From an uncultured SAR86 cluster bacterium (GTDB lineage Bacteria; Pseudomonadota; Gammaproteobacteria; Magnimaribacterales; TMED112): a DNA stretch of 64,000 bases. The translations under genes were made by a program, and so were the position numbers. Location of the stretch: contig CACATF010000002.1 of NCBI GenBank assembly GCA_902535365.1, forward strand, positions 15,114 to 79,113, written 5' to 3'. This document shows, piece by piece, positions 1 to 64,000 of this stretch (positions within the stretch are counted from its first letter, which is position 1; each line of letters starts with the position of its first letter). Under the pieces are notes generated by a model, which was not told where the DNA came from, ran no database searches, and saw only the letters and a program-made list of their open reading frames with translations.

Positions 1-912
1 GGCACACAACCAGACTTTTTATTTATAAATGCCTGTAAAAAAGATGTTTTGGAGGCTGATCCAACAAATATAATCTCTGAAGAAATTGATGCCTTCACCA
101 TTGGTCTTGATTGTCTCAAAGAACTCACCAGGCAAGAGGTTTATCTATCCACTTCTAGCAATATAGAGTTCGAAGATTTAGATGTTGAACAATACGTTTT
201 TGATGGAAAATACCCATCTGGAAATAGCTCATTGCATATTCAAAACATCCAGCCAATGACAAAAAATACAAAAACATGGACCATTAACTGGCAAGATGTT
301 TTGAGAATTGGAAAATCATTAGCCTCAGGCAATTTTTGTAATGAAAATTATGTCAGTTTATGTGGACCAGCATGCAATTCACCAAAATTAATAAAAACAA
401 ACCTGGGTGCAAATATGCAAGAGATTGCAGCAGGAACCTTTGATGGAGAGGTTCGCAAAGTTGCTGGTAGTCTTTTATATGGTAGGTATGGAGATAGTTA
501 CTCTGATTATTTAACAAGGCATTCTAACCAAATTTCTTTGGTTGTAGATGAACCCAAGGCAACATTCTTTAATTGGCTTAAACCCGGAGCACAAGATCAT
601 AGTAGTTCAAATGTCTTTCTTTCAAGCATTTTAAAGCCTGAAACATTCTCTTTTGACACAAATATAAACGGTGGTTTTAGAGCGATTGTCCCGATTGGTG
701 TTTTTGATGAAGTAAACCCTTTTGATATTGACTCAACACTCTTTTTAAAATCTTTGGCAATTGGTGATTTAGTTGCTCTAAGAGAATTAGGCATTTTTGA
801 TTTGGCAGAGGAAGATATGGCTATTTTTTCATATGTTTGCCCTAGTAAATATGACTATGTGGCACTATTTAATGATTGTATGGAAATGATTTGGAAGGAG
901 GAAACTTCATGA
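1..912 (+). CDS. nqrA: Na+-translocating NADH:quinone oxidoreductase subunit A, C-terminal part (5' end lies left of the window)
   Basis: The frame of ORF 49..912 stays open back to base 1. Its TGA (910..912) overlaps the ATG of the next gene (ATGA). It is first in a complete nqrB-F/apbE/nqrM string. Confidence 0.85.
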   Translation, partial: GTQPDFLFINACKKDVLEADPTNIISEEIDAFTIGLDCLKELTRQEVYLSTSSNIEFEDLDVEQYVFDGKYPSGNSSLHIQNIQPMTKNTKTWTINWQDVLRIGKSLASGNFCNENYVSLCGPACNSPKLIKTNLGANMQEIAAGTFDGEVRKVAGSLLYGRYGDSYSDYLTRHSNQISLVVDEPKATFFNWLKPGAQDHSSSNVFLSSILKPETFSFDTNINGGFRAIVPIGVFDEVNPFDIDSTLFLKSLAIGDLVALRELGIFDLAEEDMAIFSYVCPSKYDYVALFNDCMEMIWKEETS

Positions 913-2120
913 AGTTTTTAGAGAACTTTTTTGACAAAAACAGGCCTCCTAAAGACAACTATTTTTTCTATCTTTACGAGGTAGTTCAAAACTTTTTCTT
1001 TTCCGCAAAGCTTGCCACGACAGGCAAAACACACATCAGGGACAGATTAGACATTCAAAGAGTTATGGTTGTGGTGTGGCTAGCAACGTTCCCAGCCATG
1101 TTTTGGGGCATGTACAACATGGGTTACTGGGGTTTGGATTATATGGCTCAAGGTGGCTTCACAAACACTGGAGATTGGCACAATTGGCTTGTTCAGCTTG
1201 TTGGGACTGATGCCAATAATCACTTCCACAGGTTTTGGTTTGGGATGGTATATTTTGTTCCAATCTATGTAACAGTTTTTGTTGTTGGCATCGCATGTGA
1301 GGCAATTTTTGCCACAGTTAGAAGGCACGAAATAAATGAGGGTGCTTTTGTTTCAACAGTCCTTTTTTCTTTGAGCTGCCCTCCAGACATCCCACTGTGG
1401 CAAGCAGCAACTGGTATTGCATTTGGAATAGTGGTTGGAAAAGAGTTCTTTGGTGGTACTGGTAAAAACTTCCTTAACCCAGCATTAACAGGAAGAGCTT
1501 TCATTTATTTTGCTTATCCAACTGAACTATCTGGCGATATGGTTTGGGTGTCCTCACTTGCAGACAATGGTGCGATTGACGGTTATTCAGGCGCTACAGC
1601 TTTAGGTATTGGAGCTCAAGAGGGTATAGCAGGCATACAAAATAATTTCACTTGGATGCAATCTTTCCTAGGACAAATGCCAGGATCAGTTGGTGAAACG
1701 TCAACACTGTTAATTCTACTTGCAGGAGCTTACATGGTGTATGCAAAAATAGCATCCTGGCGAATAATTGTGGGTACACTCATAGGTATGATTGCCATGA
1801 GCAGTCTTCTTAATTTCATTGGCTCTGAAACTAACCCAATGTTTAGTGTTCCATGGTGGTGGCATTTAACCATAGGTAGTTTTGCTTTTGGGCTTGTCTT
1901 TATGGCAACCGAACCAGTCACTGCAGCTAACACAAATATGGGTAGGTGGATCTATGGTCTATCGATTGGGGTATTGGTAATTTTAATTAGGGTTGTGAAT
2001 CCAGCATTCCCTGAAGGCATGATGTTGGCTATTTTATTTGCAAATCTACTTGCTCCAGCAATTGATTTTTGCGTAACTTCCTATAACACAGGCAAAAGAA
2101 TGAAGAGGTACAACGCGTGA
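909..2120 (+). CDS. nqrB: Na+-NQR subunit B
   Basis: Polytopic membrane protein. The in-frame ATG at 909 is preceded by AAGGAGG (895..901), a better start than the track's 876. Contains the S-G-A-T flavinylation motif (DGYSGATALG) typical of NqrB/RnfD. Confidence 0.93.
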   Translation: MKFLENFFDKNRPPKDNYFFYLYEVVQNFFFSAKLATTGKTHIRDRLDIQRVMVVVWLATFPAMFWGMYNMGYWGLDYMAQGGFTNTGDWHNWLVQLVGTDANNHFHRFWFGMVYFVPIYVTVFVVGIACEAIFATVRRHEINEGAFVSTVLFSLSCPPDIPLWQAATGIAFGIVVGKEFFGGTGKNFLNPALTGRAFIYFAYPTELSGDMVWVSSLADNGAIDGYSGATALGIGAQEGIAGIQNNFTWMQSFLGQMPGSVGETSTLLILLAGAYMVYAKIASWRIIVGTLIGMIAMSSLLNFIGSETNPMFSVPWWWHLTIGSFAFGLVFMATEPVTAANTNMGRWIYGLSIGVLVILIRVVNPAFPEGMMLAILFANLLAPAIDFCVTSYNTGKRMKRYNA

Positions 2121-2851
2121 ACAAATTAGTAATCCCATTGCTAGCATGCATTGCTTGCGCAGTAATTGTTTCAGTCACAGCTGTATCCGTGCGATATGAA
2201 CAAAACCTCAATAAAGAGAATGAAAAGAAGGTAAAGATTTTAGCTGCTGCAGGGATTGTTACAGATAAAGTTGATCAGGAGTTTTCAAAAATTAAAACCT
2301 TATATGTTGACTTTGAGACCAATAAATTAGTATCGATTGAGGATAGTTACGATCACTTGAAAGCATCATCAAATCCTGAGCTATCAAGCTTAGTTCCAAA
2401 ATCAGAGGACATAGCAATCATCAAGAGAAGGGAAAACATTGCACCAATTTACGTGTGGTTGAGTGATGATGAAGCTATCGAAAAGATAGTGTTGCCAATC
2501 AGAGGGTATGGATTGTGGGGAACCTTGTATGGCTACTTATCGCTAGATTCAGATTTAAATACAGTCAAAGGCATAGAATATTACGAGCATAAGGAAACTC
2601 CTGGATTGGGAGGTGAAGTTGATAATCCAAACTGGAAGTCTGATTGGAATGGTAAAAGAATTTATAGTAATGACGGTTCTGTCGGTCTCTATGTAACAAA
2701 AGGACCCTCATCAACAGAATATGAGATTGACGGAATATCTGGAGCTACATTGACGACAAATGGTGTTACAAACATGATTAAGTATTGGTTGGGAGATAAT
2801 GGCTACGGACCAGTAATAAAGAACTTGGGTGAGGAGATTAAAAATATATGA
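2117..2851 (+). CDS. nqrC: Na+-NQR subunit C
   Basis: GTG start overlaps the nqrB stop (GTGA). One N-terminal TM helix. Second S-G-A-T FMN-attachment motif ([12 protein letters not shown]). Confidence 0.92.
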
Positions 2852-3531
2852 AATCTATATCTCTGAAAGAAACTAGAAAACTGCTTTTTACTCCAATTGT
2901 TGAGAATAATCCAATAGCTCTGCAAATCTTGGGTATTTGCTCAGCATTAGCTGTCACAGTAAAAATGGATGTAACTCTCATAATGTGTATAGCTTTGACG
3001 TCAGTAATTACGCTCTCAAACTTCTTTATTTCATTAATTAGACATTACATACCGGACAACATAAGAATTATCGTTCAAATGACGATTATTTCTTCCCTGG
3101 TTATTATTGTTGACGAATTATTGAAGGCATACGCGTATGAAGCCAGCAAAGAACTATCAGTGTTTGTTGGGCTGATTATTACAAATTGTATTGTGATGGG
3201 TAGGGCAGAAGCTTATGCCATGAAAAATCCACCAATAAAAAGCATGCTTGATGGTTTTGGAAATGGTCTAGGATACAGTTTTGTTTTGCTGGTAGTAGCT
3301 ACTGTAAGAGAAATATTTGGTAGCGGTACGTTCTTTGGTATGCAAGTTATGCCTGACAGCTATCAGGTTAATAACTTCCTTCTGTTACCACCTAGTTCAT
3401 TTATCATTATCGGTATCATGATCTGGGTTATCAGATCTTTCAGTAAGAGCCAAGTCGAGGAGAATGAAAACCCACTAAAGGCTCACACATTTAAACCCCT
3501 CACAGTAAAGAAGGAGGCGTCTGATGGCTGA
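2848..3531 (+). CDS. nqrD: Na+-NQR subunit D
   Basis: ATGA overlap with nqrC. Small polytopic NqrD/RnfE-like protein in the operon position. Confidence 0.92.
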
Positions 3532-4132
3532 TTTGCTTAACCTTTTTATCAAAACTGTTTTTATAGAAAATATTGCGCTTTCACTCTTCTTGGGGATGTG
3601 TACTTTCTTTGCTATTTCAAAGCAAGTCAAAGCAGCATTTGGTCTTGGAATTGCAGTCATTGTTGTACTGACTCTCACTGTTCCATTAAACAACATTATC
3701 TACAACTATGTGCTGAAAGAAGGTGCCTTAAGTTGGGCAGGGTTAGAAAATACCAACCTTGAGTTTGTCGGACTCATAACTTACATTGGGGTCATTGCTG
3801 CTGCTGTTCAGGTTCTTGAAATGTTTTTGGATAAATATGTGCCAGCTTTGTACAACGCTTTAGGAATTTTCCTACCTCTAATCACTGTTAACTGTGCTAT
3901 TTTAGGTGCGTCCCTTTTCATGATCGAAAAGAACTATAATTTTACGGAAAGTGTGGTTTATGGCTTTGGTGCTGGATTTGGTTGGGCCTTGGCAATTGTA
4001 TTGCTTGCAGGTATTAGAGAAAAACTAAAATACAGCGATATACCCGAGGGTTTAAGAGGTTTAGGAATTACATTTGTTATTGTTGGTTTAATGAGCTTTG
4101 GATTTATGTCATTTGGAGGAATACTGCTGTAA
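3524..4132 (+). CDS. nqrE: Na+-NQR subunit E
   Basis: AAGGAGG lies upstream. Polytopic NqrE/RnfA-like protein, overlapping nqrD by 8 nt. Confidence 0.92.
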
Positions 4133-5355
4133 TGGATATCTATTTAGGAATTTTAGCTTTCACATTTATTGTTGCTTTGTTAGTTGCTTTTGTTATGTTC
4201 GCACGTTCACAATTGGTTTCTACCGGTGACGTCACAATTGAGATTAACGGTGATCCAGAAAAAAGCATAACGGTTCCAACAGGCGGCAAACTGCTGAGCA
4301 CATTAGCCGCGAAAAATATCTATTTAGCTTCAGCTTGTGGAGGGGGTGGTACCTGCGCAGAATGCAAGTGCCAAGTATCCGATGGTGGAGGATCAATTCT
4401 TCCAACTGAGCAATCACATTTTAACTACAAACAACAAACGGATAATTGGAGACTTTCATGCCAAGTTCCCGTGAAGAGCGATATGAAAATTCAAATCCCT
4501 GATGAAGTTTTTGGTGTGAAAGAGTGGGAATGTGAAGTAGTTTCAAACGACAATGTTGCAACCTTCATTAAAGAACTAGTACTTAAATTACCAGAAGGGG
4601 AAAACGTGAAATTTAGAGCTGGAGGATATGTGCAACTTGAAGCGCCAGCCTACCAAGCGATCAACTATAAAGATTTTGATGTAGCCGAGGAATACCATGA
4701 GGATTGGGATAGGTTTAAAATTTGGGACAACGTTGCGACCAACCCAGATCCAATCATTAGAGCTTACTCAATGGCTAACTTCCCATTAGAAGAAGGGGTT
4801 TTAAAATTCAACATCAGAGTGGCTTCACCACCACCAGGAACAGACTTTCCTCCAGGGATTATGTCCTCCTATGTGTTTAGTCTTAAGCCTGGTGATAAGG
4901 TCAAAGTTTTTGGTCCGTTCGGTGAATTCTTTGCTCGAGAGACAGACAATGAGATGGTATTTATTGGTGGAGGTGCCGGCATGGCGCCAATGAGATCGCA
5001 TATCTTTGATCAGCTAATTAGGCTGAATTCCAATAGAAAAATTTCCTACTGGTATGGTGCCAGAAGTATGAAGGAAATTTTTTACAAAGAAGAGTTTGAG
5101 AAACTAGCAGCAGAACATGAAAACTTCTCATTCAATATAGCTTTGTCTGATGCTCTACCAGAAGATAACTGGGATGGTCTCACAGGCTTCATACACCAAG
5201 TTACTCAAGATGAATACTTGGCAAAACATGAAGCTCCAGAGGACTGTGAATATTATCTTTGTGGACCACCAATTATGAATTCGAGCTGTATAAAAATGCT
5301 GACAGATCTTGGGGTTGAGCCTGAGAACATAATGCTAGATGACTTCGGTGGTTAG
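4132..5355 (+). CDS. nqrF: Na+-NQR subunit F (2Fe-2S ferredoxin / FAD / NADH domains)
   Basis: N-terminal TM helix. 2Fe-2S cysteines [12 protein letters not shown]...C. FAD motif RAYSMAN. NADH motif [11 protein letters not shown]. Confidence 0.95.
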
Positions 5356-6133
5356 AGCTTCTTTCCTAATATCCATAATATTTCTTAGTGCTTGCTCATC
5401 TGATGAGATCAGCAATTATTCAGGAGAGATTTATGGGACTTCTTACATCATCAAAACTACTGGAAAGCCGTCGAATGATCTAAAAGAAAAAATAGATGCT
5501 GAGCTCAACAGAATAGATTATGTTTTTTCGACTTACAAAGAGACCTCACTTATTTCAAAAATTAATCGAAACGAGGACGTCAAAAGGACAGAAGAGTTTA
5601 CATATGTTTTAAATTTGGCAAATCAAATCGCTCAGGATAGTGGGGGTGCATTTGATCCTTATGATGAAAACGGATTGGACTTCTCTGGTATCGCAAAAGG
5701 TTATGCCATTGATCGCATAGGGCATTTATTAGAAAACAACGCAATTAAAAATTACTTCATAGAAATTGGTGGTGAAGTAAGAACTTTAGGCACAAAATAC
5801 GGCGACAATTGGGTTTTTGCCGTAGAAAGACCCTCTACGGGTGAAAAAACCCCTTATATCGCATTTAAAACCCCCAAAAAAGGGATTTCTGTTGCTACAT
5901 CAGGTGAATATCGAGAGCCAAATCATATTTGGGGTGATGGGCCTCGCAATATCTTGTCAACTACGGTTGCTGCAAAGGATGCAGCTACAGCCGATGCTTG
6001 GGCAACTGCTCTTTATGTTTTAGGCAAAGAACAAGGTCTTAAACTAGCCAATGAGAATGATCTTGCGGTAATTTTTATTGACGAAGATGGTGAATCGATC
6101 CAATCATCAAGTTGGAGTATGATACAACTATGA
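5339..6133 (+). CDS. apbE: FAD:protein FMN transferase (ApbE family), lipoprotein, unusually short
   Basis: Lipobox LSAC. ApbE-like blocks [45 protein letters not shown] and [10 protein letters not shown]. Canonical position after nqrF. Confidence 0.85.
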
Positions 6134-6288
6134 CCAATGCCATTTTAGCAGTTATTGTTGTTGCCCTTTCTATTTGTGGAATGGCAATAGGATTGATTGT
6201 TAAAAACAAGCCTTTAAGCCCAAGTTGTGGTGGGGTATACCTATCAAAAGGTCAGACTTGCCAAGTGTGTGGCAAGGTCAAAGATTAA
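6130..6288 (+). CDS. nqrM: Na+-NQR maturation protein NqrM (52 aa; below the ORF-track size cut-off)
   Basis: Manual translation: [52 protein letters not shown]. One TM helix followed by Cys-rich S-C-G-G ... C-x-x-C. The ATG overlaps the apbE stop (ATGA). Position after apbE is as in Vibrio. Confidence 0.75.
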   Translation: MTNAILAVIVVALSICGMAIGLIVKNKPLSPSCGGVYLSKGQTCQVCGKVKD

Positions 6289-6291
6289 GAC

Positions 6292-8106
6292 TTACTGATA
6301 ATTATCTGCCTCATTTAGCTTTCGGCTTGTTGCAAACCCATTTGCATTATAGTCTTCATACATTACCCCTTCAGGATAATTTATGTTTGGTGCTTGCTCT
6401 CCAGCACTGCCTGAAAAACCAAACCCATAACCAAAAGAACCACCAAAATCGATGGGACAAACAAAATATGGCTGATTAAAGGTAGAAAATTGCCATGGTT
6501 CAAACAAATTTGGCAATTCGCCTGTTGATGTCTGATCGTCATCTAGGCTTGTAAAAAAACCACTTCCATCATTTATGAATAGAGCACCACCATTTTTCCA
6601 GTATGGGTAAGTCTGATCTTCTTGGGTTGGAGCATTGGTATTCCATTGCGAAATACCATCACGAACATTTGCTTGGAAATCAAAGATATCTAAATCCCCA
6701 TCACTATCGTAATCAAACAGGTAAGTATTACCCTCAGGATGGCCATTATAATCATTCCTCAGGTTCACAATTCTTTCACTGGTTTCATCAATAAGAGACT
6801 CGCCATTTTGGTTAATTAGTATTTGGAGATCCCTATCTATGTAATAGGGGTCTAGTTTGCCTTGTGATATGACAATATCCGGAAAGCCATCTCCATTTAT
6901 GTCACCTACATCAAGGGCATCATTTTTATTAACTTGGCCCAAAGTGCCGACAGGAAAATGAATAATATCCTCCTTTAGGATATCGCCATTATTATTAATC
7001 AAAATAAAACCATTATTTCGGCTCTCGTCATAAAACTCTGATTGGGTATTCCAACAGTCTGAGTAGCACAAGACGATAACATCATCGTCACCATCATTGT
7101 CAAAATCAATTACCTTGCCACCTCGTGAAGATGTCCATTGATTAGGTTTTATTGGGTCATCATCATTGCTAAATCTATCCCAAGGGACAAAACCAGCACC
7201 TTCTTGATTTAACAAAACCAAAGGAAAAGCACCACGTTCGCCACCCGCTACAGCCATAGTAACGAGATCTTTCCAACCATCACTGTTTATGTCTGCAGCA
7301 ACAAATAAATCAACACCAGCAAGAGCTAGCACTTCCTCAGTAAATTCACCTCTATCTCTTGTAATCCTTGGAAAATTGATGAGGTTTGTTTGGTCAGAGT
7401 ATTGGCCTGTTTCAGCATCACTCATTAACAATAAAATTCCGTTATCAATGGTTTCATTTAACAAGGGCCCACCACCCCCTGAGCCGGTAAGAATATCATC
7501 TAAACCATCATTGTTTAGGTCTGCTAAAAACACATCTTTGTAGGTATGAATACGGTGATAATCTTCATTGGCCATTAAAGATAAACCGCTGTTAAAGTAC
7601 CCATTTCCATCGTTGACCATTAAATGAACTCTTGGACGTCTTTCAGGGTTAGCCTTATCCTCATCAGGAGAAGTTGGTTGTGCTTGCCAACTACTAGTAG
7701 ATTGAGCAACTAAGTCTGGGTACTCATCACCATTAAGGTCTGCATTTCTACACGTGAGAATCTGATCACCATACCAACCAGGGGGAAATTCAATCACCTC
7801 GCCATTAGCAGATCCAGGGTAGGTGTAGCCGCCATGTTTTCTCAAAGAGAAGGTTACCTCAACTGGAGTATTGAATAGGGTATTTAAATCATTTTCTATG
7901 TAAATTTTTGAACCATCACTCTTTTCATATTTTCCTGTTAAATTTGATGGTGCAGGAGTAGGGGCTGGTGTAGGAGCTGGTGTTGGTGCTGGTGTAGGTG
8001 CTGGTGTAGGTGCTGGTTCTGGCGCAGATGAACCGCCACCACCTCCGCATGCACTTAGAAGAAAGGCTCCAAGTATAATAAATATGGTATTTTTTTGATT
8101 GAACAT
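6292..8106 (-). CDS. Secreted lipoprotein with Pro/Thr/Ala linker and FG-GAP/VCBS (integrin-alpha-like, Ca-binding D-x-D/N-x-D-G) repeats
   Basis: Lipobox [10 protein letters not shown]. (APTP)n linker. Repeated motifs [55 protein letters not shown] and [11 protein letters not shown]. Confidence 0.8.
7948..8024 (-). repeat. In-frame tandem ~12-nt repeat (GCTGGTGTAGGT-like units) encoding the (APTP)n linker
   Basis: The plus strand reads ggtgcaggagtaggggctggtgtaggagctggtgttggtgctggtgtaggtgctggtgtaggtgctggttctgg. Confidence 0.85.
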
Positions 8107-8161
8107 AAGACCCCTTAATTATGTTTATTTTTTATCTTAGCATAGAATAATTCTTTGAATT

Positions 8162-8350
8162 ATGACCAATTTAGAGGCACTTTATTTGACCCTGTTTATC
8201 GTATTTTTTTGGGGAGTTTTTGGCTGGTTAGCACTAAAAATTAGAAAGGCTCTTGGAGAAAAAATATCAAAAAACATCGCCATACTGCTGTATGCCATTG
8301 TGCTGTTATTTCCATTGATTTTTCCTTTTGTGGTCGGTTGGGTGAAGTAG
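8162..8350 (+). CDS. Hypothetical small membrane protein (two predicted TM helices)
   Basis: 62-aa ORF with two hydrophobic stretches. No recognisable family. Confidence 0.4.
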   Translation: MTNLEALYLTLFIVFFWGVFGWLALKIRKALGEKISKNIAILLYAIVLLFPLIFPFVVGWVK

Positions 8351-8463
8351 AAAAATTATTTCTTTTTTTTAGTTATCAGAAGATAACCACCACCTAAAAG
8401 AATGATCAATCCGATAAGAAAACCTGTGTCAATATAGGTATTTTACCTCAAAATTTTGCTTGT

Positions 8464-8652
8464 TTAGTAGAAACCCTCATCTTCCTTAGCAGTTTGTATT
8501 TCGATATCATCAAACCCAACTGAAACTCTTATAAGAATTGGGTTACAACAGATTTGACAATCTTCCACATATTCTTGATTTTCTACTGAAGGATCAATCT
8601 CAAAATACTGCATTTCCCAACAGTAAGGACATTGTGCTTGCCTTTCTTCCAT
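8464..8652 (-). CDS. CPXCG-motif cysteine-rich small zinc-ribbon protein
   Basis: C-P-Y-C ... C-Q-I-C-C-N-P-I arrangement and ~60-aa size, typical of the CPXCG family. Confidence 0.7.
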   Translation of the reverse strand: MEERQAQCPYCWEMQYFEIDPSVENQEYVEDCQICCNPILIRVSVGFDDIEIQTAKEDEGFY

Positions 8653-8665
8653 AAGTTTTTTAACT

Positions 8666-8692
8666 AAAAAGGGCTACTTTTTACAGTAGCCC
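8666..8692 (-). terminator. Rho-independent terminator after the 8714..9391 gene
   Basis: The minus strand reads GGGCTACT-GTAAAA-AGTAGCCC followed by TTTTT (stem arms 8671..8678 and 8685..8692). Confidence 0.6.
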
Positions 8693-8713
8693 TGAAATTC
8701 ATTTTTTGCTTTT

Positions 8714-9391
8714 TTATTTTGGATAAACTCTTACTAATAACTCATCACTGTGCTCTACAATTCCAGTTACAGCATACTCGTTAAGAGCAGCAGTAACATA
8801 ACCTCCAGCAGCTTGTGATTTCTTAGCAAAATCTTTCCAACTATTAAAACCGCATGCTAAGTAACCTGCGTACTCAGGACCCCATGCGTGAATGTACTCA
8901 TTACATCCTTTAAAGCCCTTTGAAAAAGCTTTTTGAAAAGAAGACATTCTTTCACTAAATTGTCCCATGGAAAGATTAGGGCCTGGCTTCCATTTTCCAA
9001 ACATTACGAATGGTGGTGGCGAATCAAGCTCCACAACGACTCTTGAAAGAATATGATCGCTATGGGATGCAAATAGCTGTTTGTCATTGCTGTAATCTCT
9101 TGGTGCTTCCATTATTTTTGCAAACTGATCCATTGTTTTAAAACTACAGACCATATAGAAAGCTCTCTGAGATCCTTGAGCATGCCTGTATAAAGAACAG
9201 CTATCGTAACCGTCTTTAACTCCAGCTTTTGCCTCAGTGATTAAATTCTTTTCTAAATCGGCATACTTGCTTCCGTAAGCCATTTCATAAGTAGAAAGAA
9301 GGATAAAACCCATACTTTCATCAGATTCATGATCATCTGTGAAAGAAATAAACGAAATTATTAAAAGTAAAAAAACTCTAATACTAGTCAT
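8714..9391 (-). CDS. Hypothetical secreted protein with two tandem ~100-aa related halves
   Basis: Signal peptide. The halves share a C-x(n)-Y-x-H-A-x-G ... C-x-F-x(3)-D-F-A-K pattern (DSCSLYRHAQG..MVCSFKTMDQFAK and KGCNEYIHAWG..LACGFNSWKDFAK). Confidence 0.6.
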   Translation of the reverse strand: MTSIRVFLLLIISFISFTDDHESDESMGFILLSTYEMAYGSKYADLEKNLITEAKAGVKDGYDSCSLYRHAQGSQRAFYMVCSFKTMDQFAKIMEAPRDYSNDKQLFASHSDHILSRVVVELDSPPPFVMFGKWKPGPNLSMGQFSERMSSFQKAFSKGFKGCNEYIHAWGPEYAGYLACGFNSWKDFAKKSQAAGGYVTAALNEYAVTGIVEHSDELLVRVYPK

Positions 9392-9462
9392 ATAACACTC
9401 CTCACAATTAAGATTAGAGTGTTATATGTAATTAATCAATTAGCAATGTATGCTATTTTTTC

Positions 9463-10743
9463 TTAGAACTGTTCTTCTTCTGTTGAGCCTTTAAGAGCTG
9501 AAGTTGAGCTTTCCTCGCCTTGTACGCAGTTATTCACTGCATCAAAATAGCCAGTACCAACTTCTTGCTGATGAGACACAAAGGTGTAGCCTTTATCCGC
9601 GTCAGCAAACTCTTTTTCTTGTAGCTTGACGTATGCTGTCATGCCGTCAGATACATATTCTTTCGCTAGGCTAAACATACCATGCCACATTGAATGGATA
9701 CCAGCTAAAGTAATGAACTGAAACTTGTAACCCATGGCTCCAAGCTCTTTCTGATATTTAGCAATTGTGGCGTCATCAAGGTTCTTCTTCCAATTGAATG
9801 ATGGAGAACAATTGTATGCCAACATAACTTCTGGATGATCTTTTTTGATAGCTTCAGCAAATTTCTTAGCTTCTTCTAAGCTTGGTTTTGATGTTTCACA
9901 CCATACAAGGTCTGAATAAGGGGCGTAAGCCAATCCTCTTGCAATAGCCTGGTCCATGCCAGCTTTTGATCTAAAGAAACCCTCTGAAGTCCTTTCACCA
10001 GTTAAGAATGGCAGGTCTCTATCGTCTATATCTGAAGTTACTAGATCTGCAGCATCAGCGTCTGTTCTAGCAATTAAGATAGTAGGGGTATTTGATACGT
10101 CTGCAGCAAGTCTTGCAGCAATTAATTTTTGCTCTGCTTCTTGAGTTGGTACAAGCACTTTTCCACCTAAATGACCGCATTTTTTCACACTTGCCAGTTG
10201 ATCTTCAAAATGAACACCAGAGACACCAGCATCAATCATTCTTTTCATTAATTCAAAAGCATTCAAATTGCCTCCAAAACCAGCTTCAGCATCAGCAATA
10301 ATTGGTGCAAAAAAGTCTGTCTTAGGCTCACCATTAGTATTCATCCACTCAATTTGATCTGCACGTCTAAAGGCATTATTGATACGCTTAATAACTTTAG
10401 GCACTGAGTCAACAGGGTAGAGTGACTGATCAGGATACATGGTGCCTGCAGAGTTGTTATCTGCAGCAACTTGCCAACCTGAAAGGTAAATCGCTTTCAC
10501 ACCTGCTTTAACTTGCTGAACAGCCTGACCACCGGTCAGTGCTCCCAAGCAGTTAATGTAGTCTTCAGTATGGAGGTAATCCCACAGCTTTTCAGCTCCT
10601 TTTCTAGCTAATGTACACTCAGGTTGCAAAGAACCTCTCAGTTTTACCACTTCTTCAGCGGAATACGGTCTTTTAACATGCTTCCAACGAGGATTTTCGG
10701 CCCAATCCTTATTTAAAGCAGCGACTTGGTCACTTAAATTCAT
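9463..10743 (-). CDS. aceA: Isocitrate lyase
   Basis: ICL signature K-K-C-G-H-L-G-G-K. 426 aa. Directly abuts aceB. Confidence 0.95.
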
Positions 10744-12321
10744 TTATATGCTCCTATAGGCAGGTAGTGTCAGGAAATCAGTTAATTCATCGCTCAATAC
10801 CAAATCCTTCAACAAAGACTTAGCTTCGACGAACTTACCTGAATCCAAAGAGTTTTGCCCAACCTCTTCTTGGACAACATTGTATTCTTCATCAAGAATT
10901 TTTTCAAATACCTCTGCTGATGCAACAGCTCCAGTATCCATTTTGATATTGTGCTTAACCCACTGCCATAGTGAGCTTCGAGATATTTCTGCTGTAGCAG
11001 CGTCTTCCATAAGACCATAAATTGGAACACATCCAACACCTCTTAACCAGGCTTCAATATACCTTAACGAAACTCTGATGTTTGCTCGGAAACAATTCTC
11101 AGTAAAATCTCCATCACAAGCAGTAATAAGATCGTCTTGTTTAATTAAATCATCTTCTCTCATGATATGCATTTGATTGGTTTTGCCGGAATCAAAGGCA
11201 TTGGAAAAAACGTTATTGGCTATATCAGACAGGCCTGGATGCGCAATCCATGTCCCATCGTGTCCATTATTGGTCTCCAGTAACTTGTCGCTCATAACTT
11301 TCTCAGTAACAACTTTGTTTTCATCAGGGTCTTTAGATGGGATAAATGCAGCCATTCCACCCATAGCCATAGCTCCTCTTTTGTGACAAGTTTTAATTAA
11401 AAGTCGTGAGTAAGCATTAAGAAAAGGCTGGCCCATACCAACTTGATATCGATCTGGCAAAATGCGTGTGCTGTCGTTTTGGAAAGTTTTAATATAGCTA
11501 AAAATGTAATCCCAGCGCCCGCAGTTTAAAGCGACAATATGATCTTTAAGCTCGAACAATATTTCATCCATTTCAAAAACGGCAGGAAGCGTCTCAATTA
11601 AGCAAGTAACGCGAACAGTACCCCGCGGTAAATTGAGGGTATCTTCTGCAAAATTTATTACTTCATTCCATAATCTCGCTTCTGTATGTGACTGGAGTTT
11701 TGGGATGTAGAAGTAGGGGCCTGAACCATTATTCATAAGTTCTTTAGCGTTGTGGAAGAGGTAATAACCAAAATCAACCAAACAACCATATGGCACTTCG
11801 TCATTGACCAGCATCCCTTTTTCTTGCAAGTGGATTCCTCTTACTCTGCACATCAGGATTGCTGGATCATCGTTTAAAGCATATTTTTTGCCGTTTGCTG
11901 GGTTCTCGAAGCTAATTGTCTTGCGCACTGCGTCATAAAGATTTTGTTGTCCATGAGCAACATTTTCCCAAGTTGGACTTAATGAGTCTTCAAAATCAGC
12001 CATGAAGACCTTCACATCTGAATTGAGTGCGTTGATAATCATTTTCCTATCAACAGGCCCTGTTATTTCAACTCTTCGATCAAGCAGCTCTAAGGGAATA
12101 TCTCTAACTTTCCAATCGGCAGATCTAACTTCTTTTGTAGATGGTAAAAAGTCTGGCAGTTTGCCATTATTAAAACCTTCTTGGCGACTGGCTCTGGCTT
12201 GAAGTAGCTCAGAAATTTTAGCAGAAAATTTATTGTGCAAACTTTCTACAAATTGATTGGCCTCATCAGTAAAGATACCTGATGTTTCTGCAGGTACCTC
12301 AAAATTAAATTTAACTGTCAT
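10744..12321 (-). CDS. aceB: Malate synthase A
   Basis: 525 aa, malate synthase A length and blocks (ADFEDS, NCGRWDYIFS, GHDGTWIAHP). Adjacent to aceA. Confidence 0.93.
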   Translation of the reverse strand: MTVKFNFEVPAETSGIFTDEANQFVESLHNKFSAKISELLQARASRQEGFNNGKLPDFLPSTKEVRSADWKVRDIPLELLDRRVEITGPVDRKMIINALNSDVKVFMADFEDSLSPTWENVAHGQQNLYDAVRKTISFENPANGKKYALNDDPAILMCRVRGIHLQEKGMLVNDEVPYGCLVDFGYYLFHNAKELMNNGSGPYFYIPKLQSHTEARLWNEVINFAEDTLNLPRGTVRVTCLIETLPAVFEMDEILFELKDHIVALNCGRWDYIFSYIKTFQNDSTRILPDRYQVGMGQPFLNAYSRLLIKTCHKRGAMAMGGMAAFIPSKDPDENKVVTEKVMSDKLLETNNGHDGTWIAHPGLSDIANNVFSNAFDSGKTNQMHIMREDDLIKQDDLITACDGDFTENCFRANIRVSLRYIEAWLRGVGCVPIYGLMEDAATAEISRSSLWQWVKHNIKMDTGAVASAEVFEKILDEEYNVVQEEVGQNSLDSGKFVEAKSLLKDLVLSDELTDFLTLPAYRSI

Positions 12322-12322
12322 C

Positions 12323-13669
12323 TTATTCCTCCTTTGACAATTCTGTTGCTAAACCTAGGTAGGAAGCGGGTGTTAAGTTTAAAAGGATAGATTTGAACTC
12401 ATCATTATCAACAAGGCTATTTACCGTCTCTAAATAAAGCTCTTTGTTCATTTTCTGCCCTCTGCTTAAAAGTTTGACTTGATCATAACCATCTTTCTTT
12501 CCTTCGAGCCTTAAAAAGCTTTGCAATGGTTCCGCAAGGAGCTCGTACCTGTCATTGAGGTCGTTTGCAATAGCTTCGACATTGGCCTCAAGTTTAGTGA
12601 TCCCTTTAAGCAAAGATGAAACACTCAGCTCCATATATCCGTATGCCGAGCCGATGTTTCTCAGAACCGTTGAGTCAGATAAATCTCTTTGCAATCTTGA
12701 TCTCGGAAGCTTTTCAGCCAAATGGTTGAAGAGGGCATTAGCTAAGCCTAAATTGCCTTCTGCATTTTCAAAATCAATGGGGTTCACCTTGTGAGGCATT
12801 GTTGATGATCCAACCTCATTTTTATCTAATTTCAATTTGAAATAATCAAATGAAATATAAGTCCAAATATCCAAGGAAAAATCGATCAAAATAGTATTTA
12901 CTCGCATAAGATTATGGAATACTTTGGCCATGTAATCATGCGGCTCAATTTGGGTGCTAACTTTAGTAAGCTTTAAATCAAGCTCATCTAGAAATTTCTC
13001 AGAATGGGTTAACCAATCAGCCTGAGGAAAAGCTAGTAAATGGGGGTTGTAATTTGCTGTTGCGCCACCCCATTTAGCAAAAAACTCTTGCCCCTCTAAT
13101 GTTTTTTTCTCCTTATTTAACCGCTGTTTAAAAACATTCAATTCCTTGCCTAGTGTTGTAGGTGTAGCTGGTTGGCCATGAGTTCGTGCCATCATTGGAA
13201 GTTCAGCATTTTCATCAATCAATACTCCCAACGCTGCCTCTAGATTCTCGATCCAATCAAGTGTATTTGAGTGCATTTCTTTCAACATTAGAGCGTAACT
13301 TGCGCTGTTGATATCTTCAGACGTAAGAAAAATATGGATTAGGCTTTGGATAGCTTCATTGCCCTCAAAACACTCCGATAAAGCTAGCTCAACTGCCTTA
13401 ACATCATGATTGGTTGTTTTCTCAATTTCTTTCACCCTCAGGACAGTTTCATCAGGTATAGATTGTTTTAGATTGGATAGTTTTTTTGCAACATCATCTG
13501 TTAGAAGTTCAGGTTTGAAATGATTTAAAAAATACTCCAGCCAGACAATTTCGACTTTCAGTCTGTGCTGAATTAAACCGTGCTCAGAAAATATCTCACG
13601 AGTTACTTTTGTTTTATCGTGATAGCGGCCATCGAGAGGAGAAAGGTTCCTCAGGGTTGTGTCATCCAT
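12323..13669 (-). CDS. purB: Adenylosuccinate lyase
   Basis: Fumarate-lyase signature SSTMPHKVNP. 448 aa. Confidence 0.93.
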   Translation of the reverse strand: MDDTTLRNLSPLDGRYHDKTKVTREIFSEHGLIQHRLKVEIVWLEYFLNHFKPELLTDDVAKKLSNLKQSIPDETVLRVKEIEKTTNHDVKAVELALSECFEGNEAIQSLIHIFLTSEDINSASYALMLKEMHSNTLDWIENLEAALGVLIDENAELPMMARTHGQPATPTTLGKELNVFKQRLNKEKKTLEGQEFFAKWGGATANYNPHLLAFPQADWLTHSEKFLDELDLKLTKVSTQIEPHDYMAKVFHNLMRVNTILIDFSLDIWTYISFDYFKLKLDKNEVGSSTMPHKVNPIDFENAEGNLGLANALFNHLAEKLPRSRLQRDLSDSTVLRNIGSAYGYMELSVSSLLKGITKLEANVEAIANDLNDRYELLAEPLQSFLRLEGKKDGYDQVKLLSRGQKMNKELYLETVNSLVDNDEFKSILLNLTPASYLGLATELSKEE

Positions 13670-14801
13670 AGACTTCGTAATTATACCCTCTATTTTCCGC
13701 CCATTTATAGTAATTTTCAGAAATTCTATCCCTTATTACAGAACCTCCAAGGCACTCATTGTCTTTGTAAATTACTGCTGATTGACCAGGAGTAACTGCA
13801 AGAACTTGCTCTTCAAAAATTATTTTGTAGCCTTTTTTTGCCTTTGTGACTTGAGCTTTAATTGCCGGACTTTGGTATCTAATCTGAACATAGCAATCAA
13901 ATGTTTCTTCAGTGAAATCATTGATCCAATGAATATCATCTACATAACAACCATCACTGTATAAAAGTGGATGTTCAGCACCCTGTACGACTGATAATTC
14001 ATTGGTTTTAAGATCTTTATGAGCAACGTACCAAGAGTCTTGATCTCTGCCTTTGACGCCCCCCAATCCTATTCCTTGTCTTTGACCAAGTGTAAAGTAC
14101 ATCAGACCATCATGCTCACCAAGAACAATACCTGCTTCATCGCAGATTTTTCCAGGCTTTTTACCTAAAAAATTTGATATAAAATTGTTGTAGTTGTTTT
14201 TTCCTATGAAGCATATGCCTACAGAATCTTTTTTTGTTGAAGTAATTAAGTTGTTGTCTGTCGCTATTTTTCTAACCTCTTCTTTGGTTAACTCACCTAG
14301 CGGGAAAATTGTTTTTGATAAATCTTCTCCAGTTACCTGATGAAGGAAGTAAGATTGGTCTTTTTTAGTGTCCATGCCACGTAATAGCTTGGTTGTTCCA
14401 TCTTTACTTGAAAGCTTTGCGTAGTGCCCGGTAGCAATGTAATCTGCACCTATTTCCATGCAGTAATCTAAGAAGGCACGGAACTTTATCTCTTTATTGC
14501 AAAGAATGTCCGGATTAGGTGTGAGTCCTTCATGATGATCTGATAGGAATCGCTTAAAAACTTTGTCCCAATAATCTGAGGAAAAGTTTGCCATATGAAG
14601 GGGTATACCTATTTGATCGCATACTTCTTCAGCGTCTTTAAAGTCTGCCTCAGTTGTGCATTCTATGTTCGGAGCGCTGTTGGTCCAATTTTTCATAAAA
14701 ATGCCCTGTACATCAAATCCTGCATTTTTAAGAAGCAAAGCAGTTACAGAAGAATCCACTCCACCAGAAATGCCCACTACAACTTTTTTTGCTTTTTCCA
14801 T
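13662..14801 (-). CDS. mnmA: tRNA-specific 2-thiouridylase
   Basis: PP-loop VVGISGGVDSSV. Conserved CNKEIKF and catalytic Cys regions. mnmA-purB linkage as in enterics. Confidence 0.93.
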   Translation of the reverse strand: MEKAKKVVVGISGGVDSSVTALLLKNAGFDVQGIFMKNWTNSAPNIECTTEADFKDAEEVCDQIGIPLHMANFSSDYWDKVFKRFLSDHHEGLTPNPDILCNKEIKFRAFLDYCMEIGADYIATGHYAKLSSKDGTTKLLRGMDTKKDQSYFLHQVTGEDLSKTIFPLGELTKEEVRKIATDNNLITSTKKDSVGICFIGKNNYNNFISNFLGKKPGKICDEAGIVLGEHDGLMYFTLGQRQGIGLGGVKGRDQDSWYVAHKDLKTNELSVVQGAEHPLLYSDGCYVDDIHWINDFTEETFDCYVQIRYQSPAIKAQVTKAKKGYKIIFEEQVLAVTPGQSAVIYKDNECLGGSVIRDRISENYYKWAENRGYNYEVYG

Positions 14802-14821
14802 AAATATTTACATGTTGAGTC

Positions 14822-14850
14822 TTAATATTTAATGCAAATGTGCGTATAAT
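14822..14850 (+). promoter_or_regulatory. Candidate sigma-70 promoter for icd (TTAATA-17-TATAAT)
   Basis: Perfect TATAAT at 14845..14850, 32 nt upstream of the icd ATG. The -35 is weak. Confidence 0.3.
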
Positions 14851-14882
14851 CAAGCCAAATTTTTAAGGGGATAGAGGCCACA

Positions 14883-16127
14883 ATGATAAAAGTTCCAACC
14901 ACAGGTGAGAAAATCACATACAAAGACAACCAGCTAGTTGTCCCAAATAATCCAATAATTCCATTTATCGAAGGTGATGGTATAGGTGTAGACATAACTC
15001 CAGTTATGAAAGATGTCGTTGATGCTGCGGTAGCTAAGGCATATGGTGGTGAAAAAGAAATAAGCTGGATGGAAATATTTTGTGGTGAGAAAAGTGTGGA
15101 AGTTTATGGTGATGATCAATGGCTTCCTGAAGAAACTTTGCAGGCTTGCAAAGACTATATAGTTTCAATCAAAGGCCCATTAACAACTCCTGTTGGGGGT
15201 GGGATAAGATCCCTAAATGTGGCAATCAGACAAAAGCTAGATCTCTACGTCTGCTTGAGACCGGTTAAGTACTTTACAGGAACTCCTAGTCCTGTAAAAA
15301 GGCCAGACCTTGTTGATATGGTAATCTTCAGAGAAAATTCTGAAGATATTTACGCCGGTGTTGAATTTGAGTCAAACAGCGATGCAGCGAATAAACTTAT
15401 CAATGTTCTTGAAAAAGATTTTGGCGTTGAAAAAATTAGATTCACAGACAACTGTGGAATTGGCATCAAACCTGTATCAGAAGAGGGTAGTAAAAGATTA
15501 ATAAGAAAATCGTTTGAGTATGCTATTCAGAACGATAGAGATTCTGTTTCACTAATACACAAAGGCAATATTCAAAAATTTACAGAAGGCGCTTTCCGAG
15601 ACTGGGGATATGAGCTCGCAAGAGATGAATTTGACGGAGAACCACTTGATGGCGGTCCATGGCATTCATTTAAAAATCCAAATACTGGCAAACAAATTAT
15701 AGTGAAAGATGTTATTTGTGATGCTTTTTTACAGCAAATTCTTCACAGACCTGCGGAATATGATGTCCTTGCAGCACCAAACCTTAACGGTGATTACATT
15801 TCAGATGCTCTAGCTGCTCAAGTTGGTGGGATAGGTATTGCTCCAGGTGCGAACCTAGGTGACACGACTGCAGTTTTTGAAGCAACTCATGGAACAGCTC
15901 CAAAGTATGCTGGACAGGATAGAGTTAACCCAGGGTCACTAATTCTTTCTGCAGAGATGATGCTAAGACATCTAGGTTGGACTGAAGCTGCTGACTTAAT
16001 TATTTCAGCAATGGAATCAGCAATACAAGACAAAAAAGTTACATATGATTTTGCTAGATTAATTGATGATGCAACAGAAGTAAGTTGCTCAGAATTTGGT
16101 AAGATTCTAATAAGTAAATTTAAGTAA
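14883..16127 (+). CDS. icd: NADP-dependent isocitrate dehydrogenase
   Basis: 414 aa. IDH/IMDH signature [25 protein letters not shown]. Confidence 0.95.
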
Positions 16128-16132
16128 TTCAC

Positions 16133-16456
16133 ATGTCTCAAGACGACTTTTCAACTGGCACGGTTGAGCTAGAAGATGCTGAGCTGAAGTTCGATAAACC
16201 GCCACTCTACACTGTTGTCATTTTAAATGATGATTTCACTCCAATGGAATTTGTTGTTTATGTTCTGCAAAAATTCTTTGATTATGATCATGCGAAATCT
16301 ACTGAGATCATGTTACAGATTCACAATGAAGGAAAGGGCTACTGTGGCGCTTTTTCACTAGAAATTGCAGAAACTAAATCTCAACAAATTAATCAATTTT
16401 CAAAAGAAAATGAACATCCTTTGAAAACAGATATTGAAGAATTAGCAAAAGATTAG
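16133..16456 (+). CDS. clpS: ATP-dependent Clp protease adaptor ClpS
   Basis: 107 aa. The YTVVILNDDFTPMEFVVYVLQKFF core is typical of ClpS. Precedes clpA. Confidence 0.93.
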   Translation: MSQDDFSTGTVELEDAELKFDKPPLYTVVILNDDFTPMEFVVYVLQKFFDYDHAKSTEIMLQIHNEGKGYCGAFSLEIAETKSQQINQFSKENEHPLKTDIEELAKD

Positions 16457-16469
16457 ATATATTAAATAT

Positions 16470-18689
16470 ATGCTATCGAAAAATTTAGAAAATTCTTTAA
16501 ATGTTTTGTTCAAAGAATGCTCAGAAAATCTTGATGAGTTTGTCACTATCGAGCACTTGCTTTTAGTTTTAACACAAGAAGATTCAGCCAGAAAAGTCTT
16601 TGAACATCTATCTATTGATATCGATAGCCTGCAGAAAGAAATCAAAGACTACATAGGAAAAAATGTTCCAAAGTCAAAAGAAAAGAAGGAAATTCAACCC
16701 ACATTAGCTTTCCAAAGAGTCCTTCAAAGAGCCATATTTCACGTTCAATCAAGTGGTAAAAATGAAGTTTTAGGCGAGAACCTTCTGGCAGCATTGTTCA
16801 GCGAAAAAGAAAGTTATGCCGTTTATATGCTTAACCGAAGAAACATTTCAAGGCTTGATGTTGTTGACTATATCTCACATGGCAAAAATACTGCAGTTCA
16901 AACAGAAGAGATTACTGAAGAAGCCCCGAAAGAATCAGAAAATCAGCCCGACTTTTTAACAAACCTAAACAACAGGGCGCTCGATGGGGATATAGATCCA
17001 TTAATAGGCAGAGAAGACACACTCGAGAGATTGTTTCAAGTATTGGGTAGAAGAAGAAAAAATAACCCCATCCTTGTTGGTGAATCAGGTGTTGGTAAAA
17101 CAGCTGTTGCTGAAGGCCTTGCTAAATGCATCGCGGAAGGCAAGGGCCCAGAGCTTTTTGAAGGTTATCAGGTGATGTCACTTGATGTCGGTAGCCTTGT
17201 TTCAGGCACAAAATACCGAGGTGACTTTGAGAAAAAGATGAAGGCAATGATGGATTACTTGCAGAAAAATGAAAAAATCATCCTTTTTGTTGACGAAATT
17301 CATACCATTATTGGTGCAGGATCAGCTTCAGGCGGGGCATTAGATGCCTCAAATCTACTAAAACCAGCATTAGCCCGAGGAGATATCAAGTGTGTTGGCG
17401 CAACCACTTACAAAGAATACAGACAAATTTTTGAAAGGAATAATTCACTTTCAAGAAGATTCCAAAAAATACAGATAGATGAACCTTCAATAGATGAAGC
17501 TGTTCAGATCCTCGAGGGGCTTAAAAGCAAGTTTGAGGGCTATCATGGCATAACTTATTCAAAAGAAGCGCTTAAAACAGCTGTGGAGCTGTCAAATAAG
17601 TATTTACAGGACTCAAAGTTGCCGGATAAAGCAATAGACCTAATTGATGAGGCTGGTTCTCTTAAAAAACTAAATCCAAAAGCTGGTAACAACATTAGAA
17701 AATCTGATATCGAATCACTGATTTCCAAGATCACAAAGATTCCAACAATGCAGCTAACTGCGTCCAGCAAAGAAAATCTTAATAGCCTTGAAAACAACTT
17801 ACGTTCTGTAATCTTTGGTCAGGATCATGCAATTGATAGTGTGGTATCAGCCGTTAAAACAGCAAAATCAGGCATTGGCAACGATGAAAAGCCGATATGC
17901 TCGTTCCTTTTCACAGGCCCAACTGGTGTTGGTAAAACAGAGCTAACCAAACAGCTTTCAAAGTTTTTAGGAATAGATTTCATCAGGCTTGATATGTCAG
18001 AGTTTATGGAAAAACATAGCGTTTCAAAACTCATTGGCTCGCCACCAGGATATGTTGGTTATGAACAGGGCGGATATTTGACTGAAGAAGTTAACAAAAA
18101 ACCGCATTCTGTACTGCTTTTAGACGAAATTGAAAAAGCACATCCTGATATTTTCAATATTCTTTTACAAATACTCGATTACGGCACTCTAGCTGATAGT
18201 AATGGGCGAAGTATAAATTTCAAAAATACCATCATCGTCATGACGTCTAACACTGGTGCCATAGAGGCTGACAGCGACTCTGTTGGATTTATTGAACAAG
18301 GCTCTGAAGACAAATTTGAGAAGGCAGTCTCAAAAGCATTTACTCCAGAATTCAGAAATAGATTAGATGGTATTGTTAACTTCAATAATCTAGAAGAGAA
18401 AAGCCTTATATCTGTTGTTGAGAAGCTTTTAATTGAGGTTCAATCAAAATTAAATGAGAAGGGGATAGACCTCGAATATGAAGATTCAGTATTAAAGCAT
18501 GTTCTCAAGGAAGGGTTTGATTCTAAACTTGGCGCAAGACCTCTTGGTAGAGCAGTTGATAAGTTGATTAAAAAACCTATTTCATCCATGCTTATTGAAG
18601 ATAGTGTTAAAAGAGGAAATACACTATTTATCAAGCTTTCAAAAGATAAAATTCAAATTAAAGTTAAAGATAAAGCAAAGGTTACTTAG
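16470..18689 (+). CDS. clpA: ATP-dependent Clp protease ATP-binding subunit ClpA
   Basis: Two AAA+ modules with Walker A GESGVGKT and GPTGVGKT. 739 aa. Confidence 0.95.
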
Positions 18690-18900
18690 ACCTGAAGGTT
18701 ATTCTTCCCTTAGATAAATCATAAGGCGACATCTCAACTGTTACTTTGTCACCATTGAGTATTCTGATGTAGTTTTTTCTCATTTTTCCTGAGATGTGAG
18801 CGGTTATAACATGGTCATTTTCAAGCTTTACCCTGAAAACTGTATTTGGTAGCACTTCAGTGACTACACCTTGCATCTCTATTGTGTCTTTTCCTGCCAT
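18682..18900 (-). CDS. infA: Translation initiation factor IF-1
   Basis: 72 aa with a canonical IF-1 sequence ([20 protein letters not shown]...[13 protein letters not shown]). Convergent with clpA as in E. coli. Confidence 0.96.
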
Positions 18901-18944
18901 GTGTTGCCTATTTTACTAGCTTAGCTTTAAATGTCACTTAATCT

Positions 18945-19490
18945 ATGGAAATAACTGAGATGAATGGAATTAAAGCTTTTGACTTGAAAGATGCAGATGA
19001 GGCAATACTAAAAAAGATTTTTTTTCTGAACGAATCATATGCTCCATTTCTAGGGCCTTTAGAAAAGATTGATAACTTAAAAAGATTGCTCTCGATGTCT
19101 AAATACAGCACCTATATAACCATTAACGATGAAATCTGTGGTTTCATGGTTTGTTTTGATGAAAAGTCTTCCTATGAATCAAAGAATTATGGGTATTTCA
19201 AAAAGAAGCATAATAAGTTCTTTTATGTTGACAGAATAGGTATTGCAAAGAGCTTTAAAAATAAGGGTTTAGGGACTTTTTTATATAAAAAAATTATTGA
19301 TTTAAATAAAAATGACAATATAAAAATATGTGCAGAGGTTAATGTAAAACCATTCAATGAAGAATCAGTAAATTTTCATGAAAAAATGGGGTTTAAAGCG
19401 GTATCTGAAAAGGAATTTAGTCCTAATTATGCAATAAGATATTATGAAAGAGATATTTGTACAGTCCGAGAAAACCATAAAAGTCAGTAA
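18945..19490 (+). CDS. GNAT family N-acetyltransferase
   Basis: Acetyl-CoA motif A (IGIAKSFKNKGLGTFLYKK) and C-terminal NxxSxxFHEKMGF. Confidence 0.75.
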   Translation: MEITEMNGIKAFDLKDADEAILKKIFFLNESYAPFLGPLEKIDNLKRLLSMSKYSTYITINDEICGFMVCFDEKSSYESKNYGYFKKKHNKFFYVDRIGIAKSFKNKGLGTFLYKKIIDLNKNDNIKICAEVNVKPFNEESVNFHEKMGFKAVSEKEFSPNYAIRYYERDICTVRENHKSQ

Positions 19491-19926
19491 ATATAGGCTA
19501 TTAGAAGAAATTAGGAAGCCAGGCAATCTGGTAAACTTTCATCCTTTTTGCAAAGAAAATCATGTAGAGAAATGGTCTGGTGAAGAATCCATAGATTATG
19601 TTAAGTATTTAAATAATTTGACATACAAACGTAAATTTCTTGAATGGAATAATTCAGGATATACCCTAGATATAGGGGTAGACAGCAAATTAGCGAATGT
19701 ACGATGGTTGGTAAAGGGAGATAAAAAATCATCAACATTGAATATAAAAGTAAAACCAATTATTCCATTTAAAAACCCATTAATAAGATGGTTAGCATGG
19801 TCTTTTTACATAAAACCGAAGCTTCAAGCATACCTTAATAGTGTTGTAGGTGGACTAAAGCTATACATGGAGACAAATAAACCCGTAGAGAGGAATGTAT
19901 TTGGAAAACATGCATGGTATTCATAA
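19444..19926 (+). CDS. Hypothetical protein (possibly SRPBCC/START-like)
   Basis: 160-aa ORF overlapping the GNAT gene by 47 nt. No alternative start seen. The family assignment is only a weak impression. Confidence 0.45.
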   Translation: MKEIFVQSEKTIKVSKYRLLEEIRKPGNLVNFHPFCKENHVEKWSGEESIDYVKYLNNLTYKRKFLEWNNSGYTLDIGVDSKLANVRWLVKGDKKSSTLNIKVKPIIPFKNPLIRWLAWSFYIKPKLQAYLNSVVGGLKLYMETNKPVERNVFGKHAWYS

Positions 19927-19964
19927 AACCTTCAATATTATGTTAAATAATTTAAATCTCTAAA

Positions 19965-20095
19965 ATATCCACAAACCTAATAACCAATGTATAAAGGCTT
20001 TTCCAAGCTTTTGTTAATAACTTATTTTATCATATATTATTTAACATAATATATATTATGCGAAGTTATATATGTGTGGATAAAAATGTGGAAAA
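19965..20095. promoter_or_regulatory. Cluster of three DnaA-box-like 9-mers in a 503-bp AT-rich intergenic region
   Basis: ATATCCACA at 19965..19973 (8/9). TGTGGATAA at 20075..20083 (perfect reverse complement of TTATCCACA). TGTGGAAAA at 20087..20095 (fits TTWTNCACA). Confidence 0.4.
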
Positions 20096-20429
20096 AGATG
20101 AGACCTTCCCTTTCTTAAATTTGTTATATTTATTTTTTGGTAAAATGGAGTTTTTCGATACTGGAAATTAGTTGGTATTTTTATTCCCTTTTCTTAACTT
20201 TTTATTTTTTTTACGAATTTCTATAATTTTTGTGTTTTTATTTCTTCTCTAGATTGTTTCTCTGAAATTTATTTAATGCTTCACCCTTCTTTTTTAAAAA
20301 ATTGCTTAAATCACGAATTTGAAGCTTAAATCCATTTTTTTGTATTTTTTTCTATATTTTTGAAGATTTCTTTTGAATTTTTAGTTTCTTTATTATATTT
20401 AATAATCAATCGTAACTTTAAGGACTACT

Positions 20430-23276
20430 ATGAAGAACAAATTAGCTATATCAATTTTTTTAACAATTATCTCATTTCCTATACTTGCAGATCTTTCAAA
20501 ACCTACATCCTATTCAAAAGATCTATACCCTACTCCGATTCTTACAGGTAAATACAATGAATCTATAGATCATCCTGATCAATTTCTTGATTTTGGTTAT
20601 GCTGAAAGGGTTGCAAATCCTGCTCAAATTTCAGCCGCCGTATTAGCTTATGCTCAACAATCAGATCGTATTAAGGTAGTTGAATATGGCCGTACACATG
20701 AAAATAGGCCGCTTTACGCTGTATTTATTTCATCTCCTAAGAATATTGCTAACTTAGAAACTATAAAAGCTAACCTTAATCAGCTTACAGATGCCAGAAA
20801 CACTACCGATTCAAAGGCTAATTCGATCATAAAATCTTTGCCTGCAGTTGCATGGATGGCCTACTCTATTCATGGTAATGAGACATCGGGGGCTGATGCT
20901 GCTCTTGGAATAATTTATCACCTTATTGCAAGTGAAGATCAAGAGGTCGTAGATATGCTCTCTAATATGGTTGTTATCGTTGACCCTATGATGAATCCAG
21001 ATGGAAGAGATAGGTTTGCAAAATCATTAGAGCAATATCGTGGAACTGCGCCGAATTATGATGATCAATCCATGCTTCATACAGGAGATTGGCCATATGG
21101 ACGTACAAACCATTATTTCTTTGATCTTAATAGAGATTGGTTCTATCTAACACAACCTGAAACACAAGGTCGAGTACCTTTAATTAATGAATGGAGGCCT
21201 CAAATTCTAGTTGATGGTCATGAAATGGGTGCTCAGGATACCTTTATGACAGGACCTCCAAGAGAACCAATTAACACAAACATTGATAAAGATCTTATTA
21301 AGTGGGGAAATGTTTTTGCAGATGACCAAGCCAGAGCATTTGATGACAATAATTGGAGATTTTACACCGGAGAATGGCATGAAGATTTGTACCCTGGATA
21401 TTCTTTTTATATCCAATTTAGAGGTAGCCTAGGCATTCTATATGAGCAATCAAGAATGGCTGAAGATGGAGTTAGGAGACCTGAAGGCACCATTCAATCA
21501 TACAAAGAATCTGTGCATCATCAGTTTGTTAGTACCATTGCCAATTTAAAAACTCTACAAATGTACTCTCAAGAAATGTATCAGGATTATTGGGATGGCA
21601 GAAAATATAACGTTTCAAAGAATGGTGAGTATGCCAACCAAACCTTCGTTATCTTGCCTACTGATAACCATGGAAGACTTAATACCCTAGCTGAAAAACT
21701 AGCAGCTCAAGACATTGAGATGTTCACAAATTCTCAACCTCTAAATGTCGGCCCTACCCTTCAACAATCTGGAGAAACAGTTGAAAATTATGTCATTCCT
21801 GCTGGAAGCATGATTGTCCCAAATCTTCAGCCAGAAGCTCCATTAATAGCAGCTATCCTTGAATTTGATGCTGAAATTATTGAGCCTGTTCTCAAAGAAG
21901 AGAGAAGACAGACCCTAAAAAACGGTAGCTCAATAATGTATGACACTACCGCTTTCAACCTAACAATGATGTATGGATTAGAAGCTGTTACAGTTAGCCA
22001 AAATTTACAAAGAGGTTTAACTAAATGGAAGCCAACAAAAGGAAGTAATACAATCAATCAAAATGCTCTGATGTGGGTTGTAAACGGGGCTGATGACCGC
22101 TCTGTAGCGTTCGCAGCTAGATTAATGGAGCTGGGTGTTGAGGTAAGAATAATTGACAAGGAATCTTATCTGTCTAACCAAAACTTTACTCGGGGCAGTG
22201 TTGTCGTTATTGGGATGGATAATCCAAACTACAAAGGACTTTCAGACACGGTTCAAGGCGTTGCATCTGAGCTAGATATAGCAGTTTCCTCTGTAGACTC
22301 AGGATTTGGAGCTGAAGAGCTTCCTGATTGGGGTGGAAGACATTTTAGGCTGCTTGAAAGACCTCAAATAGCCATTCTTAGTCATGAAGGATTTAGCTCT
22401 TACGATGTTGGGGTTAGCTGGTTCTCATTAGACCATCATCTAGGTATAAGACATAGCCAACTAAATGCGTCAAGTTTCTATGGTGATTTACGTCGATACA
22501 ACACAATTATTATGCCGAGCGGAAGAGGTTTCTCTGGTGCTCAAATGAATGCCTTAAGAGACTGGGTTGAGCAAGGCGGCACGCTTATTGCGCATAACTC
22601 AAGCACAAGAAGCCTAACCTTTGAAAATGGAATTGGTTCAGTAAAACAACTATCAGATACTTTTGATAAAAGTGCTGACTACAATATTGAATTACAGAAA
22701 GAGTTTGAGGCTCTTAATGTGGTAATTGATGTTGATAAAACTAATGATCATAAAATTGATTTCGATGTAGCGTACCCATGGGAAGCAAGCACATCAAAAT
22801 ATAGTAAACAAGAACTAGAAAAACGTGATAGATGGCAGTCTCAATTTATGCCTTCAGGATCATTTGTAGCTGGCAGAATAGATAATGAACATTGGTTGAC
22901 ATTTGGTACACCTGATACACTGCCCCTTCTCTACAGTAGAGTTCCTGTTCTCATGACTAACTCTAGCTCTGAGGCAGTCGTTCGTGTTGGTGAGATAGTG
23001 GATAGTGATGCTGAGGAATACCGTTCTATCAATTGGTCAGATATTCCTCCAGGTAAAGATCTAAACGTCAGAATGAGTGGATTAGTATGGCCAGAAGCAG
23101 CGCAAAGGATTGCAAACTCAGCATACTTAACTCGTGAGAGAGTTGGACGTGGTCAAGTCATCTTATTTTCAGGTGAACCTAATTTCAGAGGTGCAGCCCT
23201 TGGAACTAATAGGTTATGGCTTAATGCTGTAGTCTATGGAGCAGGTTTAGGAACTTCAAGTAGAATATCTCCTTAG
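20430..23276 (+). CDS. Secreted M14-family zinc carboxypeptidase domain protein with a long C-terminal extension
   Basis: Signal peptide. Zinc-ligand H-x-x-E in YSIHGNETSG. NPDGR block and later VDGHEMG. 948 aa. Confidence 0.8.
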   Translation: MKNKLAISIFLTIISFPILADLSKPTSYSKDLYPTPILTGKYNESIDHPDQFLDFGYAERVANPAQISAAVLAYAQQSDRIKVVEYGRTHENRPLYAVFISSPKNIANLETIKANLNQLTDARNTTDSKANSIIKSLPAVAWMAYSIHGNETSGADAALGIIYHLIASEDQEVVDMLSNMVVIVDPMMNPDGRDRFAKSLEQYRGTAPNYDDQSMLHTGDWPYGRTNHYFFDLNRDWFYLTQPETQGRVPLINEWRPQILVDGHEMGAQDTFMTGPPREPINTNIDKDLIKWGNVFADDQARAFDDNNWRFYTGEWHEDLYPGYSFYIQFRGSLGILYEQSRMAEDGVRRPEGTIQSYKESVHHQFVSTIANLKTLQMYSQEMYQDYWDGRKYNVSKNGEYANQTFVILPTDNHGRLNTLAEKLAAQDIEMFTNSQPLNVGPTLQQSGETVENYVIPAGSMIVPNLQPEAPLIAAILEFDAEIIEPVLKEERRQTLKNGSSIMYDTTAFNLTMMYGLEAVTVSQNLQRGLTKWKPTKGSNTINQNALMWVVNGADDRSVAFAARLMELGVEVRIIDKESYLSNQNFTRGSVVVIGMDNPNYKGLSDTVQGVASELDIAVSSVDSGFGAEELPDWGGRHFRLLERPQIAILSHEGFSSYDVGVSWFSLDHHLGIRHSQLNASSFYGDLRRYNTIIMPSGRGFSGAQMNALRDWVEQGGTLIAHNSSTRSLTFENGIGSVKQLSDTFDKSADYNIELQKEFEALNVVIDVDKTNDHKIDFDVAYPWEASTSKYSKQELEKRDRWQSQFMPSGSFVAGRIDNEHWLTFGTPDTLPLLYSRVPVLMTNSSSEAVVRVGEIVDSDAEEYRSINWSDIPPGKDLNVRMSGLVWPEAAQRIANSAYLTRERVGRGQVILFSGEPNFRGAALGTNRLWLNAVVYGAGLGTSSRISP

Positions 23277-23286
23277 GAATATACAA

Positions 23287-23315
23287 GGGCGGTTGATTAA
23301 AAACTGCCCTTTTAT
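23287..23315. terminator. Weak hairpin between the convergent M14 gene and gltD
   Basis: GGGCGG-N11-CTGCCC (one mismatch) followed by TTTTAT. Confidence 0.3.
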
Positions 23316-24703
23316 CCTATAAATTTAATAATTTCTTTAGCAGCATCTCTGCCATGAGCTATCGCATGCACGGCTAAACTTGAACCTATTATCATGTCCC
23401 CACCTGCAAAATATTTAGGATTGGATGTCTGGTAGTTAAATTTGTTATTGTTCAATTCCACGAGTCCGGTGTCTGAGATCTTAACATTCTTATCTAGAAC
23501 AAAATCTGGTACATCTGCTTGATATCCAAAAGCAATAACTAACTTATCTACCTCTATAGCTTTCTCAGAGCCTTCAATTAGCTCTGGACGCTGTCTTCCA
23601 CTGGCGTCTGGCTTACCAAGCTTAGTTTCACATACTTTCAAGCTGGTAATTGATCCATTGCCCTCGACTTTCAAAGGTTGGGTATTGAATAGAAAATCAA
23701 CGCCCTCCTCCATAGCATGTTTAATTTCACGAATGGAGCCTGGCATGTTTTCTTGATCTCTACGATATATACAAGTTACGCTTTTTGCTTGTTGACGCAC
23801 AGCAGTCCTCACACAATCCATAGCGGTATCTCCACCTCCCAGAACAGCGACTCTATGATCTTTAAAATCTATTTTTTCTGCATCATCCGGATCCATCAAA
23901 TATTCTGTATTTTTAATGAGGTATGGTAATGCTTCCACAACACCTGTTTTATTGGTACCTTCAATCTTACCTTTGATTGATTCATACGTTCCCAAACCTA
24001 AAAATATGGCATCACTTTTCTTATCAATTTCTGCTACCTTCTTTGTATCAACTTCTGTATTTAAGACAAATTTCACGCCTAATTCTTCTAGCATTTCTCT
24101 CCGTTTCAGGACGATGCTCTTTTCAAGCTTAAATTCTGGTATGCCATAAGTTAATAAGCCGCCTATTTCAGGGTTTTTGTCGTATACAGTACACTTTACC
24201 CCTCTTCTGATTAAATTTTCTGCACAAGCAAGTCCAGCGGGACCTGCACCAATTATGGACACATGTTTCTTGCCAAATTTTTCAACATATCGCTTTGGTT
24301 TCCACCCCATATTAATAGCTGTGTCGGTGATATGTTTTTCTATTTGTCCAATAGTAACTGCTTCGAAACCTGTATTCAGAGTGCATGCACCTTCACACAG
24401 CTTATCTTGTGGGCAAATCCTTCCGCATATCTCTGGAAATGAATTAGTTTGATGACATAAATCAGCAGCTTCTTCATATTTACCTTCATTTGCAAGCTTT
24501 AACCAATCTGGGATGAAATTATGCAAAGGACATTTCCATTCGCAATAGGGATTTCCACAATCTAAACATCTACTTGATTGAGCTGCTATATCATCGTGTG
24601 TCTGAGGTTCGTATATTTCCCCAAAATTGGCTTTTCTTACCTCTAAGGGCTTTGTGTCAGGGTCAATCCTTTTAATGTCTATAAACTCAAAATTTGTTGA
24701 CAC
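23312..24703 (-). CDS. gltD: Glutamate synthase (NADPH) small subunit
   Basis: N-terminal Fe-S cysteine clusters (CLDCGNPYCEWKCP, CGRICPQDKLCEGAC). Two dinucleotide folds: IIGAGPAGLACA and VLGGGDTAMDC. Confidence 0.94.
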   Translation of the reverse strand: MSTNFEFIDIKRIDPDTKPLEVRKANFGEIYEPQTHDDIAAQSSRCLDCGNPYCEWKCPLHNFIPDWLKLANEGKYEEAADLCHQTNSFPEICGRICPQDKLCEGACTLNTGFEAVTIGQIEKHITDTAINMGWKPKRYVEKFGKKHVSIIGAGPAGLACAENLIRRGVKCTVYDKNPEIGGLLTYGIPEFKLEKSIVLKRREMLEELGVKFVLNTEVDTKKVAEIDKKSDAIFLGLGTYESIKGKIEGTNKTGVVEALPYLIKNTEYLMDPDDAEKIDFKDHRVAVLGGGDTAMDCVRTAVRQQAKSVTCIYRRDQENMPGSIREIKHAMEEGVDFLFNTQPLKVEGNGSITSLKVCETKLGKPDASGRQRPELIEGSEKAIEVDKLVIAFGYQADVPDFVLDKNVKISDTGLVELNNNKFNYQTSNPKYFAGGDMIIGSSLAVHAIAHGRDAAKEIIKFIG

Positions 24704-27700
24704 TATGCTGCCTCCTCTCTTGTGTTTTTAATAATTCTTGCCAGATTCTCAGCATATGGCGTAATAATCCAGAATAGGTTTTGGTATTTTTCAAAATCTT
24801 CTAGGATTTTTTTTGCTACTTCGCTATTGGTTTCTTTAATAAAGAAGGCAATTCTATCTTTTAGGTATGATCTATGAGCTTCCATATCTTGGCTTGTGAT
24901 ACGGTTAAAAGTAATGAGGTCTTTGTTACACCTATCAACGAAACTTCTGTCCTCATCTAACACATAAGCAAAGCCTCCAGTCATGCCCGCACCAAAATTG
25001 TTACCAACTGGCCCAAGAACAATCACTTCGCCGCCTGTCATGTATTCACAACAATGGTCACCGCTGCCCTCAATAATTGCTTTTGCACCAGAATTCCTTA
25101 CAGCGAACCTTTCACCTACCGTACCATTTCCATAGAACTCCCCACCTGTGGCACCGAACAAACAAGTATTTCCAGCTATGATTGACCTCTCTTCTTTAAG
25201 GGTTTTTGGTTTAAGAATAGTAATTTTTCCGCCATTCATGCCCTTGCCAACATAATCGTTAGCAAGCCCATTCAGCTTTAAATCTACTCCTTTTGAATTC
25301 CAACAGCCGAAACTTTGTCCGGCGTCACCTTTGAAATTAAGAATAAGTTTTTCAGGCAAACCCTCACTTCCATATTTTTTTGCAATATTTCCTGCGACTT
25401 CAGCCCCTATTGATCTTGCAGAATTAGTAATTTTAAAACTAAATGATCCTCCCTTCCCTTTGCTAATGCATTGTTTAATGGATCCAGATATTTTTTTTGT
25501 TAGGCTGTCATCCGTTAAAACCTGGTTAATATTATTTTTATGGATAGTATTTGATTGGGTTTTATTTGGTCTAAATCTTTCTTGCAAAACGCTTAAATCT
25601 AAAGCATTTGCTTCTGTTAAATAATCACTTTTTAAGCTTAGTAATGAGCTTTTTCCAATTATTTCTTCTAGAGATTTATAACCCAAACTTGCTAATATTT
25701 CTCTTGTTTCACGTGCTATAAACCTGAAGAAGTTTTGGACTTTTTCAACCTCACCAGCAAAGTGCTCATCTATCAATCGTAATTGCTGTGTAGCAACCCC
25801 AGTAGCACAATTATTTAAATGGCATATCCTCAAATATTTGCACCCCATAGCAATCATTGGAGCAGTACCAAAACCAAATGAATCCGCCCCAAAAATAGCA
25901 GCTTTTGCAACATCCAATCCAGTTTTCAATCCTCCATCTGTTTGAAGCTTTACGTTTGTCCTTAAATTGCTTTGTAGCAAAATATTTTGTGTCTCAAACA
26001 TCCCAGTCTCCCATGGGGATCCTGCATGCCTGATTGATGATAATGGGCTAGCACCAGTTCCTCCGTCATGTCCTGAAATGGTTATAAAATCAGCATTTGC
26101 TTTGACAACTCCGGCTGCAACAATCCCTACTCCTGGTTCAGAAACTAACTTTACTGATACTTGAGCTGACTGGTTAATTTGTTTTAGATCATAAATGAGC
26201 TGAGAGAGGTCTTCAATTGAGTAGATATCATGATGTGGTGGAGGTGAAATCAAAGTTATGCCTGGTTTTGAAAAACGCAGTTTGGCAATATATGGATCCA
26301 CTTTACTTCCTGGGAGCTGGCCACCCTCTCCTGGTTTTGCACCCTGAGCAATTTTAATTTGAAGAACCTCTGCATTGGTTAAATAATGTGGGGTCACTCC
26401 GAATCTTCCTGAGGCAATTTGCTTTATCTTTGATTCTATATTTGCTCCATACCTCCTTTCATCTTCTCCTCCTTCACCTGAGTTTGAACGACATCCCAAT
26501 CCATTCATTGCCGCTGCAAGAGTTTCATGAGCTTTGGGAGACATGGATCCAAGACTCATACCTGCTGAATCAAACCTTTTTAAAATATCTTCTTCGGACT
26601 CAACCTCTGAAATATCAATAGGATTTCGAGATGATTTAAGTTCAAAATAATCTCTTAGAGCAAGCGGTTTTCTATGATTAATTTTATTTGCATATTCTTG
26701 ATAACCTTCGTAAGAAGATCTTTTTAGTGACTCTTGAAGAGTTATGACAGTGCCAGGATTAAATGCATGATCTTCCCCATTATTTTTGAATTTATGCAGT
26801 CCTTCAGCAACGTCATTTGAATCATAATCACCTTCGATAACTGACATAATATCATGATGAATATCTTCAAAACCCTTTCCCTTTATGAGTGTCGTATTTT
26901 TAGGAAAACAAAAGCTATTCACTTCATTAGAAAAACCAATCACTTCAAACAATGCTGCGCCCCTGTAGCTTGATACATTTGAAATACCCATTTTTGACAT
27001 GATCTTTAACAATCCTTTGTTTAAGCATTTTCTGTAACTCAAACAAAGCTCGTTTGAGGTCATATCAGTTTTTAAATCCTTGGCTATCTTTAGCACTGTT
27101 TGTAAACCAAGCCAAGGATGGACACATGTAGCTCCAAAACCAATTAAACAGGCAATTTGATGATTGTCTCGAGCTGAAGCAGTATTAACAATTATGTTGC
27201 TTAAGGTTCTTAAATTAGCTTTGATTAGCTCATTATGTAGGGCTGAAGTAATTAACAGCGCTGGAATTACTGGTTTCGAAGGCGATGATTGCTTTTCATC
27301 AAGAACAATCAAACAGTTTCCTCGTTTAACATCACTTATTATGATTTCCACAAGTTCTTTTAGTGCCGCTTCCAATCCCTGTTCTGTGCAATATTCCAAT
27401 GAGTAACGCTCAACAGGAAATTTCTTATTTTTAAGCAATAGATTAAATTTTTTATGGGACAAGATTGGCGAATTCACTACCACTCTGAGGGCATGCATCT
27501 CTGTTTCCTCAAATATGTTAAGTTCAGGTCCTATACATGTCTCAAGAGACATCACTGATTTTTCCCTCAAGGAATCTATTGGCGGATTGGTTACCTGTGC
27601 AAAGCGCTGTCTACAATTATCATAGAGTGATCTTATCTTGGTACTTACGGGGGAAATAGGCACATCGTCACCCATGGATCCTGTTGGTTCATTGCCTTCA

Positions 27701-29124
27701 AGAGCATAAGACTTAAGAACTTGCTTTTCTTCGCTAGTGAGACAGAAATTTTTTGCTGATTCATCGAAATAGCTTTTGGATACTTCTCGCATTTGAGGTC
27801 CTGCGTATTCATGTAGATTGCTTTCAAGATGCTTAGCTCGGTTTTTCAACCATTTTCTGTAAGGGTTTTTGGATGCAAGATCTCTATCAACATCAATATC
27901 TTTAAGCTCTATGCATTCTTTTCTATCAAAGAGAAATAGTCCACCCGGTCCCAACCGATCAGTTTGAACACGTTTTAATGAAGGCAAATGATTAGAGCCC
28001 ACTTCAGAAGCAATGCAAATAGTGTCATCATCGAAGTATTCAATTCTTGCAGGCCTCAAACCATTTCTATCTAAGAAACAAGAAATGTAATCACTGGATT
28101 GATAACAAATCAGTGCAGGCCCATCCCAGGCTTCCATATGCATAGAATTATATTCATGGAATGCCTTTTCATCCGGGTCCATTAAATCTGTGTTTTGCCA
28201 TGAAGGTGGTATCAGCATTCGAGCCGCTCTTGCTATGGAAATTCCACCTTGAGTAAATAATTCAAGAACATTGTCCAATGACGAAGAATCGGAACCCTCT
28301 TGGTTAACTAGGGGTTGATAGTCATCAAGATTGCCAAGCTTTTGAGACACAAAACTGGCAGTTCTAGCTTTTGCCCAATTCCTATTGCCTTCTATCGTAT
28401 TTATTTCGCCATTATGCGCCAAGACCCTATAAGGTTGAGAAAGATGCCATTTTGGAGAAGTGTTTGTGGAAAAACGAATATGAAAAGTTGCAGATGCCGA
28501 TCTAAATACTGGGCTTCTAAGATCAGTAAAAAAATCTGCGAAATATTCAGGAAGGACCAAACCTTTATAAACAATAGTTTTTGATGATAGAGATAAGCAA
28601 TAAAACTCTTTCTCGGGGTCAAAATTATTATCAATTAAACGTTTAGTTTTAAAGAGTTGTATTTCTGTTTTGTCATTATCTTGATCTTTGATTTTTGGCA
28701 CTAAAAAAACCTGTACTACTTTTGGGCAGGATTTCTTTGCTAAATCACCAAGAATATCCTTATCTACTGATAGCTCACGTAATGCTAGAATCTGAAATCC
28801 GTGTTTGGATAGAATTTTTTCTATTTCTGTTTGAAAAGAAACAAGGTCTTTGGCAAAAAACATGCCAACAGAAAAATTTGATGGAAGAATTATTTTTTGC
28901 TCATCAAGGATAATTTTTTGGAAAAATTTATGGTCTAAATCGAAGAGAATTCCACAACCATCTGGAGTTTCACCATCATAGCTTACAGCCCCTCTATGCC
29001 GCATATTATGAAGAGACATTAAAGATCTATGCACTATCTCATGGTCAAAAACATTATTTTTACTGAATATTACGCCTGTCCCGCAATTATCGTGATGTTT
29101 GAGACTCTTTAAGTAATCTGTCAT
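24703..29124 (-). CDS. gltB: Glutamate synthase large subunit
   Basis: 1473 aa. Ntn amidotransferase Cys after a short propeptide (HHDN-CGTGVIF). FMN/3Fe-4S region (CHLNNCATGVATQ). C-terminal Gly-rich beta-helix. Confidence 0.95.
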   Translation of the reverse strand: MTDYLKSLKHHDNCGTGVIFSKNNVFDHEIVHRSLMSLHNMRHRGAVSYDGETPDGCGILFDLDHKFFQKIILDEQKIILPSNFSVGMFFAKDLVSFQTEIEKILSKHGFQILALRELSVDKDILGDLAKKSCPKVVQVFLVPKIKDQDNDKTEIQLFKTKRLIDNNFDPEKEFYCLSLSSKTIVYKGLVLPEYFADFFTDLRSPVFRSASATFHIRFSTNTSPKWHLSQPYRVLAHNGEINTIEGNRNWAKARTASFVSQKLGNLDDYQPLVNQEGSDSSSLDNVLELFTQGGISIARAARMLIPPSWQNTDLMDPDEKAFHEYNSMHMEAWDGPALICYQSSDYISCFLDRNGLRPARIEYFDDDTICIASEVGSNHLPSLKRVQTDRLGPGGLFLFDRKECIELKDIDVDRDLASKNPYRKWLKNRAKHLESNLHEYAGPQMREVSKSYFDESAKNFCLTSEEKQVLKSYALEGNEPTGSMGDDVPISPVSTKIRSLYDNCRQRFAQVTNPPIDSLREKSVMSLETCIGPELNIFEETEMHALRVVVNSPILSHKKFNLLLKNKKFPVERYSLEYCTEQGLEAALKELVEIIISDVKRGNCLIVLDEKQSSPSKPVIPALLITSALHNELIKANLRTLSNIIVNTASARDNHQIACLIGFGATCVHPWLGLQTVLKIAKDLKTDMTSNELCLSYRKCLNKGLLKIMSKMGISNVSSYRGAALFEVIGFSNEVNSFCFPKNTTLIKGKGFEDIHHDIMSVIEGDYDSNDVAEGLHKFKNNGEDHAFNPGTVITLQESLKRSSYEGYQEYANKINHRKPLALRDYFELKSSRNPIDISEVESEEDILKRFDSAGMSLGSMSPKAHETLAAAMNGLGCRSNSGEGGEDERRYGANIESKIKQIASGRFGVTPHYLTNAEVLQIKIAQGAKPGEGGQLPGSKVDPYIAKLRFSKPGITLISPPPHHDIYSIEDLSQLIYDLKQINQSAQVSVKLVSEPGVGIVAAGVVKANADFITISGHDGGTGASPLSSIRHAGSPWETGMFETQNILLQSNLRTNVKLQTDGGLKTGLDVAKAAIFGADSFGFGTAPMIAMGCKYLRICHLNNCATGVATQQLRLIDEHFAGEVEKVQNFFRFIARETREILASLGYKSLEEIIGKSSLLSLKSDYLTEANALDLSVLQERFRPNKTQSNTIHKNNINQVLTDDSLTKKISGSIKQCISKGKGGSFSFKITNSARSIGAEVAGNIAKKYGSEGLPEKLILNFKGDAGQSFGCWNSKGVDLKLNGLANDYVGKGMNGGKITILKPKTLKEERSIIAGNTCLFGATGGEFYGNGTVGERFAVRNSGAKAIIEGSGDHCCEYMTGGEVIVLGPVGNNFGAGMTGGFAYVLDEDRSFVDRCNKDLITFNRITSQDMEAHRSYLKDRIAFFIKETNSEVAKKILEDFEKYQNLFWIITPYAENLARIIKNTREEAA

Positions 29125-29154
29125 AAATAAATTTGATTAACTGATTTTTTGCTG

Positions 29155-29183
29155 TTGACAAACTGATTATATAATATTAATTT
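29155..29183 (+). promoter_or_regulatory. Candidate sigma-70 promoter for the riboswitch-porin-amt transcript (TTGACA-17-TAATTT)
   Basis: Perfect -35 TTGACA at 29155..29160. A TAnnnT hexamer lies 17 nt downstream. Confidence 0.35.
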
Positions 29184-29239
29184 TGATAATGTTATTTTAT
29201 AACTAGTATTTATGACGATGTAGCAATACATCTCCCATA

Positions 29240-29310
29240 CTCCATGGGTAAAAAGGAGCCCATATAACATGGGTTAAAAGTTAAACCATTCTCCATGGTA
29301 AAAAAGGAGC
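29240..29310 (+). repeat. Two copies of a 20-nt hairpin-forming element (CTCCATGGGTAAAAAGGAGC / CTCCATGGTAAAAAAGGAGC), 51 nt apart
   Basis: Copies at 29240..29259 and 29291..29310. Each can fold CTCC/GGAG around an A-rich loop. CCCAT/ATGGG segments between them allow alternative pairings. Confidence 0.7.
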
Positions 29311-29317
29311 GGCTAAT

Positions 29318-29370
29318 CGTTCATCCTAACTTACAAGGACGGAAGTAGGCTTCATGCTGAAGGAACGCGC
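29318..29370 (+). promoter_or_regulatory. Glutamine riboswitch aptamer (glnA RNA motif)
   Basis: Sequence: CGTTCATCC-TAACTTACAA-GGACGGAAGTAGG-CTTCATGCTGAAG-GAACGCGC. P1 is CGUUC (29318..22) with GAACG (29363..67). Inner hairpins are UCC/GGA and CUUC/GAAG. The conserved blocks GGACGGAAGUAGG and GAAGGAACGC match the glnA motif consensus as I remember it. It lies upstream of nitrogen genes. Confidence 0.8.
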
Positions 29371-29443
29371 TTTAATCCATAATGTGAAGGTTTGATCCCT
29401 TTGATTCATTAATGCTTTTTATATTTTTTATAAGGAGATGTTT

Positions 29444-30040
29444 ATGAAAAAAGGAATGATGACTATTGTCATGTTTCTAACTTTATATACTTTCGGAGAA
29501 GTATCTTCGAATTTTACGTTTTCATCCAACTATTTCTGGAGGGGTATGACCCAAACCATGGATAGTCCCGCTTACAGTGGTGGATTTGATTATAGCCATG
29601 AGTCTGGCTTTTATGCTGGAACTTGGGGTTCTAATGTTTCTTTTGGTGGCGCTGGTCTTGAATTAGATCTTTATGCTGGTTACGCAGGCGAAACTGAAAG
29701 TGGTATTGGTTACGATTTTGGATATATCAATTATGCATATCCAGAAGTTGATGATGCTGACTTCTCAGAGATGTATGGGTCTCTATCTTATGAGGGATTT
29801 GGTTTTACATATTACGTGGGTGATGAATTTGGTGACTACTATGAGTTTTCTTATGGTGTTGGACCTGTTTCTTTCTCATACGGTGATTATGAAGACACTG
29901 GCTCAAACTATCTAATTGGCTATGCTTTTGCCCTTGGTGGGTTCGACGCATCAGTAGCATACAGCTCTTTTATGGCTGAAAGTATGACAGAGATGGAAGA
30001 CGAAGATGGTCTGTTTTTCACAATTGGAGCGTCATTCTAA
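29444..30040 (+). CDS. Putative outer-membrane beta-barrel/porin (TorF / Gcw_chp-like family)
   Basis: AAGGAG sits 6 nt upstream of the ATG at 29444 (the track's 29438 ATG abuts the SD). Signal peptide. Alternating aromatic/Gly strands. C-terminal ...TIGASF. This family often neighbours amt genes in proteobacteria. Confidence 0.7.
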   Translation: MKKGMMTIVMFLTLYTFGEVSSNFTFSSNYFWRGMTQTMDSPAYSGGFDYSHESGFYAGTWGSNVSFGGAGLELDLYAGYAGETESGIGYDFGYINYAYPEVDDADFSEMYGSLSYEGFGFTYYVGDEFGDYYEFSYGVGPVSFSYGDYEDTGSNYLIGYAFALGGFDASVAYSSFMAESMTEMEDEDGLFFTIGASF

Positions 30041-30052
30041 ATAGGGGGCACT

Positions 30053-31300
30053 ATGGAAGTCGAATACGCGTTAAATACGTTATATATGCTAATTACTGCA
30101 GCACTAGTCATGTGGATGGCTGCAGGATTCACTATGCTAGAAGCAGGTCTTGTTAGAAGAAAAAATACTGCTGAAATTGTTACTAAAAATATCGGTTTAT
30201 ATTCAATAGCTTGTTTTATGTATCTTCTATGTGGCTACATGGCCATGTATCCAGGTGATGCCTTTGCAGGTGGATTTATGCCTGCTTTTGATTTTGGTTT
30301 TGGGGATACTGTTGCTGACACAGTCGAAGATGGCTATGGCTACTCAGAATCTGCCGATTTCTTTTTCCAAGTAGTTTTTGTTGCTACAGCATGTTCAATC
30401 GTTTCTGGAGCAGTTGCTGAAAGAATGAATCAATGGCCTTTCTTTGCATTAGTAGTTTTTATTGCTGCCTTCATATACCCAGTACAAGGTTACTGGAACT
30501 GGGGTGGTGGTTTCTTAAAAGCTGATGGTTATTCTGATTTCGCAGGTTCAGGGACAGTGCATTTAGCCGGAGCAGCATGTGCTTTAGCTGCAGCGCTATT
30601 TATAGGTCCTAGACTTGGGAAATATGGCAAAGAGACTGGTAAGCGTTTTGGAATGTTTCCTATAGCTCAAACCAAAAAGCTATATGGAGCAAATATTCCA
30701 ATAGCTGCTTTAGGTACTTTTGTACTATGGTTAGGCTGGTTTGGTTTCAATGGCGGATCTCAATTAGCTATTCAAGACGTTGAAAATGCTAATGCTGTTG
30801 CTCAGGTTTTCTTGAATACAAATGCTGCTGCTGCAGGTGGTGTAATTGCCTGTTTGGTTGTAGCAAGGGTATTTTTCAAAAAGACTAATATCATATACGC
30901 CCTAAATGGAGCTATATCTGGTCTGGTATCTATTACAGCTGACCCATTATCACCTAGTGGCTATGAAGCTACATTGATTGGTGCATGTGGAGGCTTGCTT
31001 TGCTATGGATCTCTAGTTGCTTTAGAGCAATTCTTTAAAGTTGATGATCCTGTTGGAGCAATCTCAGCTCACGGAACTGCTGGAATATTCGGTGTAATGG
31101 TAGTGCCATTCACCAATGCAGATGCTAATTTCGGATCCCAATTCTATGGTGTTGTATCCATAGTTCTGTGGGGTTTTGTTCTTACTTATGCATTCTTGTT
31201 CTTACTTAACCTCGTAGCGCCAGTTAAGGCGTCTGATGATATTCAGAAGAAAGGATTAGATGCAGAAGAAATTGGTATAGAAGCATACCCAGAATTCTAA
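30053..31300 (+). CDS. amt: Ammonium transporter (Amt family)
   Basis: Polytopic protein. Amt signature DFAGSGTVHLAGA and second conserved His block AISAHGTAGIFG. Confidence 0.94.
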   Translation: MEVEYALNTLYMLITAALVMWMAAGFTMLEAGLVRRKNTAEIVTKNIGLYSIACFMYLLCGYMAMYPGDAFAGGFMPAFDFGFGDTVADTVEDGYGYSESADFFFQVVFVATACSIVSGAVAERMNQWPFFALVVFIAAFIYPVQGYWNWGGGFLKADGYSDFAGSGTVHLAGAACALAAALFIGPRLGKYGKETGKRFGMFPIAQTKKLYGANIPIAALGTFVLWLGWFGFNGGSQLAIQDVENANAVAQVFLNTNAAAAGGVIACLVVARVFFKKTNIIYALNGAISGLVSITADPLSPSGYEATLIGACGGLLCYGSLVALEQFFKVDDPVGAISAHGTAGIFGVMVVPFTNADANFGSQFYGVVSIVLWGFVLTYAFLFLLNLVAPVKASDDIQKKGLDAEEIGIEAYPEF

Positions 31301-31302
31301 GA

Positions 31303-31416
31303 ATGGAAGACGAGAGAAAAGCTAAATCCCTACTTATTGCCCTTTGTTTTGTTTTTGGTTTTTCTCTCGGCTTTTATATAACAATTTTAACTGGAACTAA
31401 TACGCTTCTGAGTTAA
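31303..31416 (+). CDS. Possible 37-aa single-TM peptide downstream of amt (speculative)
   Basis: Manual translation: MEDERKAKSLLIALCFVFGFSLGFYITILTGTNTLLS. The ATG lies 2 nt after the amt stop. No SD seen. Confidence 0.25.
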   Translation: MEDERKAKSLLIALCFVFGFSLGFYITILTGTNTLLS

Positions 31417-31435
31417 TTTTAGATAAGATGGTTTT

Positions 31436-32956
31436 ATGAGAATTAAAGCCATCTTTCTTTTCTTCCTTGTTTTATCAATTAAAGCAAGTGATTACCAAAA
31501 TAAATCAATTTATGAGCTTCAGGAGCTAATAGAAGCCTCAGATAACAAGAAATTATTCATTGATGATTATCTAAGTTATTTAGAGACAAATGACGTTGTA
31601 AATTCAATAAATTCGCTACACAGTTCAAATGAACTATATAAATCCTATGTTTATTCCAGAAGAACACCCTGGCGTGGTGTTCCCATCTTTATAAAAGACA
31701 ATATTGATTCGTATGGGTTAGCGAATACCGCAGGCTCATTACTGATGTCAGATAACTTGCCAAGAGATGATGCTCAGCTGGTAAAAAACTTAAAAAAAGC
31801 TGGTTTCCTGGTGGTTGGCAAAACCAATCTTTCCGAGTGGGCAAACTTCAGAGGGCAAGGATCTGTAAGCGGTTGGTCAAGTTTTGGTGGACAAACTCTC
31901 AATCCTTACAATCTTGAATACAACCCTTGTGGCTCAAGTTCAGGCAGTGCAGCAGTTGTTGCCGAAGGATTGGCGCCAGTTTCAATAGGAACAGAAACCA
32001 ATGGCTCAATAACATGTCCAGCTTCTATGAATGGTGTTGTTGGTATTAAACCTACGGTGGGATTGGTAAGTCGCGATGGTATTATTCCAATCTCAGCCAC
32101 TCAAGATACTGCAGGACCAATGGCCCGAACAGTACTTGAAGCTGCTGAAGTGCTAAAAGCCATATCAGGCCGAGATCCTAAGGATCCAGCAACCCGTAAT
32201 ATACCTCGAAATTACAATTACGATACATTAATTGACCTTGATAAGAATTATCTAAAAGACAAAAGAATCGGAGTTATTGTGCTTGGGAACAATGCTAGTG
32301 CGACAGAGATTGAACTAGACAAGAAAGTTCGAGAAAACATAGCAACAGCAGGCGGAGAAATCATTGATATCACCCTTGATGCTTTTACTGATGATGATTG
32401 GTCAAAGGCCTTATTTCTCCTCTTTTATGAATTCAACAACGGTTTAAATGAGTATCTCAAACAGTCAAATTCTGAGCATAAATCTATTGATGACATTATT
32501 GAAAACAATCTAAAAAGAAGGGATGAGATTCTTAAATATTTTGGGCAAGAACTTATGATAGAGAGCTCAAAAGCTGCGAAAGGCAAAATCTATGAGGGAG
32601 AAAAAAGTGAACTTATTTACGCTGATGCAAATGCAGTAACACTTAAAGCTCAATCAATTATTGATAAGACGCTTAAGGATAATTCAATCGATTTATTCGT
32701 AGGTTTAACAAGAAATCCTGCATGGAAGATTGATTATGAAAATGGTGATAATTTTTCAAATAGTTGGGGCAATGGTTCATTGTCAGCCATTGCAGGCTAC
32801 CCTCATATTACTATTCCATTATCCTATGTTGATGGATTGCCGGTTGGTGTGTCATTTATGGCTTCTAGCTGGGAGGAATCAAAGATAATTAATGCGGCTT
32901 TTGCTTTTGAGTATGTAAATAACTTTATACCGCGCCCTATCAGAGACACGAAGTAA
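31436..32956 (+). CDS. Secreted amidase (amidase-signature family)
   Basis: Signal peptide. AS-family Gly/Ser-rich block NPCGSSSGSAAVVAEG and downstream GTETNGSITCPAS. Confidence 0.85.
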   Translation: MRIKAIFLFFLVLSIKASDYQNKSIYELQELIEASDNKKLFIDDYLSYLETNDVVNSINSLHSSNELYKSYVYSRRTPWRGVPIFIKDNIDSYGLANTAGSLLMSDNLPRDDAQLVKNLKKAGFLVVGKTNLSEWANFRGQGSVSGWSSFGGQTLNPYNLEYNPCGSSSGSAAVVAEGLAPVSIGTETNGSITCPASMNGVVGIKPTVGLVSRDGIIPISATQDTAGPMARTVLEAAEVLKAISGRDPKDPATRNIPRNYNYDTLIDLDKNYLKDKRIGVIVLGNNASATEIELDKKVRENIATAGGEIIDITLDAFTDDDWSKALFLLFYEFNNGLNEYLKQSNSEHKSIDDIIENNLKRRDEILKYFGQELMIESSKAAKGKIYEGEKSELIYADANAVTLKAQSIIDKTLKDNSIDLFVGLTRNPAWKIDYENGDNFSNSWGNGSLSAIAGYPHITIPLSYVDGLPVGVSFMASSWEESKIINAAFAFEYVNNFIPRPIRDTK

Positions 32957-33749
32957 TTCTTAACTTTGCTATATCTATACTTAGATTATTAGGTGAGTTA
33001 AGGGATTTTTTTATGTCATTTAGCTCAAGAATTTTCTGCAAATTGTCTCTAGCTTCAGTTCCATTAACTTTTTTCTTTCTGTTGAAGATTAGGTAATCAA
33101 CAAATGTATCTAACTCCAACCTATCTTTACTTGAAATCTTTTTATCAGAAATTTGTTTACCGAAACCATTCAATGCGTCAAGAATTTTTTCATTGTGGCC
33201 CTCTAGAATCCAGGGGTTATAACTTATAAATTCCATCAAACCTTGTTCAAAATTAATACCCTTATCTTTTGCATAGATCATAACCTCTTCAGGTGATGGT
33301 TTAGCAATTTTTACTTTATGAAATCTGCTTAAAATTGTAGCGGGCACTGCATTAAGGTTAGAGGTAGCAATAATAATATAAATATTCTCATTAGCTTCCT
33401 CAGATACTTTTAGCAAAGCATTGTAGCCATCAATCCTAATCTGTTCTGCGCTTTGGATATACAACACCCTGTTCTTTGAGGTATTTAAAGTCAAAAAGTC
33501 TTTTGGAGCACGAAGCTGATCCATGGTGATAAAAGATTTGCCTTCATCGGCTTTGAGTAAATAGAAATTTGGCGAAGCAATCTGATCCAATGCCAAATTA
33601 TGATAATCTTTCTCATCAATCTGAGATATCAATTTCTTAATAAGCAGATCTACTACAGCAACGACATTAGCTCCCTCTGAGCCAAAAAATATTGTTTTAG
33701 GTTCAAATTTATTGTGGTTCTCTACAAAAGATTTAGTCCAGGGAAACAT
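32940..33749 (-). CDS. holB: DNA polymerase III delta-prime subunit (short form)
   Basis: Follows tmk as in E. coli. Block YNALLKVSEEANENIYIIIATSNLNAVPATILSRF resembles the clamp-loader sensor region (NALLKTLEEP...TILSRC). Confidence 0.75.
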   Translation of the reverse strand: MFPWTKSFVENHNKFEPKTIFFGSEGANVVAVVDLLIKKLISQIDEKDYHNLALDQIASPNFYLLKADEGKSFITMDQLRAPKDFLTLNTSKNRVLYIQSAEQIRIDGYNALLKVSEEANENIYIIIATSNLNAVPATILSRFHKVKIAKPSPEEVMIYAKDKGINFEQGLMEFISYNPWILEGHNEKILDALNGFGKQISDKKISSKDRLELDTFVDYLIFNRKKKVNGTEARDNLQKILELNDIKKSLNSPNNLSIDIAKLRITSCL

Positions 33750-34350
33750 TTAATTTGTTGCTTATAATTTTCTTAATTGATTCGTGTAGCTCGTCTATAG
33801 TTTTTTTTGCATCCAACACAACAACTCTTTCAGGATTGTCATGAGCAATCTGAAGATAGCCTTCTCTCACTTTTTTGAAAAAATCTATTGATTCACTCTC
33901 CATTCTATCCATTTCTCTATCAGAGATTCTTTCTCTGGAGAGTTCAGCAGAAATATCCATGTAAAAAGTTAAATCAGGCGATAGGAGCTGAGAAGAATCA
34001 TGAATTAATTTAACAAAGTTATGATCTAGGCCTTTGCCATAGCTTTGGTAAGCCAATGTTGCATCTGCGTACCTATCAGCAATAACAATTGCACCATCAC
34101 TAAGATTTTGTCTTAAAAAGTTTTGGTCAAGGTGTTTTCTGGATGCGTATAATAAAAACGCTTCCGTAATAGGATCAACAGTTTCAGTGGTTTTCTCTAA
34201 AAAAATATTTCTTATTTTTTCTCCAAGCTCTGTCGTACCTGGTTCTCTTAGTTTTTTTACTTGATAGCCTTTAGCTCTAATGAGTTCCTCAATTAGCTCT
34301 ATCTGGGTTGATTTACCAGATCCCTCAATACCTTCAAACGAAATAAACAC
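33733..34350 (-). CDS. tmk: Thymidylate kinase
   Basis: P-loop FEGIEGSGKSTQ. DRY-like ADRYADAT. 205 aa. Confidence 0.93.
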   Translation of the reverse strand: MFISFEGIEGSGKSTQIELIEELIRAKGYQVKKLREPGTTELGEKIRNIFLEKTTETVDPITEAFLLYASRKHLDQNFLRQNLSDGAIVIADRYADATLAYQSYGKGLDHNFVKLIHDSSQLLSPDLTFYMDISAELSRERISDREMDRMESESIDFFKKVREGYLQIAHDNPERVVVLDAKKTIDELHESIKKIISNKLNVSLD

Positions 34351-34358
34351 AATCTATA

Positions 34359-35348
34359 TTATTTACTGTAAATGTATTTTTTGACAGCTTTATTATGCTC
34401 TTCATAAGTTTTAGAGAATACGTGTGAGCCATCACCTTTTGCTACAAAATAAAGGTAGTTTCCAGGCACTGATTTAATTGCTGCCTCAATAGCGCCTTGA
34501 GATGGATAACATATTGGGCTGGGAGGTAATCCATTTATTCTGTATGTATTAAACTGATTGTTATCATCAAGAACTGCTCGTCCAATTTTGTCTCCATACT
34601 CACCATAATAACCGTACGCAGAAGTTGGATCAGCTTGTAATCTCATGCCTTTTTGGAGCCTAAACAAGAACACAGAGGCAATTGTTGGCATTTCTGATGC
34701 TAACAACGATTCTCTCTCTATAATTGAGGCCAATACCAATGCCTCATCAATTGATTTTAATGGGTTGCCTGATGGCTTCTCTTTCCATATTGATTCTAAA
34801 TAATCGTCAAGGTAACTTCTTGAGCTCTCTAAAACAGCTATGAGATCTTCTTGGGTTGAAAAGAAATAAGTATCAGGGGCAATTAATGCTTCTTTCAAGA
34901 ATAATCCCTCCAATACTGGATCCAAAGATTCACCAATGTCTTCCTTAGTAATAATTTCTTTGAGTTTCTTGAGGTTATTTTTGGCAACTGTGCCTTCAAT
35001 GACTGTAAATTTAAATTGCTGTACGTCACCATTTTCAAAGGCATTTATAAGGTCTTTGATAGAGTAATTGGGTAAAATATTGTACCTGCCGGTTTTTATG
35101 ACTGGTGCTTCTTTGAAGATGTAGTTAAACCTTATCCACCAGGTACTATGAAGATCGTACTTGTCTTCTAATTTAGCTAAAACTGAGTAAAGATTTTCAC
35201 CTTTTTTTATAACAAACGAGGTGTTTGTTTCAGATAAGACTTTTTGATTTAAAGAAATATGGAGCTTTATTTGTAAAAATAAAACTCCAAAGAATATTAG
35301 TAAAAGTAAAGCTTTTTTAGCTGTTATTTTCGATCCAATCGACAGCAC
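34359..35348 (-). CDS. mltG: Endolytic murein transglycosylase (YceG family)
   Basis: N-terminal TM anchor. YceG blocks ([24 protein letters not shown]). Position upstream of tmk. Confidence 0.88.
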
Positions 35349-35550
35349 TCTGAATAGTTGTTATGTTTTCAGCTTCATCATCAGGAATTTCTAGTCCAAA
35401 TTCCTCTTCAAAAGCCATTACAAGCTCAACAGTATCTAAAGAGTCAGCACCTAAATCTTCAACAAATGATGATTCGGATGTAACGTCATCCTTACTTACA
35501 GTTAATTGGCTGCAAACAATATCTACAACTTTATCTAATACTTCGCTCAT
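35317..35550 (-). CDS. acpP: Acyl carrier protein
   Basis: 77 aa. Phosphopantetheine site [20 protein letters not shown]. Confidence 0.96.
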
Positions 35551-35584
35551 TTTTACTCCTTTGGTAAATTTGTAAAGACATACA

Positions 35585-36286
35585 TTACTTCATAAATAGG
35601 CCGCCATCAACTACTAATGTTTGGCCTGTTATATAGTTTGAATGTTCTGAAGACAAAAAGTTCACTAGAGGCACAATATCTTCTACATTTCCTGCCCTTC
35701 CAAGTGGTATTTTTTTAATTAGCTCGTCATTTAAAATATCTTCGGTCATTTCTGTAGCAATGAAACCTGGTGCGACTGCATTAACTGTAATATTCCTTGA
35801 ACCTAACTCTTTTGCCAATGATCTGGTAAAACCATCCATTCCAGCTTTTGAGGCTGAATAATTGGTTTGGCCAGGATTGCCCATAATGCCTGAAATGGAG
35901 CTTATATTAATTATTCTTCCCCACCTACGTTTTAACATTCCCTTGGCTACAAGTTTTGTAACCCTGAATGTTCCGGTAAGATTTGTTGTAATAACATCCA
36001 TCCAATCTTCATCTGACATTCTAAGAAATAAATTGTCCTTCGTTATCCCAGCGTTATTAATGAGAACATCTGGCTCAAATGCATCTACAGCGCTTTGAAA
36101 GGAATCTATTGAATCTTTGCTTGATATATCCAAGCTGTGCACAGTTAGTAGTTTGTTATCAAAAGGAAATTTTGAAGAATCACGGCACGTCGTTAGCACT
36201 TCATGACCTTCATTTAGAAATGACTCAACAATTGCCTTGCCAATTCCCCTGCTTCCACCAGTGATTAAAATCTTTTTATTTTCCAT
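35585..36286 (-). CDS. fabG: 3-oxoacyl-ACP reductase
   Basis: SDR with [14 protein letters not shown] and YSASKAG motifs. Start set at the internal [11 protein letters not shown] (36286); the 43-codon upstream extension in the track overlaps fabD and looks spurious. Confidence 0.9.
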
Positions 36287-37205
36287 ATGTAGATAATAGT
36301 TCTTTAAATTTATCAATGTTATCCAAAGAAGCAAATTCACCTGTAACTCTATTTTGTTTTGCAAGCCCAGAAAGCACTTTATTGGGACCAAATTCCAGGT
36401 GCATATCAAGTCCATACTTTTTGAGCCTATTCATTGAAGAAACCCATTGAACAGGCTTAGATACTTGATACGACAAGTTTTCTGCAATTTCAGCAAGAGT
36501 TATTGGAACCTTGGCTTGAAAATTTTGAATAATAGGGAAGTCAGGCTTATTTAGACTTATTTCATCCAGTACAAGCTTAAGTTTTGTAGAGGCAATGCTC
36601 ATTAGGCTTGAGTGAGACGGAACTGATACAGCTAAATCAACTACCCTCTTTGCTCCATTTTCTGCAAGGTCATTTTTTACTGACTCTATCTCATCAGCAT
36701 TACCTGCAATCACAGTTTGTGTTGGTGAATTAAAGTTAACAGCTTCTAAGAATTTAGCTTTTTTGTTAGTTAATATTTTTTGCAGTTCTGAACCATCCAA
36801 TCCAAGCACAGCAGACATTTTTGTTTTAGTGTCACCTTTGCTTTCAATCATAAATGTAGCTCTGCACTTGATGAACTTGAGTGCATCTTCAAAACTCATG
36901 CCACCAGAGCATAGCAAAGCTGAAACTTCGCCCAAACTATGGCCAGCAGAAATTTTTGGCATTGGACAATTATGTCTCTCCCAGACTTTAAATAATGCAT
37001 AGCTCATAAGCATTAAGATTGGCTGAGTGTAGTATGTATCCGATAATCTTGGATCCTCTGTGAAAATTATAGATTTGAAATCTTCTTTGTAGTATTCCTC
37101 GCCTAGTCCTAGTATTTCGCTAAATTCAGAAAACTCCTCAAAATGCTCTTTGAACATTCCAGTATACTGAGACCCTTGGCCAGGGAATAAGAATGAAAAA
37201 CTCAT
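36276..37205 (-). CDS. fabD: Malonyl-CoA:ACP transacylase
   Basis: FPGQGSQ start. Active-site GHSLGE. 309 aa. Confidence 0.94.
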   Translation of the reverse strand: MSFSFLFPGQGSQYTGMFKEHFEEFSEFSEILGLGEEYYKEDFKSIIFTEDPRLSDTYYTQPILMLMSYALFKVWERHNCPMPKISAGHSLGEVSALLCSGGMSFEDALKFIKCRATFMIESKGDTKTKMSAVLGLDGSELQKILTNKKAKFLEAVNFNSPTQTVIAGNADEIESVKNDLAENGAKRVVDLAVSVPSHSSLMSIASTKLKLVLDEISLNKPDFPIIQNFQAKVPITLAEIAENLSYQVSKPVQWVSSMNRLKKYGLDMHLEFGPNKVLSGLAKQNRVTGEFASLDNIDKFKELLSTYGK

Positions 37206-37211
37206 ATGAAT

Positions 37212-37421
37212 TTATTGCTGGATTTCTTCTTCAGGTTCTTTGGTTTTTTTCTTCAGATCTTTAACCAATCTTCCTTTATAAAAACCATCCGCTGACATGT
37301 TGTGCCTTAGATGCTTCTCACCTGAAACCGGATCAGTAGACAATGAGTTTGAATTCAGAGCGTCATGTGAACGCCTCATTCCTATTCTACTTCTTGTTTT
37401 TTTACTTTTTTGTACAGCCAT
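37212..37421 (-). CDS. rpmF: 50S ribosomal protein L32
   Basis: [23 protein letters not shown]-terminus. Heads the fab cluster as in E. coli. Confidence 0.93.
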
Positions 37422-37499
37422 GAAGTCGCCATTTTAAATCTTTTATTTGATATTGTGAAGCTAATTATAAAATTGTTAAAAGTCTTGTAAGATTAACCT

Positions 37500-37817
37500 A
37501 TGATAATTGTTACAGCTGATTCGATACCGGGGAAAAATATAATAACCACAATTGGGCATGTCAAAGGAAGTTCTGCTCGTGCCAGACACGCAGTTGCAGA
37601 TGTTTTTGCCAGTCTAAAAAATATTGTAGGTGGAGAGGTCTCTGAATACTCCCGCCTCTTACAACAAACAAGAGATCAAGCAATTGAAAGAATGGTTAAA
37701 GATGCTGAAAGTAAAGGAGCAAACGCCATAATTGCATTTAGAATACAAAGCAGCACTATCGCCCAAGGTGCGTCAGAAGTCGTTGCCTATGGAACTGGTG
37801 TATTTATAGAAGACTGA
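37500..37817 (+). CDS. YbjQ/UPF0145 family protein
   Basis: 105 aa with the typical pattern (TTIGHVKGS...NIVGGEV..Y...R..A...M...A...GANAII..R). Confidence 0.8.
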   Translation: MIIVTADSIPGKNIITTIGHVKGSSARARHAVADVFASLKNIVGGEVSEYSRLLQQTRDQAIERMVKDAESKGANAIIAFRIQSSTIAQGASEVVAYGTGVFIED

Positions 37818-37819
37818 GG

Positions 37820-38350
37820 CTAGTAAGTGTCTTCCTCTAACTCTAGTGGGCTAGGGCCAAACCTATTATCGTCATAATCACCTTTTCTAAGGAATGTAAG
37901 GCAGTAAATAATGACAATTAAATTTCCGAGAGCATCGAGTCGAACCATTGATTCAACTGCTGAAGGGGCAATTGTTACATAGATATTTATTCCGGAAGCA
38001 ACCAGATACGGCAATGACCAATAATAGCTTAAATCAAGATCCTGAAGCCTTCGAACAGTAACAGCGAAACCAGGAAGGAATAAAGCTAAAGCCAATACAA
38101 TTGAAACTACCCTAATAGATGTCCCAAAATCACTATTTAGTATGAATGTGGTTGCGTTATCTTCGCTCAATGTAGCAACATATTCCCAGTCAACATTACC
38201 AAAAGTAAAAAAGACGGTCACTGTTGATACTAAAAGTGATACTAGAAAGCTAAATAATAGAAAATACCACCACTCTGCTCTGCAAGCTCTACCTTTAAAA
38301 GTTGAATACTTCTTTATTAACGAAGAATTTACTGCTTGTCCAAAATTCAT
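37820..38350 (-). CDS. DUF805 family inner-membrane protein
   Basis: N-terminal FKGRACRAEWWYFLLF motif and RRLQDLD loop, typical of DUF805 (YhaH-like). Confidence 0.75.
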   Translation of the reverse strand: MNFGQAVNSSLIKKYSTFKGRACRAEWWYFLLFSFLVSLLVSTVTVFFTFGNVDWEYVATLSEDNATTFILNSDFGTSIRVVSIVLALALFLPGFAVTVRRLQDLDLSYYWSLPYLVASGINIYVTIAPSAVESMVRLDALGNLIVIIYCLTFLRKGDYDDNRFGPSPLELEEDTY

Positions 38351-38365
38351 TGTTTGATTGTATGT

Positions 38366-39076
38366 TTATTTGATGTACACATCAAACTTAACAGACTTTC
38401 CTTTAATTTCTAAATTTGGTTTTTTTACACTAACCGCTCTGCCCTCTTTTTTCACAACTAAGCGTTTGTAATTTACTGCTGCAAATAGATCGAACAACTC
38501 ATTGCCGTGATCATCTAAATACATATCTAGAAATGTCATTGTCTTATTTCTGGCTAATTTTTTTTCAGAATTGAACATGGGGTCGATGTAAATAGCGTCA
38601 TAATGCTCTGCTTGCTCAAGAAAGGCCCTTGAATCCGATTGTCTTACAGTTATCCTTTTTACAGCATCAATAAAATATTTTGTTGGTGGCAAGCATCTAA
38701 GTGCTTCTTCAAAAAGTATTGTTAGTCCTTTATTTTGTTCTACATATGTAACATTTGCGCCCAATAGTGCCAATATAAATGTGTCATGGCCTAGTCCTCC
38801 AGTGCAATCGAGGATGCTCATTGAGCTAATATTTTTACCAAATGCCTTTTTTATAAGGTTTTCCGTTTGATATTTCTGAATTCTTGAAGCAAATTTCCCC
38901 TTCACGAAAGAGTTGCTTATGCTGTGATCTAAAAAAAATAGCTTCGATTCATCTGAGATTTCAACATAACAAGGTGTATTAGGTAAATTTGTATTTAATT
39001 CGTATTTATTTGCGTAATGAGATGCTGTTTTTTTATACCTTTCTTCTACAAAATTTATTGTTTCTATATCAGACAT
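38366..39076 (-). CDS. rsmJ: 16S rRNA (guanine1516-N2)-methyltransferase
   Basis: SAM motif ILDCTGGLGHDTFILALLGANVTYVEQN and IYIDPMF, resembling RsmJ (YhiQ). Confidence 0.75.
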   Translation of the reverse strand: MSDIETINFVEERYKKTASHYANKYELNTNLPNTPCYVEISDESKLFFLDHSISNSFVKGKFASRIQKYQTENLIKKAFGKNISSMSILDCTGGLGHDTFILALLGANVTYVEQNKGLTILFEEALRCLPPTKYFIDAVKRITVRQSDSRAFLEQAEHYDAIYIDPMFNSEKKLARNKTMTFLDMYLDDHGNELFDLFAAVNYKRLVVKKEGRAVSVKKPNLEIKGKSVKFDVYIK

Positions 39077-39828
39077 AGAATTAAGATCCCAAGCAACACC
39101 CTGTATAGGACAAATGGAGTATAGCCAATAGACTTTACAACCTTTAAAAAGATATCAATTGATACATATGCAAATATAAATGTCGTTAAAAACCCTGTAA
39201 TTGTTGTTAAAATGCTTATATCTGTATCTAAATATCTTATATCTAAAAAACTGAAAAAAATTGCTCCTGCTATAGTGGGTATAGATAGCATCAAAGAGAA
39301 TTTTGCTGCATCCGTCTTATTAAAACCTAAAAATAATGCTGCAGTTATTGCTGTGCCTGATCTAGATGCGCCAGATATTAAGCTGAAGCATTGAAATAAC
39401 CCTATAAAAAAAGCTTCCCAAACCTTCATCCTGCCATTTTGCTTATTTTCCTTGCCTACATAGGTGCTAATCAGCAGTAAAATTCCAAATACTATATTTG
39501 CTAAGGCAATGCTACTCAAAGTCCATCTATAGTCTCCTAACCCTGGAATTAAGAGTGCTGATGCCACTAGAGGCATTGTTGCCAGAACTAATAATAAAAA
39601 CATTCTAGATTTGTAAAAATTGATGTCTAAGAATTCTTTACGAAAAAACAATAAAACTGCTGCCAATGTTGCTGCATGAACTGTAATATCAAAAAAAATG
39701 CCTTGATCTGGCCAGCCAAGCAATTTACTGGGCAATAAAAGGTGTGCTGAGCTTGATATAGGAAGAAACTCTGTAATAGCTTGAATTATGCTTAGAATAA
39801 TTATTTGTAAAAGATCTACTTCACCCAT
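39064..39828 (-). CDS. uppP: Undecaprenyl-diphosphate phosphatase
   Basis: Polytopic protein. BacA motifs QAITEFLPISSSAHL and SRSGTAI. Confidence 0.92.
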   Translation of the reverse strand: MGEVDLLQIIILSIIQAITEFLPISSSAHLLLPSKLLGWPDQGIFFDITVHAATLAAVLLFFRKEFLDINFYKSRMFLLLVLATMPLVASALLIPGLGDYRWTLSSIALANIVFGILLLISTYVGKENKQNGRMKVWEAFFIGLFQCFSLISGASRSGTAITAALFLGFNKTDAAKFSLMLSIPTIAGAIFFSFLDIRYLDTDISILTTITGFLTTFIFAYVSIDIFLKVVKSIGYTPFVLYRVLLGILILCLI

Positions 39829-40405
39829 TTAATTTTCTGTATTGAAGTTCTTTAATATAGTTTGGTTGATTTGAAGTTAAGTGATTAGCACCTTCGCTAA
39901 CCATATCAACGATATTTTTTGCGATTATGTTGTCTGGTAGTATCTCTAAATTCTCTATCTCACTTATTGGTTCTGTAGAAACAAAGCTAAGCTTCTCATC
40001 AAATGTATTTATATTGGCGGCATAAATTTCTTTGTTATTTTTTAGGAAGTAAAAATCATTTTTATTGCCTTTTATTACTGGAACTTTATCGCTTTTTCCC
40101 CAAGCTAATGCTGTTAAATTTGAATAAGCAAGAAAGTCCTTTTCAGTGATTAGCTTCAATGTGCTGAGGAAAGTGTATGCTAGCCGTGCTCCTGTATATG
40201 AGCCAGGACCTGCTGCATAGGCAAACAGATCAACTTTAAAAAAACTAAAATCAGGCAAAGATGTTTGAATGTCATTTATTTTTTTACTCCAATCATTTCT
40301 CTTATAGCGATCAGATTCATCAAAAATAAAGTCAGTTACTACACCATCATATTTAATCGAAATGAAGTGTGTATCAGTTGTTAAATCAATTGCAAAAATA
40401 TTCAA
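39821..40405 (-). CDS. tsaB: tRNA t6A biosynthesis protein TsaB (YeaZ)
   Basis: Short (194 aa) ASKHA-fold protein with the AAGPGSYTGARLAY motif. Confidence 0.78.
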   Translation of the reverse strand: MNIFAIDLTTDTHFISIKYDGVVTDFIFDESDRYKRNDWSKKINDIQTSLPDFSFFKVDLFAYAAGPGSYTGARLAYTFLSTLKLITEKDFLAYSNLTALAWGKSDKVPVIKGNKNDFYFLKNNKEIYAANINTFDEKLSFVSTEPISEIENLEILPDNIIAKNIVDMVSEGANHLTSNQPNYIKELQYRKLNG

Positions 40406-41034
40406 GTTAGTAGCTTTCCAATATCAGTTCTAACCTCATCAAGAGTTCTAGAGGCATCTATTTCATGGAAATCCTGTCCCTTAGTCTTATAAAAATTTAA
40501 CAGAGGCTCTGTTTCCTCATAATAAACCTCTAATCGCTTTTTAATAACTTCCGGATTATCGTCTTCTCTTTGGATTAGAGCTTCGCCGGTTATGTCGTCA
40601 CAACCGTCAATTTTAGGTGGGTTATTCTTGATATGGTATGTTCTGCCAGATGGAAGGTGAACTCTTCTTCCTGACATTCTTTGTATAATTTCATCTTCTG
40701 AAATCTTCAAAAAAATTACCTTATCAATTGATACTTTTGCATCATCAAGAGCTATGCCTTGATCAATATTCCTTGGGAATCCATCAAGCAAGAAACCTTC
40801 TTTGCAATCTTCTCTGGAGATTCTATCAACCAACATTTCAACAATTATTTCATTTGGTACTAATTTGCCTGATGAAAGAAATTCCTGAACTTTTTCTCCA
40901 AGTGGTGTATTAGACTGCCCTACCTCACGCAAAATTGCCCCTGTAGAAATTTGGGGTATTTTGTTTTCTCTTTCAATTATTTCGGCCTGGGTTCCTTTTC
41001 CGGCACCAGGCATGCCAAGAAGTATAAGATTCAT
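40402..41034 (-). CDS. adk: Adenylate kinase
   Basis: P-loop GMPGAGKGTQ. LID segment GRRVHLPSGRTYH. Confidence 0.95.
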   Translation of the reverse strand: MNLILLGMPGAGKGTQAEIIERENKIPQISTGAILREVGQSNTPLGEKVQEFLSSGKLVPNEIIVEMLVDRISREDCKEGFLLDGFPRNIDQGIALDDAKVSIDKVIFLKISEDEIIQRMSGRRVHLPSGRTYHIKNNPPKIDGCDDITGEALIQREDDNPEVIKKRLEVYYEETEPLLNFYKTKGQDFHEIDASRTLDEVRTDIGKLLT

Positions 41035-41387
41035 TTTTCTAAAACAATAAAAGACAAAGTATATCTGGCTGTATTTGTTATTGATAGATGAACATTAAAA
41101 TTTGCTGAATTATTAAAAGATAAATATGGCTTGCCAAGATTATTTTTAATGACAGATATATCAGGTGGATAAATGCCTCTAAAACCTGTTCCTAATGCTT
41201 TAACGAGAGCCTCTTTTGCTGTAAAAGATGAGCACATTTTTTTTATTTTTTGCGATAATGTAAGTTTTTCAAAATCCTCAAGCTCAGATTTTGACAAGAT
41301 TTTCTTTGCAAACCTTCCTTTATACCTCTCATAAAGATATTTAACTCTTTCGTTCTCAACTAAATCTGTACCTATAGAATGAATCAT
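41031..41387 (-). CDS. acpS: Holo-ACP synthase
   Basis: 118 aa. GTDLVE N-terminus and FTAKEALVKALG motif. Confidence 0.9.
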   Translation of the reverse strand: MIHSIGTDLVENERVKYLYERYKGRFAKKILSKSELEDFEKLTLSQKIKKMCSSFTAKEALVKALGTGFRGIYPPDISVIKNNLGKPYLSFNNSANFNVHLSITNTARYTLSFIVLEK

Positions 41388-42061
41388 TTAAAAAATACTC
41401 TACTTTGTATATTAAGTTCTGAAAAATAGTGGTCAAATGTTTGTCTGGTTATGACTTTGCAAACTCGCAATGACGATTCAGAAAAATCCATAGAACTTAT
41501 TCCAATAAGATCTTTTCCAGTGTGCCCATCACTACACTCGTAAAATCCACTCTCAGGTCGATAACTATATTTTTTTTCTTTCGAAATAGGTTCACCGTTT
41601 GAATATTCAGATTCCAAATTTATTTCGTAACCTAACTCTGATAACACTTTTAACTCAAAGATCCTTAAAACTACCTCTATATTTTTTTCAGCTTTTAAGT
41701 TTTGAATACAGTCTTGGTATATTTTAAAGAGTTCTGTTGATTCATCGGAATAAGGCAGTAAAAAATTTATTAGTTCATTAACATAGAAGGCAGAGAAAAG
41801 GTTTTCACTTTCAACAAAATCTTTGTAAGGCTCAATTGACTCAGCTAAAAAAAGGGTTTTAAGATTGCTCCTTCCGCCATAATCAATATTAAGTAGCTGG
41901 AAAGGTTCAAGGTTGCCAGAAAATTTTGATTTTTTTCTTTTAGCTCCCTTTGCAACTGCATCAACCTTACCGTTTCTCTCCGTAAGGAATGTAACTATAA
42001 GGCTTGTTTCTTTGTATGGTTTTGAATGAACGACAAAAGCTTTCTGCTTGTTAGTATCCAT
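41384..42061 (-). CDS. recO: DNA repair protein RecO
   Basis: 225 aa. The N-terminal OB region (AFVVHSKPYKETSLIVTFLT) and the position between era and acpS are conserved. Confidence 0.85.
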   Translation of the reverse strand: MDTNKQKAFVVHSKPYKETSLIVTFLTERNGKVDAVAKGAKRKKSKFSGNLEPFQLLNIDYGGRSNLKTLFLAESIEPYKDFVESENLFSAFYVNELINFLLPYSDESTELFKIYQDCIQNLKAEKNIEVVLRIFELKVLSELGYEINLESEYSNGEPISKEKKYSYRPESGFYECSDGHTGKDLIGISSMDFSESSLRVCKVITRQTFDHYFSELNIQSRVFFK

Positions 42062-42948
42062 TAGTTCTTAATACCAAGACTTTCCAATGTTATAGGATTG
42101 TTAACCCAATTTTTTTTAACCTTGCACCAAAGGTTCAAAACGACTTTAGAATCGAGTTTTTTTTCAAGATCTTTTCGGGCAGAAACACCAATTGCTTTTA
42201 TTTTTGAGCCGTCTTTACCAATTACAATTTTCTTTTGACTTTCTTTGAGGACAAAAATAGTTGCGCCAATCGAAACTTCATTTGCGTTCCGATCAAATGT
42301 ATCAATAGCAACTGCAGTTTCATATGGCAATTCATCTCCCAGAAGGCGAATTACCTTTTCTCTTATTATTTCTGATATTTCAAAGGTTACGCTTTGAAAG
42401 TTAAATTCTCCATCAGGGTAGAAAAAATCATTTTCTGGCATAAGGTTGTTTAGCTCTTGCTCAACAATCTCTATACCTTCAGATTTTTCTGCACACATTG
42501 GAACTACAGCATCAAAACTGAAATCACCAAAATGCTTTGTAACAAACTCATAGAGATCGGGTTTATGCTTTACCAAATCAATTTTATTTATAGCTAATAT
42601 TTTTTTTGCATCTGAAGTTTTCATTAACTCAAAGCACTCTCGATCAATATCATCAAATTTTGTGCCGGCAACCATAAAAATTATTACATCAACATCATGT
42701 ATAACTTCTCCAGGTTTTTTTCGTAGGATTTTATTCAATGCCTTGTCGTTTTTCTTATGTATCCCTGGGGTATCAATGAAGATAGTTTGCAGATCTTTTG
42801 AAGTTCTGACTGCAAAGATATTAGATCTTGTTGTTTGTGATTTGCTTGATGTTATAGATACTTTTTCTTCAAGAAAATTATTTAAAAAAGTAGATTTTCC
42901 AACATTGGTTTTACCAATTATTGTTACGTACCCACATTTCGTCATCAA
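42061..42948 (-). CDS. era: GTPase Era
   Basis: G1 GKTNVGKST. G3 DTPG. G4 NKID. C-terminal KH domain (VIGKDGSKIK). Confidence 0.94.
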   Translation of the reverse strand: MMTKCGYVTIIGKTNVGKSTFLNNFLEEKVSITSSKSQTTRSNIFAVRTSKDLQTIFIDTPGIHKKNDKALNKILRKKPGEVIHDVDVIIFMVAGTKFDDIDRECFELMKTSDAKKILAINKIDLVKHKPDLYEFVTKHFGDFSFDAVVPMCAEKSEGIEIVEQELNNLMPENDFFYPDGEFNFQSVTFEISEIIREKVIRLLGDELPYETAVAIDTFDRNANEVSIGATIFVLKESQKKIVIGKDGSKIKAIGVSARKDLEKKLDSKVVLNLWCKVKKNWVNNPITLESLGIKN

Positions 42949-43847
42949 TTAATATTCCCTGCTCTTTTGAAATTAGGCCAGCCACCTGATTCCCATGAAA
43001 GCCAGATATAATCTGCTCTTCCCCAGATTACTTCCTCGCTTATTACTCCCCAAGCCCTACTATCATTTGAATTATCTCTGTTATCTCCGCTTACAAAATA
43101 CATACCTTGTGGAACTTCCCATGAACCGGTTGAGCTATTTCTATTCATAAGCCTAATAACATAATCTTTGTTGTTGGTTTCACTTACCAGCCGAGCCCCA
43201 CTGGAGTCAAAATCGATAAGCTGTTGCTCAAGCACTACACCATTAACATAGAATTTTTTATTGATGTATGTAACTTTGTCGCCTCCTTTTGCAATAACTC
43301 TTTTTACAAAAGGAACTGTAGGCTTGTGCGGAGGAAAAAAGACTACTACTTCTCCAACATCAGGACCTTTTGAAAATAATTTTTTTCTTCCTGAGAAAGG
43401 CACCTCTAGGCCATAAGCATTTCTATTGACTAGGACAAAATCTCCTACTTCCAAATTTGGTTTCATGGAGGAAGATGGGATTTGCCAAGGCTCATAGATA
43501 TAACCTCTAATTAAAAAAACTAAGAAAATATTGATAAACCAACCACGACTCTCTTTAATTATTTCCTGATAGCCACCAATTTGTGAATGGATGAGAATAG
43601 ATACAGAGAAGATTGAGTAAAATGCCAGCAAATCTCCAATATTCCACTGTCTAACAAACAGTATCCCAATAATGAGTATTGAGATTATCAAAGCTAATCT
43701 TTGTAAATTTCTGTGCAGCTTTTCTTGAAAATTTCCTGTGACTTTTGCCCAATACCAATGAATTGAAATCGCACAGATTGCGAGGTTAAGAAGAATATAT
43801 ACGAATACATTTGAAATTGGCTCCACTAAAGTAAAAAAAATATCCAT
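42945..43847 (-). CDS. lepB: Signal peptidase I
   Basis: Catalytic Ser box SSSMKPNL. Lys box VKRVIA. Box E GDNRDNSNDSR. Confidence 0.93.
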   Translation of the reverse strand: MDIFFTLVEPISNVFVYILLNLAICAISIHWYWAKVTGNFQEKLHRNLQRLALIISILIIGILFVRQWNIGDLLAFYSIFSVSILIHSQIGGYQEIIKESRGWFINIFLVFLIRGYIYEPWQIPSSSMKPNLEVGDFVLVNRNAYGLEVPFSGRKKLFSKGPDVGEVVVFFPPHKPTVPFVKRVIAKGGDKVTYINKKFYVNGVVLEQQLIDFDSSGARLVSETNNKDYVIRLMNRNSSTGSWEVPQGMYFVSGDNRDNSNDSRAWGVISEEVIWGRADYIWLSWESGGWPNFKRAGNIN

Positions 43848-45634
43848 TATTTTTTCTCAGTAGACAAGAAACTTAAAAAAGCTTCCTGTGGTAAGGCAAC
43901 TTTACCAATTTGTTTCATTTTTTTCTTACCTGCTTTTTGTTTCTCTAGCAATTTCTTTTTTCTAGTGACATCTCCACCGTATAGTTTAGCAGTTACATTT
44001 TTTCTGAAAGCTTTTACGCTCTCTCGTGCAATAATTTTACTGCCCAACATGATTTGAATTGGTATTTCAAACATTTGTCTTGGTATTACATTTCTTAGCC
44101 TTTGAGCGATATCGCGTCCTTTCCTTTGGGCTTCTGATTTGTGCATTATTGCTGATAAAGAATCTACGACCAAACCATTTATAGCGACATCTACCTTAAC
44201 TAAATCAGCTTTTTGAAATCTATCAAAGACAAAATCAACAGATGCATACCCTTGGCTTTTTGATTTAAGAATATCAAAGAAATCCATAACTATTTCGGAT
44301 AATGGCATTTCAAAAATTATTGATACTTGTCCACCAAGATACTGCAAATCTTTTTGAACACCTCTCTTTGACATAGCAAGCTCAATTACATCACCTACAT
44401 ATTTATTTGGACATAAAACTGTAGATTTAATTATCGGTTCCCTAATCTCTTCAATTTCATTTGGGGTAGGAAGTTCAGCTGGTGAACTAATGGACAATTC
44501 TTCTCCATTTGTTTTCAATACCTCATATGCAACACTTGGTGCAGTGGTAATAAGATCTAAATCATATTCTCTCTCAAGCCTTTCTTTAACAACTTCCATA
44601 TGCAAGGTGCCTAGAAAACCGCACCTAAAACCACTCCCAAGTATTTCAGAATTTTCTGGTTCAAAAACCAAAGAGGCATCATTTAGGTTTAATTTTTGTA
44701 GCGCCTCCCTGAAAGCTTGATAGTCATTTGATTCAATCGGAAAAAACGATGCAAATACTTGAGGCTTTACTTCTTCAAAACCATCCAGCTCTTTTGTTTC
44801 TGGAAATTTAGCAGTAACTAGAGTATCGCCAACTGGAACAGATTTTAAATCTTTTACACTTGCAACTAGATAGCCAACCTCGCCTTGATTTAAAACATCA
44901 CAAGGAACTTTCTTGGGTGTGAATTTGCCAATTGTGTCTGCAGTAAATGTTTGTCCAGTAGATTTCACAATAAACTTATCACCTTTTTTTAGCTGTCCAC
45001 TAAAAATTCTAATTAGTGATATTACGCCAAGAAAATTGTCGTACCATGAATCAATAATTAAAGCTTGCAAATTTTCTTCATCAGATTTTTTAGGTGCTGG
45101 GATTTTGTGCGCAATTTGCTGCATAAGTTCATTCAAATTTGTTCCGTCTTTGGCGCTTACAGATAAGGCTTCTGATGCGTCAATGCCTATGATTTCTTCT
45201 ATTTCTTTTTTGACTCTTTCAGGTTCTGCTTGTGGAAGATCAATTTTGTTAATAACGGGTATAACCTCAAGACCCAGGTCAATTGCCTTGTAGCATGTTG
45301 ATAATGTCTGTGCCTCCACACCTTGAGAGCCATCGACAACAAGTAACGCGCCCTCACATGCTGCTAGTGAGCGAGAAACTTCATAAGAAAAGTCTACATG
45401 GCCTGGAGTATCTATTAGATTGAATTGATATTCTTGGTCGTCTGTATATGTTAGTGCTACGGACTGAGCTTTTATAGTAATGCCTCTTTCACGCTCTAAT
45501 TCAAGCGTATCAAGCACTTGAGCTTTCATTTCTCTTTTTGATAAGCCGCCACAAAACTCAATAATTCTGTCTGACAGCGTTGATTTCCCATGATCAATGT
45601 GGGCAATGATTGAAAAATTTCTAATTTTATTCAA
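43847..45634 (-). CDS. lepA: Translation elongation factor 4
   Basis: G1 [10 protein letters not shown]3 DTPGHVDF. 595 aa. LepA-specific C-terminal domain. lepA-lepB linkage. Confidence 0.96.
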
Positions 45635-47015
45635 TTTCTACAGGCTCAAATATATTGGTTCCATTTCGGTTACCAATTATAAGAATTATGTCGCCTGTAT
45701 CAAACGAATCAAGTGCATTTTTAAAATCTTCAATTGAGGCAATATTAAAGCTTGTGTTTCCAGATTTCACTTCTGTAATAATATCCCCCCTAAATAAAAG
45801 CCCAAAAGCTGGTGAGGAAGAAAGAACTCTGAGTACTCTTACTCCTGCTGTGTCATCTAATGGCTCACGTTCATCTTGCAAGCTTCCAAGTTCAAGCCCT
45901 AATGGAAGCGATGGATTTTTAGGTGCTTCTGGTGCTGTCTCAGTAGTTTCTTGATTTGGAAAAGTTCCTATCTTTACGTTGACTGATATGTACTTGCCGT
46001 CTCGAAAAACTCTTGCATTTACATTTGTGCCAGGTTTTGTTCGCCCAACTGTATGCTGCAAATCTTTAAAATAAACAATTTCTTTTCCACCCATTGCAAC
46101 AATAACATCACCTGGTTTAATGCCGCTTAGCTCAGCAGCACCATCCTTAACGACAGCTCTTACAAGAGCTCCAATAGGTTTTTCCATACCAAGTGCTGTT
46201 GCTAGGTCACTTGAAACCTCGCCTCCCTGAACACCCAGATAACCTCTAGAAAACTTTCCATCAGTTTTAAGCTGTTCAACAACTTCCATGGCAACATTTA
46301 TAGGTATTGCAAATGCAAGACCTTCATTACCACCTGAGCGTGAATAAATTTGAGAGTTAATCCCTATAACTTCTCCATCTAGGTTGAACAAAGGTCCTCC
46401 AGAATTACCTCTATTAACGGCAGCGTCTGTTTGTAAATACGGGACATAGTCACCAATTCCTTGGCCGGAGGTAGTTCCTCTGCCAGTTGCACTAATAATC
46501 CCAAAAGTTACTGAAAAATCGAAATTGTACGGAGATCCTATAGCAATAACGCCATCACCCTGCTCAACTTGATCTGAATCACCAACAACAACAGGAGCAA
46601 ACCCATTAGAATCAATTTTTAATAAAGCTATGTCACTTAGTTCATCAGTTCCCACAATTTCAGCTTTAAACTCTCTTCTATCTAGGAATCTAACAATAAC
46701 TTCATCTGCATCCTGCACTACGTGATAGTTTGTAATAACATATCCGTCTTTTGAGATAACGAAGCCTGACCCTGTGCTCTTAGCTTCTCTTTCTTGGCCC
46801 CTTGGGTCTTCCATATCCGGCATAGGAAAACCAAATTCTCTAAACAACTCCTCTGGAAAACCACGCATTGATCTGCCTGATGACTTAATAATTCTTGTAG
46901 ATTCAATATTAACTACTGAGTCAGATTGCTGTTTTACAAGATCAGAAAAATCAAAATCATGTGCTTGTAAATTTAAGAATAGGAAGGCAATTAGCCCAAG
47001 TAGTATTTTTTTCAT
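45627..47015 (-). CDS. degP: Periplasmic HtrA-family serine endoprotease (DegP/MucD-like) with two PDZ domains
   Basis: Signal peptide. Catalytic Ser block GNSGGPLFN. Position after the rpoE/anti-sigma genes, as mucD in Pseudomonas. Confidence 0.9.
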
Positions 47016-47024
47016 TTATAAGTC

Positions 47025-47762
47025 CTAATGTTTTACTTCAATAGAATTAAGGATTTTTTTGCCTGATTCAATATCAATATCACCGAATACTGCAATTGTA
47101 TGAGGCTTGTCACCATGATAATGAGTCTTTTTTATTAAAACAAAATTTTCTCTTGTATATGTGCCGTCTGGTAGATTTAGAGTATTAGGATTATTGATAA
47201 ATACTGAGAATTGTTTTTTGTTAAGCCTGTTTATAAATCTATTCCTAGTGTTTGGGTCAGTATTAAAGCCGGCCGGAACCCATTTAGGTGTATAAGCCAC
47301 TGGCATCAGTGCAGAGTTATCTTGAGCCCCATAATGTCTTGAGGCAAATTGCAAAATTTCTGCGTTTTCAATGTTATCCAGCGTTTGTTTAGCTTCTACA
47401 GACGCAATACTCTGCTCAATTAATATATTTCCTGGTGATCTGTCTTCATTTTCGTTTAGTGCATTTGTAAGAACTGAATAACTCATTACTGCACCTACTG
47501 CGAAAATCGTAGCTGGTAAGACCAATCTTTGTGTAAAAATTGAGAATAAGTTTTGAAGCGTAAGGTTGGATAAATTTCTTTTTATAGATAGGGATTTTAA
47601 ATTTGAAGAAGTATGGCTTAACTCAACCATTTGAAAATAAAGGTTTTTTAATTCTGGTTTGCTTTCCATTTCGGCGATTAAAGCATTAACTTCCGTTCTT
47701 GAAAGCTCACCATCTAAAAAGGATGATAATCTTGCAAAATCATAGTCTGATATCGTTTTCAT
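47025..47762 (-). CDS. rseA: Anti-sigma-E factor: RseA-like N-terminal domain, one TM helix, periplasmic part resembling the RseB/MucB C-terminal domain
   Basis: N-terminus LSSFLDGELSRTEVNALIAEMESKPELKNLY resembles RseA LSALMDGE...NPEMQ. TM helix near residues 80-100. C-terminus WVPAGF...FSVFINNP...TIAVFGDIDIESGKKILNSI resembles the RseB C-terminus (WLPxGF...FSVxV...IVGExPxxTAKRIAxSI). Confidence 0.7.
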   Translation of the reverse strand: MKTISDYDFARLSSFLDGELSRTEVNALIAEMESKPELKNLYFQMVELSHTSSNLKSLSIKRNLSNLTLQNLFSIFTQRLVLPATIFAVGAVMSYSVLTNALNENEDRSPGNILIEQSIASVEAKQTLDNIENAEILQFASRHYGAQDNSALMPVAYTPKWVPAGFNTDPNTRNRFINRLNKKQFSVFINNPNTLNLPDGTYTRENFVLIKKTHYHGDKPHTIAVFGDIDIESGKKILNSIEVKH

Positions 47763-48298
47763 AATTTGTCTTTAAGGTTCTCCAGTAAGTATTGTCTTGC
47801 TCGAAAAATTCTTGATCTAATAGTTCCAACTGGAACACCAGTTATGGCAGCTATTTCCTCATAGTTTTTTGAATCAACTTCGCACAAAATGTAAGCTGTT
47901 CTTTGTTCTTCAGGAACCTCATTTAGAAGATTTTGAACAATATTTGTTAGCTCATTACTCTCTAATTCTTCTTCAATATTATCCTTAGCTGACAGAGTAG
48001 TTTCAAAAACTTCATCAATTTGATTTTCTCTGGAAGAATTAATCTTTGTAATGGCAAGATTAAAACCTATCCTGTATAACCAAGTGTAAAAATTTGAGTT
48101 ACCCTTGAATGTATCTATTTTCTCCCAGGCACGCATAAATGCCTGTTGTACAATATCTTCAGTCTCATGGTAATTCTTTAGAATTTTAAATAATGAATGA
48201 TGCAACCTTGTTTTAAAGGTTGTGAACAATATCTCAAATGCACCTGAGTCACCATTTTGTGATAACTCAACCAATTGTGGAATATTATCTTTTTTCAT
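47759..48298 (-). CDS. rpoE: ECF RNA polymerase sigma factor sigma-E
   Basis: Region 2 (DIVQQAFMRAWEKIDTF, FYTWLYRIGFN) and region 4 (YEEIAAITGVPVGTIRSRIFRAR). Followed by the anti-sigma gene. Confidence 0.92.
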   Translation of the reverse strand: MKKDNIPQLVELSQNGDSGAFEILFTTFKTRLHHSLFKILKNYHETEDIVQQAFMRAWEKIDTFKGNSNFYTWLYRIGFNLAITKINSSRENQIDEVFETTLSAKDNIEEELESNELTNIVQNLLNEVPEEQRTAYILCEVDSKNYEEIAAITGVPVGTIRSRIFRARQYLLENLKDKL

Positions 48299-48305
48299 CT
48301 CTTCT

Positions 48306-48332
48306 TTTGATTATTAACACATTAATTAGTTC
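48306..48332 (-). promoter_or_regulatory. Sigma-E-type promoter-like motif GAACTA-N16-TCAAA immediately upstream of rpoE
   Basis: The minus strand reads GAACTA (48332..48327), a 16-nt spacer, then TCAAA (48310..48306), then 7 nt before the rpoE ATG. The E. coli sigma-E consensus is GGAACTT-N16-TCAAA. In AT-rich sequence a chance match is possible. Confidence 0.3.
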
Positions 48333-48334
48333 AT

Positions 48335-48571
48335 TTATTCATATAAAAAGTTTTTAAGCGAGGAAAATTTATTTTCAAAAGCATCTCTTTGCTTGAAGAT
48401 TAAGTCAAAAATTTCTTGATCATTTAAATTTAGAAGATCTTCTAATTCTTCTTTTTGCACTTTAGACAGTGTCTGGTACTCTGCAAAAATTCTTTTTAGA
48501 ATTTCAGTTGTTTCCTTCATACCTCTTCTTGCTTTAAAATTTAATTTTTTAAAGGTTAAATCACTTTCCAT
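48335..48571 (-). CDS. sdhE: FAD assembly factor SdhE (YgfY family)
   Basis: 78 aa with the conserved R-G-x-x-E motif (ARRGMKE). Divergent from ygfZ as in E. coli. Confidence 0.8.
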   Translation of the reverse strand: MESDLTFKKLNFKARRGMKETTEILKRIFAEYQTLSKVQKEELEDLLNLNDQEIFDLIFKQRDAFENKFSSLKNFLYE

Positions 48572-49283
48572 GAATAAATTTTATCAATTAGACAAATATT
48601 GCGCCATTAAAATTAATGGGGATAGAGGGCGCGAATTTCTACAAGGCCAAGCTTCCTGTGATCTCAATACCAATGCTAAACACTGGACTGGTTTATTTTG
48701 TGATGAAAAAGGGTTTGTCTTATCAAATGCAACAATAGTATTGGATGGTAATTTTTATTTAGTTGTAAGAGAGTGCGTTGGCGAAACCTTAATTAATGAT
48801 TTAACTAAATATGCTCTTTTTTACAAATGTAGTTTTGAAATGACTAACAAAAAGGTCTTTGCTGAAGTAACAAATACAACAATTAGAAAAGGTTTTAGAC
48901 ATTCACAAGATCCATCTACCAAAACTTCTGACTGGGAAAGGGTGTGTATGGAAAATTTTCAATATGATATTGATTGTGAGATGTTTGGAAAATTCAGACC
49001 ACAAGAGCTTGGTTACGATTTAGAAAAGTTCATTTCGTATGAAAAAGGTTGTTATAGGGGTCAAGAAATCATTGCTAGGGTTACCTACCTTGGCAAAAAA
49101 AATAAGGCTGCTGTGATATTTGCAAATGCAAAATCACCAATTACAGATGTTGCAGGCAAGAAGATTGGAAAAGAAGTTTTTTCAAAAAATTTTGAAAACC
49201 TAACCCTCCATCACTATTACATTGAAAAAAATGACTACTTTGTTGAAGGAGAACAGATTAGCCCGTTTGCCAGTCAATGGTAG
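48570..49283 (+). CDS. ygfZ: Folate-binding Fe-S cluster repair / tRNA-modification protein YgfZ
   Basis: Signature K-G-C-Y-x-G-Q-E (EKGCYRGQEIIARV). N-terminal FLQGQASCDL resembles E. coli YMQGQVTADV. Confidence 0.82.
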   Translation: MNKFYQLDKYCAIKINGDRGREFLQGQASCDLNTNAKHWTGLFCDEKGFVLSNATIVLDGNFYLVVRECVGETLINDLTKYALFYKCSFEMTNKKVFAEVTNTTIRKGFRHSQDPSTKTSDWERVCMENFQYDIDCEMFGKFRPQELGYDLEKFISYEKGCYRGQEIIARVTYLGKKNKAAVIFANAKSPITDVAGKKIGKEVFSKNFENLTLHHYYIEKNDYFVEGEQISPFASQW

Positions 49284-49917
49284 TTTGATTAATTGACTTG
49301 AGAATCTCATTAGCTTTTGAAAAATGTTTGCATCCAAAAAAACCACTTGAAGCTGATAAAGGTGATGGGTGTGCAGCCTCAAGAATAAAATTTTTCTCGC
49401 AAATCAAATCTTTTTTTTGTTTTGCATGATTCCCCCAAAGCATAAAAATTATATTTCCTTTGGCTTGGATCAATGAAACAACTTTATCAGTAAATAACTC
49501 CCAGCCAATTTTGGAATGAGATCCAGGATTTCCTTCAACAACAGATAAGGAAGTATTCAATAACATCACACCTTGTTTTGCCCAATGTGATAAATCACCA
49601 TTTGTGTTCGAAATTGCTAAATCATTTTCGATTTCAATAAAAATATTTCTGAGTGATGGTGGCAATTTATGATTTCTACCTACTGAGAAAGCTAAACCAT
49701 TTGCTGTATTTGGTGAGTGGTAAGGATCCTGACCAACAATAACAATTTTTGTTGTCTCAAACTTGCAGAGCTCAAGAGATTTAAAAAATTGTGAGGGGTT
49801 TGGATGTATTTTTTTTCCTGAATTATTATCATCAACTAGGCGTTTTTTTATGCTCTTAAAATAGTTCTTTTTAAACTCTTGTTCTAAAAAATTATTCCAA
49901 AAATTTTCTTCTTCCAT
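49258..49917 (-). CDS. ung: Uracil-DNA glycosylase
   Basis: Family-1 UDG motifs VIVGQDPYH and AAHPSPLSA. Confidence 0.94.
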   Translation of the reverse strand: MEEENFWNNFLEQEFKKNYFKSIKKRLVDDNNSGKKIHPNPSQFFKSLELCKFETTKIVIVGQDPYHSPNTANGLAFSVGRNHKLPPSLRNIFIEIENDLAISNTNGDLSHWAKQGVMLLNTSLSVVEGNPGSHSKIGWELFTDKVVSLIQAKGNIIFMLWGNHAKQKKDLICEKNFILEAAHPSPLSASSGFFGCKHFSKANEILKSINQTTIDWQTG

Positions 49918-49941
49918 GAGACCAAAAATAACACATTTTTT

Positions 49942-49964
49942 TTATCCACAGAAGCTGTGGATAA
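49942..49964. promoter_or_regulatory. Perfect inverted pair of DnaA boxes (TTATCCACA-gaagc-TGTGGATAA), 25 bp upstream of ung
   Basis: Both 9-mers match TTATCCACA exactly (49942..49950 on plus, 49956..49964 on minus). There is no U-tract on either transcript, so it is not a canonical terminator. Confidence 0.5.
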
Positions 49965-50186
49965 CTTTGGGGAAAACACACCCTTTAACAACTACACCCC
50001 TTAAGGAAGAAAGCTTTCATAGAATTGTACAAAAAATGAGCAATATATACTAACCCACTATTTATAGGCTATTCGAGAGACATACATTCAAAAAACATAA
50101 AATGGCTGATAAATGGCATTAATTTTTGAGTGATGATCATTCTTGTGTGAAAAGCAAGAGTTTTGGTGAAAAAAAAGTCACTTTTT

Positions 50187-51371
50187 TTAGTAGCAAAGTC
50201 TTGCATTTGTAACACCTTCGATTTTCTCTAGCTTAGAGACAATCTCAGGTTTAATTTCATCATCGGAATCGATGATATTGCATGCAATTTCTCCCCTACT
50301 TTTGTTAACGAATTCAGAAATATTTACTCCTGCTTCTGCTAAGCCTTCGGTTATCTGTGAAATGATGCCAGGTTGATTATTGTTTGTAATAAATATCCTA
50401 TGTTTTGCAACTTTCTCAGAAGAGATGTTTGGAAAATTTACGCTATTGTTGATCTTTCCAAATTTTAAAAAATCTGAAATTTGGCTGCAGGCCATAACGG
50501 CACAATTTACTTCACTTTCTTTTGTGCTAGCACCCAGATGAGGAAAAATCATTACATCTTTGTGCTGAGAAATTCTTTCCAATAATTTTTTTGTTGGAAA
50601 ATCAGTAACGTATTTGTATATTTTATTTTGGTTTAGGGAATCAATAAGATCTTCTTCATTTACAATTCCCCCTCGTGAAAAATTTAATAGAACAGCATCG
50701 TCTTTCATCACTACAAATTTCTCTTTATCTATAATTCCTTTTGTTGCGTCATTGAGTGGTATGTGAAGAGATACATAATCGCTGCCTGTTAGTGCTTCCT
50801 CTATGGTGCTACATCTCTTTAGACTGCTCGGCAAACCTAAAGCAATATCAACAGTCAAACCGGGATCAAATGCCTTTACCTTCATCCCCATATTTATTGC
50901 TTGATTTGCAACAAGTGAGCCTATTGCTCCCAAACCTATAACACTTAATTGTTTGCCTCTTATTTCTTGTCCCACAAATTCTTTTTTCATACCTTCGATC
51001 TTTGTGTTAATTTGTTCGTCCTCCATCTTCTCAATATCAATACTATCCAGATTCTTATTTCCGGAAACAAGATCTCGTTTGGATAAAATCAAGGCACAGA
51101 TAACTATTTCCTTAACGGCATTTGCATTTGCACCCGGGGTATTAAAAACAACAACCCCCTTCTCACTGCATAGCTCAACATTGATGTTGTTTGTGCCGGC
51201 ACCAGCTCGCGAAATTGCATGAAGGTTTTCAGGAACTTCCATGCTTTGGAGATTATGGCTTCTCAGCACAATGCCTGCTGCTTCATTTAACTCTGAAGTA
51301 AATTCAAAATTACCATTTTCTAGGACTGATAAGCCTGCTTTATCAATGTTATTTAGTATCTGTATTTTCAT
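50187..51371 (-). CDS. serA: D-3-phosphoglycerate dehydrogenase with C-terminal ACT domain
   Basis: D-2-hydroxyacid dehydrogenase NAD fold (VIGLGAIGSLVA). Catalytic-region blocks (NFSRGGIV; FPHLGAST). ACT-like tail. Start set at MKIQILNN (51371) rather than the track's 51407. Confidence 0.88.
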   Translation of the reverse strand: MKIQILNNIDKAGLSVLENGNFEFTSELNEAAGIVLRSHNLQSMEVPENLHAISRAGAGTNNINVELCSEKGVVVFNTPGANANAVKEIVICALILSKRDLVSGNKNLDSIDIEKMEDEQINTKIEGMKKEFVGQEIRGKQLSVIGLGAIGSLVANQAINMGMKVKAFDPGLTVDIALGLPSSLKRCSTIEEALTGSDYVSLHIPLNDATKGIIDKEKFVVMKDDAVLLNFSRGGIVNEEDLIDSLNQNKIYKYVTDFPTKKLLERISQHKDVMIFPHLGASTKESEVNCAVMACSQISDFLKFGKINNSVNFPNISSEKVAKHRIFITNNNQPGIISQITEGLAEAGVNISEFVNKSRGEIACNIIDSDDEIKPEIVSKLEKIEGVTNARLCY

Positions 51372-51440
51372 AAAAAGAAGTTTTAAAGAATACACATTTA
51401 AAACCATAAAAGAAACGGGTTTCGCAGATTATTAACAATT

Positions 51441-51460
51441 TTATCCATAAGTTATCAACA
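51441..51460 (+). promoter_or_regulatory. Two tandem near-consensus DnaA boxes upstream of nrdA
   Basis: TTATCCATA (51441..51449) and TTATCAACA (51452..51460), each 8/9 to TTATCCACA. The E. coli nrdAB promoter is known to carry DnaA boxes. Confidence 0.4.
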
Positions 51461-51466
51461 GGAAAA

Positions 51467-51513
51467 TCCCAGCATATTGTGCTCAACATGAAAATAAACA
51501 CAACATATTGTGT
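51467..51513 (+). promoter_or_regulatory. Tandem NrdR boxes
   Basis: tcccAGCATATTGTGc (51467..51482) and ACACAACATATTGTGT (51498..51513) share the CATATTGTG core 31 bp apart. The published NrdR operator is a 16-bp acaCwAtATaTwGtgt-like palindrome, usually paired about 3 helical turns apart upstream of nrd genes. Confidence 0.65.
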
Positions 51514-51563
51514 TGAAATGCTTGCTTGTAGTAAAAAACTGTTGAAAAATACAGAAGATAATC

Positions 51564-54356
51564 ATGGATCAACAAATAACACAGACACAAACCGAAAAAG
51601 AAGAATTATCCCCTAATCTGGTGATGACTCCAGGAAAGATGAGAGTCATAAAAAGAAATGGGAAAGTAGTATCTTTTGAGGAAGAAAAAATAAAGGTCGC
51701 AATAATGAAGGCGTTTCTTGCCGTTGAGGGCGGAACAGCTGCAGGCTCTTCACGGATCCATGAAGCGGTTGAGCAAATGACCAAAGATATTGTTGATGTT
51801 TTTGAAAGAAGAATGCCTTCCGGCGGAACAATTCATATAGAGGAAATACAAGATCAAGTTGAGTTGCAACTAATGAGAAATGAACATCATAAAGTCGCAA
51901 GAACTTATGTGCTTTACAGAGAAGCAAGAAAAAATGAAAGAGTTGATGAAGAAAAGCCCGTTGAAGTTGAAGGCAATGTAGAAGAAGTAATTAATGCAGC
52001 AGTAGAAAAAGCTTGCGCAGGCCTAGAAAATGTTGATGCAACATCACTGGCACAAGAAATAAAGGGCTCAACCTATGAAGGCATATCACCAAAGGATTTA
52101 GCTGAGAGCATGCTTATGACCGCTAGAACACTTGTTGAGAAAGAGCCAAATTATTCTTATGTAACAGCAAGACTTCTTTTAAATAATTTAGAAAATGAGG
52201 TTAGTTCCTTTTTAGGCTTTGAAAGAAGGGCAGACAGAGCTGCAATGTACAAGGAAGCATTAGTTAAAACAATAGATAAAGGGATAGAAGTAGGCTTTCT
52301 CAGTGAGGAATTAAAAACTTTTGACCTTGAAAGGCTAGGCAGCGCGATTAAAGAGGAAAGAGATTTCCAGTTCACATACCTTGGTCTGCAAACTCTTTAC
52401 GATAGATATTTCATAACATTTGAAGAAACTAGATACGAAATGCCTCAAGTTTTTTTAATGAGAGTTGCTATGGGGCTTGCTGTACAAGAAAAAGATAAAA
52501 ACGATAGAGCGGAAGAATTTTACAACCTCCTATCAAGTTTTGACTATATGAGCTCTACCCCAACTTTATTTAACTCTGGAACAAACAGACCTCAACTTTC
52601 ATCATGTTATCTAACTACAGTACCTGATGATCTTTCCGGTATTTACGGCGCTATAAGAGATAATGCCCTTTTGTCTAAATGGGCAGGCGGTTTGGGCAAT
52701 GACTGGACAAATGTAAGAGCTCTGGGTTCAAGAATCAAAGGAACAAATGGGAAAAGCCAAGGCATTGTGCCATTCCTAAAAGTTTCAAATGATACGGCTG
52801 TTGCTGTTAACCAGGGAGGCAAAAGAAAAGGTGCTTTCTGTGCTTACTTAGAATGCTGGCACTTAGATGTTGAAGAATTCTTAGATCTAAGAAAAAACAC
52901 AGGTGATGATCGAAGAAGAACGCACGACATGAACACAGCGAACTGGGTTCCTGATTTATTCATGAAAAGGCTGGAAAGTGATTCAGATTGGACATTGTTT
53001 TCTCCTTCAGATGTGCCTGAATTACACGATATATATGGATCAGAGTTTGAGAAAAGATATGAAGAGTATGAAAAGATGGCAGCGTCAGGTGAACTTAAGC
53101 TTTATAAGACCATAAAAGCAAAAGACCTCTGGAGAAAGATGCTATCTATGCTTTTTGAAACAGGCCACCCATGGATTACATTTAAAGACCCATGCAACAT
53201 AAGATCACCACAAGGGCATGTTGGAACAGTTCACTCATCAAATCTTTGCACTGAAATAACACTTAACACCAATGAAGACGAAATTGCTGTTTGTAATTTA
53301 GGAAGCATAAACCTTCCACAGCACATTCAAGATGGAAAGATCAATGTTGAACAACTTAAGAAATCTGTCAAAACAGCTATCAGAATGCTTGATAATGTAG
53401 TTGATATTAACTACTACCCTGTTCCACAAGCAGAAAACTCAAACAAAAAACACAGACCAATTGGTCTTGGCATGATGGGTTTTCAAGATGCACTTTACAA
53501 ACTTGGTATTTCATATAATTCAAATGAAGCTGTTGAGTTTGCAGATAGATCAATGGAGCTTATCAGTTATTTTGCTATCGAAGCATCAGCAGAGCTTGCA
53601 AAAGAAAGAGGCACATACGAATCATATGAAGGCTCATTATGGGATCAAGGTATTTTTCCAATTGATTCAATTGAGTTATTGGCAGAGCAAAGAGGCAAAG
53701 ACTTTATTGACCAAAACACAGACACAACTCTTGATTGGGAAGCCCTCAGAGCAGTAGTTAAAGATACAGGCATGAGAAACTCTAATGTCATGGCAATAGC
53801 GCCAACTGCAACCATAGCCAACATAACTGGCGTTTCACAATCAATAGAGCCGACATATCAAAACTTATACGTGAAATCTAATCTATCTGGTGAGTTCACC
53901 GTTGTGAACCCATATTTAATAGAAGAACTTAAAAAGGAAAGTCTGTGGGATGATGTCATGCTAAGTGATCTTAAATATTATGAGGGATCCTTAAGTCAAA
54001 TTAATAGAATACCAGAACACATTAAAGAAAAATTTAAAACAGCATTTGAAGTTGAACCAAGATTTATCGTTGAATCTGCAAGCAGAAGACAAAAATGGAT
54101 AGATCAGGCTCAATCTCTAAATTTATATATAGGGAATGTTGATGGGAAAAAACTTGACGTCACATATAGAATGGCTTGGTACAAAGGTCTTAAAACAACC
54201 TATTACCTAAGAGCTATGGGTGCTACAGCAACTGAAAAGTCAACTGTTGATAGAAGCACTCTAAATGCTGTAGAAACAAAACAAGAACAAAATGTCGCTG
54301 CACAAGCACCACAAGCTTGCAGCATACTCGATCCAGATTGCGAGGCATGCCAATAA
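51564..54356 (+). CDS. nrdA: Ribonucleoside-diphosphate reductase alpha subunit (class Ia, long Pseudomonas-like form)
   Basis: ATP-cone (VIKRNGKVVSFEEEKIKVAI). Active-site NLCTEI. C-terminal redox Cys pair (DPDCEACQ). 930 aa. Confidence 0.95.
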   Translation: MDQQITQTQTEKEELSPNLVMTPGKMRVIKRNGKVVSFEEEKIKVAIMKAFLAVEGGTAAGSSRIHEAVEQMTKDIVDVFERRMPSGGTIHIEEIQDQVELQLMRNEHHKVARTYVLYREARKNERVDEEKPVEVEGNVEEVINAAVEKACAGLENVDATSLAQEIKGSTYEGISPKDLAESMLMTARTLVEKEPNYSYVTARLLLNNLENEVSSFLGFERRADRAAMYKEALVKTIDKGIEVGFLSEELKTFDLERLGSAIKEERDFQFTYLGLQTLYDRYFITFEETRYEMPQVFLMRVAMGLAVQEKDKNDRAEEFYNLLSSFDYMSSTPTLFNSGTNRPQLSSCYLTTVPDDLSGIYGAIRDNALLSKWAGGLGNDWTNVRALGSRIKGTNGKSQGIVPFLKVSNDTAVAVNQGGKRKGAFCAYLECWHLDVEEFLDLRKNTGDDRRRTHDMNTANWVPDLFMKRLESDSDWTLFSPSDVPELHDIYGSEFEKRYEEYEKMAASGELKLYKTIKAKDLWRKMLSMLFETGHPWITFKDPCNIRSPQGHVGTVHSSNLCTEITLNTNEDEIAVCNLGSINLPQHIQDGKINVEQLKKSVKTAIRMLDNVVDINYYPVPQAENSNKKHRPIGLGMMGFQDALYKLGISYNSNEAVEFADRSMELISYFAIEASAELAKERGTYESYEGSLWDQGIFPIDSIELLAEQRGKDFIDQNTDTTLDWEALRAVVKDTGMRNSNVMAIAPTATIANITGVSQSIEPTYQNLYVKSNLSGEFTVVNPYLIEELKKESLWDDVMLSDLKYYEGSLSQINRIPEHIKEKFKTAFEVEPRFIVESASRRQKWIDQAQSLNLYIGNVDGKKLDVTYRMAWYKGLKTTYYLRAMGATATEKSTVDRSTLNAVETKQEQNVAAQAPQACSILDPDCEACQ

Positions 54357-54368
54357 TAGGAGGAAATT

Positions 54369-55652
54369 ATGTTAAGTTGGGATGAATTTTATAACGAAGA
54401 TGCTCCAGTAAAGAAAGAAGAGCAAAAACAACCAGAGCCAAGGGTTGCAGAAGCAACACAGGCTGAAGCTGCACCACAAGAAAAGGCTGTAGAACAAACA
54501 ACTCAAGAACCACTAGTAACTGAAGATATCAGTTCTCCTGCTATGCAGAACGTTGAAAATTACACAACCATGAAAAACCCTACCGAAGCAGAATTGCAAA
54601 AAGTTAGGGAGAGAATGGACAAAGTTCTTGAAGGTAGGGTGCAAGTTGGACAAAAGGCCATGATTAATTCAAGGGCAGATCTCAACCAACTTGTTCCCTT
54701 TAAATATAAATGGGCATGGGAAAAGTACCTAGACGGAGCTGCAAACCATTGGATGCCACAAGAAGTAAATATGACTGATGATATAGCTCTTTGGAGGTCT
54801 GATGATGGTCTTACCGAAGATGAAAGAACTATTATTAAAAGAAGTTTAGGCTTCTTTTCAACTGCTGATTCATTGGTTGCAAATAACCTTGTTCTTGCAG
54901 TTTACAGACATATTACAAACCCAGAATGCAGACAGTACTTACTTAGACAAGCATTTGAAGAGGCAATACATACACATGCATACCAGTATTGTGTTGAATC
55001 TCTAGGCATGGATGAAGGTGAAATATTCAACATGTATAGAGAAGTGCCTTGTGTAGAGAGAAAGGCAGCATGGGGACTAAAATATACAAAGAACCTCGAG
55101 GATCCAACTTTCACTACAGGCACACCAGAAACTGATAAAGAGTTTCTGAGCAATTTAATTGCTTATTACTGTGTGCTTGAGGGAATGTTCTTTTACTGTG
55201 GCTTCTCACAAATTTTATCTATGGGTAGAAGAAATAAGATGACAGGTGTTTCTGAGCAGTTTCAGTACATCATGAGAGATGAATCTATGCATGTGAATTT
55301 TGGGATTGATGTAATTAATTCAATTATCAATGAAAACCCACATATCTGGGATGATGAAATGCGTAAGAGAGCTTCTGATATGATTGTTGAGGGAACAGAA
55401 CTAGAGATTGAATACGCAAGAGACACAATGCCAAGGGGTGTTCTAGGAATGAATGCAAAAACAATGGAAGAGTATCTTAAGTACGTATGCAACAGAAGAC
55501 TTACTCAAATTAACCTTCCAGAAGCTTACCCTGGTGCTGACAATCCATTCCCATGGATGTCAGAAATCATGGACCTTAGAAAAGAGAAAAACTTCTTTGA
55601 AACTCGAGTTATTGAGTATCAAGTTGGTGGCTCTCTGAAGTTTGACGACTAA
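54369..55652 (+). CDS. nrdB: Ribonucleoside-diphosphate reductase beta subunit
   Basis: Di-iron ligand E-x-x-H blocks ([20 protein letters not shown]). AGGAGG lies upstream. Long acidic N-terminal extension. Confidence 0.94.
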
Positions 55653-55660
55653 ATAAGTTT

Positions 55661-55693
55661 GCACTGCCGTAGATCTGCAGCTATAGGCGGTGC
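55661..55693 (+). terminator. Candidate terminator hairpin after nrdB
   Basis: GCACTGCC-N17-GGCGGTGC forms an 8-bp stem including one G-U. Only a short TTTT follows, 11 nt downstream. Confidence 0.4.
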
Positions 55694-55879
55694 TCCTCAC
55701 ATTTTCAGCAAAAACATTAAAGTTTTATATTAAAAATATAGAGTTTTTACTATAAATCTTAAAGTTTTAGTATTTTAGGCAAATATTTATCAATTTTTAC
55801 TAGCAAACTAAATATTTCTAAGAAAACCAACTAACTGGTTTAGAACATATGGTTATCTAGCCGAGTGGTATGAGAAATA

Positions 55880-56587
55880 TCAAAAAGATTGATCTGCAAT
55901 ACAAGAAGCTAGACTAATGTAACTGTCAAGCTTCTGTTTATACTGATCAGGTTCCATTGCATTGCCTTTCTCATAAATAAATAAAATATTTTTACTGCAC
56001 TCAATAGTTATGCGTGGATTTTTAGTATCTTCTAGAAAATCCAGTAATTCTTTCTTTGCAAGATACTTCTTCACGTCTGCTACCATATTTTTATTTGTTG
56101 ATAGTATCTGGTATCGAAAGTTAAGAACTTTATAATCTTCAAATTTAATATCTCGGCTAATCCCTAAGCCTTCTTTTGGTTTAATAGTAAAACCTGGCAA
56201 CTTATTCTTGCACTGAAATGCAAATACAGTTGATTGTATAGGTAAATTTTCAAGTAAATTTGGTCTTTGGTTTGAAAAAATAAGAATGTTTTTTTTATAA
56301 GCAATCCTATAATATCTAGTATTTTTGAAAGGGAAAAAAAATAAATAACGTGTAGAGGGCAAGGTTGGATAGCTGCTTTTTCTAAAAAGAGAGTCTAAAT
56401 ATATTTCATTATCTTTAAGATTTTTTTCATATTTTTCATCATTTCTTTTGCCAAGATTTAATGCCACAAGAGGCAGAATAACAGCAAATAAAACCAACCA
56501 TATATAGTTTGTCTCAATCAACGGATCAAAGTAATAGAAAACCAAGAAAAGAACTAAAGAAATGAACAATATAAAGAGATTTTTCAT
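55880..56587 (-). CDS. Hypothetical membrane-anchored protein (two N-terminal TM helices)
   Basis: 235-aa ORF rich in Lys/Asn/Phe with no recognisable motifs. Flanked by AT-rich spacers. Confidence 0.5.
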   Translation of the reverse strand: MKNLFILFISLVLFLVFYYFDPLIETNYIWLVLFAVILPLVALNLGKRNDEKYEKNLKDNEIYLDSLFRKSSYPTLPSTRYLFFFPFKNTRYYRIAYKKNILIFSNQRPNLLENLPIQSTVFAFQCKNKLPGFTIKPKEGLGISRDIKFEDYKVLNFRYQILSTNKNMVADVKKYLAKKELLDFLEDTKNPRITIECSKNILFIYEKGNAMEPDQYKQKLDSYISLASCIADQSF

Positions 56588-56607
56588 TACGTAGATTATT
56601 TAGACAT

Positions 56608-56638
56608 AAAAAAAGGGCTATTTAAAGCCCTTTTTTTT
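56608..56638 (-). terminator. Rho-independent (bidirectional-looking) terminator after the SDR gene
   Basis: A-run, then AAGGGCT-ATTTAA-AGCCCTT, then a T-run of 8. On the minus strand it follows the stop at 56652. Confidence 0.65.
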
Positions 56639-56651
56639 AATAGATTTATTT

Positions 56652-57563
56652 TTAGTTTTCAGATTGCTGTATTTTTTCTAAGTGCTTTATAGCAACTTCG
56701 CCACCTTGAGTTAATCTTCTGGCATCAGTTGTATCAGCTATTTCTGCCCAATGATTAGCTACTGCTTCAGCAGTGAAATTCTCATCAGTGCCGAAGTATT
56801 TACCCATGGTTTCCATGACATATGTATTAGCAACAACACCACCACCTGCTTCAAGGATTTCACCATTAGGTGCTTTTTCACTTGCTAGAAAAATCACAGC
56901 TGGAATTATATATTTAGGATCTAGTTTTTCAGCAAACTCTGCTGGAAAGAGATGTTCTGTCATTCTAGTCGTAGCAGTTGGTGCAATAGAATTTGTGTGT
57001 ACATTATATTTAGCACCCTCGAGTTTTAGAGTATTCATTAGACCTACTACACCCATTTTTGCAGCAGCATAATTGGTTTGTCCAAAGTTTCCAAATAAAC
57101 CAGATGAAGATGATGTCATCACAATTCTTCCAAACTCTTGTTCTTTCATAATCGGAAAAACACTATGAGCGCATAAAGCAGATCCAAGCAAGTGCACATT
57201 TATGACTGCTTCAAAATCTGACCATTCCATTTTTCCAAAAGATTTATCTCTAAGAATACCGGCATTATTGATAAGAATATCTACTCTGCCCCACTTCTCC
57301 ATGGTTGCCTCAACCATTGCTTTTACATCTTCTTGTTTTGCAACATTAGCTCCGTTAGCCATTGCTTCACCGCCAGCTGCCTCAATTTCCTGTACAACTG
57401 CGTCTGCAGCAGATAATGAGCCTCCAGAACCATCTACAGTCCCGCCTAGATCATTAACAACAACTTTGGCTCCTCTTTTAGCCAACTCAAGAGCATAACC
57501 TTTTCCAATACCGTTACCTGAACCAGTAACAATAGCAACTTTATCTTTAAAATCTAATGACAT
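56652..57563 (-). CDS. SDR-family (3R)-hydroxyacyl-CoA dehydrogenase-like protein (MFE-2 / 17beta-HSD4 dehydrogenase-domain type)
   Basis: VAIVTGSGNGIGKGYALELAKRGAKVVVNDLGG...DGSGGS...AADAVVQEI closely mirrors the N-terminus of peroxisomal MFE-2 dehydrogenase domains. NNAG and YAAAK motifs. Start at the ATG preceded by GGAGG (57563), not the TTG at 57575. Confidence 0.8.
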   Translation of the reverse strand: MSLDFKDKVAIVTGSGNGIGKGYALELAKRGAKVVVNDLGGTVDGSGGSLSAADAVVQEIEAAGGEAMANGANVAKQEDVKAMVEATMEKWGRVDILINNAGILRDKSFGKMEWSDFEAVINVHLLGSALCAHSVFPIMKEQEFGRIVMTSSSSGLFGNFGQTNYAAAKMGVVGLMNTLKLEGAKYNVHTNSIAPTATTRMTEHLFPAEFAEKLDPKYIIPAVIFLASEKAPNGEILEAGGGVVANTYVMETMGKYFGTDENFTAEAVANHWAEIADTTDARRLTQGGEVAIKHLEKIQQSEN

Positions 57564-57630
57564 TTGACCCTCCAAAATAAATCAGTGGTTATTTTAATGA
57601 ATTATTAAAGAAATAGACAGAAATTATGAT

Positions 57631-58026
57631 TTACAAGGCAATAATTGCCTCTCCTACTATTTTTATATCTTGGTGTTGGTCTTCTGCTTTGATTTCAATT
57701 TTTAAGCATTTATCGCCATCTATAACAATTTCATCAATAATATGTCCTGAAAGACTAAATTCTGCTCCAATCTGCGTTATGGAAACAAATTTAGCTGAAT
57801 ATTTTTTTATCTTTTCTTGAGAGAAATTATTTGTAAGAAGTTGGCCGAGGTAAGCCATACCAAGCATGCCATGTGCAAAAACATCATCAAGACCAGCCTT
57901 TTTAACAAAATCTAAATCTATGTGGATCGGGTTATGATCTCCTGATGCACCAGCAAAAAGGGCAAGTGTTGTTCTAGAGATAGGGTTTTTTGTTAATTTA
58001 AATGAATCACCAATTCCTAAAGACAT
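57631..58026 (-). CDS. MaoC-like (R)-specific enoyl-CoA hydratase, catalytic hot-dog subunit
   Basis: Hydratase-2 motif FAGASGDHNPIHID. 131 aa. Confidence 0.85.
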   Translation of the reverse strand: MSLGIGDSFKLTKNPISRTTLALFAGASGDHNPIHIDLDFVKKAGLDDVFAHGMLGMAYLGQLLTNNFSQEKIKKYSAKFVSITQIGAEFSLSGHIIDEIVIDGDKCLKIEIKAEDQHQDIKIVGEAIIAL

Positions 58027-58027
58027 C

Positions 58028-58474
58028 TCATCCCTCTCTCATTATGTAGGTTTGCTTCAGTGTAGCTATATGTGACCCATTCTGATTTTCGACTTTTGTC
58101 TCTTCAATAAGAAAATCCAATGCGCCATCTTTTTTTGAAAATATATCTATTATTTTGGCTTGGAAAGTTAAATTATCGCCTGCATAAGCTGAGCAATAAT
58201 AGTTAAAATCTTGTGCTCCGTGTAAGAGTTTTGATAAATCCATACCAAGTGGGCCATATTTTTCAGTGAATGTTTCTCCCTCAATTGATAAAGAGAATAA
58301 GAAAGTTGGAGGCACAAGTAATGAGGGATGTCCCTTGTCATGTGCTGCCATTTCATCAAAGTAAATTGGATTAGTCTCTCCAATTGTTTTTGAAAAAAAA
58401 GCTAGCCTGCCCTTTTCAACTTCAACTTTCTTCTCAGGAAAGATATGGTTGATGTAATTTCTATTGAATGGCAT
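58028..58474 (-). CDS. MaoC N-terminal-type hot-dog protein (non-catalytic partner subunit)
   Basis: Hot-dog size and pattern (IGETNPIYFDE...) without the D-x-N-P-x-H catalytic motif. Start set at MPFNRN (58474), sharing one base with the thiolase stop (TTAATG). Confidence 0.75.
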   Translation of the reverse strand: MPFNRNYINHIFPEKKVEVEKGRLAFFSKTIGETNPIYFDEMAAHDKGHPSLLVPPTFLFSLSIEGETFTEKYGPLGMDLSKLLHGAQDFNYYCSAYAGDNLTFQAKIIDIFSKKDGALDFLIEETKVENQNGSHIATLKQTYIMREG

Positions 58475-59661
58475 TAAACATTCCTTTGGTACATTGTTAC
58501 GACACAAGCTCCACCAAGGCCTAAATTATGCTGAAGAGCTAATTGAGCTCCATCTACCTGTCTATCTCCGGCATTTTGTCTTAATTGATTGGTAAGCTCA
58601 AAGCATTGTGCCAAGCCAGTTGCCCCCAAAGGATGTCCTTTTGACAACAATCCGCCACTAGGGTTGGTAACACATTCCCCACCATATGTATTTTGGTTAT
58701 CAATAACAAACTTTTCTGCTGACCCCTCTTGAGCAAGACCCAAAGCTTCATATGAAATAAGCTCATTTGTTGTAAAGCAATCATGCAGTTCACATACATC
58801 AATATCTTTTGGCCCGTATCCACTATCCTCATAAACCTTTAGTGACGCTTCTTTTGCCATATCGTAACCAACAACTTTGCGCATATCATGATCGTCAAAA
58901 GTTGACTGGCCATCAGTCACCATTGATTGAGCAATGATCGCTACGTCAGTATTTAAATTATGTTTTTTTGCAAATTCTTCACTACATACAACAGCTGCAG
59001 CAGCTCCACATGATGGAGGGCAGCATTGAAGCCTTGTTAGTGGATCAAAAATTAAAGGTGATTGAAGCACTTCCTCTTCCGTTACTTCTTTAGTAAAAAT
59101 TGATAGTGGGTTTTTAGAGGCATGTTTGCTGGCTTTAACTCTAATTTTTGCAAGTGTTGATTTTTCAATCTGGTATTCTTTTATGTAATCTAGGCCAGCC
59201 CCGCCAAAAAATTGTGCAGCCCATGGAATCTCGTCATCAAGCCCTTGCAGTGAAATCATCTCATCATAAAAACGACGCAGCGGGTTCGGTCTGTCGTCAT
59301 AAATTAAAGGGAGCGCGCCAGGCGTCATTTGTTCAAAACCAAGTGCTAGTGCACAGTCAACTTCTCCCGATTTAACGGCTTGTCTTGCTAAGAATAAAGC
59401 GCTTGAACCGGTAGCACAGTAGTTATTTAAATTAAAGATTGGAATTCCACTTAAGCCTAAGCCATATAAAGCTGCTTGTCCTGCTGTGGAATCTGCATAA
59501 ACATATCCAACGTAGGCTTGTTGAACAAGGCTGTATTGAAGATTAGCATCATCGAGAGCTAGTCTTGCTGCTTTTTCCCCCATCACATCATAGGAATCAC
59601 TTGCTCCAGGCTTTTTGAATGGAATCATGCCGACTCCAGCAACGATGACTTTTGAAGACAC
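58474..59661 (-). CDS. SCP-x/nonspecific lipid-transfer-protein-type thiolase
   Basis: Nucleophile block NLNNYCATGSSALFLA and C-terminal NPSGGLLSKGHPLGATGLAQC match SCPx-type thiolase catalytic Cys/His/Cys contexts. Confidence 0.85.
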   Translation of the reverse strand: MSSKVIVAGVGMIPFKKPGASDSYDVMGEKAARLALDDANLQYSLVQQAYVGYVYADSTAGQAALYGLGLSGIPIFNLNNYCATGSSALFLARQAVKSGEVDCALALGFEQMTPGALPLIYDDRPNPLRRFYDEMISLQGLDDEIPWAAQFFGGAGLDYIKEYQIEKSTLAKIRVKASKHASKNPLSIFTKEVTEEEVLQSPLIFDPLTRLQCCPPSCGAAAAVVCSEEFAKKHNLNTDVAIIAQSMVTDGQSTFDDHDMRKVVGYDMAKEASLKVYEDSGYGPKDIDVCELHDCFTTNELISYEALGLAQEGSAEKFVIDNQNTYGGECVTNPSGGLLSKGHPLGATGLAQCFELTNQLRQNAGDRQVDGAQLALQHNLGLGGACVVTMYQRNV

Positions 59662-59716
59662 TTTACCAACCCCCTTTTGTATCTATCAATACATATAATA
59701 AAATAATATTGAAGGC

Positions 59717-60880
59717 ATGTTTAATTTTTTTGACAGCAATCGTGAAGATGTGGGCCTGCTGTTGTCCTCAGTAAAAAAATTTTGCGATACACATATTGAA
59801 CCCAACTACGATACTTGGGAAACAGATGGTATATTTCCAAAATCACTATGGCATAAACTGGGTGAATCAGGTTTTTTATGTATTGATATACCAGAGAAGT
59901 ATGGTGGTCAGGGTGCTGACCCAGAACTAGCTATGAGCGTGCCAAGTGCGATTACCTATGAGAACTATGGGTCTGTTTCAGTGGGTATGTCTGTACACTC
60001 CGATATCGTGGCTCACTATATACTTAACCTCGGTACAGAGGAGCAAAAACAAACCTATCTGCCCAAGATGGCATCAGGAGATTACATTGGTGCTATTGCA
60101 ATGACTGAGCCTGCTGCAGGCAGCGACCTTCAAGGTATAAAAACCCACGCTAAATTTGATGGTTCAAATTGGGTTATCAATGGATCAAAAACATTTATTA
60201 CCAATGGGCAGCATGCGGACCTTGTAATAGTTGCTGCCAAGACAAATCTGGAAGCAAAAGGGTCTTCAGGAATTTCATTGTTTTTGGTAGAAGCAGATAA
60301 TGAAGGCTTCAGTAGAGGAAGAAATTTAGAAAAATTGGGTCTTCATAGTTCTGATACATCTGAATTATTTTTCAATGAACTCAAAGTTCCAGAAAGCGCA
60401 CTATTGGGTGGCGAAGACAAGGGTTTCATTTCTTTAATGGAAGAATTGCCAAGAGAAAGGCTTGCCTTAGCTGTTAATGCAGTTGCTGCAATCAGAGGAA
60501 TGTTAGACATTACCTCTAATTATGCTCAAGAGAGAGAAGCATTTGGCAAACCAATATCTCAATTTCAGCATCTGAGGTTTAAATTTGCTGAGATGGAAAC
60601 AAAATACCGACTAAACAGCGCTTTCATAAAAGAATGTCTTAATTTATTTCAAACAAATTCCTTAGATACTGGAACAGCCTCTATGGCAAAACTTGCTAGC
60701 ACGGAAGCGCAGTGTGAAATAGCTGACACATGCTTACAAATGTTTGGTGGGTACGGTTACATGAAAGAATACCCAATATCTCGAGCTTTTGCTGATGCTA
60801 GAATACAAAAAATTTATGGTGGCACTAGTGAAATAATGCTTGAACTTATATCCAGAGATTCTTTTAGCAATAAATCATGA
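59717..60880 (+). CDS. Acyl-CoA dehydrogenase
   Basis: ACAD blocks GAIAMTEPAAGSDL, WVINGSKTFITNG and QMFGGYGYMKEYPISRAFADARIQKIYGGTSEI. Confidence 0.92.
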   Translation: MFNFFDSNREDVGLLLSSVKKFCDTHIEPNYDTWETDGIFPKSLWHKLGESGFLCIDIPEKYGGQGADPELAMSVPSAITYENYGSVSVGMSVHSDIVAHYILNLGTEEQKQTYLPKMASGDYIGAIAMTEPAAGSDLQGIKTHAKFDGSNWVINGSKTFITNGQHADLVIVAAKTNLEAKGSSGISLFLVEADNEGFSRGRNLEKLGLHSSDTSELFFNELKVPESALLGGEDKGFISLMEELPRERLALAVNAVAAIRGMLDITSNYAQEREAFGKPISQFQHLRFKFAEMETKYRLNSAFIKECLNLFQTNSLDTGTASMAKLASTEAQCEIADTCLQMFGGYGYMKEYPISRAFADARIQKIYGGTSEIMLELISRDSFSNKS

Positions 60881-60925
60881 TTTTGTAGAGAATAGAGCTT
60901 CAATAGATTAAAATTAGCCCATCTT

Positions 60926-61912
60926 ATGAAAGTAGTAATTACAGGCGCCGCAGGACAAATTTCATACTCTCTTATCCCTTTCTTGTGCGAAAAGGGAATT
61001 TTTAATTCAGAAGAAAAATTAGATTTAGCTTTAGTAGAAATTCCAGGCGCTATGGAAAGGCTGGATGGTTTTGTAAAAGAACTCGAGGACTCTGCCTACT
61101 CTACTGTCAATACAATTTCTACCTATGACAATATTCAAGATGCGGTTGTGGATGCTGATTGGTGCCTATTGGTCGGTTCGATTCCGAGAGGTATTGTTTT
61201 GAATGGTAAAGAAATAAAAGAAAGATCAGACCTCTTAAAAATAAATGGTGGGATTTTTACTGAGCAAGGCAAGGCTATTGGAGAAAAGGCAAAAGATAAC
61301 TGCAAGGTTTTGGTTGTTGGTAATCCTGCAAACACTAATGCCCTAATTGGTTACAGCAATTCTTCAAACAAAGATCATTTGTGGATGGCCATGACCATGC
61401 TTGATGGTTTAAGAGCAAAAGCGCAACTTTCTCAGAAACTAAATTGTCATGTGGATGATATTTATAGACTGGCAATTTTTGGGAATCATAGTCCAACAAT
61501 GTTTCCTGACCTTGAAAATACAAATGTAAATGGAAAAAATGCATACGAACTCATAAATGATCATGCTTGGGTTAAAAATGAATATTTACCACGCATCCAA
61601 CAACGTGGTGCTGAGATTATAAAAGCACGAGGAGCATCGTCAGCATCGTCAGCTGCCAGAGCAGCATGCGATACAGTAAAAGCTGTTGAACATCCAACAA
61701 GATCTGGTGATGTGTTTAATGCAGCAATCTTAAGTGATGGTTCATATGGGATACCAGAAGGCATTTTTTCAGGCTTTCCATTGATTTCTGATGGATCAGG
61801 CAATATTGAGATAGTTCGTGATTTTAATCTAAGCGATTTTGCAAAATCTAAATTAGAAATTACAGCGAATGAACTTCTTGAAGAGAGAGATCTAGTTCAA
61901 GAGCTAATTTAA
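60926..61912 (+). CDS. mdh: Malate dehydrogenase (LDH-like, 328-aa type)
   Basis: NAD fold MKVVITGAAGQISYSL. GNPANTN. Catalytic HS block (FGNHSPTMFPD). Confidence 0.93.
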   Translation: MKVVITGAAGQISYSLIPFLCEKGIFNSEEKLDLALVEIPGAMERLDGFVKELEDSAYSTVNTISTYDNIQDAVVDADWCLLVGSIPRGIVLNGKEIKERSDLLKINGGIFTEQGKAIGEKAKDNCKVLVVGNPANTNALIGYSNSSNKDHLWMAMTMLDGLRAKAQLSQKLNCHVDDIYRLAIFGNHSPTMFPDLENTNVNGKNAYELINDHAWVKNEYLPRIQQRGAEIIKARGASSASSAARAACDTVKAVEHPTRSGDVFNAAILSDGSYGIPEGIFSGFPLISDGSGNIEIVRDFNLSDFAKSKLEITANELLEERDLVQELI

Positions 61913-61927
61913 CTTCAAATTAAGCTT

Positions 61928-63394
61928 TTATTTTAAAGTTGGGAAGAACACCACATCCCTGATAGATGTTTTGTTAGTTGCCAGCATAACAAGTCTATCT
62001 ATGCCTATTCCAACACCTACTGCTGGAGGCATTCCATACTTTAATGCATTAATATAGTCGTCATCAAACGACATGGCTTCCTGATCACCAAGATCTTTCT
62101 GAAGAAGCTGTTTATCAAATCTTTCTTCTTGATCTAAGGGATCATTAAGCTCACAGAAAAAGTTAGCAATTTCTCTTCCTGCAATGAAAAGCTCTATTCT
62201 GTCCGTATACTCAGGATCATCATCTTTTTTTCTTGATAAAGGTGAAACTTCATATGGATAATCTTTTACAAAAATTGGATCCCATAAATCTTTTTCAACA
62301 TGCTCTTCAAACATTTCAAGCAACACTTTGCCCCAACCCCAGTTTTTTTGGATTTTAAGTTTGTGTTTTTTTGCCTCAGCCATTATTTCATCTTCAGTTT
62401 CTAAGCTTTTAATCTTTAATTTCTCTTTCAATAAATCCTTTATTGATGCCACTCTAAAATTATTGTTTAAATTGAGTGGTTTATTCTCATATTCTATTTC
62501 TAGGGAATCGTTGACAGCTAGAACACTATTTTGGACAAGCTTTTGCACAAAATTTGTTGTTTTTTCTAGAGAACCGTATGCCTCGTAAAACTCTAGCATT
62601 GTAAATTCTGGGTTATGAACTGTTGATATTCCTTCGTTCCTAAAGTTTCGATTGATTTCATATACCCTGTCGTATCCACCAACTAACAACCTTTTAAGAT
62701 AGAGTTCTGGTGCAATTCTTAAATATAGTTTTTTATCAAGAGCATTATGATGCGTTTCAAATGGTTTTGCATTCGCACCTCCAGGTATTGGGTGCATCAT
62801 TGGTGTCTCAACTTCAAGAAATTTTTGTTCCTCTAAGTCAGATCTAAGAGATTTAATAATTGCATTTCTTTTTATAAAGATATCTCTTGAATCTTTGTTG
62901 CTCATTAAATCGATATATCTTTGTCTGTATATGGTTTCGATATCTTGAAGGCCCTTATGCTTATCAGGCATAGGTTTTAGAGACTTTGTTAATAACTGAT
63001 AATGTTTTGCCTCAATTGTTAACTCATCCGTACGCGTTCTAAATAATTGCCCAGAAACTCCAACAATATCACCAACATCCAATGTCTTAATATTTTCAAT
63101 TTCATCATCAAAATTATTTTTAGAGAAATATCCCTGAACAGAACCAGAAGTATCCTCAATTGTCATAAAAACAACTTTTCCCATTTCTCTTTTCAGAATT
63201 ACCCTTCCAGCAGTGGATACTTGAATAGCAGCTTTTTCTAAATCTTCTTTTGAAAGACTTCCATGTGCCTGAACAATATCACCAATATCTTCTGCTTTAT
63301 TGAAATCATTGGGATAGTTGAAACCAGCCTCTTTAAGCTTATTAAGCTTTTCTTCTCGGTCTCTTTCAATCTTATTAAGTTCTTTAGTATCCAT
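61928..63394 (-). CDS. lysS: Lysyl-tRNA synthetase (class II)
   Basis: OB anticodon-binding N-domain. Class II motifs ([11 protein letters not shown]; [12 protein letters not shown]). prfB-lysS linkage. Confidence 0.95.
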
Positions 63395-64000
63395 TTTTCA
63401 AACTTTCTTTTATGAAGTTGTTAATTTTACCATCTAATACGGCCTGAGTATTTGTTTCTTCATATTTGGTTCTTATGTCTTTAATACGTGATTGATCAAG
63501 AACATATGATCGAATTTGATTGCCCCATCCGATATCTGTTTTTGAATCTTCAATTTTTTGAATTTCCTCTTCTTTTTTTTGCATTTCCAATTCATAAAGT
63601 TTTGATTTTAATTGTTTTATTGCTCTGTCTTTATTTTGATGTTGTGATCTTTGTGATTGACACTGAACAACAAGTCCTGTCGGTTCATGAGTAAGCCTAA
63701 CTGCTGAGTCAGTCTTATTAACATGCTGACCTCCAGCACCACTTGCTCTGTAGGTATCAATTCTAACCTTTGACATATCTAATTCTATTTCAACATCATC
63801 TTCAATTTCAGGAGATACAAACACAGCTGCAAAAGAGGTATGTCTTCTATTTCCTGAATCAAATGGAGATTTTCTTACTAATCTATGTATGCCGGTTTCA
63901 GTTCTTAACCAGCCGAATGCATAAGTGCCTGAAATATGAATACTTGCGCTTTTTATACCAGCAACATCACCAGAAGAATATTCCTCAATCTTTACCTTAA
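63384..64000 (-). CDS. prfB: Peptide chain release factor 2, C-terminal two-thirds (5' end lies right of the window)
   Basis: GGQ motif ([16 protein letters not shown]). My manual translation of 63825..64000 stays open and reads ...[24 protein letters not shown], with the RF2-specific SPF. The track's GTG at 63824 is therefore internal. Confidence 0.93.

Follow-up and report, generated by a model that had tools for sequence, protein, structure and literature searches.

What is a glutamine-sensing RNA, if it is one, doing ahead of a porin gene and an ammonium transporter gene in gammaproteobacterial surroundings? This question is raised by a 53-nt segment, CGTTCATCCTAACTTACAAGGACGGAAGTAGGCTTCATGCTGAAGGAACGCGC, at 29318-29370 of the window, by which we mean the whole 64-kb stretch of DNA that was analyzed. 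Glutamine riboswitches of this type (glnA RNA) were reportedly found by Ames and Breaker in 2011 in cyanobacteria and marine metagenomes. An earlier note had recognized the near-invariant blocks of glnA RNA in the segment, and the Rfam covariance model bears this out. RF01739 (glutamine riboswitch aptamer, glnA leader) matches 29316-29371 on the plus strand over its full length (model positions 1-53) with a score of 57.3 bits (E = 5.4e-10), above the gathering score of 35 bits, and it is the sole Rfam match at the gathering threshold across the whole window (cmscan, Rfam 15). The elements of the aptamer are as follows.

29316-29371, plus strand: type 1 glutamine riboswitch aptamer (glnA RNA), assigned from the RF01739 score, covariation in P2 and P3, and orthologous matches
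29318-22/29363-67, plus strand: aptamer stem P1, CGUUC/GAACG, from the RF01739 model
29324-27/29336-39, plus strand: aptamer stem P2, UCCU/AGGA, from the RF01739 model and covariation
29348-50/29356-58, plus strand: aptamer stem P3, GGC/GCU, from the RF01739 model and covariation

A stringent core pattern, CGTTCA..GGACGGAAGTA..GAAGGAACG, occurs once in the window against an expectation of 0 from 100 shuffles. The junction and E-loop blocks AUCGUUCA, ACGGAAGUA and GAAGGAACGC, together with the C after P1, are identical to the model consensus and invariant among orthologues; this C (C29368) matches the position of the ‘linchpin’ C of the class. A permissive Rfam scan also gave the Glutamine-II riboswitch (RF01704), at 16.8 bits against a gathering score of 33 (E = 0.96) and so below membership; this weak overlap, at 29315-29362, arises because the glutamine-binding core sequence is common to both classes, although RF01704, also called the Downstream-peptide motif, has a pseudoknot architecture. 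As far as sequence can display it, 29316-29371 is a member of RF01739 on every count. The aptamer is in sense orientation, 73 nt upstream of the porin start, with amt behind the porin gene and a promoter-like site on its 5' side, and we are highly confident that it is a genuine cis-acting glutamine aptamer. The surrounding features are listed below.

29155-29183, plus strand: candidate sigma-70 promoter of porin-amt, TTGACA (29155-60), 17-nt spacer, TAATTT (29178-83), from sequence reading and conservation
29432-29446, plus strand: Shine-Dalgarno (SD) sequence AAGGAG (29432-37) and start codon ATG (29444-46) of the porin gene, read from the sequence
29444-30040, plus strand: gene for a putative outer-membrane porin of the TorF/Gcw_chp family, 198 aa (PF09694, 81.9 bits; TIGR02001, 111.9 bits)
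30053-31300, plus strand: ammonium transporter gene amt, marine subtype, 415 aa (PF00909, 280 bits; TIGR03644, 542.7 bits against a cutoff of 514)
31296-31385, plus strand: long hairpin followed by UUUUAUAU, 3' of amt, probable operon terminator (fold -36.2 kcal/mol, z -3.3)
23312-29124, minus strand: glutamate synthase genes gltB (24703-29124) and gltD (23312-24703), divergent (open reading frames; Pfam labels on identical contigs)

The controlled unit had been described as a putative outer-membrane channel plus amt, and this reading stands: a TorF/Gcw_chp porin gene and a TIGR03644-type amt share a leader that carries the aptamer on the sense strand. The porin start at 29444 was also chosen by gene callers on ten metagenome contigs (198-aa product), and AAGGAG lies 61 nt 3' of the aptamer end, close to the earlier figure of about 65 nt. 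The promoter layout TTGAC(A/T)-17-TA(A/C)TTT is kept in orthologous leaders; a simple promoter scan missed it because the second hexamer is weak. Transcription of porin-amt would start near 29190, and its 5' UTR would then measure about 254 nt. At the other end, the near-perfect hairpin at 31296-31385 is probably the operon terminator; the third plus-strand gene, encoding an amidase, is found 3' of amt beyond this strong hairpin and its U-run. The same hairpin drew spurious weak microRNA-family matches in the permissive Rfam scan. The divergent gap between gltBD and the porin gene, which contains the aptamer, is 319 nt long; gltBD is on the opposite strand and is therefore not under the aptamer, though the intergenic region is common to both units. 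We also observed a sigma-70-like sequence for gltBD on the minus strand at 29166-29195 (ATAACA-18-TATAAT, 10/12), which overlaps the putative porin-amt promoter, so that the two units may share a compact back-to-back control region.

The G+C content of the window is 33-40%. An identical amt protein occurs on many marine metagenome contigs (up to ~1.0 Mb), in which the gene order is unchanged and the leader is identical too. Among one-genome-per-species GTDB contigs, the closest amt loci belong to a gammaproteobacterial MAG (78% identical) and to SAR86 cluster bacterium AG-349-I13 (73%), and the remaining loci, 50-58% identical, are spread over many gammaproteobacteria. The gammaproteobacterial setting proposed earlier thus agrees with the nearest named genomes, which are SAR86 cluster bacteria (amt 73-78% identical), and we treat the host as a SAR86-clade gammaproteobacterium on the basis of these genomes rather than of a marker-gene phylogeny.

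RF01739 is present upstream of porin-amt in both of the close genomes (66.4 and 58.9 bits) and, at 70.1 bits, in L163, a SAR86 single-cell genome that is more distant; the L163 contig opens within a second tandem aptamer, of which it retains the 3' end. Among contigs found by porin homology, it scored 48-68 bits in every one that had enough upstream sequence and a porin at least 64% identical, and porin-glnB-amt loci (porin 44-53% identical) gave no RF01739 match. Two contigs (L216/L217) carry it before porin-amt though the upstream neighbor is not gltB. For covariation we aligned 22 non-identical porin-class leaders, 17 of which had been fetched by a pattern requiring GTTTRAY, so that the 3' arm of the long-range helix described below is biased. 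In the proposed leader structure 97.0% of the cells are standard pairs, compared with at most 46% when the partners are slid. Within the aptamer, all three pairs of P3 and the fourth pair of P2 are altered on both sides, and P1 is invariant. Given the RF01739 matches in orthologues and these double changes, the aptamer is real, conserved and covarying; a sub-threshold score, absence from orthologous leaders and lack of covariation, which the earlier note had named as grounds for refuting it, were all not observed. Of the helices described in that note, P1 CGUUC/GAACG and the UCC/GGA hairpin were recovered as P1 and P2. The second hairpin, CUUC/GAAG, had to be given up: GAAG is part of the conserved junction in the RF01739 model and not a strand of P3, and the stem that covaries in relatives is GGC/GCU.

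The element is not confined to porin genes. A metagenome scan for the 3' half of the aptamer followed by the conserved GTTTRAY returned 85 contigs, with the following first downstream genes.

22/85 contigs: porin
1/85 contigs: amt directly
30/85 contigs: glutamine synthetase of 326-337 aa (GSII-like)
3/85 contigs: GSI, 468 aa
15/85 contigs: TonB-dependent receptor (Plug and barrel domains)
3/85 contigs: distant amt with a different leader
11/85 contigs: others, partly cyanobacterial

Many of these contigs have two aptamers, both above the Rfam threshold. Such tandem aptamers (L231, L259, L266 and L250; also L219/L220 and L163) precede GSII-like glnA, GSI glnA, TonB-dependent receptor and porin genes, and in L219/L220 they stand before GSII-porin-amt in a single array. 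Tandem-aptamer leaders of SAR86 type have the same 5' module as the window, together with a GUUAAAC/GUUURAC platform hairpin. The controlled genes have nitrogen uptake and assimilation functions throughout, and the tandem and single aptamer leaders look like a glutamine-riboswitch regulon. Three contigs (L252, L260, L301) carry an RF01739-type aptamer before an amt of another family (28-30% identical to the window amt), in an unrelated leader without the 5' module, which suggests that a further marine lineage uses an RF01739-type switch for amt.

We also counted PII genes (glnB/glnK) at amt loci. An aptamer without an adjacent PII gene was found at 43 loci, PII without an aptamer at 78, and both at one (L250, with tandem aptamers and porin-PII-amt, the lone exception); no PII gene is next to amt in the window or at the 42 other aptamer-bearing loci. 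Either amt similarity or the aptamer pattern had served to retrieve these loci, and the samples are not independent; even so, the alternation is sharp, and aptamer leaders and adjacent PII genes hardly ever occur together. Relatives in which the porin-amt core does include glnB/glnK are L223-L227 and L133. In the last of these, SAR86 SAG AG-914-F13, a variant RF01739 match and a short ORF lie downstream of glnB-amt (5312-5451 and 5510-5671). The variant scores 39.4 bits and has a ~90-nt insert in P3; the 53-aa ORF after it has YRG repeats and scores 24.0 bits for DUF4278 (cutoff 25.3), the IF17-like family that is found behind a glutamine riboswitch in cyanobacteria, and its SD region, GGAGGAACG, mimics the 3' strand of the aptamer.

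The aptamer is one part of a longer conserved leader, whose other elements are given here.

29205-29209, plus strand: outer helix 5' arm AGUAU (RNAalifold; pair counts)
29234-29312, plus strand: near-invariant 5' module (conservation against fourfold sites; motif count; Rfam scan)
29234-38/29244-48, plus strand: module hairpin CCCAU/AUGGG (sequence reading)
29240-43/29255-58, plus strand: first CUCC (hairpin loop) and GGAG (pairing possible)
29259-73, plus strand: hairpin HP2 (pairing kept across gene classes)
29280-29287, plus strand: long-range helix 5' arm GUUAAACC (RNAalifold; minimum-energy folds; pair counts)
29286-89/29295-98, plus strand: alternative hairpin CCAU/AUGG, overlapping the second CUCC/GGAG unit
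29291-94/29306-09, plus strand: second CUCC/GGAG unit, overlapping the alternative hairpin
29389-29402, plus strand: platform element, GGUUUGAU (29389-96, long-range helix 3' arm) then CCCUUU (29397-402) (conservation; pairing)
29412-29416, plus strand: outer helix 3' arm AUGCU (RNAalifold; pair counts)

The 77 nt of the 5' module (29234 to about 29310) are 73-75/77 identical between the window and its relatives (95-97%), whereas fourfold-degenerate (synonymous) sites in these lineages are 39-60% identical and the aptamer itself 40-43/55. Purifying selection acts strongly on the leader as a whole. The CUCC...A-rich...GGAG unit, which resembles an SD/anti-SD pair, occurs twice in the window (0 expected), and leaders of the other gene classes have a one-unit version of the module at their head. 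In those classes the HP2 stem takes at least six complementary forms (CCC/GGG, CCUU/AAGG, CCUUU/AAAGG, UCCU/AGGA, CUCAA/UUGAG and CCCAU/AUGGG) and a G-U variant, CUCAA/UUGGG. Given that its sequence varies and its pairing is kept, HP2 is better read as an RNA structure than as an operator in the DNA. The CUCC:GGAG pairing shows a CCCC:GGGG variant, two G-U forms and two single-sequence mismatches, and the unit is absent from three leaders that keep their aptamers (L228, L236, L291). Two other explanations of leader sequences were discarded: leader peptides, as the short ORFs of the 5' module differ in frame and length between L131 and the window, and a sigma-54/NtrC-type DNA site at TTTGCACCAT of related leaders, where the -24 GG is absent and which the window leader does not have. 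The stretch 29300-29317 (AAAGGAGCGGCUAAUC) resembles the 3' end of the aptamer plus its flank at 29359-29378 (GAAGGAACGCGCUUUAAUC; also GAAGGAACGCGCU..AAUC), and the second CUCC/GGAG unit may be a remnant, or degenerate copy, of a first tandem aptamer.

A long-range helix, 29280-87/29389-96, encloses the second unit and the aptamer. RNAalifold recovers it when leaders are selected solely by their protein, the minimum-energy folds of 7/7 leaders contain it, and the platform element that supplies its 3' arm is kept in 8/8 protein-selected leaders. Over the 22 leaders 98.9% of its cells are paired; all changes are one-sided and compatible with pairing (C->U opposite G, A->G opposite U, G->A opposite U), and no double compensatory change was seen in this set, 17 of whose members were retrieved by the GTTTRAY-constrained pattern. 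In tandem-aptamer leaders GUUURAC pairs locally with GUUAAAC directly 3' of the last aptamer; because GUUURAC is paired in either case, long-range or locally, we regard the helix as a shared platform module in two arrangements. The long-range helix is nested inside an outer 5'-3' helix (29205-09/29412-16), which ends 16 nt before the SD and has two of five pairs altered on both sides and 87% of its cells paired. Non-porin leaders (e.g. L231, L233, L230) have conserved UGCA palindromes at both ends instead (5' UUGCAU..UUUGCACC; 3' CUGCA-N7-10-UGCA near the SD), which could form local hairpins or a 5'-3' duplex; these are absent from the window leader, where the AGUAU/AUGCU helix takes their place.

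How could glutamine binding reach the ribosome-binding site? The leader holds competing AAGG tracts (in both units, the aptamer, the platform, the SD and codons 2-4) and pyrimidine partners for them (the two CUCC and CCCUUU), so that several relays can be drawn. Whether P1 was forced or blocked in thermodynamic folding, the predicted accessibility of the SD was the same in 7/7 leaders; a simple nested SD-sequestration switch is therefore unsupported, and the switch is not derivable from the secondary structure of these seven leaders alone. Several AAGG tracts, among them the start region AUGAAAAAAGG, find a complement in CCYUUU, which is weak evidence: the ‘anti-start’ pairing CCYUUU(UCAU):AUGAAAAAAGG is consistent in the porin class but consists of U/A runs and is not visibly kept in L241, and we retained it as a weak element only. 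In L241 (1943-2225) the leader, with both units, the aptamer and GGUUUGAC, is joined straight to amt and the porin gene is absent; its sequence after the helix is unlike that of the porin class, making it a natural experiment for platform models.

We consider it reasonably probable that the porin-amt leader is a functional type 1 glutamine riboswitch that represses translation at high glutamine and belongs to a lineage-wide regulon. Genes of the amt, porin, GSI, GSII and TonB-receptor types are normally induced by bacteria under nitrogen limitation. Given that all of the controlled genes are of these types, physiology makes an OFF direction likely, as the earlier note had predicted; an ON response would mean that glutamine synthetase and Amt are induced at high glutamine, a positive feedback on glutamine synthesis. 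Between translational control and transcription termination we lean slightly towards the former. Binding of glutamine would stabilize P1 and the nested helices, or re-partition the AAGG/CUCC/CCYUUU pairings; access of the ribosome to the SD and start region would fall, with secondary effects on mRNA stability or decay. Porin and Amt would then be made at low glutamine and shut down at high glutamine, and this direct negative feedback by the leader would do the job of GlnK/NtrBC in other proteobacteria. More tentatively, the leader can be imagined as a previously undescribed composite RNA device, in which a canonical aptamer is combined with an SD/anti-SD-mimic 5' module and a long-range clamp. 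Such a device would be the first glutamine riboswitch of OFF type and the core of a nitrogen regulon (GSI, GSII, amt, porin, TonB receptor) standing in for control of the GlnK/NtrBC type.

The main rival is an ON switch modeled on gifB, built on the same aptamer. Glutamine would recruit C29368 into the linchpin pair and melt a helix of the CGCUUU flank with GGAGCG (29306-11); the freed GGAG would pair with the CUCC loop (29291-94), which otherwise masks the real SD, and translation would rise with glutamine. Both characterized glutamine riboswitches are ON switches (PMC6212724), which counts against the OFF reading, and in the gifB model the C after P1 and the following bases pair with an SD-like, ribosome-binding sequence and are released on binding (PMC6212724). 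The genes associated with glnA RNA were also apparently down-regulated upon nitrogen depletion (Weinberg 2010, PMC2864571). In the present leaders CUCC is a perfect anti-SD, and the helix (GA)GCG:CGC(UU) beside P1 can be drawn in 22/22 porin-class leaders. However, the register of this helix shifts between leader subtypes, so that it cannot be scored as one column-wise helix and shows no consistent column pairing; the leaders of L228, L236 and L291 dispense with the CUCC/GGAG unit that the relay needs; and inducing amt, porin, GSI, GSII and TonB receptor genes at high glutamine would be physiologically senseless. We therefore think the ON switch unlikely.

We also considered transcription attenuation, in which GUUAAACC:GGUUUGAY with the following CC and U-run would form a branched intrinsic terminator, or would expose an entry site for Rho or RNase E. 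Formation of the helix would depend on the state of the aptamer, and control would act on elongation or decay and not on translation initiation. Several orthologues (L132, L221, L235) do have U8-U9 after the helix, and for the gifB riboswitch, whose mechanism is reportedly not settled, a part played by RNase E has been put forward (bioRxiv 10.1101/2021.07.27.453982). However, the tract in the window is only CCCUUUGAUUC, the length of the U-run is unconserved (3 to 9), and a terminator with a ~100-nt structured loop would be unusual. The earlier note had seen no clear intrinsic terminator between the aptamer and the SD; likewise, a terminator scan found no stand-alone one between 29372 and 29443, and the interval holds only a weak AAGG/CCUU hairpin and U3. 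This reading is improbable in our judgment.

A comparably improbable reading is that the 5' module (29234-29312) is the main regulatory site, as a platform for a protein or small RNA or as a second sensor, and that the aptamer only modulates it. The module is the better conserved of the two, versions of it head nearly all of the related leaders, it has repeated A-rich GGA motifs in or beside hairpins, and it matches no Rfam family at E<=10. On the other hand, no candidate binding factor was identified, the HP2 stem varies freely with its pairing kept, G-U forms included, as expected of RNA structure and not of a sequence-specific operator, and some leaders without the CUCC/GGAG unit keep their aptamers. 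Finally, a chance resemblance or a decaying relic without regulatory role is effectively refuted by the Rfam score, the absence of chance matches to the core pattern, the retention and covariation of the aptamer across lineages near synonymous saturation, and the recurrence of the aptamer before functionally related genes.

The position of the riboswitch among known systems can now be stated. The glnA RNA motif was first described from cyanobacteria and marine metagenomes, with ammonium transporters and glutamine synthetase among the associated genes (Weinberg 2010, PMC2864571), and the amt- and glnA-associated copies are known from non-cyanobacterial environmental DNA only, of unknown taxon and sign, none being in cyanobacterial genomes (Klahn 2018, PMC6212724). 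The earlier account of a class from cyanobacteria and unassigned marine metagenomes agrees with both papers. The novelty that it implied was too large: the amt association dates from 2010 (PMC2864571), and a 2025 study based on long-read metagenomes lists RF01739, in passing, inside deletions of SAR86 MAGs (PMC12379486). Our literature search found no paper analyzing RF01739 in SAR86, and the present analysis newly contributes an explicit host, an operon and a regulon, the alternation with PII and the architecture of the leader. The window copy shares with the glnA RNA as first described the three-stem junction, its conserved blocks and the gene associations, and tandem copies are common to both; the original metagenome copies had no host, whereas the present ones can be placed in SAR86-type genomes, with a description of the complete leader including GUUURAY. 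Two of the related contigs are GOS reads (AACY02...), and the original metagenome instances therefore probably included the SAR86-type lineage. In this way riboswitches upstream of amt and glnA that had been orphans since 2010 gain a host, and both host and regulatory sign become testable now that operon, promoter, leader and a series of orthologues are defined.

The Synechocystis gifB riboswitch (PMC6212724) has the same class of aptamer in a 5' UTR and gives post-transcriptional, net negative feedback on nitrogen assimilation. It is indeed an ON switch in a cyanobacterium, as the earlier note had it; its product, however, is IF17 and not IF7 (PMC6212724), a small DUF4278 inhibitor of glutamine synthetase. 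In the window the riboswitch would act directly on genes of assimilation and uptake, and the sign is therefore expected to be opposite. The window leader is also longer (~250 nt), with extra conserved modules that have not been reported for gifB. Compared with the tandem glycine riboswitch, the likeness lies in the two full glutamine aptamers in series of SAR86-type L231, L259, L266 and L250, and the difference in the single aptamer of the window. GlnK (PII)-AmtB with NtrBC performs the same task, coupling ammonium uptake to glutamine and nitrogen status, but uses protein sensors, whereas the window lineage has an RNA sensor and no adjacent PII gene. If it is OFF-acting, this would be the first such glutamine riboswitch, and a streamlined, very abundant marine heterotroph would let its nitrogen status govern both the uptake of ammonium and the synthesis of glutamine through RNA and not through PII/NtrBC. 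The leader could also mark SAR86 nitrogen status in metatranscriptomes.

We also observed the aptamer core pattern in IMG/VR viral contigs, where it occurs in at least 120 stretches (L011-L130). Glutamine riboswitches have been reported in cyanophages, pelagiphages and the OM43 phage Melnitz (PMC9004378), which fits this abundance.

Follow-up and report, generated by a model that had tools for sequence, protein, structure and literature searches.

A small marine bacterial genome carries, as separate genes, the enzyme types of animal peroxisomal fatty-acid breakdown. The genes lie in the window, the whole 64,000-nt stretch of a SAR86 cluster contig analysed here. They likely form a set of working R-specific (D-specific, MFE-2/SCPx-type) beta-oxidation enzymes, composed of two units. 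The initial annotation had described four minus-strand genes and a divergent acyl-CoA dehydrogenase (ACAD). Matches to Pfam, NCBIfam and PDB agree with both their coordinates and their domain content, and all five genes are uninterrupted. However, the minus-strand string had been read as one unit, and it is two units with separate histories. The dehydrogenase (SDR) belongs to the core genome throughout the order. The rest is an accessory cassette, sited elsewhere in other species of the genus. What the genes encode, their catalytic residues, how the cassette is built and which genomes carry the units are direct observations.

The cassette (57631-60880, 3.25 kb) is arranged as ACAD <-> thiolase-MaoC_N-MaoC. 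Its thiolase is of the SCP2 type-1 (395 aa; 58474..59661, minus strand) and scores 652 bits against NF006102/PRK08256, where the NCBIfam cut-off is 436. The top solved-structure match in the PDB is the zebrafish peroxisomal SCP2-thiolase type-1 (6hsj, 438 bits), compared with 72 bits for Ltp2 (6ok1) and less than 41 bits for FadA-type thiolases. In the tree, it clusters with the zebrafish (Danio) SCP2-thiolase (support 96/97), apart from the genome's own FadA-like thiolase and from BbsB. The nucleophile C82 (NNYC82ATGS), the loop H293-D-C295-F and the histidine in GH343P are all present. Three catalytic contexts had been proposed earlier. Those of the nucleophile and the histidine hold, but the third, GATGLAQC, does not. 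The acid/base cysteine of SCP2-thiolases is in the HDCF loop (PMC7682436, PMC12329534), which is H293-D-C295-F here. Because the nucleophile is intact, the protein is a true SCP2/SCPx-type thiolase, as first suggested, and not an Ltp2/Sal-type aldolase. No SCP2 lipid-binding domain is present in it. Public genomes name this family 'lipid-transfer protein' or propanoyl-CoA C-acyltransferase.

The next two genes encode a hot-dog pair. The non-catalytic subunit (MaoC_N / FAS1_DH_region type, 148 aa; 58028..58474, minus strand) matches PF13452 with 114 bits and PF22622 (MFE-2_hydrat-2_N) with 31 bits in Pfam, and HadA, HadC and ChsH1 weakly. By our reading of the sequence, its motif position is GETNPIY, without the catalytic Asp and His. 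Its longest open reading frame begins at TTG 58507. The start is most likely ATG 58474, with a 1-nt overlap with the thiolase stop. The MaoC protein, a predicted catalytic (R)-specific enoyl-CoA hydratase subunit (131 aa; 57631..58026, minus strand), starts 1 nt past the MaoC_N stop. It matches PF01575 with 60 bits in Pfam and has the catalytic Asp and His in GDHNPIH. Its top solved structures are the HadB chains 4rv2_B, 5zy8_B and 4rlj_B. The pair is HadA/HadB-like, and the two motifs confirm one catalytic and one non-catalytic subunit. The thiolase and both hot-dog proteins would be translationally coupled.

The fourth member is an LCAD-like ACAD (59717..60880, plus strand). It contains all three ACAD Pfam domains, and its top solved structure is the human long-chain ACAD (8w0t, 371 bits). 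This gene travels with the thiolase in the cassettes of the genus. The gap between them, previously given as 55 bp, has exactly that length (59662..59716). It is an AT-rich divergent control region with a TATAAT-rich core, and a core of similar make-up recurs in the remaining cassettes of the genus. No regulator gene is found at the cassette; the nearest outside relatives have a TetR gene at the thiolase-ACAD position.

The second unit is a core gene, usually divergent from mdh, for a stand-alone MFE-2-type dehydrogenase predicted to act on (3R)-hydroxyacyl-CoA. This SDR (303 aa; 56652..57563, minus strand) matches the MFE-2 dehydrogenase domains of yeast, fly, rat and human (2et6, 3oml, 1gz6, 1zbq) with 256-260 bits per domain. 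Only 117 bits are obtained against M. tuberculosis ChsB1 (7lg9). A resemblance to MFE-2 had been noted for its N-terminus; the match is in fact full-length, spanning residues 7-287 with the C-terminal extension included. The protein has the motifs TGSGNGIG, NNAG and YAAAK. The start is most likely ATG 57563, 5-9 nt past a GGAGG. A start at TTG 57575 is less likely. Downstream, an intrinsic terminator (56608..56638, minus strand), read in the sequence as A-run, GGGCT, loop TTAAAT, AGCCC and T-run, closes the minus-strand unit ahead of an orphan 235-aa gene.

The distribution of the two units is different. The SDR occurs in 39/41 genomes of the order (21/21 of the high-quality ones) and is a core gene beside mdh with or without the cassette. 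Cassette-less relatives keep the order nrdAB-SDR<->mdh-lysS-prfB, where the SDR adjoins mdh. The cassette is present in 8/30 genus genomes, and four of these eight holders, belonging to four other species, have it at a different site. Its proteins are 76-79% identical between species, resembling core proteins, and all its reading frames are intact. We found no flanking repeats or mobile-element traces accounting for its movement. In this species, the cassette is located directly upstream of the core SDR, in the same orientation. The canonical thiolase-hot-dog-hot-dog-SDR order is thereby rebuilt with a non-orthologous dehydrogenase.

The operon thiolase-MaoC_N-MaoC-SDR-ACAD is widespread in bacteria, and the cassette is a reduced copy of it. 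Among 64 public loci with sufficient downstream DNA, 41 repeat the order thiolase->MaoC_N->MaoC, and 37 have an SDR directly next. Therefore, the gene order cannot be due to chance. Nor is the set unusual among bacteria: the operon is widespread and routinely annotated 'lipid-transfer protein / MaoC / SDR / ACAD'. Its holders include Burkholderiales, Pseudomonas, Alloalcanivorax, roseobacters and Actinomycetota, and plasmids also carry it. We found no published characterisation of the PRK08256-MaoC_N-MaoC-SDR-ACAD operon. The window shares with it an orthologous thiolase (61-74% identity), a tightly spaced hot-dog pair in the same order, and an LCAD-like ACAD (41-50% identity where the locus carries one). 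The differences concern the ACAD, which is divergent and not last, and the SDR slot. The operon SDR is FabG-like and only 33-40% identical to that of the window, where a non-orthologous MFE-2-type dehydrogenase of the core genome takes the place. The nearest outside relatives are arranged as TetR-ACAD-ligase <-> thiolase-MaoC_N-MaoC-SDR. Compared with them, three genes have been lost from the cassette, namely those for the TetR regulator, a CoA ligase and a FabG-like SDR. The host genome measures about 1 Mb. The 19 other holders in an evenly drawn sample of 393 high-quality Pseudomonadota genomes have 2.3 to 7.3 Mb.

The gene identities predict the full R-specific cycle, distinct from FadBA, that had been proposed earlier. 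The ACAD would form 2-enoyl-CoA and pass electrons to ETF and ETF-QO, whose genes are elsewhere on the contig. A heteromeric hydratase would then give (3R)-hydroxyacyl-CoA, the SDR with NAD+ would give 3-ketoacyl-CoA, and the SCP2-thiolase would perform the thiolytic cleavage. From these genes we infer the stereochemistry and the substrate, as well as the formation of a hydratase complex and the co-expression of the cassette with the SDR. The substrate probably consists of long or bulky acyl-CoAs, with no particular compound indicated. The FadB-type 3HCDH_N was not found in 22/24 genus genomes, two closed ones among them, nor in this genome, which is 86.6% complete by marker count. Absences in this genome (FadB, racemase) are thus provisional, and the closed genus genomes back that of FadB. 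Since the genus is without FadB-type dehydrogenases, it may depend on the R-specific route alone for beta-oxidation. The core genes also include a PhaJ-like single hot-dog hydratase (40/41 genomes of the order). The window looks like the SAR86 family CHAB-I-7. If so, the set would account for the 'missing step 3' described in the literature on CHAB-I-7.

The placement of the cassette beside the SDR goes back to a single event in one species and may be a coincidence rather than a result of selection. A Shine-Dalgarno of its own (GGAGG) precedes the SDR, a 67-nt spacer follows the MaoC stop (57564..57630, minus strand) and marks where the two units join, and expression is predicted to be separate in the relatives. 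No hairpin or terminator is seen in this spacer, and it does not have the motif conserved in the SDR-mdh spacer of relatives without the cassette. One alternative is that the adjacency is meaningless: the cassette uses another dehydrogenase or is decaying, and the SDR has an unrelated core role, e.g. 17-beta-hydroxysteroid oxidation. The SDR is indeed core regardless of the cassette and has its own ribosome-binding site, and in four further species of the genus the cassette would act, if it is active at all, from a distant site. SAR86 surveys annotate it as a 17-beta-hydroxysteroid type, and '17-beta-hsd' is listed as a steroid gene in all CHAB-I-7 genomes (Freel et al.). However, ChsB1, a characterised bacterial homologue with the same name, prefers hydroxyacyl-CoA esters more than 1000-fold (PMC8204306). 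Only about six SDRs are encoded in the genome, none of the others resembling a hydroxyacyl-CoA dehydrogenase, and no 3HCDH_N protein was found in it. The intact reading frames and the identity between species also speak against decay. We regard this alternative as unlikely.

Somewhat less likely still is a pathway devoted to 2-methyl-branched acyl-CoAs (phytol-derived pristanate/phytanate) or sterol/bile-acid side chains, the substrates first proposed by analogy. The nearest relative of the thiolase is the eukaryotic SCP2-thiolase type-1, in a family automatically named propanoyl-CoA C-acyltransferase, and that of the ACAD is human LCAD. LCAD takes branched and bulky substrates. In addition, the operon copy on a Rhodococcus plasmid precedes a gene of the CaiB/BaiF family, to which alpha-methylacyl-CoA racemase belongs. 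Nevertheless, these substrates find no support in the 87%-complete genome. A check for alpha-methylacyl-CoA racemase (CoA_transf_3) and PhyH genes found none, although the PhyH result is weak evidence, the control genomes being equally silent. Methylmalonyl-CoA mutase was not found either, and the sole carboxyltransferase matches are in 286- and 316-aa frames, too short for a propionyl-CoA carboxylase subunit. Therefore, no propionyl-CoA sink is evident. The cluster is also without a DUF35 domain, an Ltp2/Sal-type aldolase and a heteromeric ChsE-type ACAD. CHAB-I-7 SAR86 lack steroid side-chain genes and prpB (Freel et al.), which bears on the window only if it comes from that lineage. Finally, the operons of the nearest relatives adjoin a DcaP porin, a CoA ligase, acyltransferases and WS/DGAT, which suggests ordinary long-chain lipid turnover. 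A synthetic direction (reverse beta-oxidation, or (R)-3-hydroxyacyl-CoA supply for storage polymers or lipids) would fit these acyltransferases and WS/DGAT and the R-specific hydratases and FabG-like reductases that supply PHA synthesis in other bacteria (PMC10006253), but it is very improbable given a catabolic ETF-linked ACAD as an integral, conserved cassette member, the presence of ETF and ETF-QO, and a streamlined genome of ~1 Mb with no storage-lipid genes seen near the cluster.

The R-specific beta-oxidation set can be compared with three known systems. Actinobacterial Ltp2-ChsH1-ChsH2 and proteobacterial Sal-Shy also present a thiolase-fold protein and then hot-dog proteins. However, Ltp2 and Sal are without the nucleophilic Cys, and YDHF or YDCY replaces HDCF (PMC12329534). 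The window's thiolase has both features. Those proteins also require a hydratase DUF35 domain, which is absent here, and Ltp2 scores only 72 bits.

In M. tuberculosis, ChsB1 (Rv3502c, Hsd4A) and ChsH3 (Rv3538) are a split MFE-2-like pair in cholesterol side-chain beta-oxidation (PMC8204306). As in the window, a stand-alone bacterial MFE-2-type R-specific dehydrogenase works with a MaoC-type hydratase, and both dehydrogenases carry the same 17-beta-HSD mis-annotation. On the other hand, the window's SDR resembles ChsB1 far less than it resembles eukaryotic MFE-2 (about 258 bits). Its hydratase consists of two single-hot-dog subunits, unlike ChsH3, and there is no steroid regulon context.

Compared with peroxisomal MFE-2 and SCPx, the parts in the window are all separate polypeptides, and neither the thiolase nor the dehydrogenase has an SCP2 lipid-binding domain. 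An ETF-linked ACAD, and not an acyl-CoA oxidase, is assigned to the first step. Mycobacterial HadA/HadB, rather than the MFE-2 hydratase-2 domain, are the nearer matches of the hydratase subunits. Nevertheless, the two-hot-dog hydratase has one catalytic and one non-catalytic half in both systems, and the thiolase has the same HDCF loop as the zebrafish SCP2-thiolase. Likewise, the dehydrogenase resembles animal and fungal MFE-2 (HSD17B4 / D-bifunctional protein) along the full length, C-terminal extension included.

Four genes follow one another on the minus strand, and a fifth diverges from them. The initial annotation had described a minus-strand string encoding four proteins with an acyl-CoA dehydrogenase (ACAD) 55 bp away, and the ORF list, Pfam and NCBIfam agree with it on gene order and domain content. 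The thiolase gene occupies 58474-59661, and the ACAD gene (59717-60880) diverges from its start. The first hot-dog protein (MaoC_N, 148 aa) has its longest ORF at 58028-58507. On reading the sequence, ATG 58474 is the better start, which gives a 1-base overlap with the thiolase stop. The second hot-dog gene (MaoC, 131 aa; 57631-58026) starts one base past the end of the first. The SDR (303 aa) has its longest ORF at 56652-57575, with a better start at ATG 57563 behind a GGAGG. A clean intrinsic terminator was read by eye 3' of the SDR, at about 56608-56638. No hairpin was found, by the terminator/promoter scan or by reading the sequence, in the 67 nt that separate the SDR from the second hot-dog gene; the scan was of no help there and also missed the obvious post-SDR terminator.

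Between nrdB and this terminator lies an orphan 235-aa membrane protein (55880-56587), with no Pfam or NCBIfam match and no tblastn homologue in the eight same-genus stretches compared. Further along, prfB (release factor 2; 63384-63998) is split over two overlapping frames, which fits the programmed +1 frameshift usual for this gene.

The thiolase scores 652 bits against NF006102 (PRK08256 'lipid-transfer protein'; cut-off 436), and the next NCBIfam family reaches 258 bits. The solved structure it matches best is that of the zebrafish peroxisomal SCP2-thiolase type-1 (6hsj, 438 bits). Other solved structures score lower: BbsB 221 bits, Ltp2 (6ok1) 72 and FadA-type thiolases less than 41. The nucleophilic C82 lies in NNYCATGS, an H293-D-C295-F loop stands in place of NEAF, and the histidine is that of GH343P. 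In SCP2-thiolases, the HDCF loop supplies the acid/base cysteine; steroid aldolases have YDHF or YDCY at this position and lack the nucleophile (PMC7682436; PMC12329534). The thiolase has both the nucleophile and HDCF, which steroid aldolases do not. Therefore, the initial annotation was right to call it a true thiolase. It had taken GATGLAQC as the third catalytic context; the acid/base Cys belongs instead to the HDCF loop.

The maximum likelihood tree groups the window thiolase with its genus orthologues (support 100/100). Their sister group consists of uncultured marine gammaproteobacterial thiolases (98/94), within a bacterial PRK08256 clade that joins the zebrafish enzyme (Danio 6hsj; 96/97). 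BbsB (HDAF), the genome's own FadA-like thiolase (NEAF) and a second HDCF thiolase family of the order fall outside. With one eukaryote sequence and zero Ltp2 sequences in the tree, the proposed placement was borne out beside the zebrafish SCP2-thiolase and away from the FadA-like enzyme. Family cut-off, catalytic residues and tree grouping all assign the protein to SCP2-thiolase type-1. The second HDCF family was seen in other families of the order (loci L007-L012). It is 35-39% identical to the window thiolase, forms a separate clade and was not found in the window's genus.

Both hot-dog proteins resemble known partners. The 148-aa protein is of the FAS1_DH_region / MFE-2_hydrat-2_N type and has GETNPIY where the catalytic Asp and His are expected. 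The 131-aa protein is a MaoC protein, and its GDHNPIH provides both catalytic residues of the hydratase-2 motif, Asp and His. Among solved structures, HadB comes closest to the 131-aa protein, and mycobacterial HadA/HadC and ChsH1 to the 148-aa protein. As in HadAB and ChsH1-ChsH2, one subunit carries the catalytic Asp/His and its partner lacks them. The natural reading is a heterodimeric R-specific hydratase, and the 1-nt spacing and strict co-occurrence suggest that the two proteins form a complex.

The SDR scores 256-260 bits against MFE-2 (3R)-hydroxyacyl-CoA dehydrogenase domains from yeast, fly, rat and human (2et6, 3oml, 1gz6, 1zbq). The alignment spans residues 7-287 and includes the MFE-2-specific C-terminal extension. 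FabG-type structures score at most 153 bits and M. tuberculosis ChsB1 117 bits. By homology, the SDR would be R-stereospecific on hydroxyacyl-CoA. Among solved structures, the ACAD is closest to the human long-chain ACAD (371 bits).

The initial annotation had treated these genes as one unit, and their distribution does not support this. The MFE-2-type SDR is present in 39/41 genomes of the order, and in 21/21 of the high-quality ones, with 57-62% identity across families. The PRK08256-type thiolase family occurs in 8/30 genomes of the genus; no member of it was found in the order's other three families. Four other species of the genus have the ACAD<->thiolase-MaoC_N-MaoC cassette without an SDR. 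There it lies between an alkylsulfatase/coiled-coil gene pair on one side and mazG/indolepyruvate oxidoreductase on the other. In the window genome, it is located between the SDR and mdh, and the alkylsulfatase/coiled-coil to mazG site (G000 C1:390243-396306) has a 325-aa lipoprotein esterase instead. Four cassette-less genomes, two of them closed, show the order nrdAB-...-SDR<->mdh-lysS-prfB, with about 90 nt from SDR to mdh. Since the SDR is nearly constant in the order and the cassette occurs in few genomes and at differing sites, the former is core, and the remaining four genes make up an accessory cassette that has occupied at least two sites.

The alkylsulfatase/coiled-coil-mazG site is a variable hotspot in the genus (the window genome's C1 site; compared loci L013-L016 and L113). 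In one closed genome, this hotspot holds the beta-oxidation cassette together with an alternative oxidase, a cupredoxin and hydrolases. Cassette-less relatives (L022-L025) share a conserved motif of about 45 nt (TAAATTCTAATGGAAAT...ACAAGTAAACATAGAATA) in the SDR-mdh divergent promoter region. The window, which has the cassette at this place, lacks the motif, a possible regulatory site.

Outside the genus, the closest relatives (72-74% identity) are arranged as DcaP porin / ligase<-ACAD<-TetR <-> thiolase-MaoC_N-MaoC-SDR(FabG-like)-acyltransferases-WS/DGAT. The genus cassette looks like a derivative of this arrangement that has lost its regulator, ligase and SDR. Within the window, the place of that missing SDR is taken by the core MFE-2-type one, which points the same way. 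The cassette borders showed only AT-rich 8-mers; target-site duplications, inverted repeats, the relatives' spacer motif and mobile-element traces were not found.

Similar gene orders are common across bacteria. The PRK08256-type thiolase family is very large (at least 8000 scored candidates, all with E <= 1e-20), and its named members in Cupriavidus, Pseudomonas, Variovorax, Burkholderia and Marinobacter are 68-70% identical. A scan with each species represented by a single genome gave over 597 thiolase loci. We considered the 64 best of those that have 4.5 kb or more of downstream sequence; they come from Beta-, Gamma- and Alphaproteobacteria, Actinomycetota and other groups. The order thiolase->MaoC_N->MaoC is found in 41/64, an SDR directly follows the hot-dog pair in 37 of those 41, and 22 of the 37 have, further downstream, an ACAD at least 40% identical to that of the window. 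Copies are also plasmid-borne. On a Rhodococcus plasmid, a TetR gene precedes the five operon genes, and two CoA ligases, two crotonases and a CaiB/BaiF-family gene come after them. Given these many loci, phyla and plasmid copies, the thiolase-MaoC_N-MaoC-SDR-ACAD operon is a widespread, routinely annotated unit. The window cluster is a variant of this known R-specific beta-oxidation operon, and the arrangement is not unusual. Thiolase, hot-dog pair and ACAD are orthologous to those of the operon; the SDR belongs to another subfamily. Operon SDRs are 33-40% identical to it (median 37%), and a representative one is FabG-like over its full length, without the MFE-2 extension. At 36% identity and with a different architecture, the window SDR is not the operon's usual SDR.

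Of 393 high-quality genomes drawn evenly across the phylum, 19 have the thiolase family, and all of these measure 2.3-7.3 Mb. The retention of the cassette in a genome of about 1 Mb suggests that it earns its place there.

The window genome (G000) measures 0.93 Mb, with 86.6% marker completeness. It encodes two thiolases, that of the cassette and a FadA-like one outside the cluster (C1:243511), the only NEAF thiolase. There are one crotonase and two MaoC proteins, that of the cassette and a PhaJ-like one of 149 aa. The PhaJ-like gene directly follows an acyl-CoA ligase (C6:4013-6127) whose best NCBIfam matches are 3-(methylthio)propionyl-CoA ligase and long-chain fatty-acid CoA ligase; this pairing may be where the core R-specific pathway begins. 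Four genes have ACAD domains. Two of them form a pair behind ETF-QO and ETF beta/alpha, just upstream of window position 1 (C2:5997-13236). The pair resembles PimC (large; TIGR03204, 491 bits) and PimD (small; TIGR03203, 261 bits), both under the cut-offs, and would be a heteromeric ACAD. The genome has about six SDRs, and none besides the MFE-2-type resembles a hydroxyacyl-CoA dehydrogenase. One of them, on C1 around 15293-15748 (full ORF 287 aa), belongs to PRK08278 (431 bits) and is similar to the SDR domain found in peroxisomal HSDL2.

No 3HCDH_N domain occurs in the cluster, which is not of the FadBA type; nor was one found in the 86.6%-complete genome. Likewise, FadB-type 3HCDH_N was not found in 22/24 genus genomes, including both closed ones. 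Two other families of the order encode 3HCDH_N as FadB-like proteins of about 700 aa. Across the order, the PhaJ-like hydratase is core (40/41 genomes). Taken with the core SDR, this gives the order a putative core 'split MFE-2', made of a predicted R-hydratase and R-dehydrogenase. In this genus, it may be the sole route through beta-oxidation steps 2 and 3.

Freel et al. divided the SAR86 order into four families. One of them, CHAB-I-7 (GTDB TMED112), has low-GC genomes of about 1.05 Mb without prpB or fadB, and a putative '17-beta-hsd' in every genome, classed with steroid genes (bioRxiv 10.1101/2024.03.17.584874). The window genome agrees with this account in size, in GC content, in its order having four families and in the absence of fadB, and would on these grounds be CHAB-I-7. 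If it is, this '17-beta-hsd' is very likely the MFE-2-type SDR. The lesion reported for the family would then be an annotation gap and not a missing function. We tentatively propose, at a little less than an even chance, that the FadB-less genus of about 1 Mb, which looks like CHAB-I-7/TMED112, has a wholly R-specific beta-oxidation. The core MFE-2-type dehydrogenase, annotated as a 17-beta-hydroxysteroid dehydrogenase, and the MaoC hydratases would fill the published 'missing step 3' lesion. In the same proposal, the cassette-SDR adjacency would be a selected operon re-creation, by non-orthologous replacement of the lost FabG-like SDR. In this reading, the R-specific route would replace FadB in the lineage.

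The proposed substrates, phytol-derived acids or sterol side chains, found no backing. The racemase family CoA_transf_3, where an alpha-methylacyl-CoA racemase had been sought, was not found in the 86.6%-complete genome. Methylmalonyl-CoA mutase and a PCC-sized carboxyltransferase were also not found in the genome, and the cluster has neither a DUF35 domain nor an aldolase-type thiolase. PhyH had no match in the genome, but the control genomes were silent too. In Pseudomonas, the operon neighbours are a porin, ligases, and alcohol and aldehyde dehydrogenases. The LCAD-like ACAD and the relatives' neighbours (porin, ligases, dehydrogenases, acyltransferases) speak in general for long-chain or bulky acids of lipid origin.

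Overall, the enzymology of the initial annotation stands, and its single unit, its unusualness and its substrate do not. A peroxisome-like cycle in bacteria is not in itself new, as its gene families are commonplace, with annotations in thousands of genomes. An accessory cassette and a core dehydrogenase together make the cluster a mosaic, which warns against a 'one co-evolved operon' reading. The cluster offers a concrete, testable account of fatty-acid oxidation in an abundant fadB-less ocean lineage, through an MFE-2-type dehydrogenase now labelled a steroid enzyme. This account would change the scoring of lipid use when metabolism is reconstructed from SAR86-like genomes. The cluster also highlights a very common five-gene operon, apparently without experimental characterisation: in the literature, we found no paper characterising it, only steroid/oestrogen clusters with Ltp2/Sal-type 'lipid-transfer proteins', a different family from the window thiolase.

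Compared with these Ltp2/Sal aldolase systems, which combine a thiolase fold lacking the nucleophilic Cys with DUF35, the window thiolase has Cys and HDCF, and neither hot-dog protein contains DUF35. The nucleophile and HDCF rule out a steroid side-chain aldolase of this type. SCPx fuses a thiolase to an SCP2 lipid-transfer domain, whereas Pfam finds only thiolase domains in the 395-aa window protein. Lacking a C-terminal SCP2 lipid-binding domain, it is therefore the thiolase half of SCPx alone, and 'lipid-transfer protein' is a misnomer. MFE-2 fuses dehydrogenase, hydratase-2 and SCP2 in one polypeptide; in the window, the genes are separate and the SDR has 303 aa, so the cluster does not encode a multifunctional MFE-2. 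Finally, ChsB1, the M. tuberculosis homologue of the SDR, was annotated as a 17-beta-HSD, like the CHAB-I-7 gene; its preference for hydroxyacyl-CoA esters exceeds three orders of magnitude, and it also acts on (3R)-hydroxyoctanoyl-CoA (PMC8204306).
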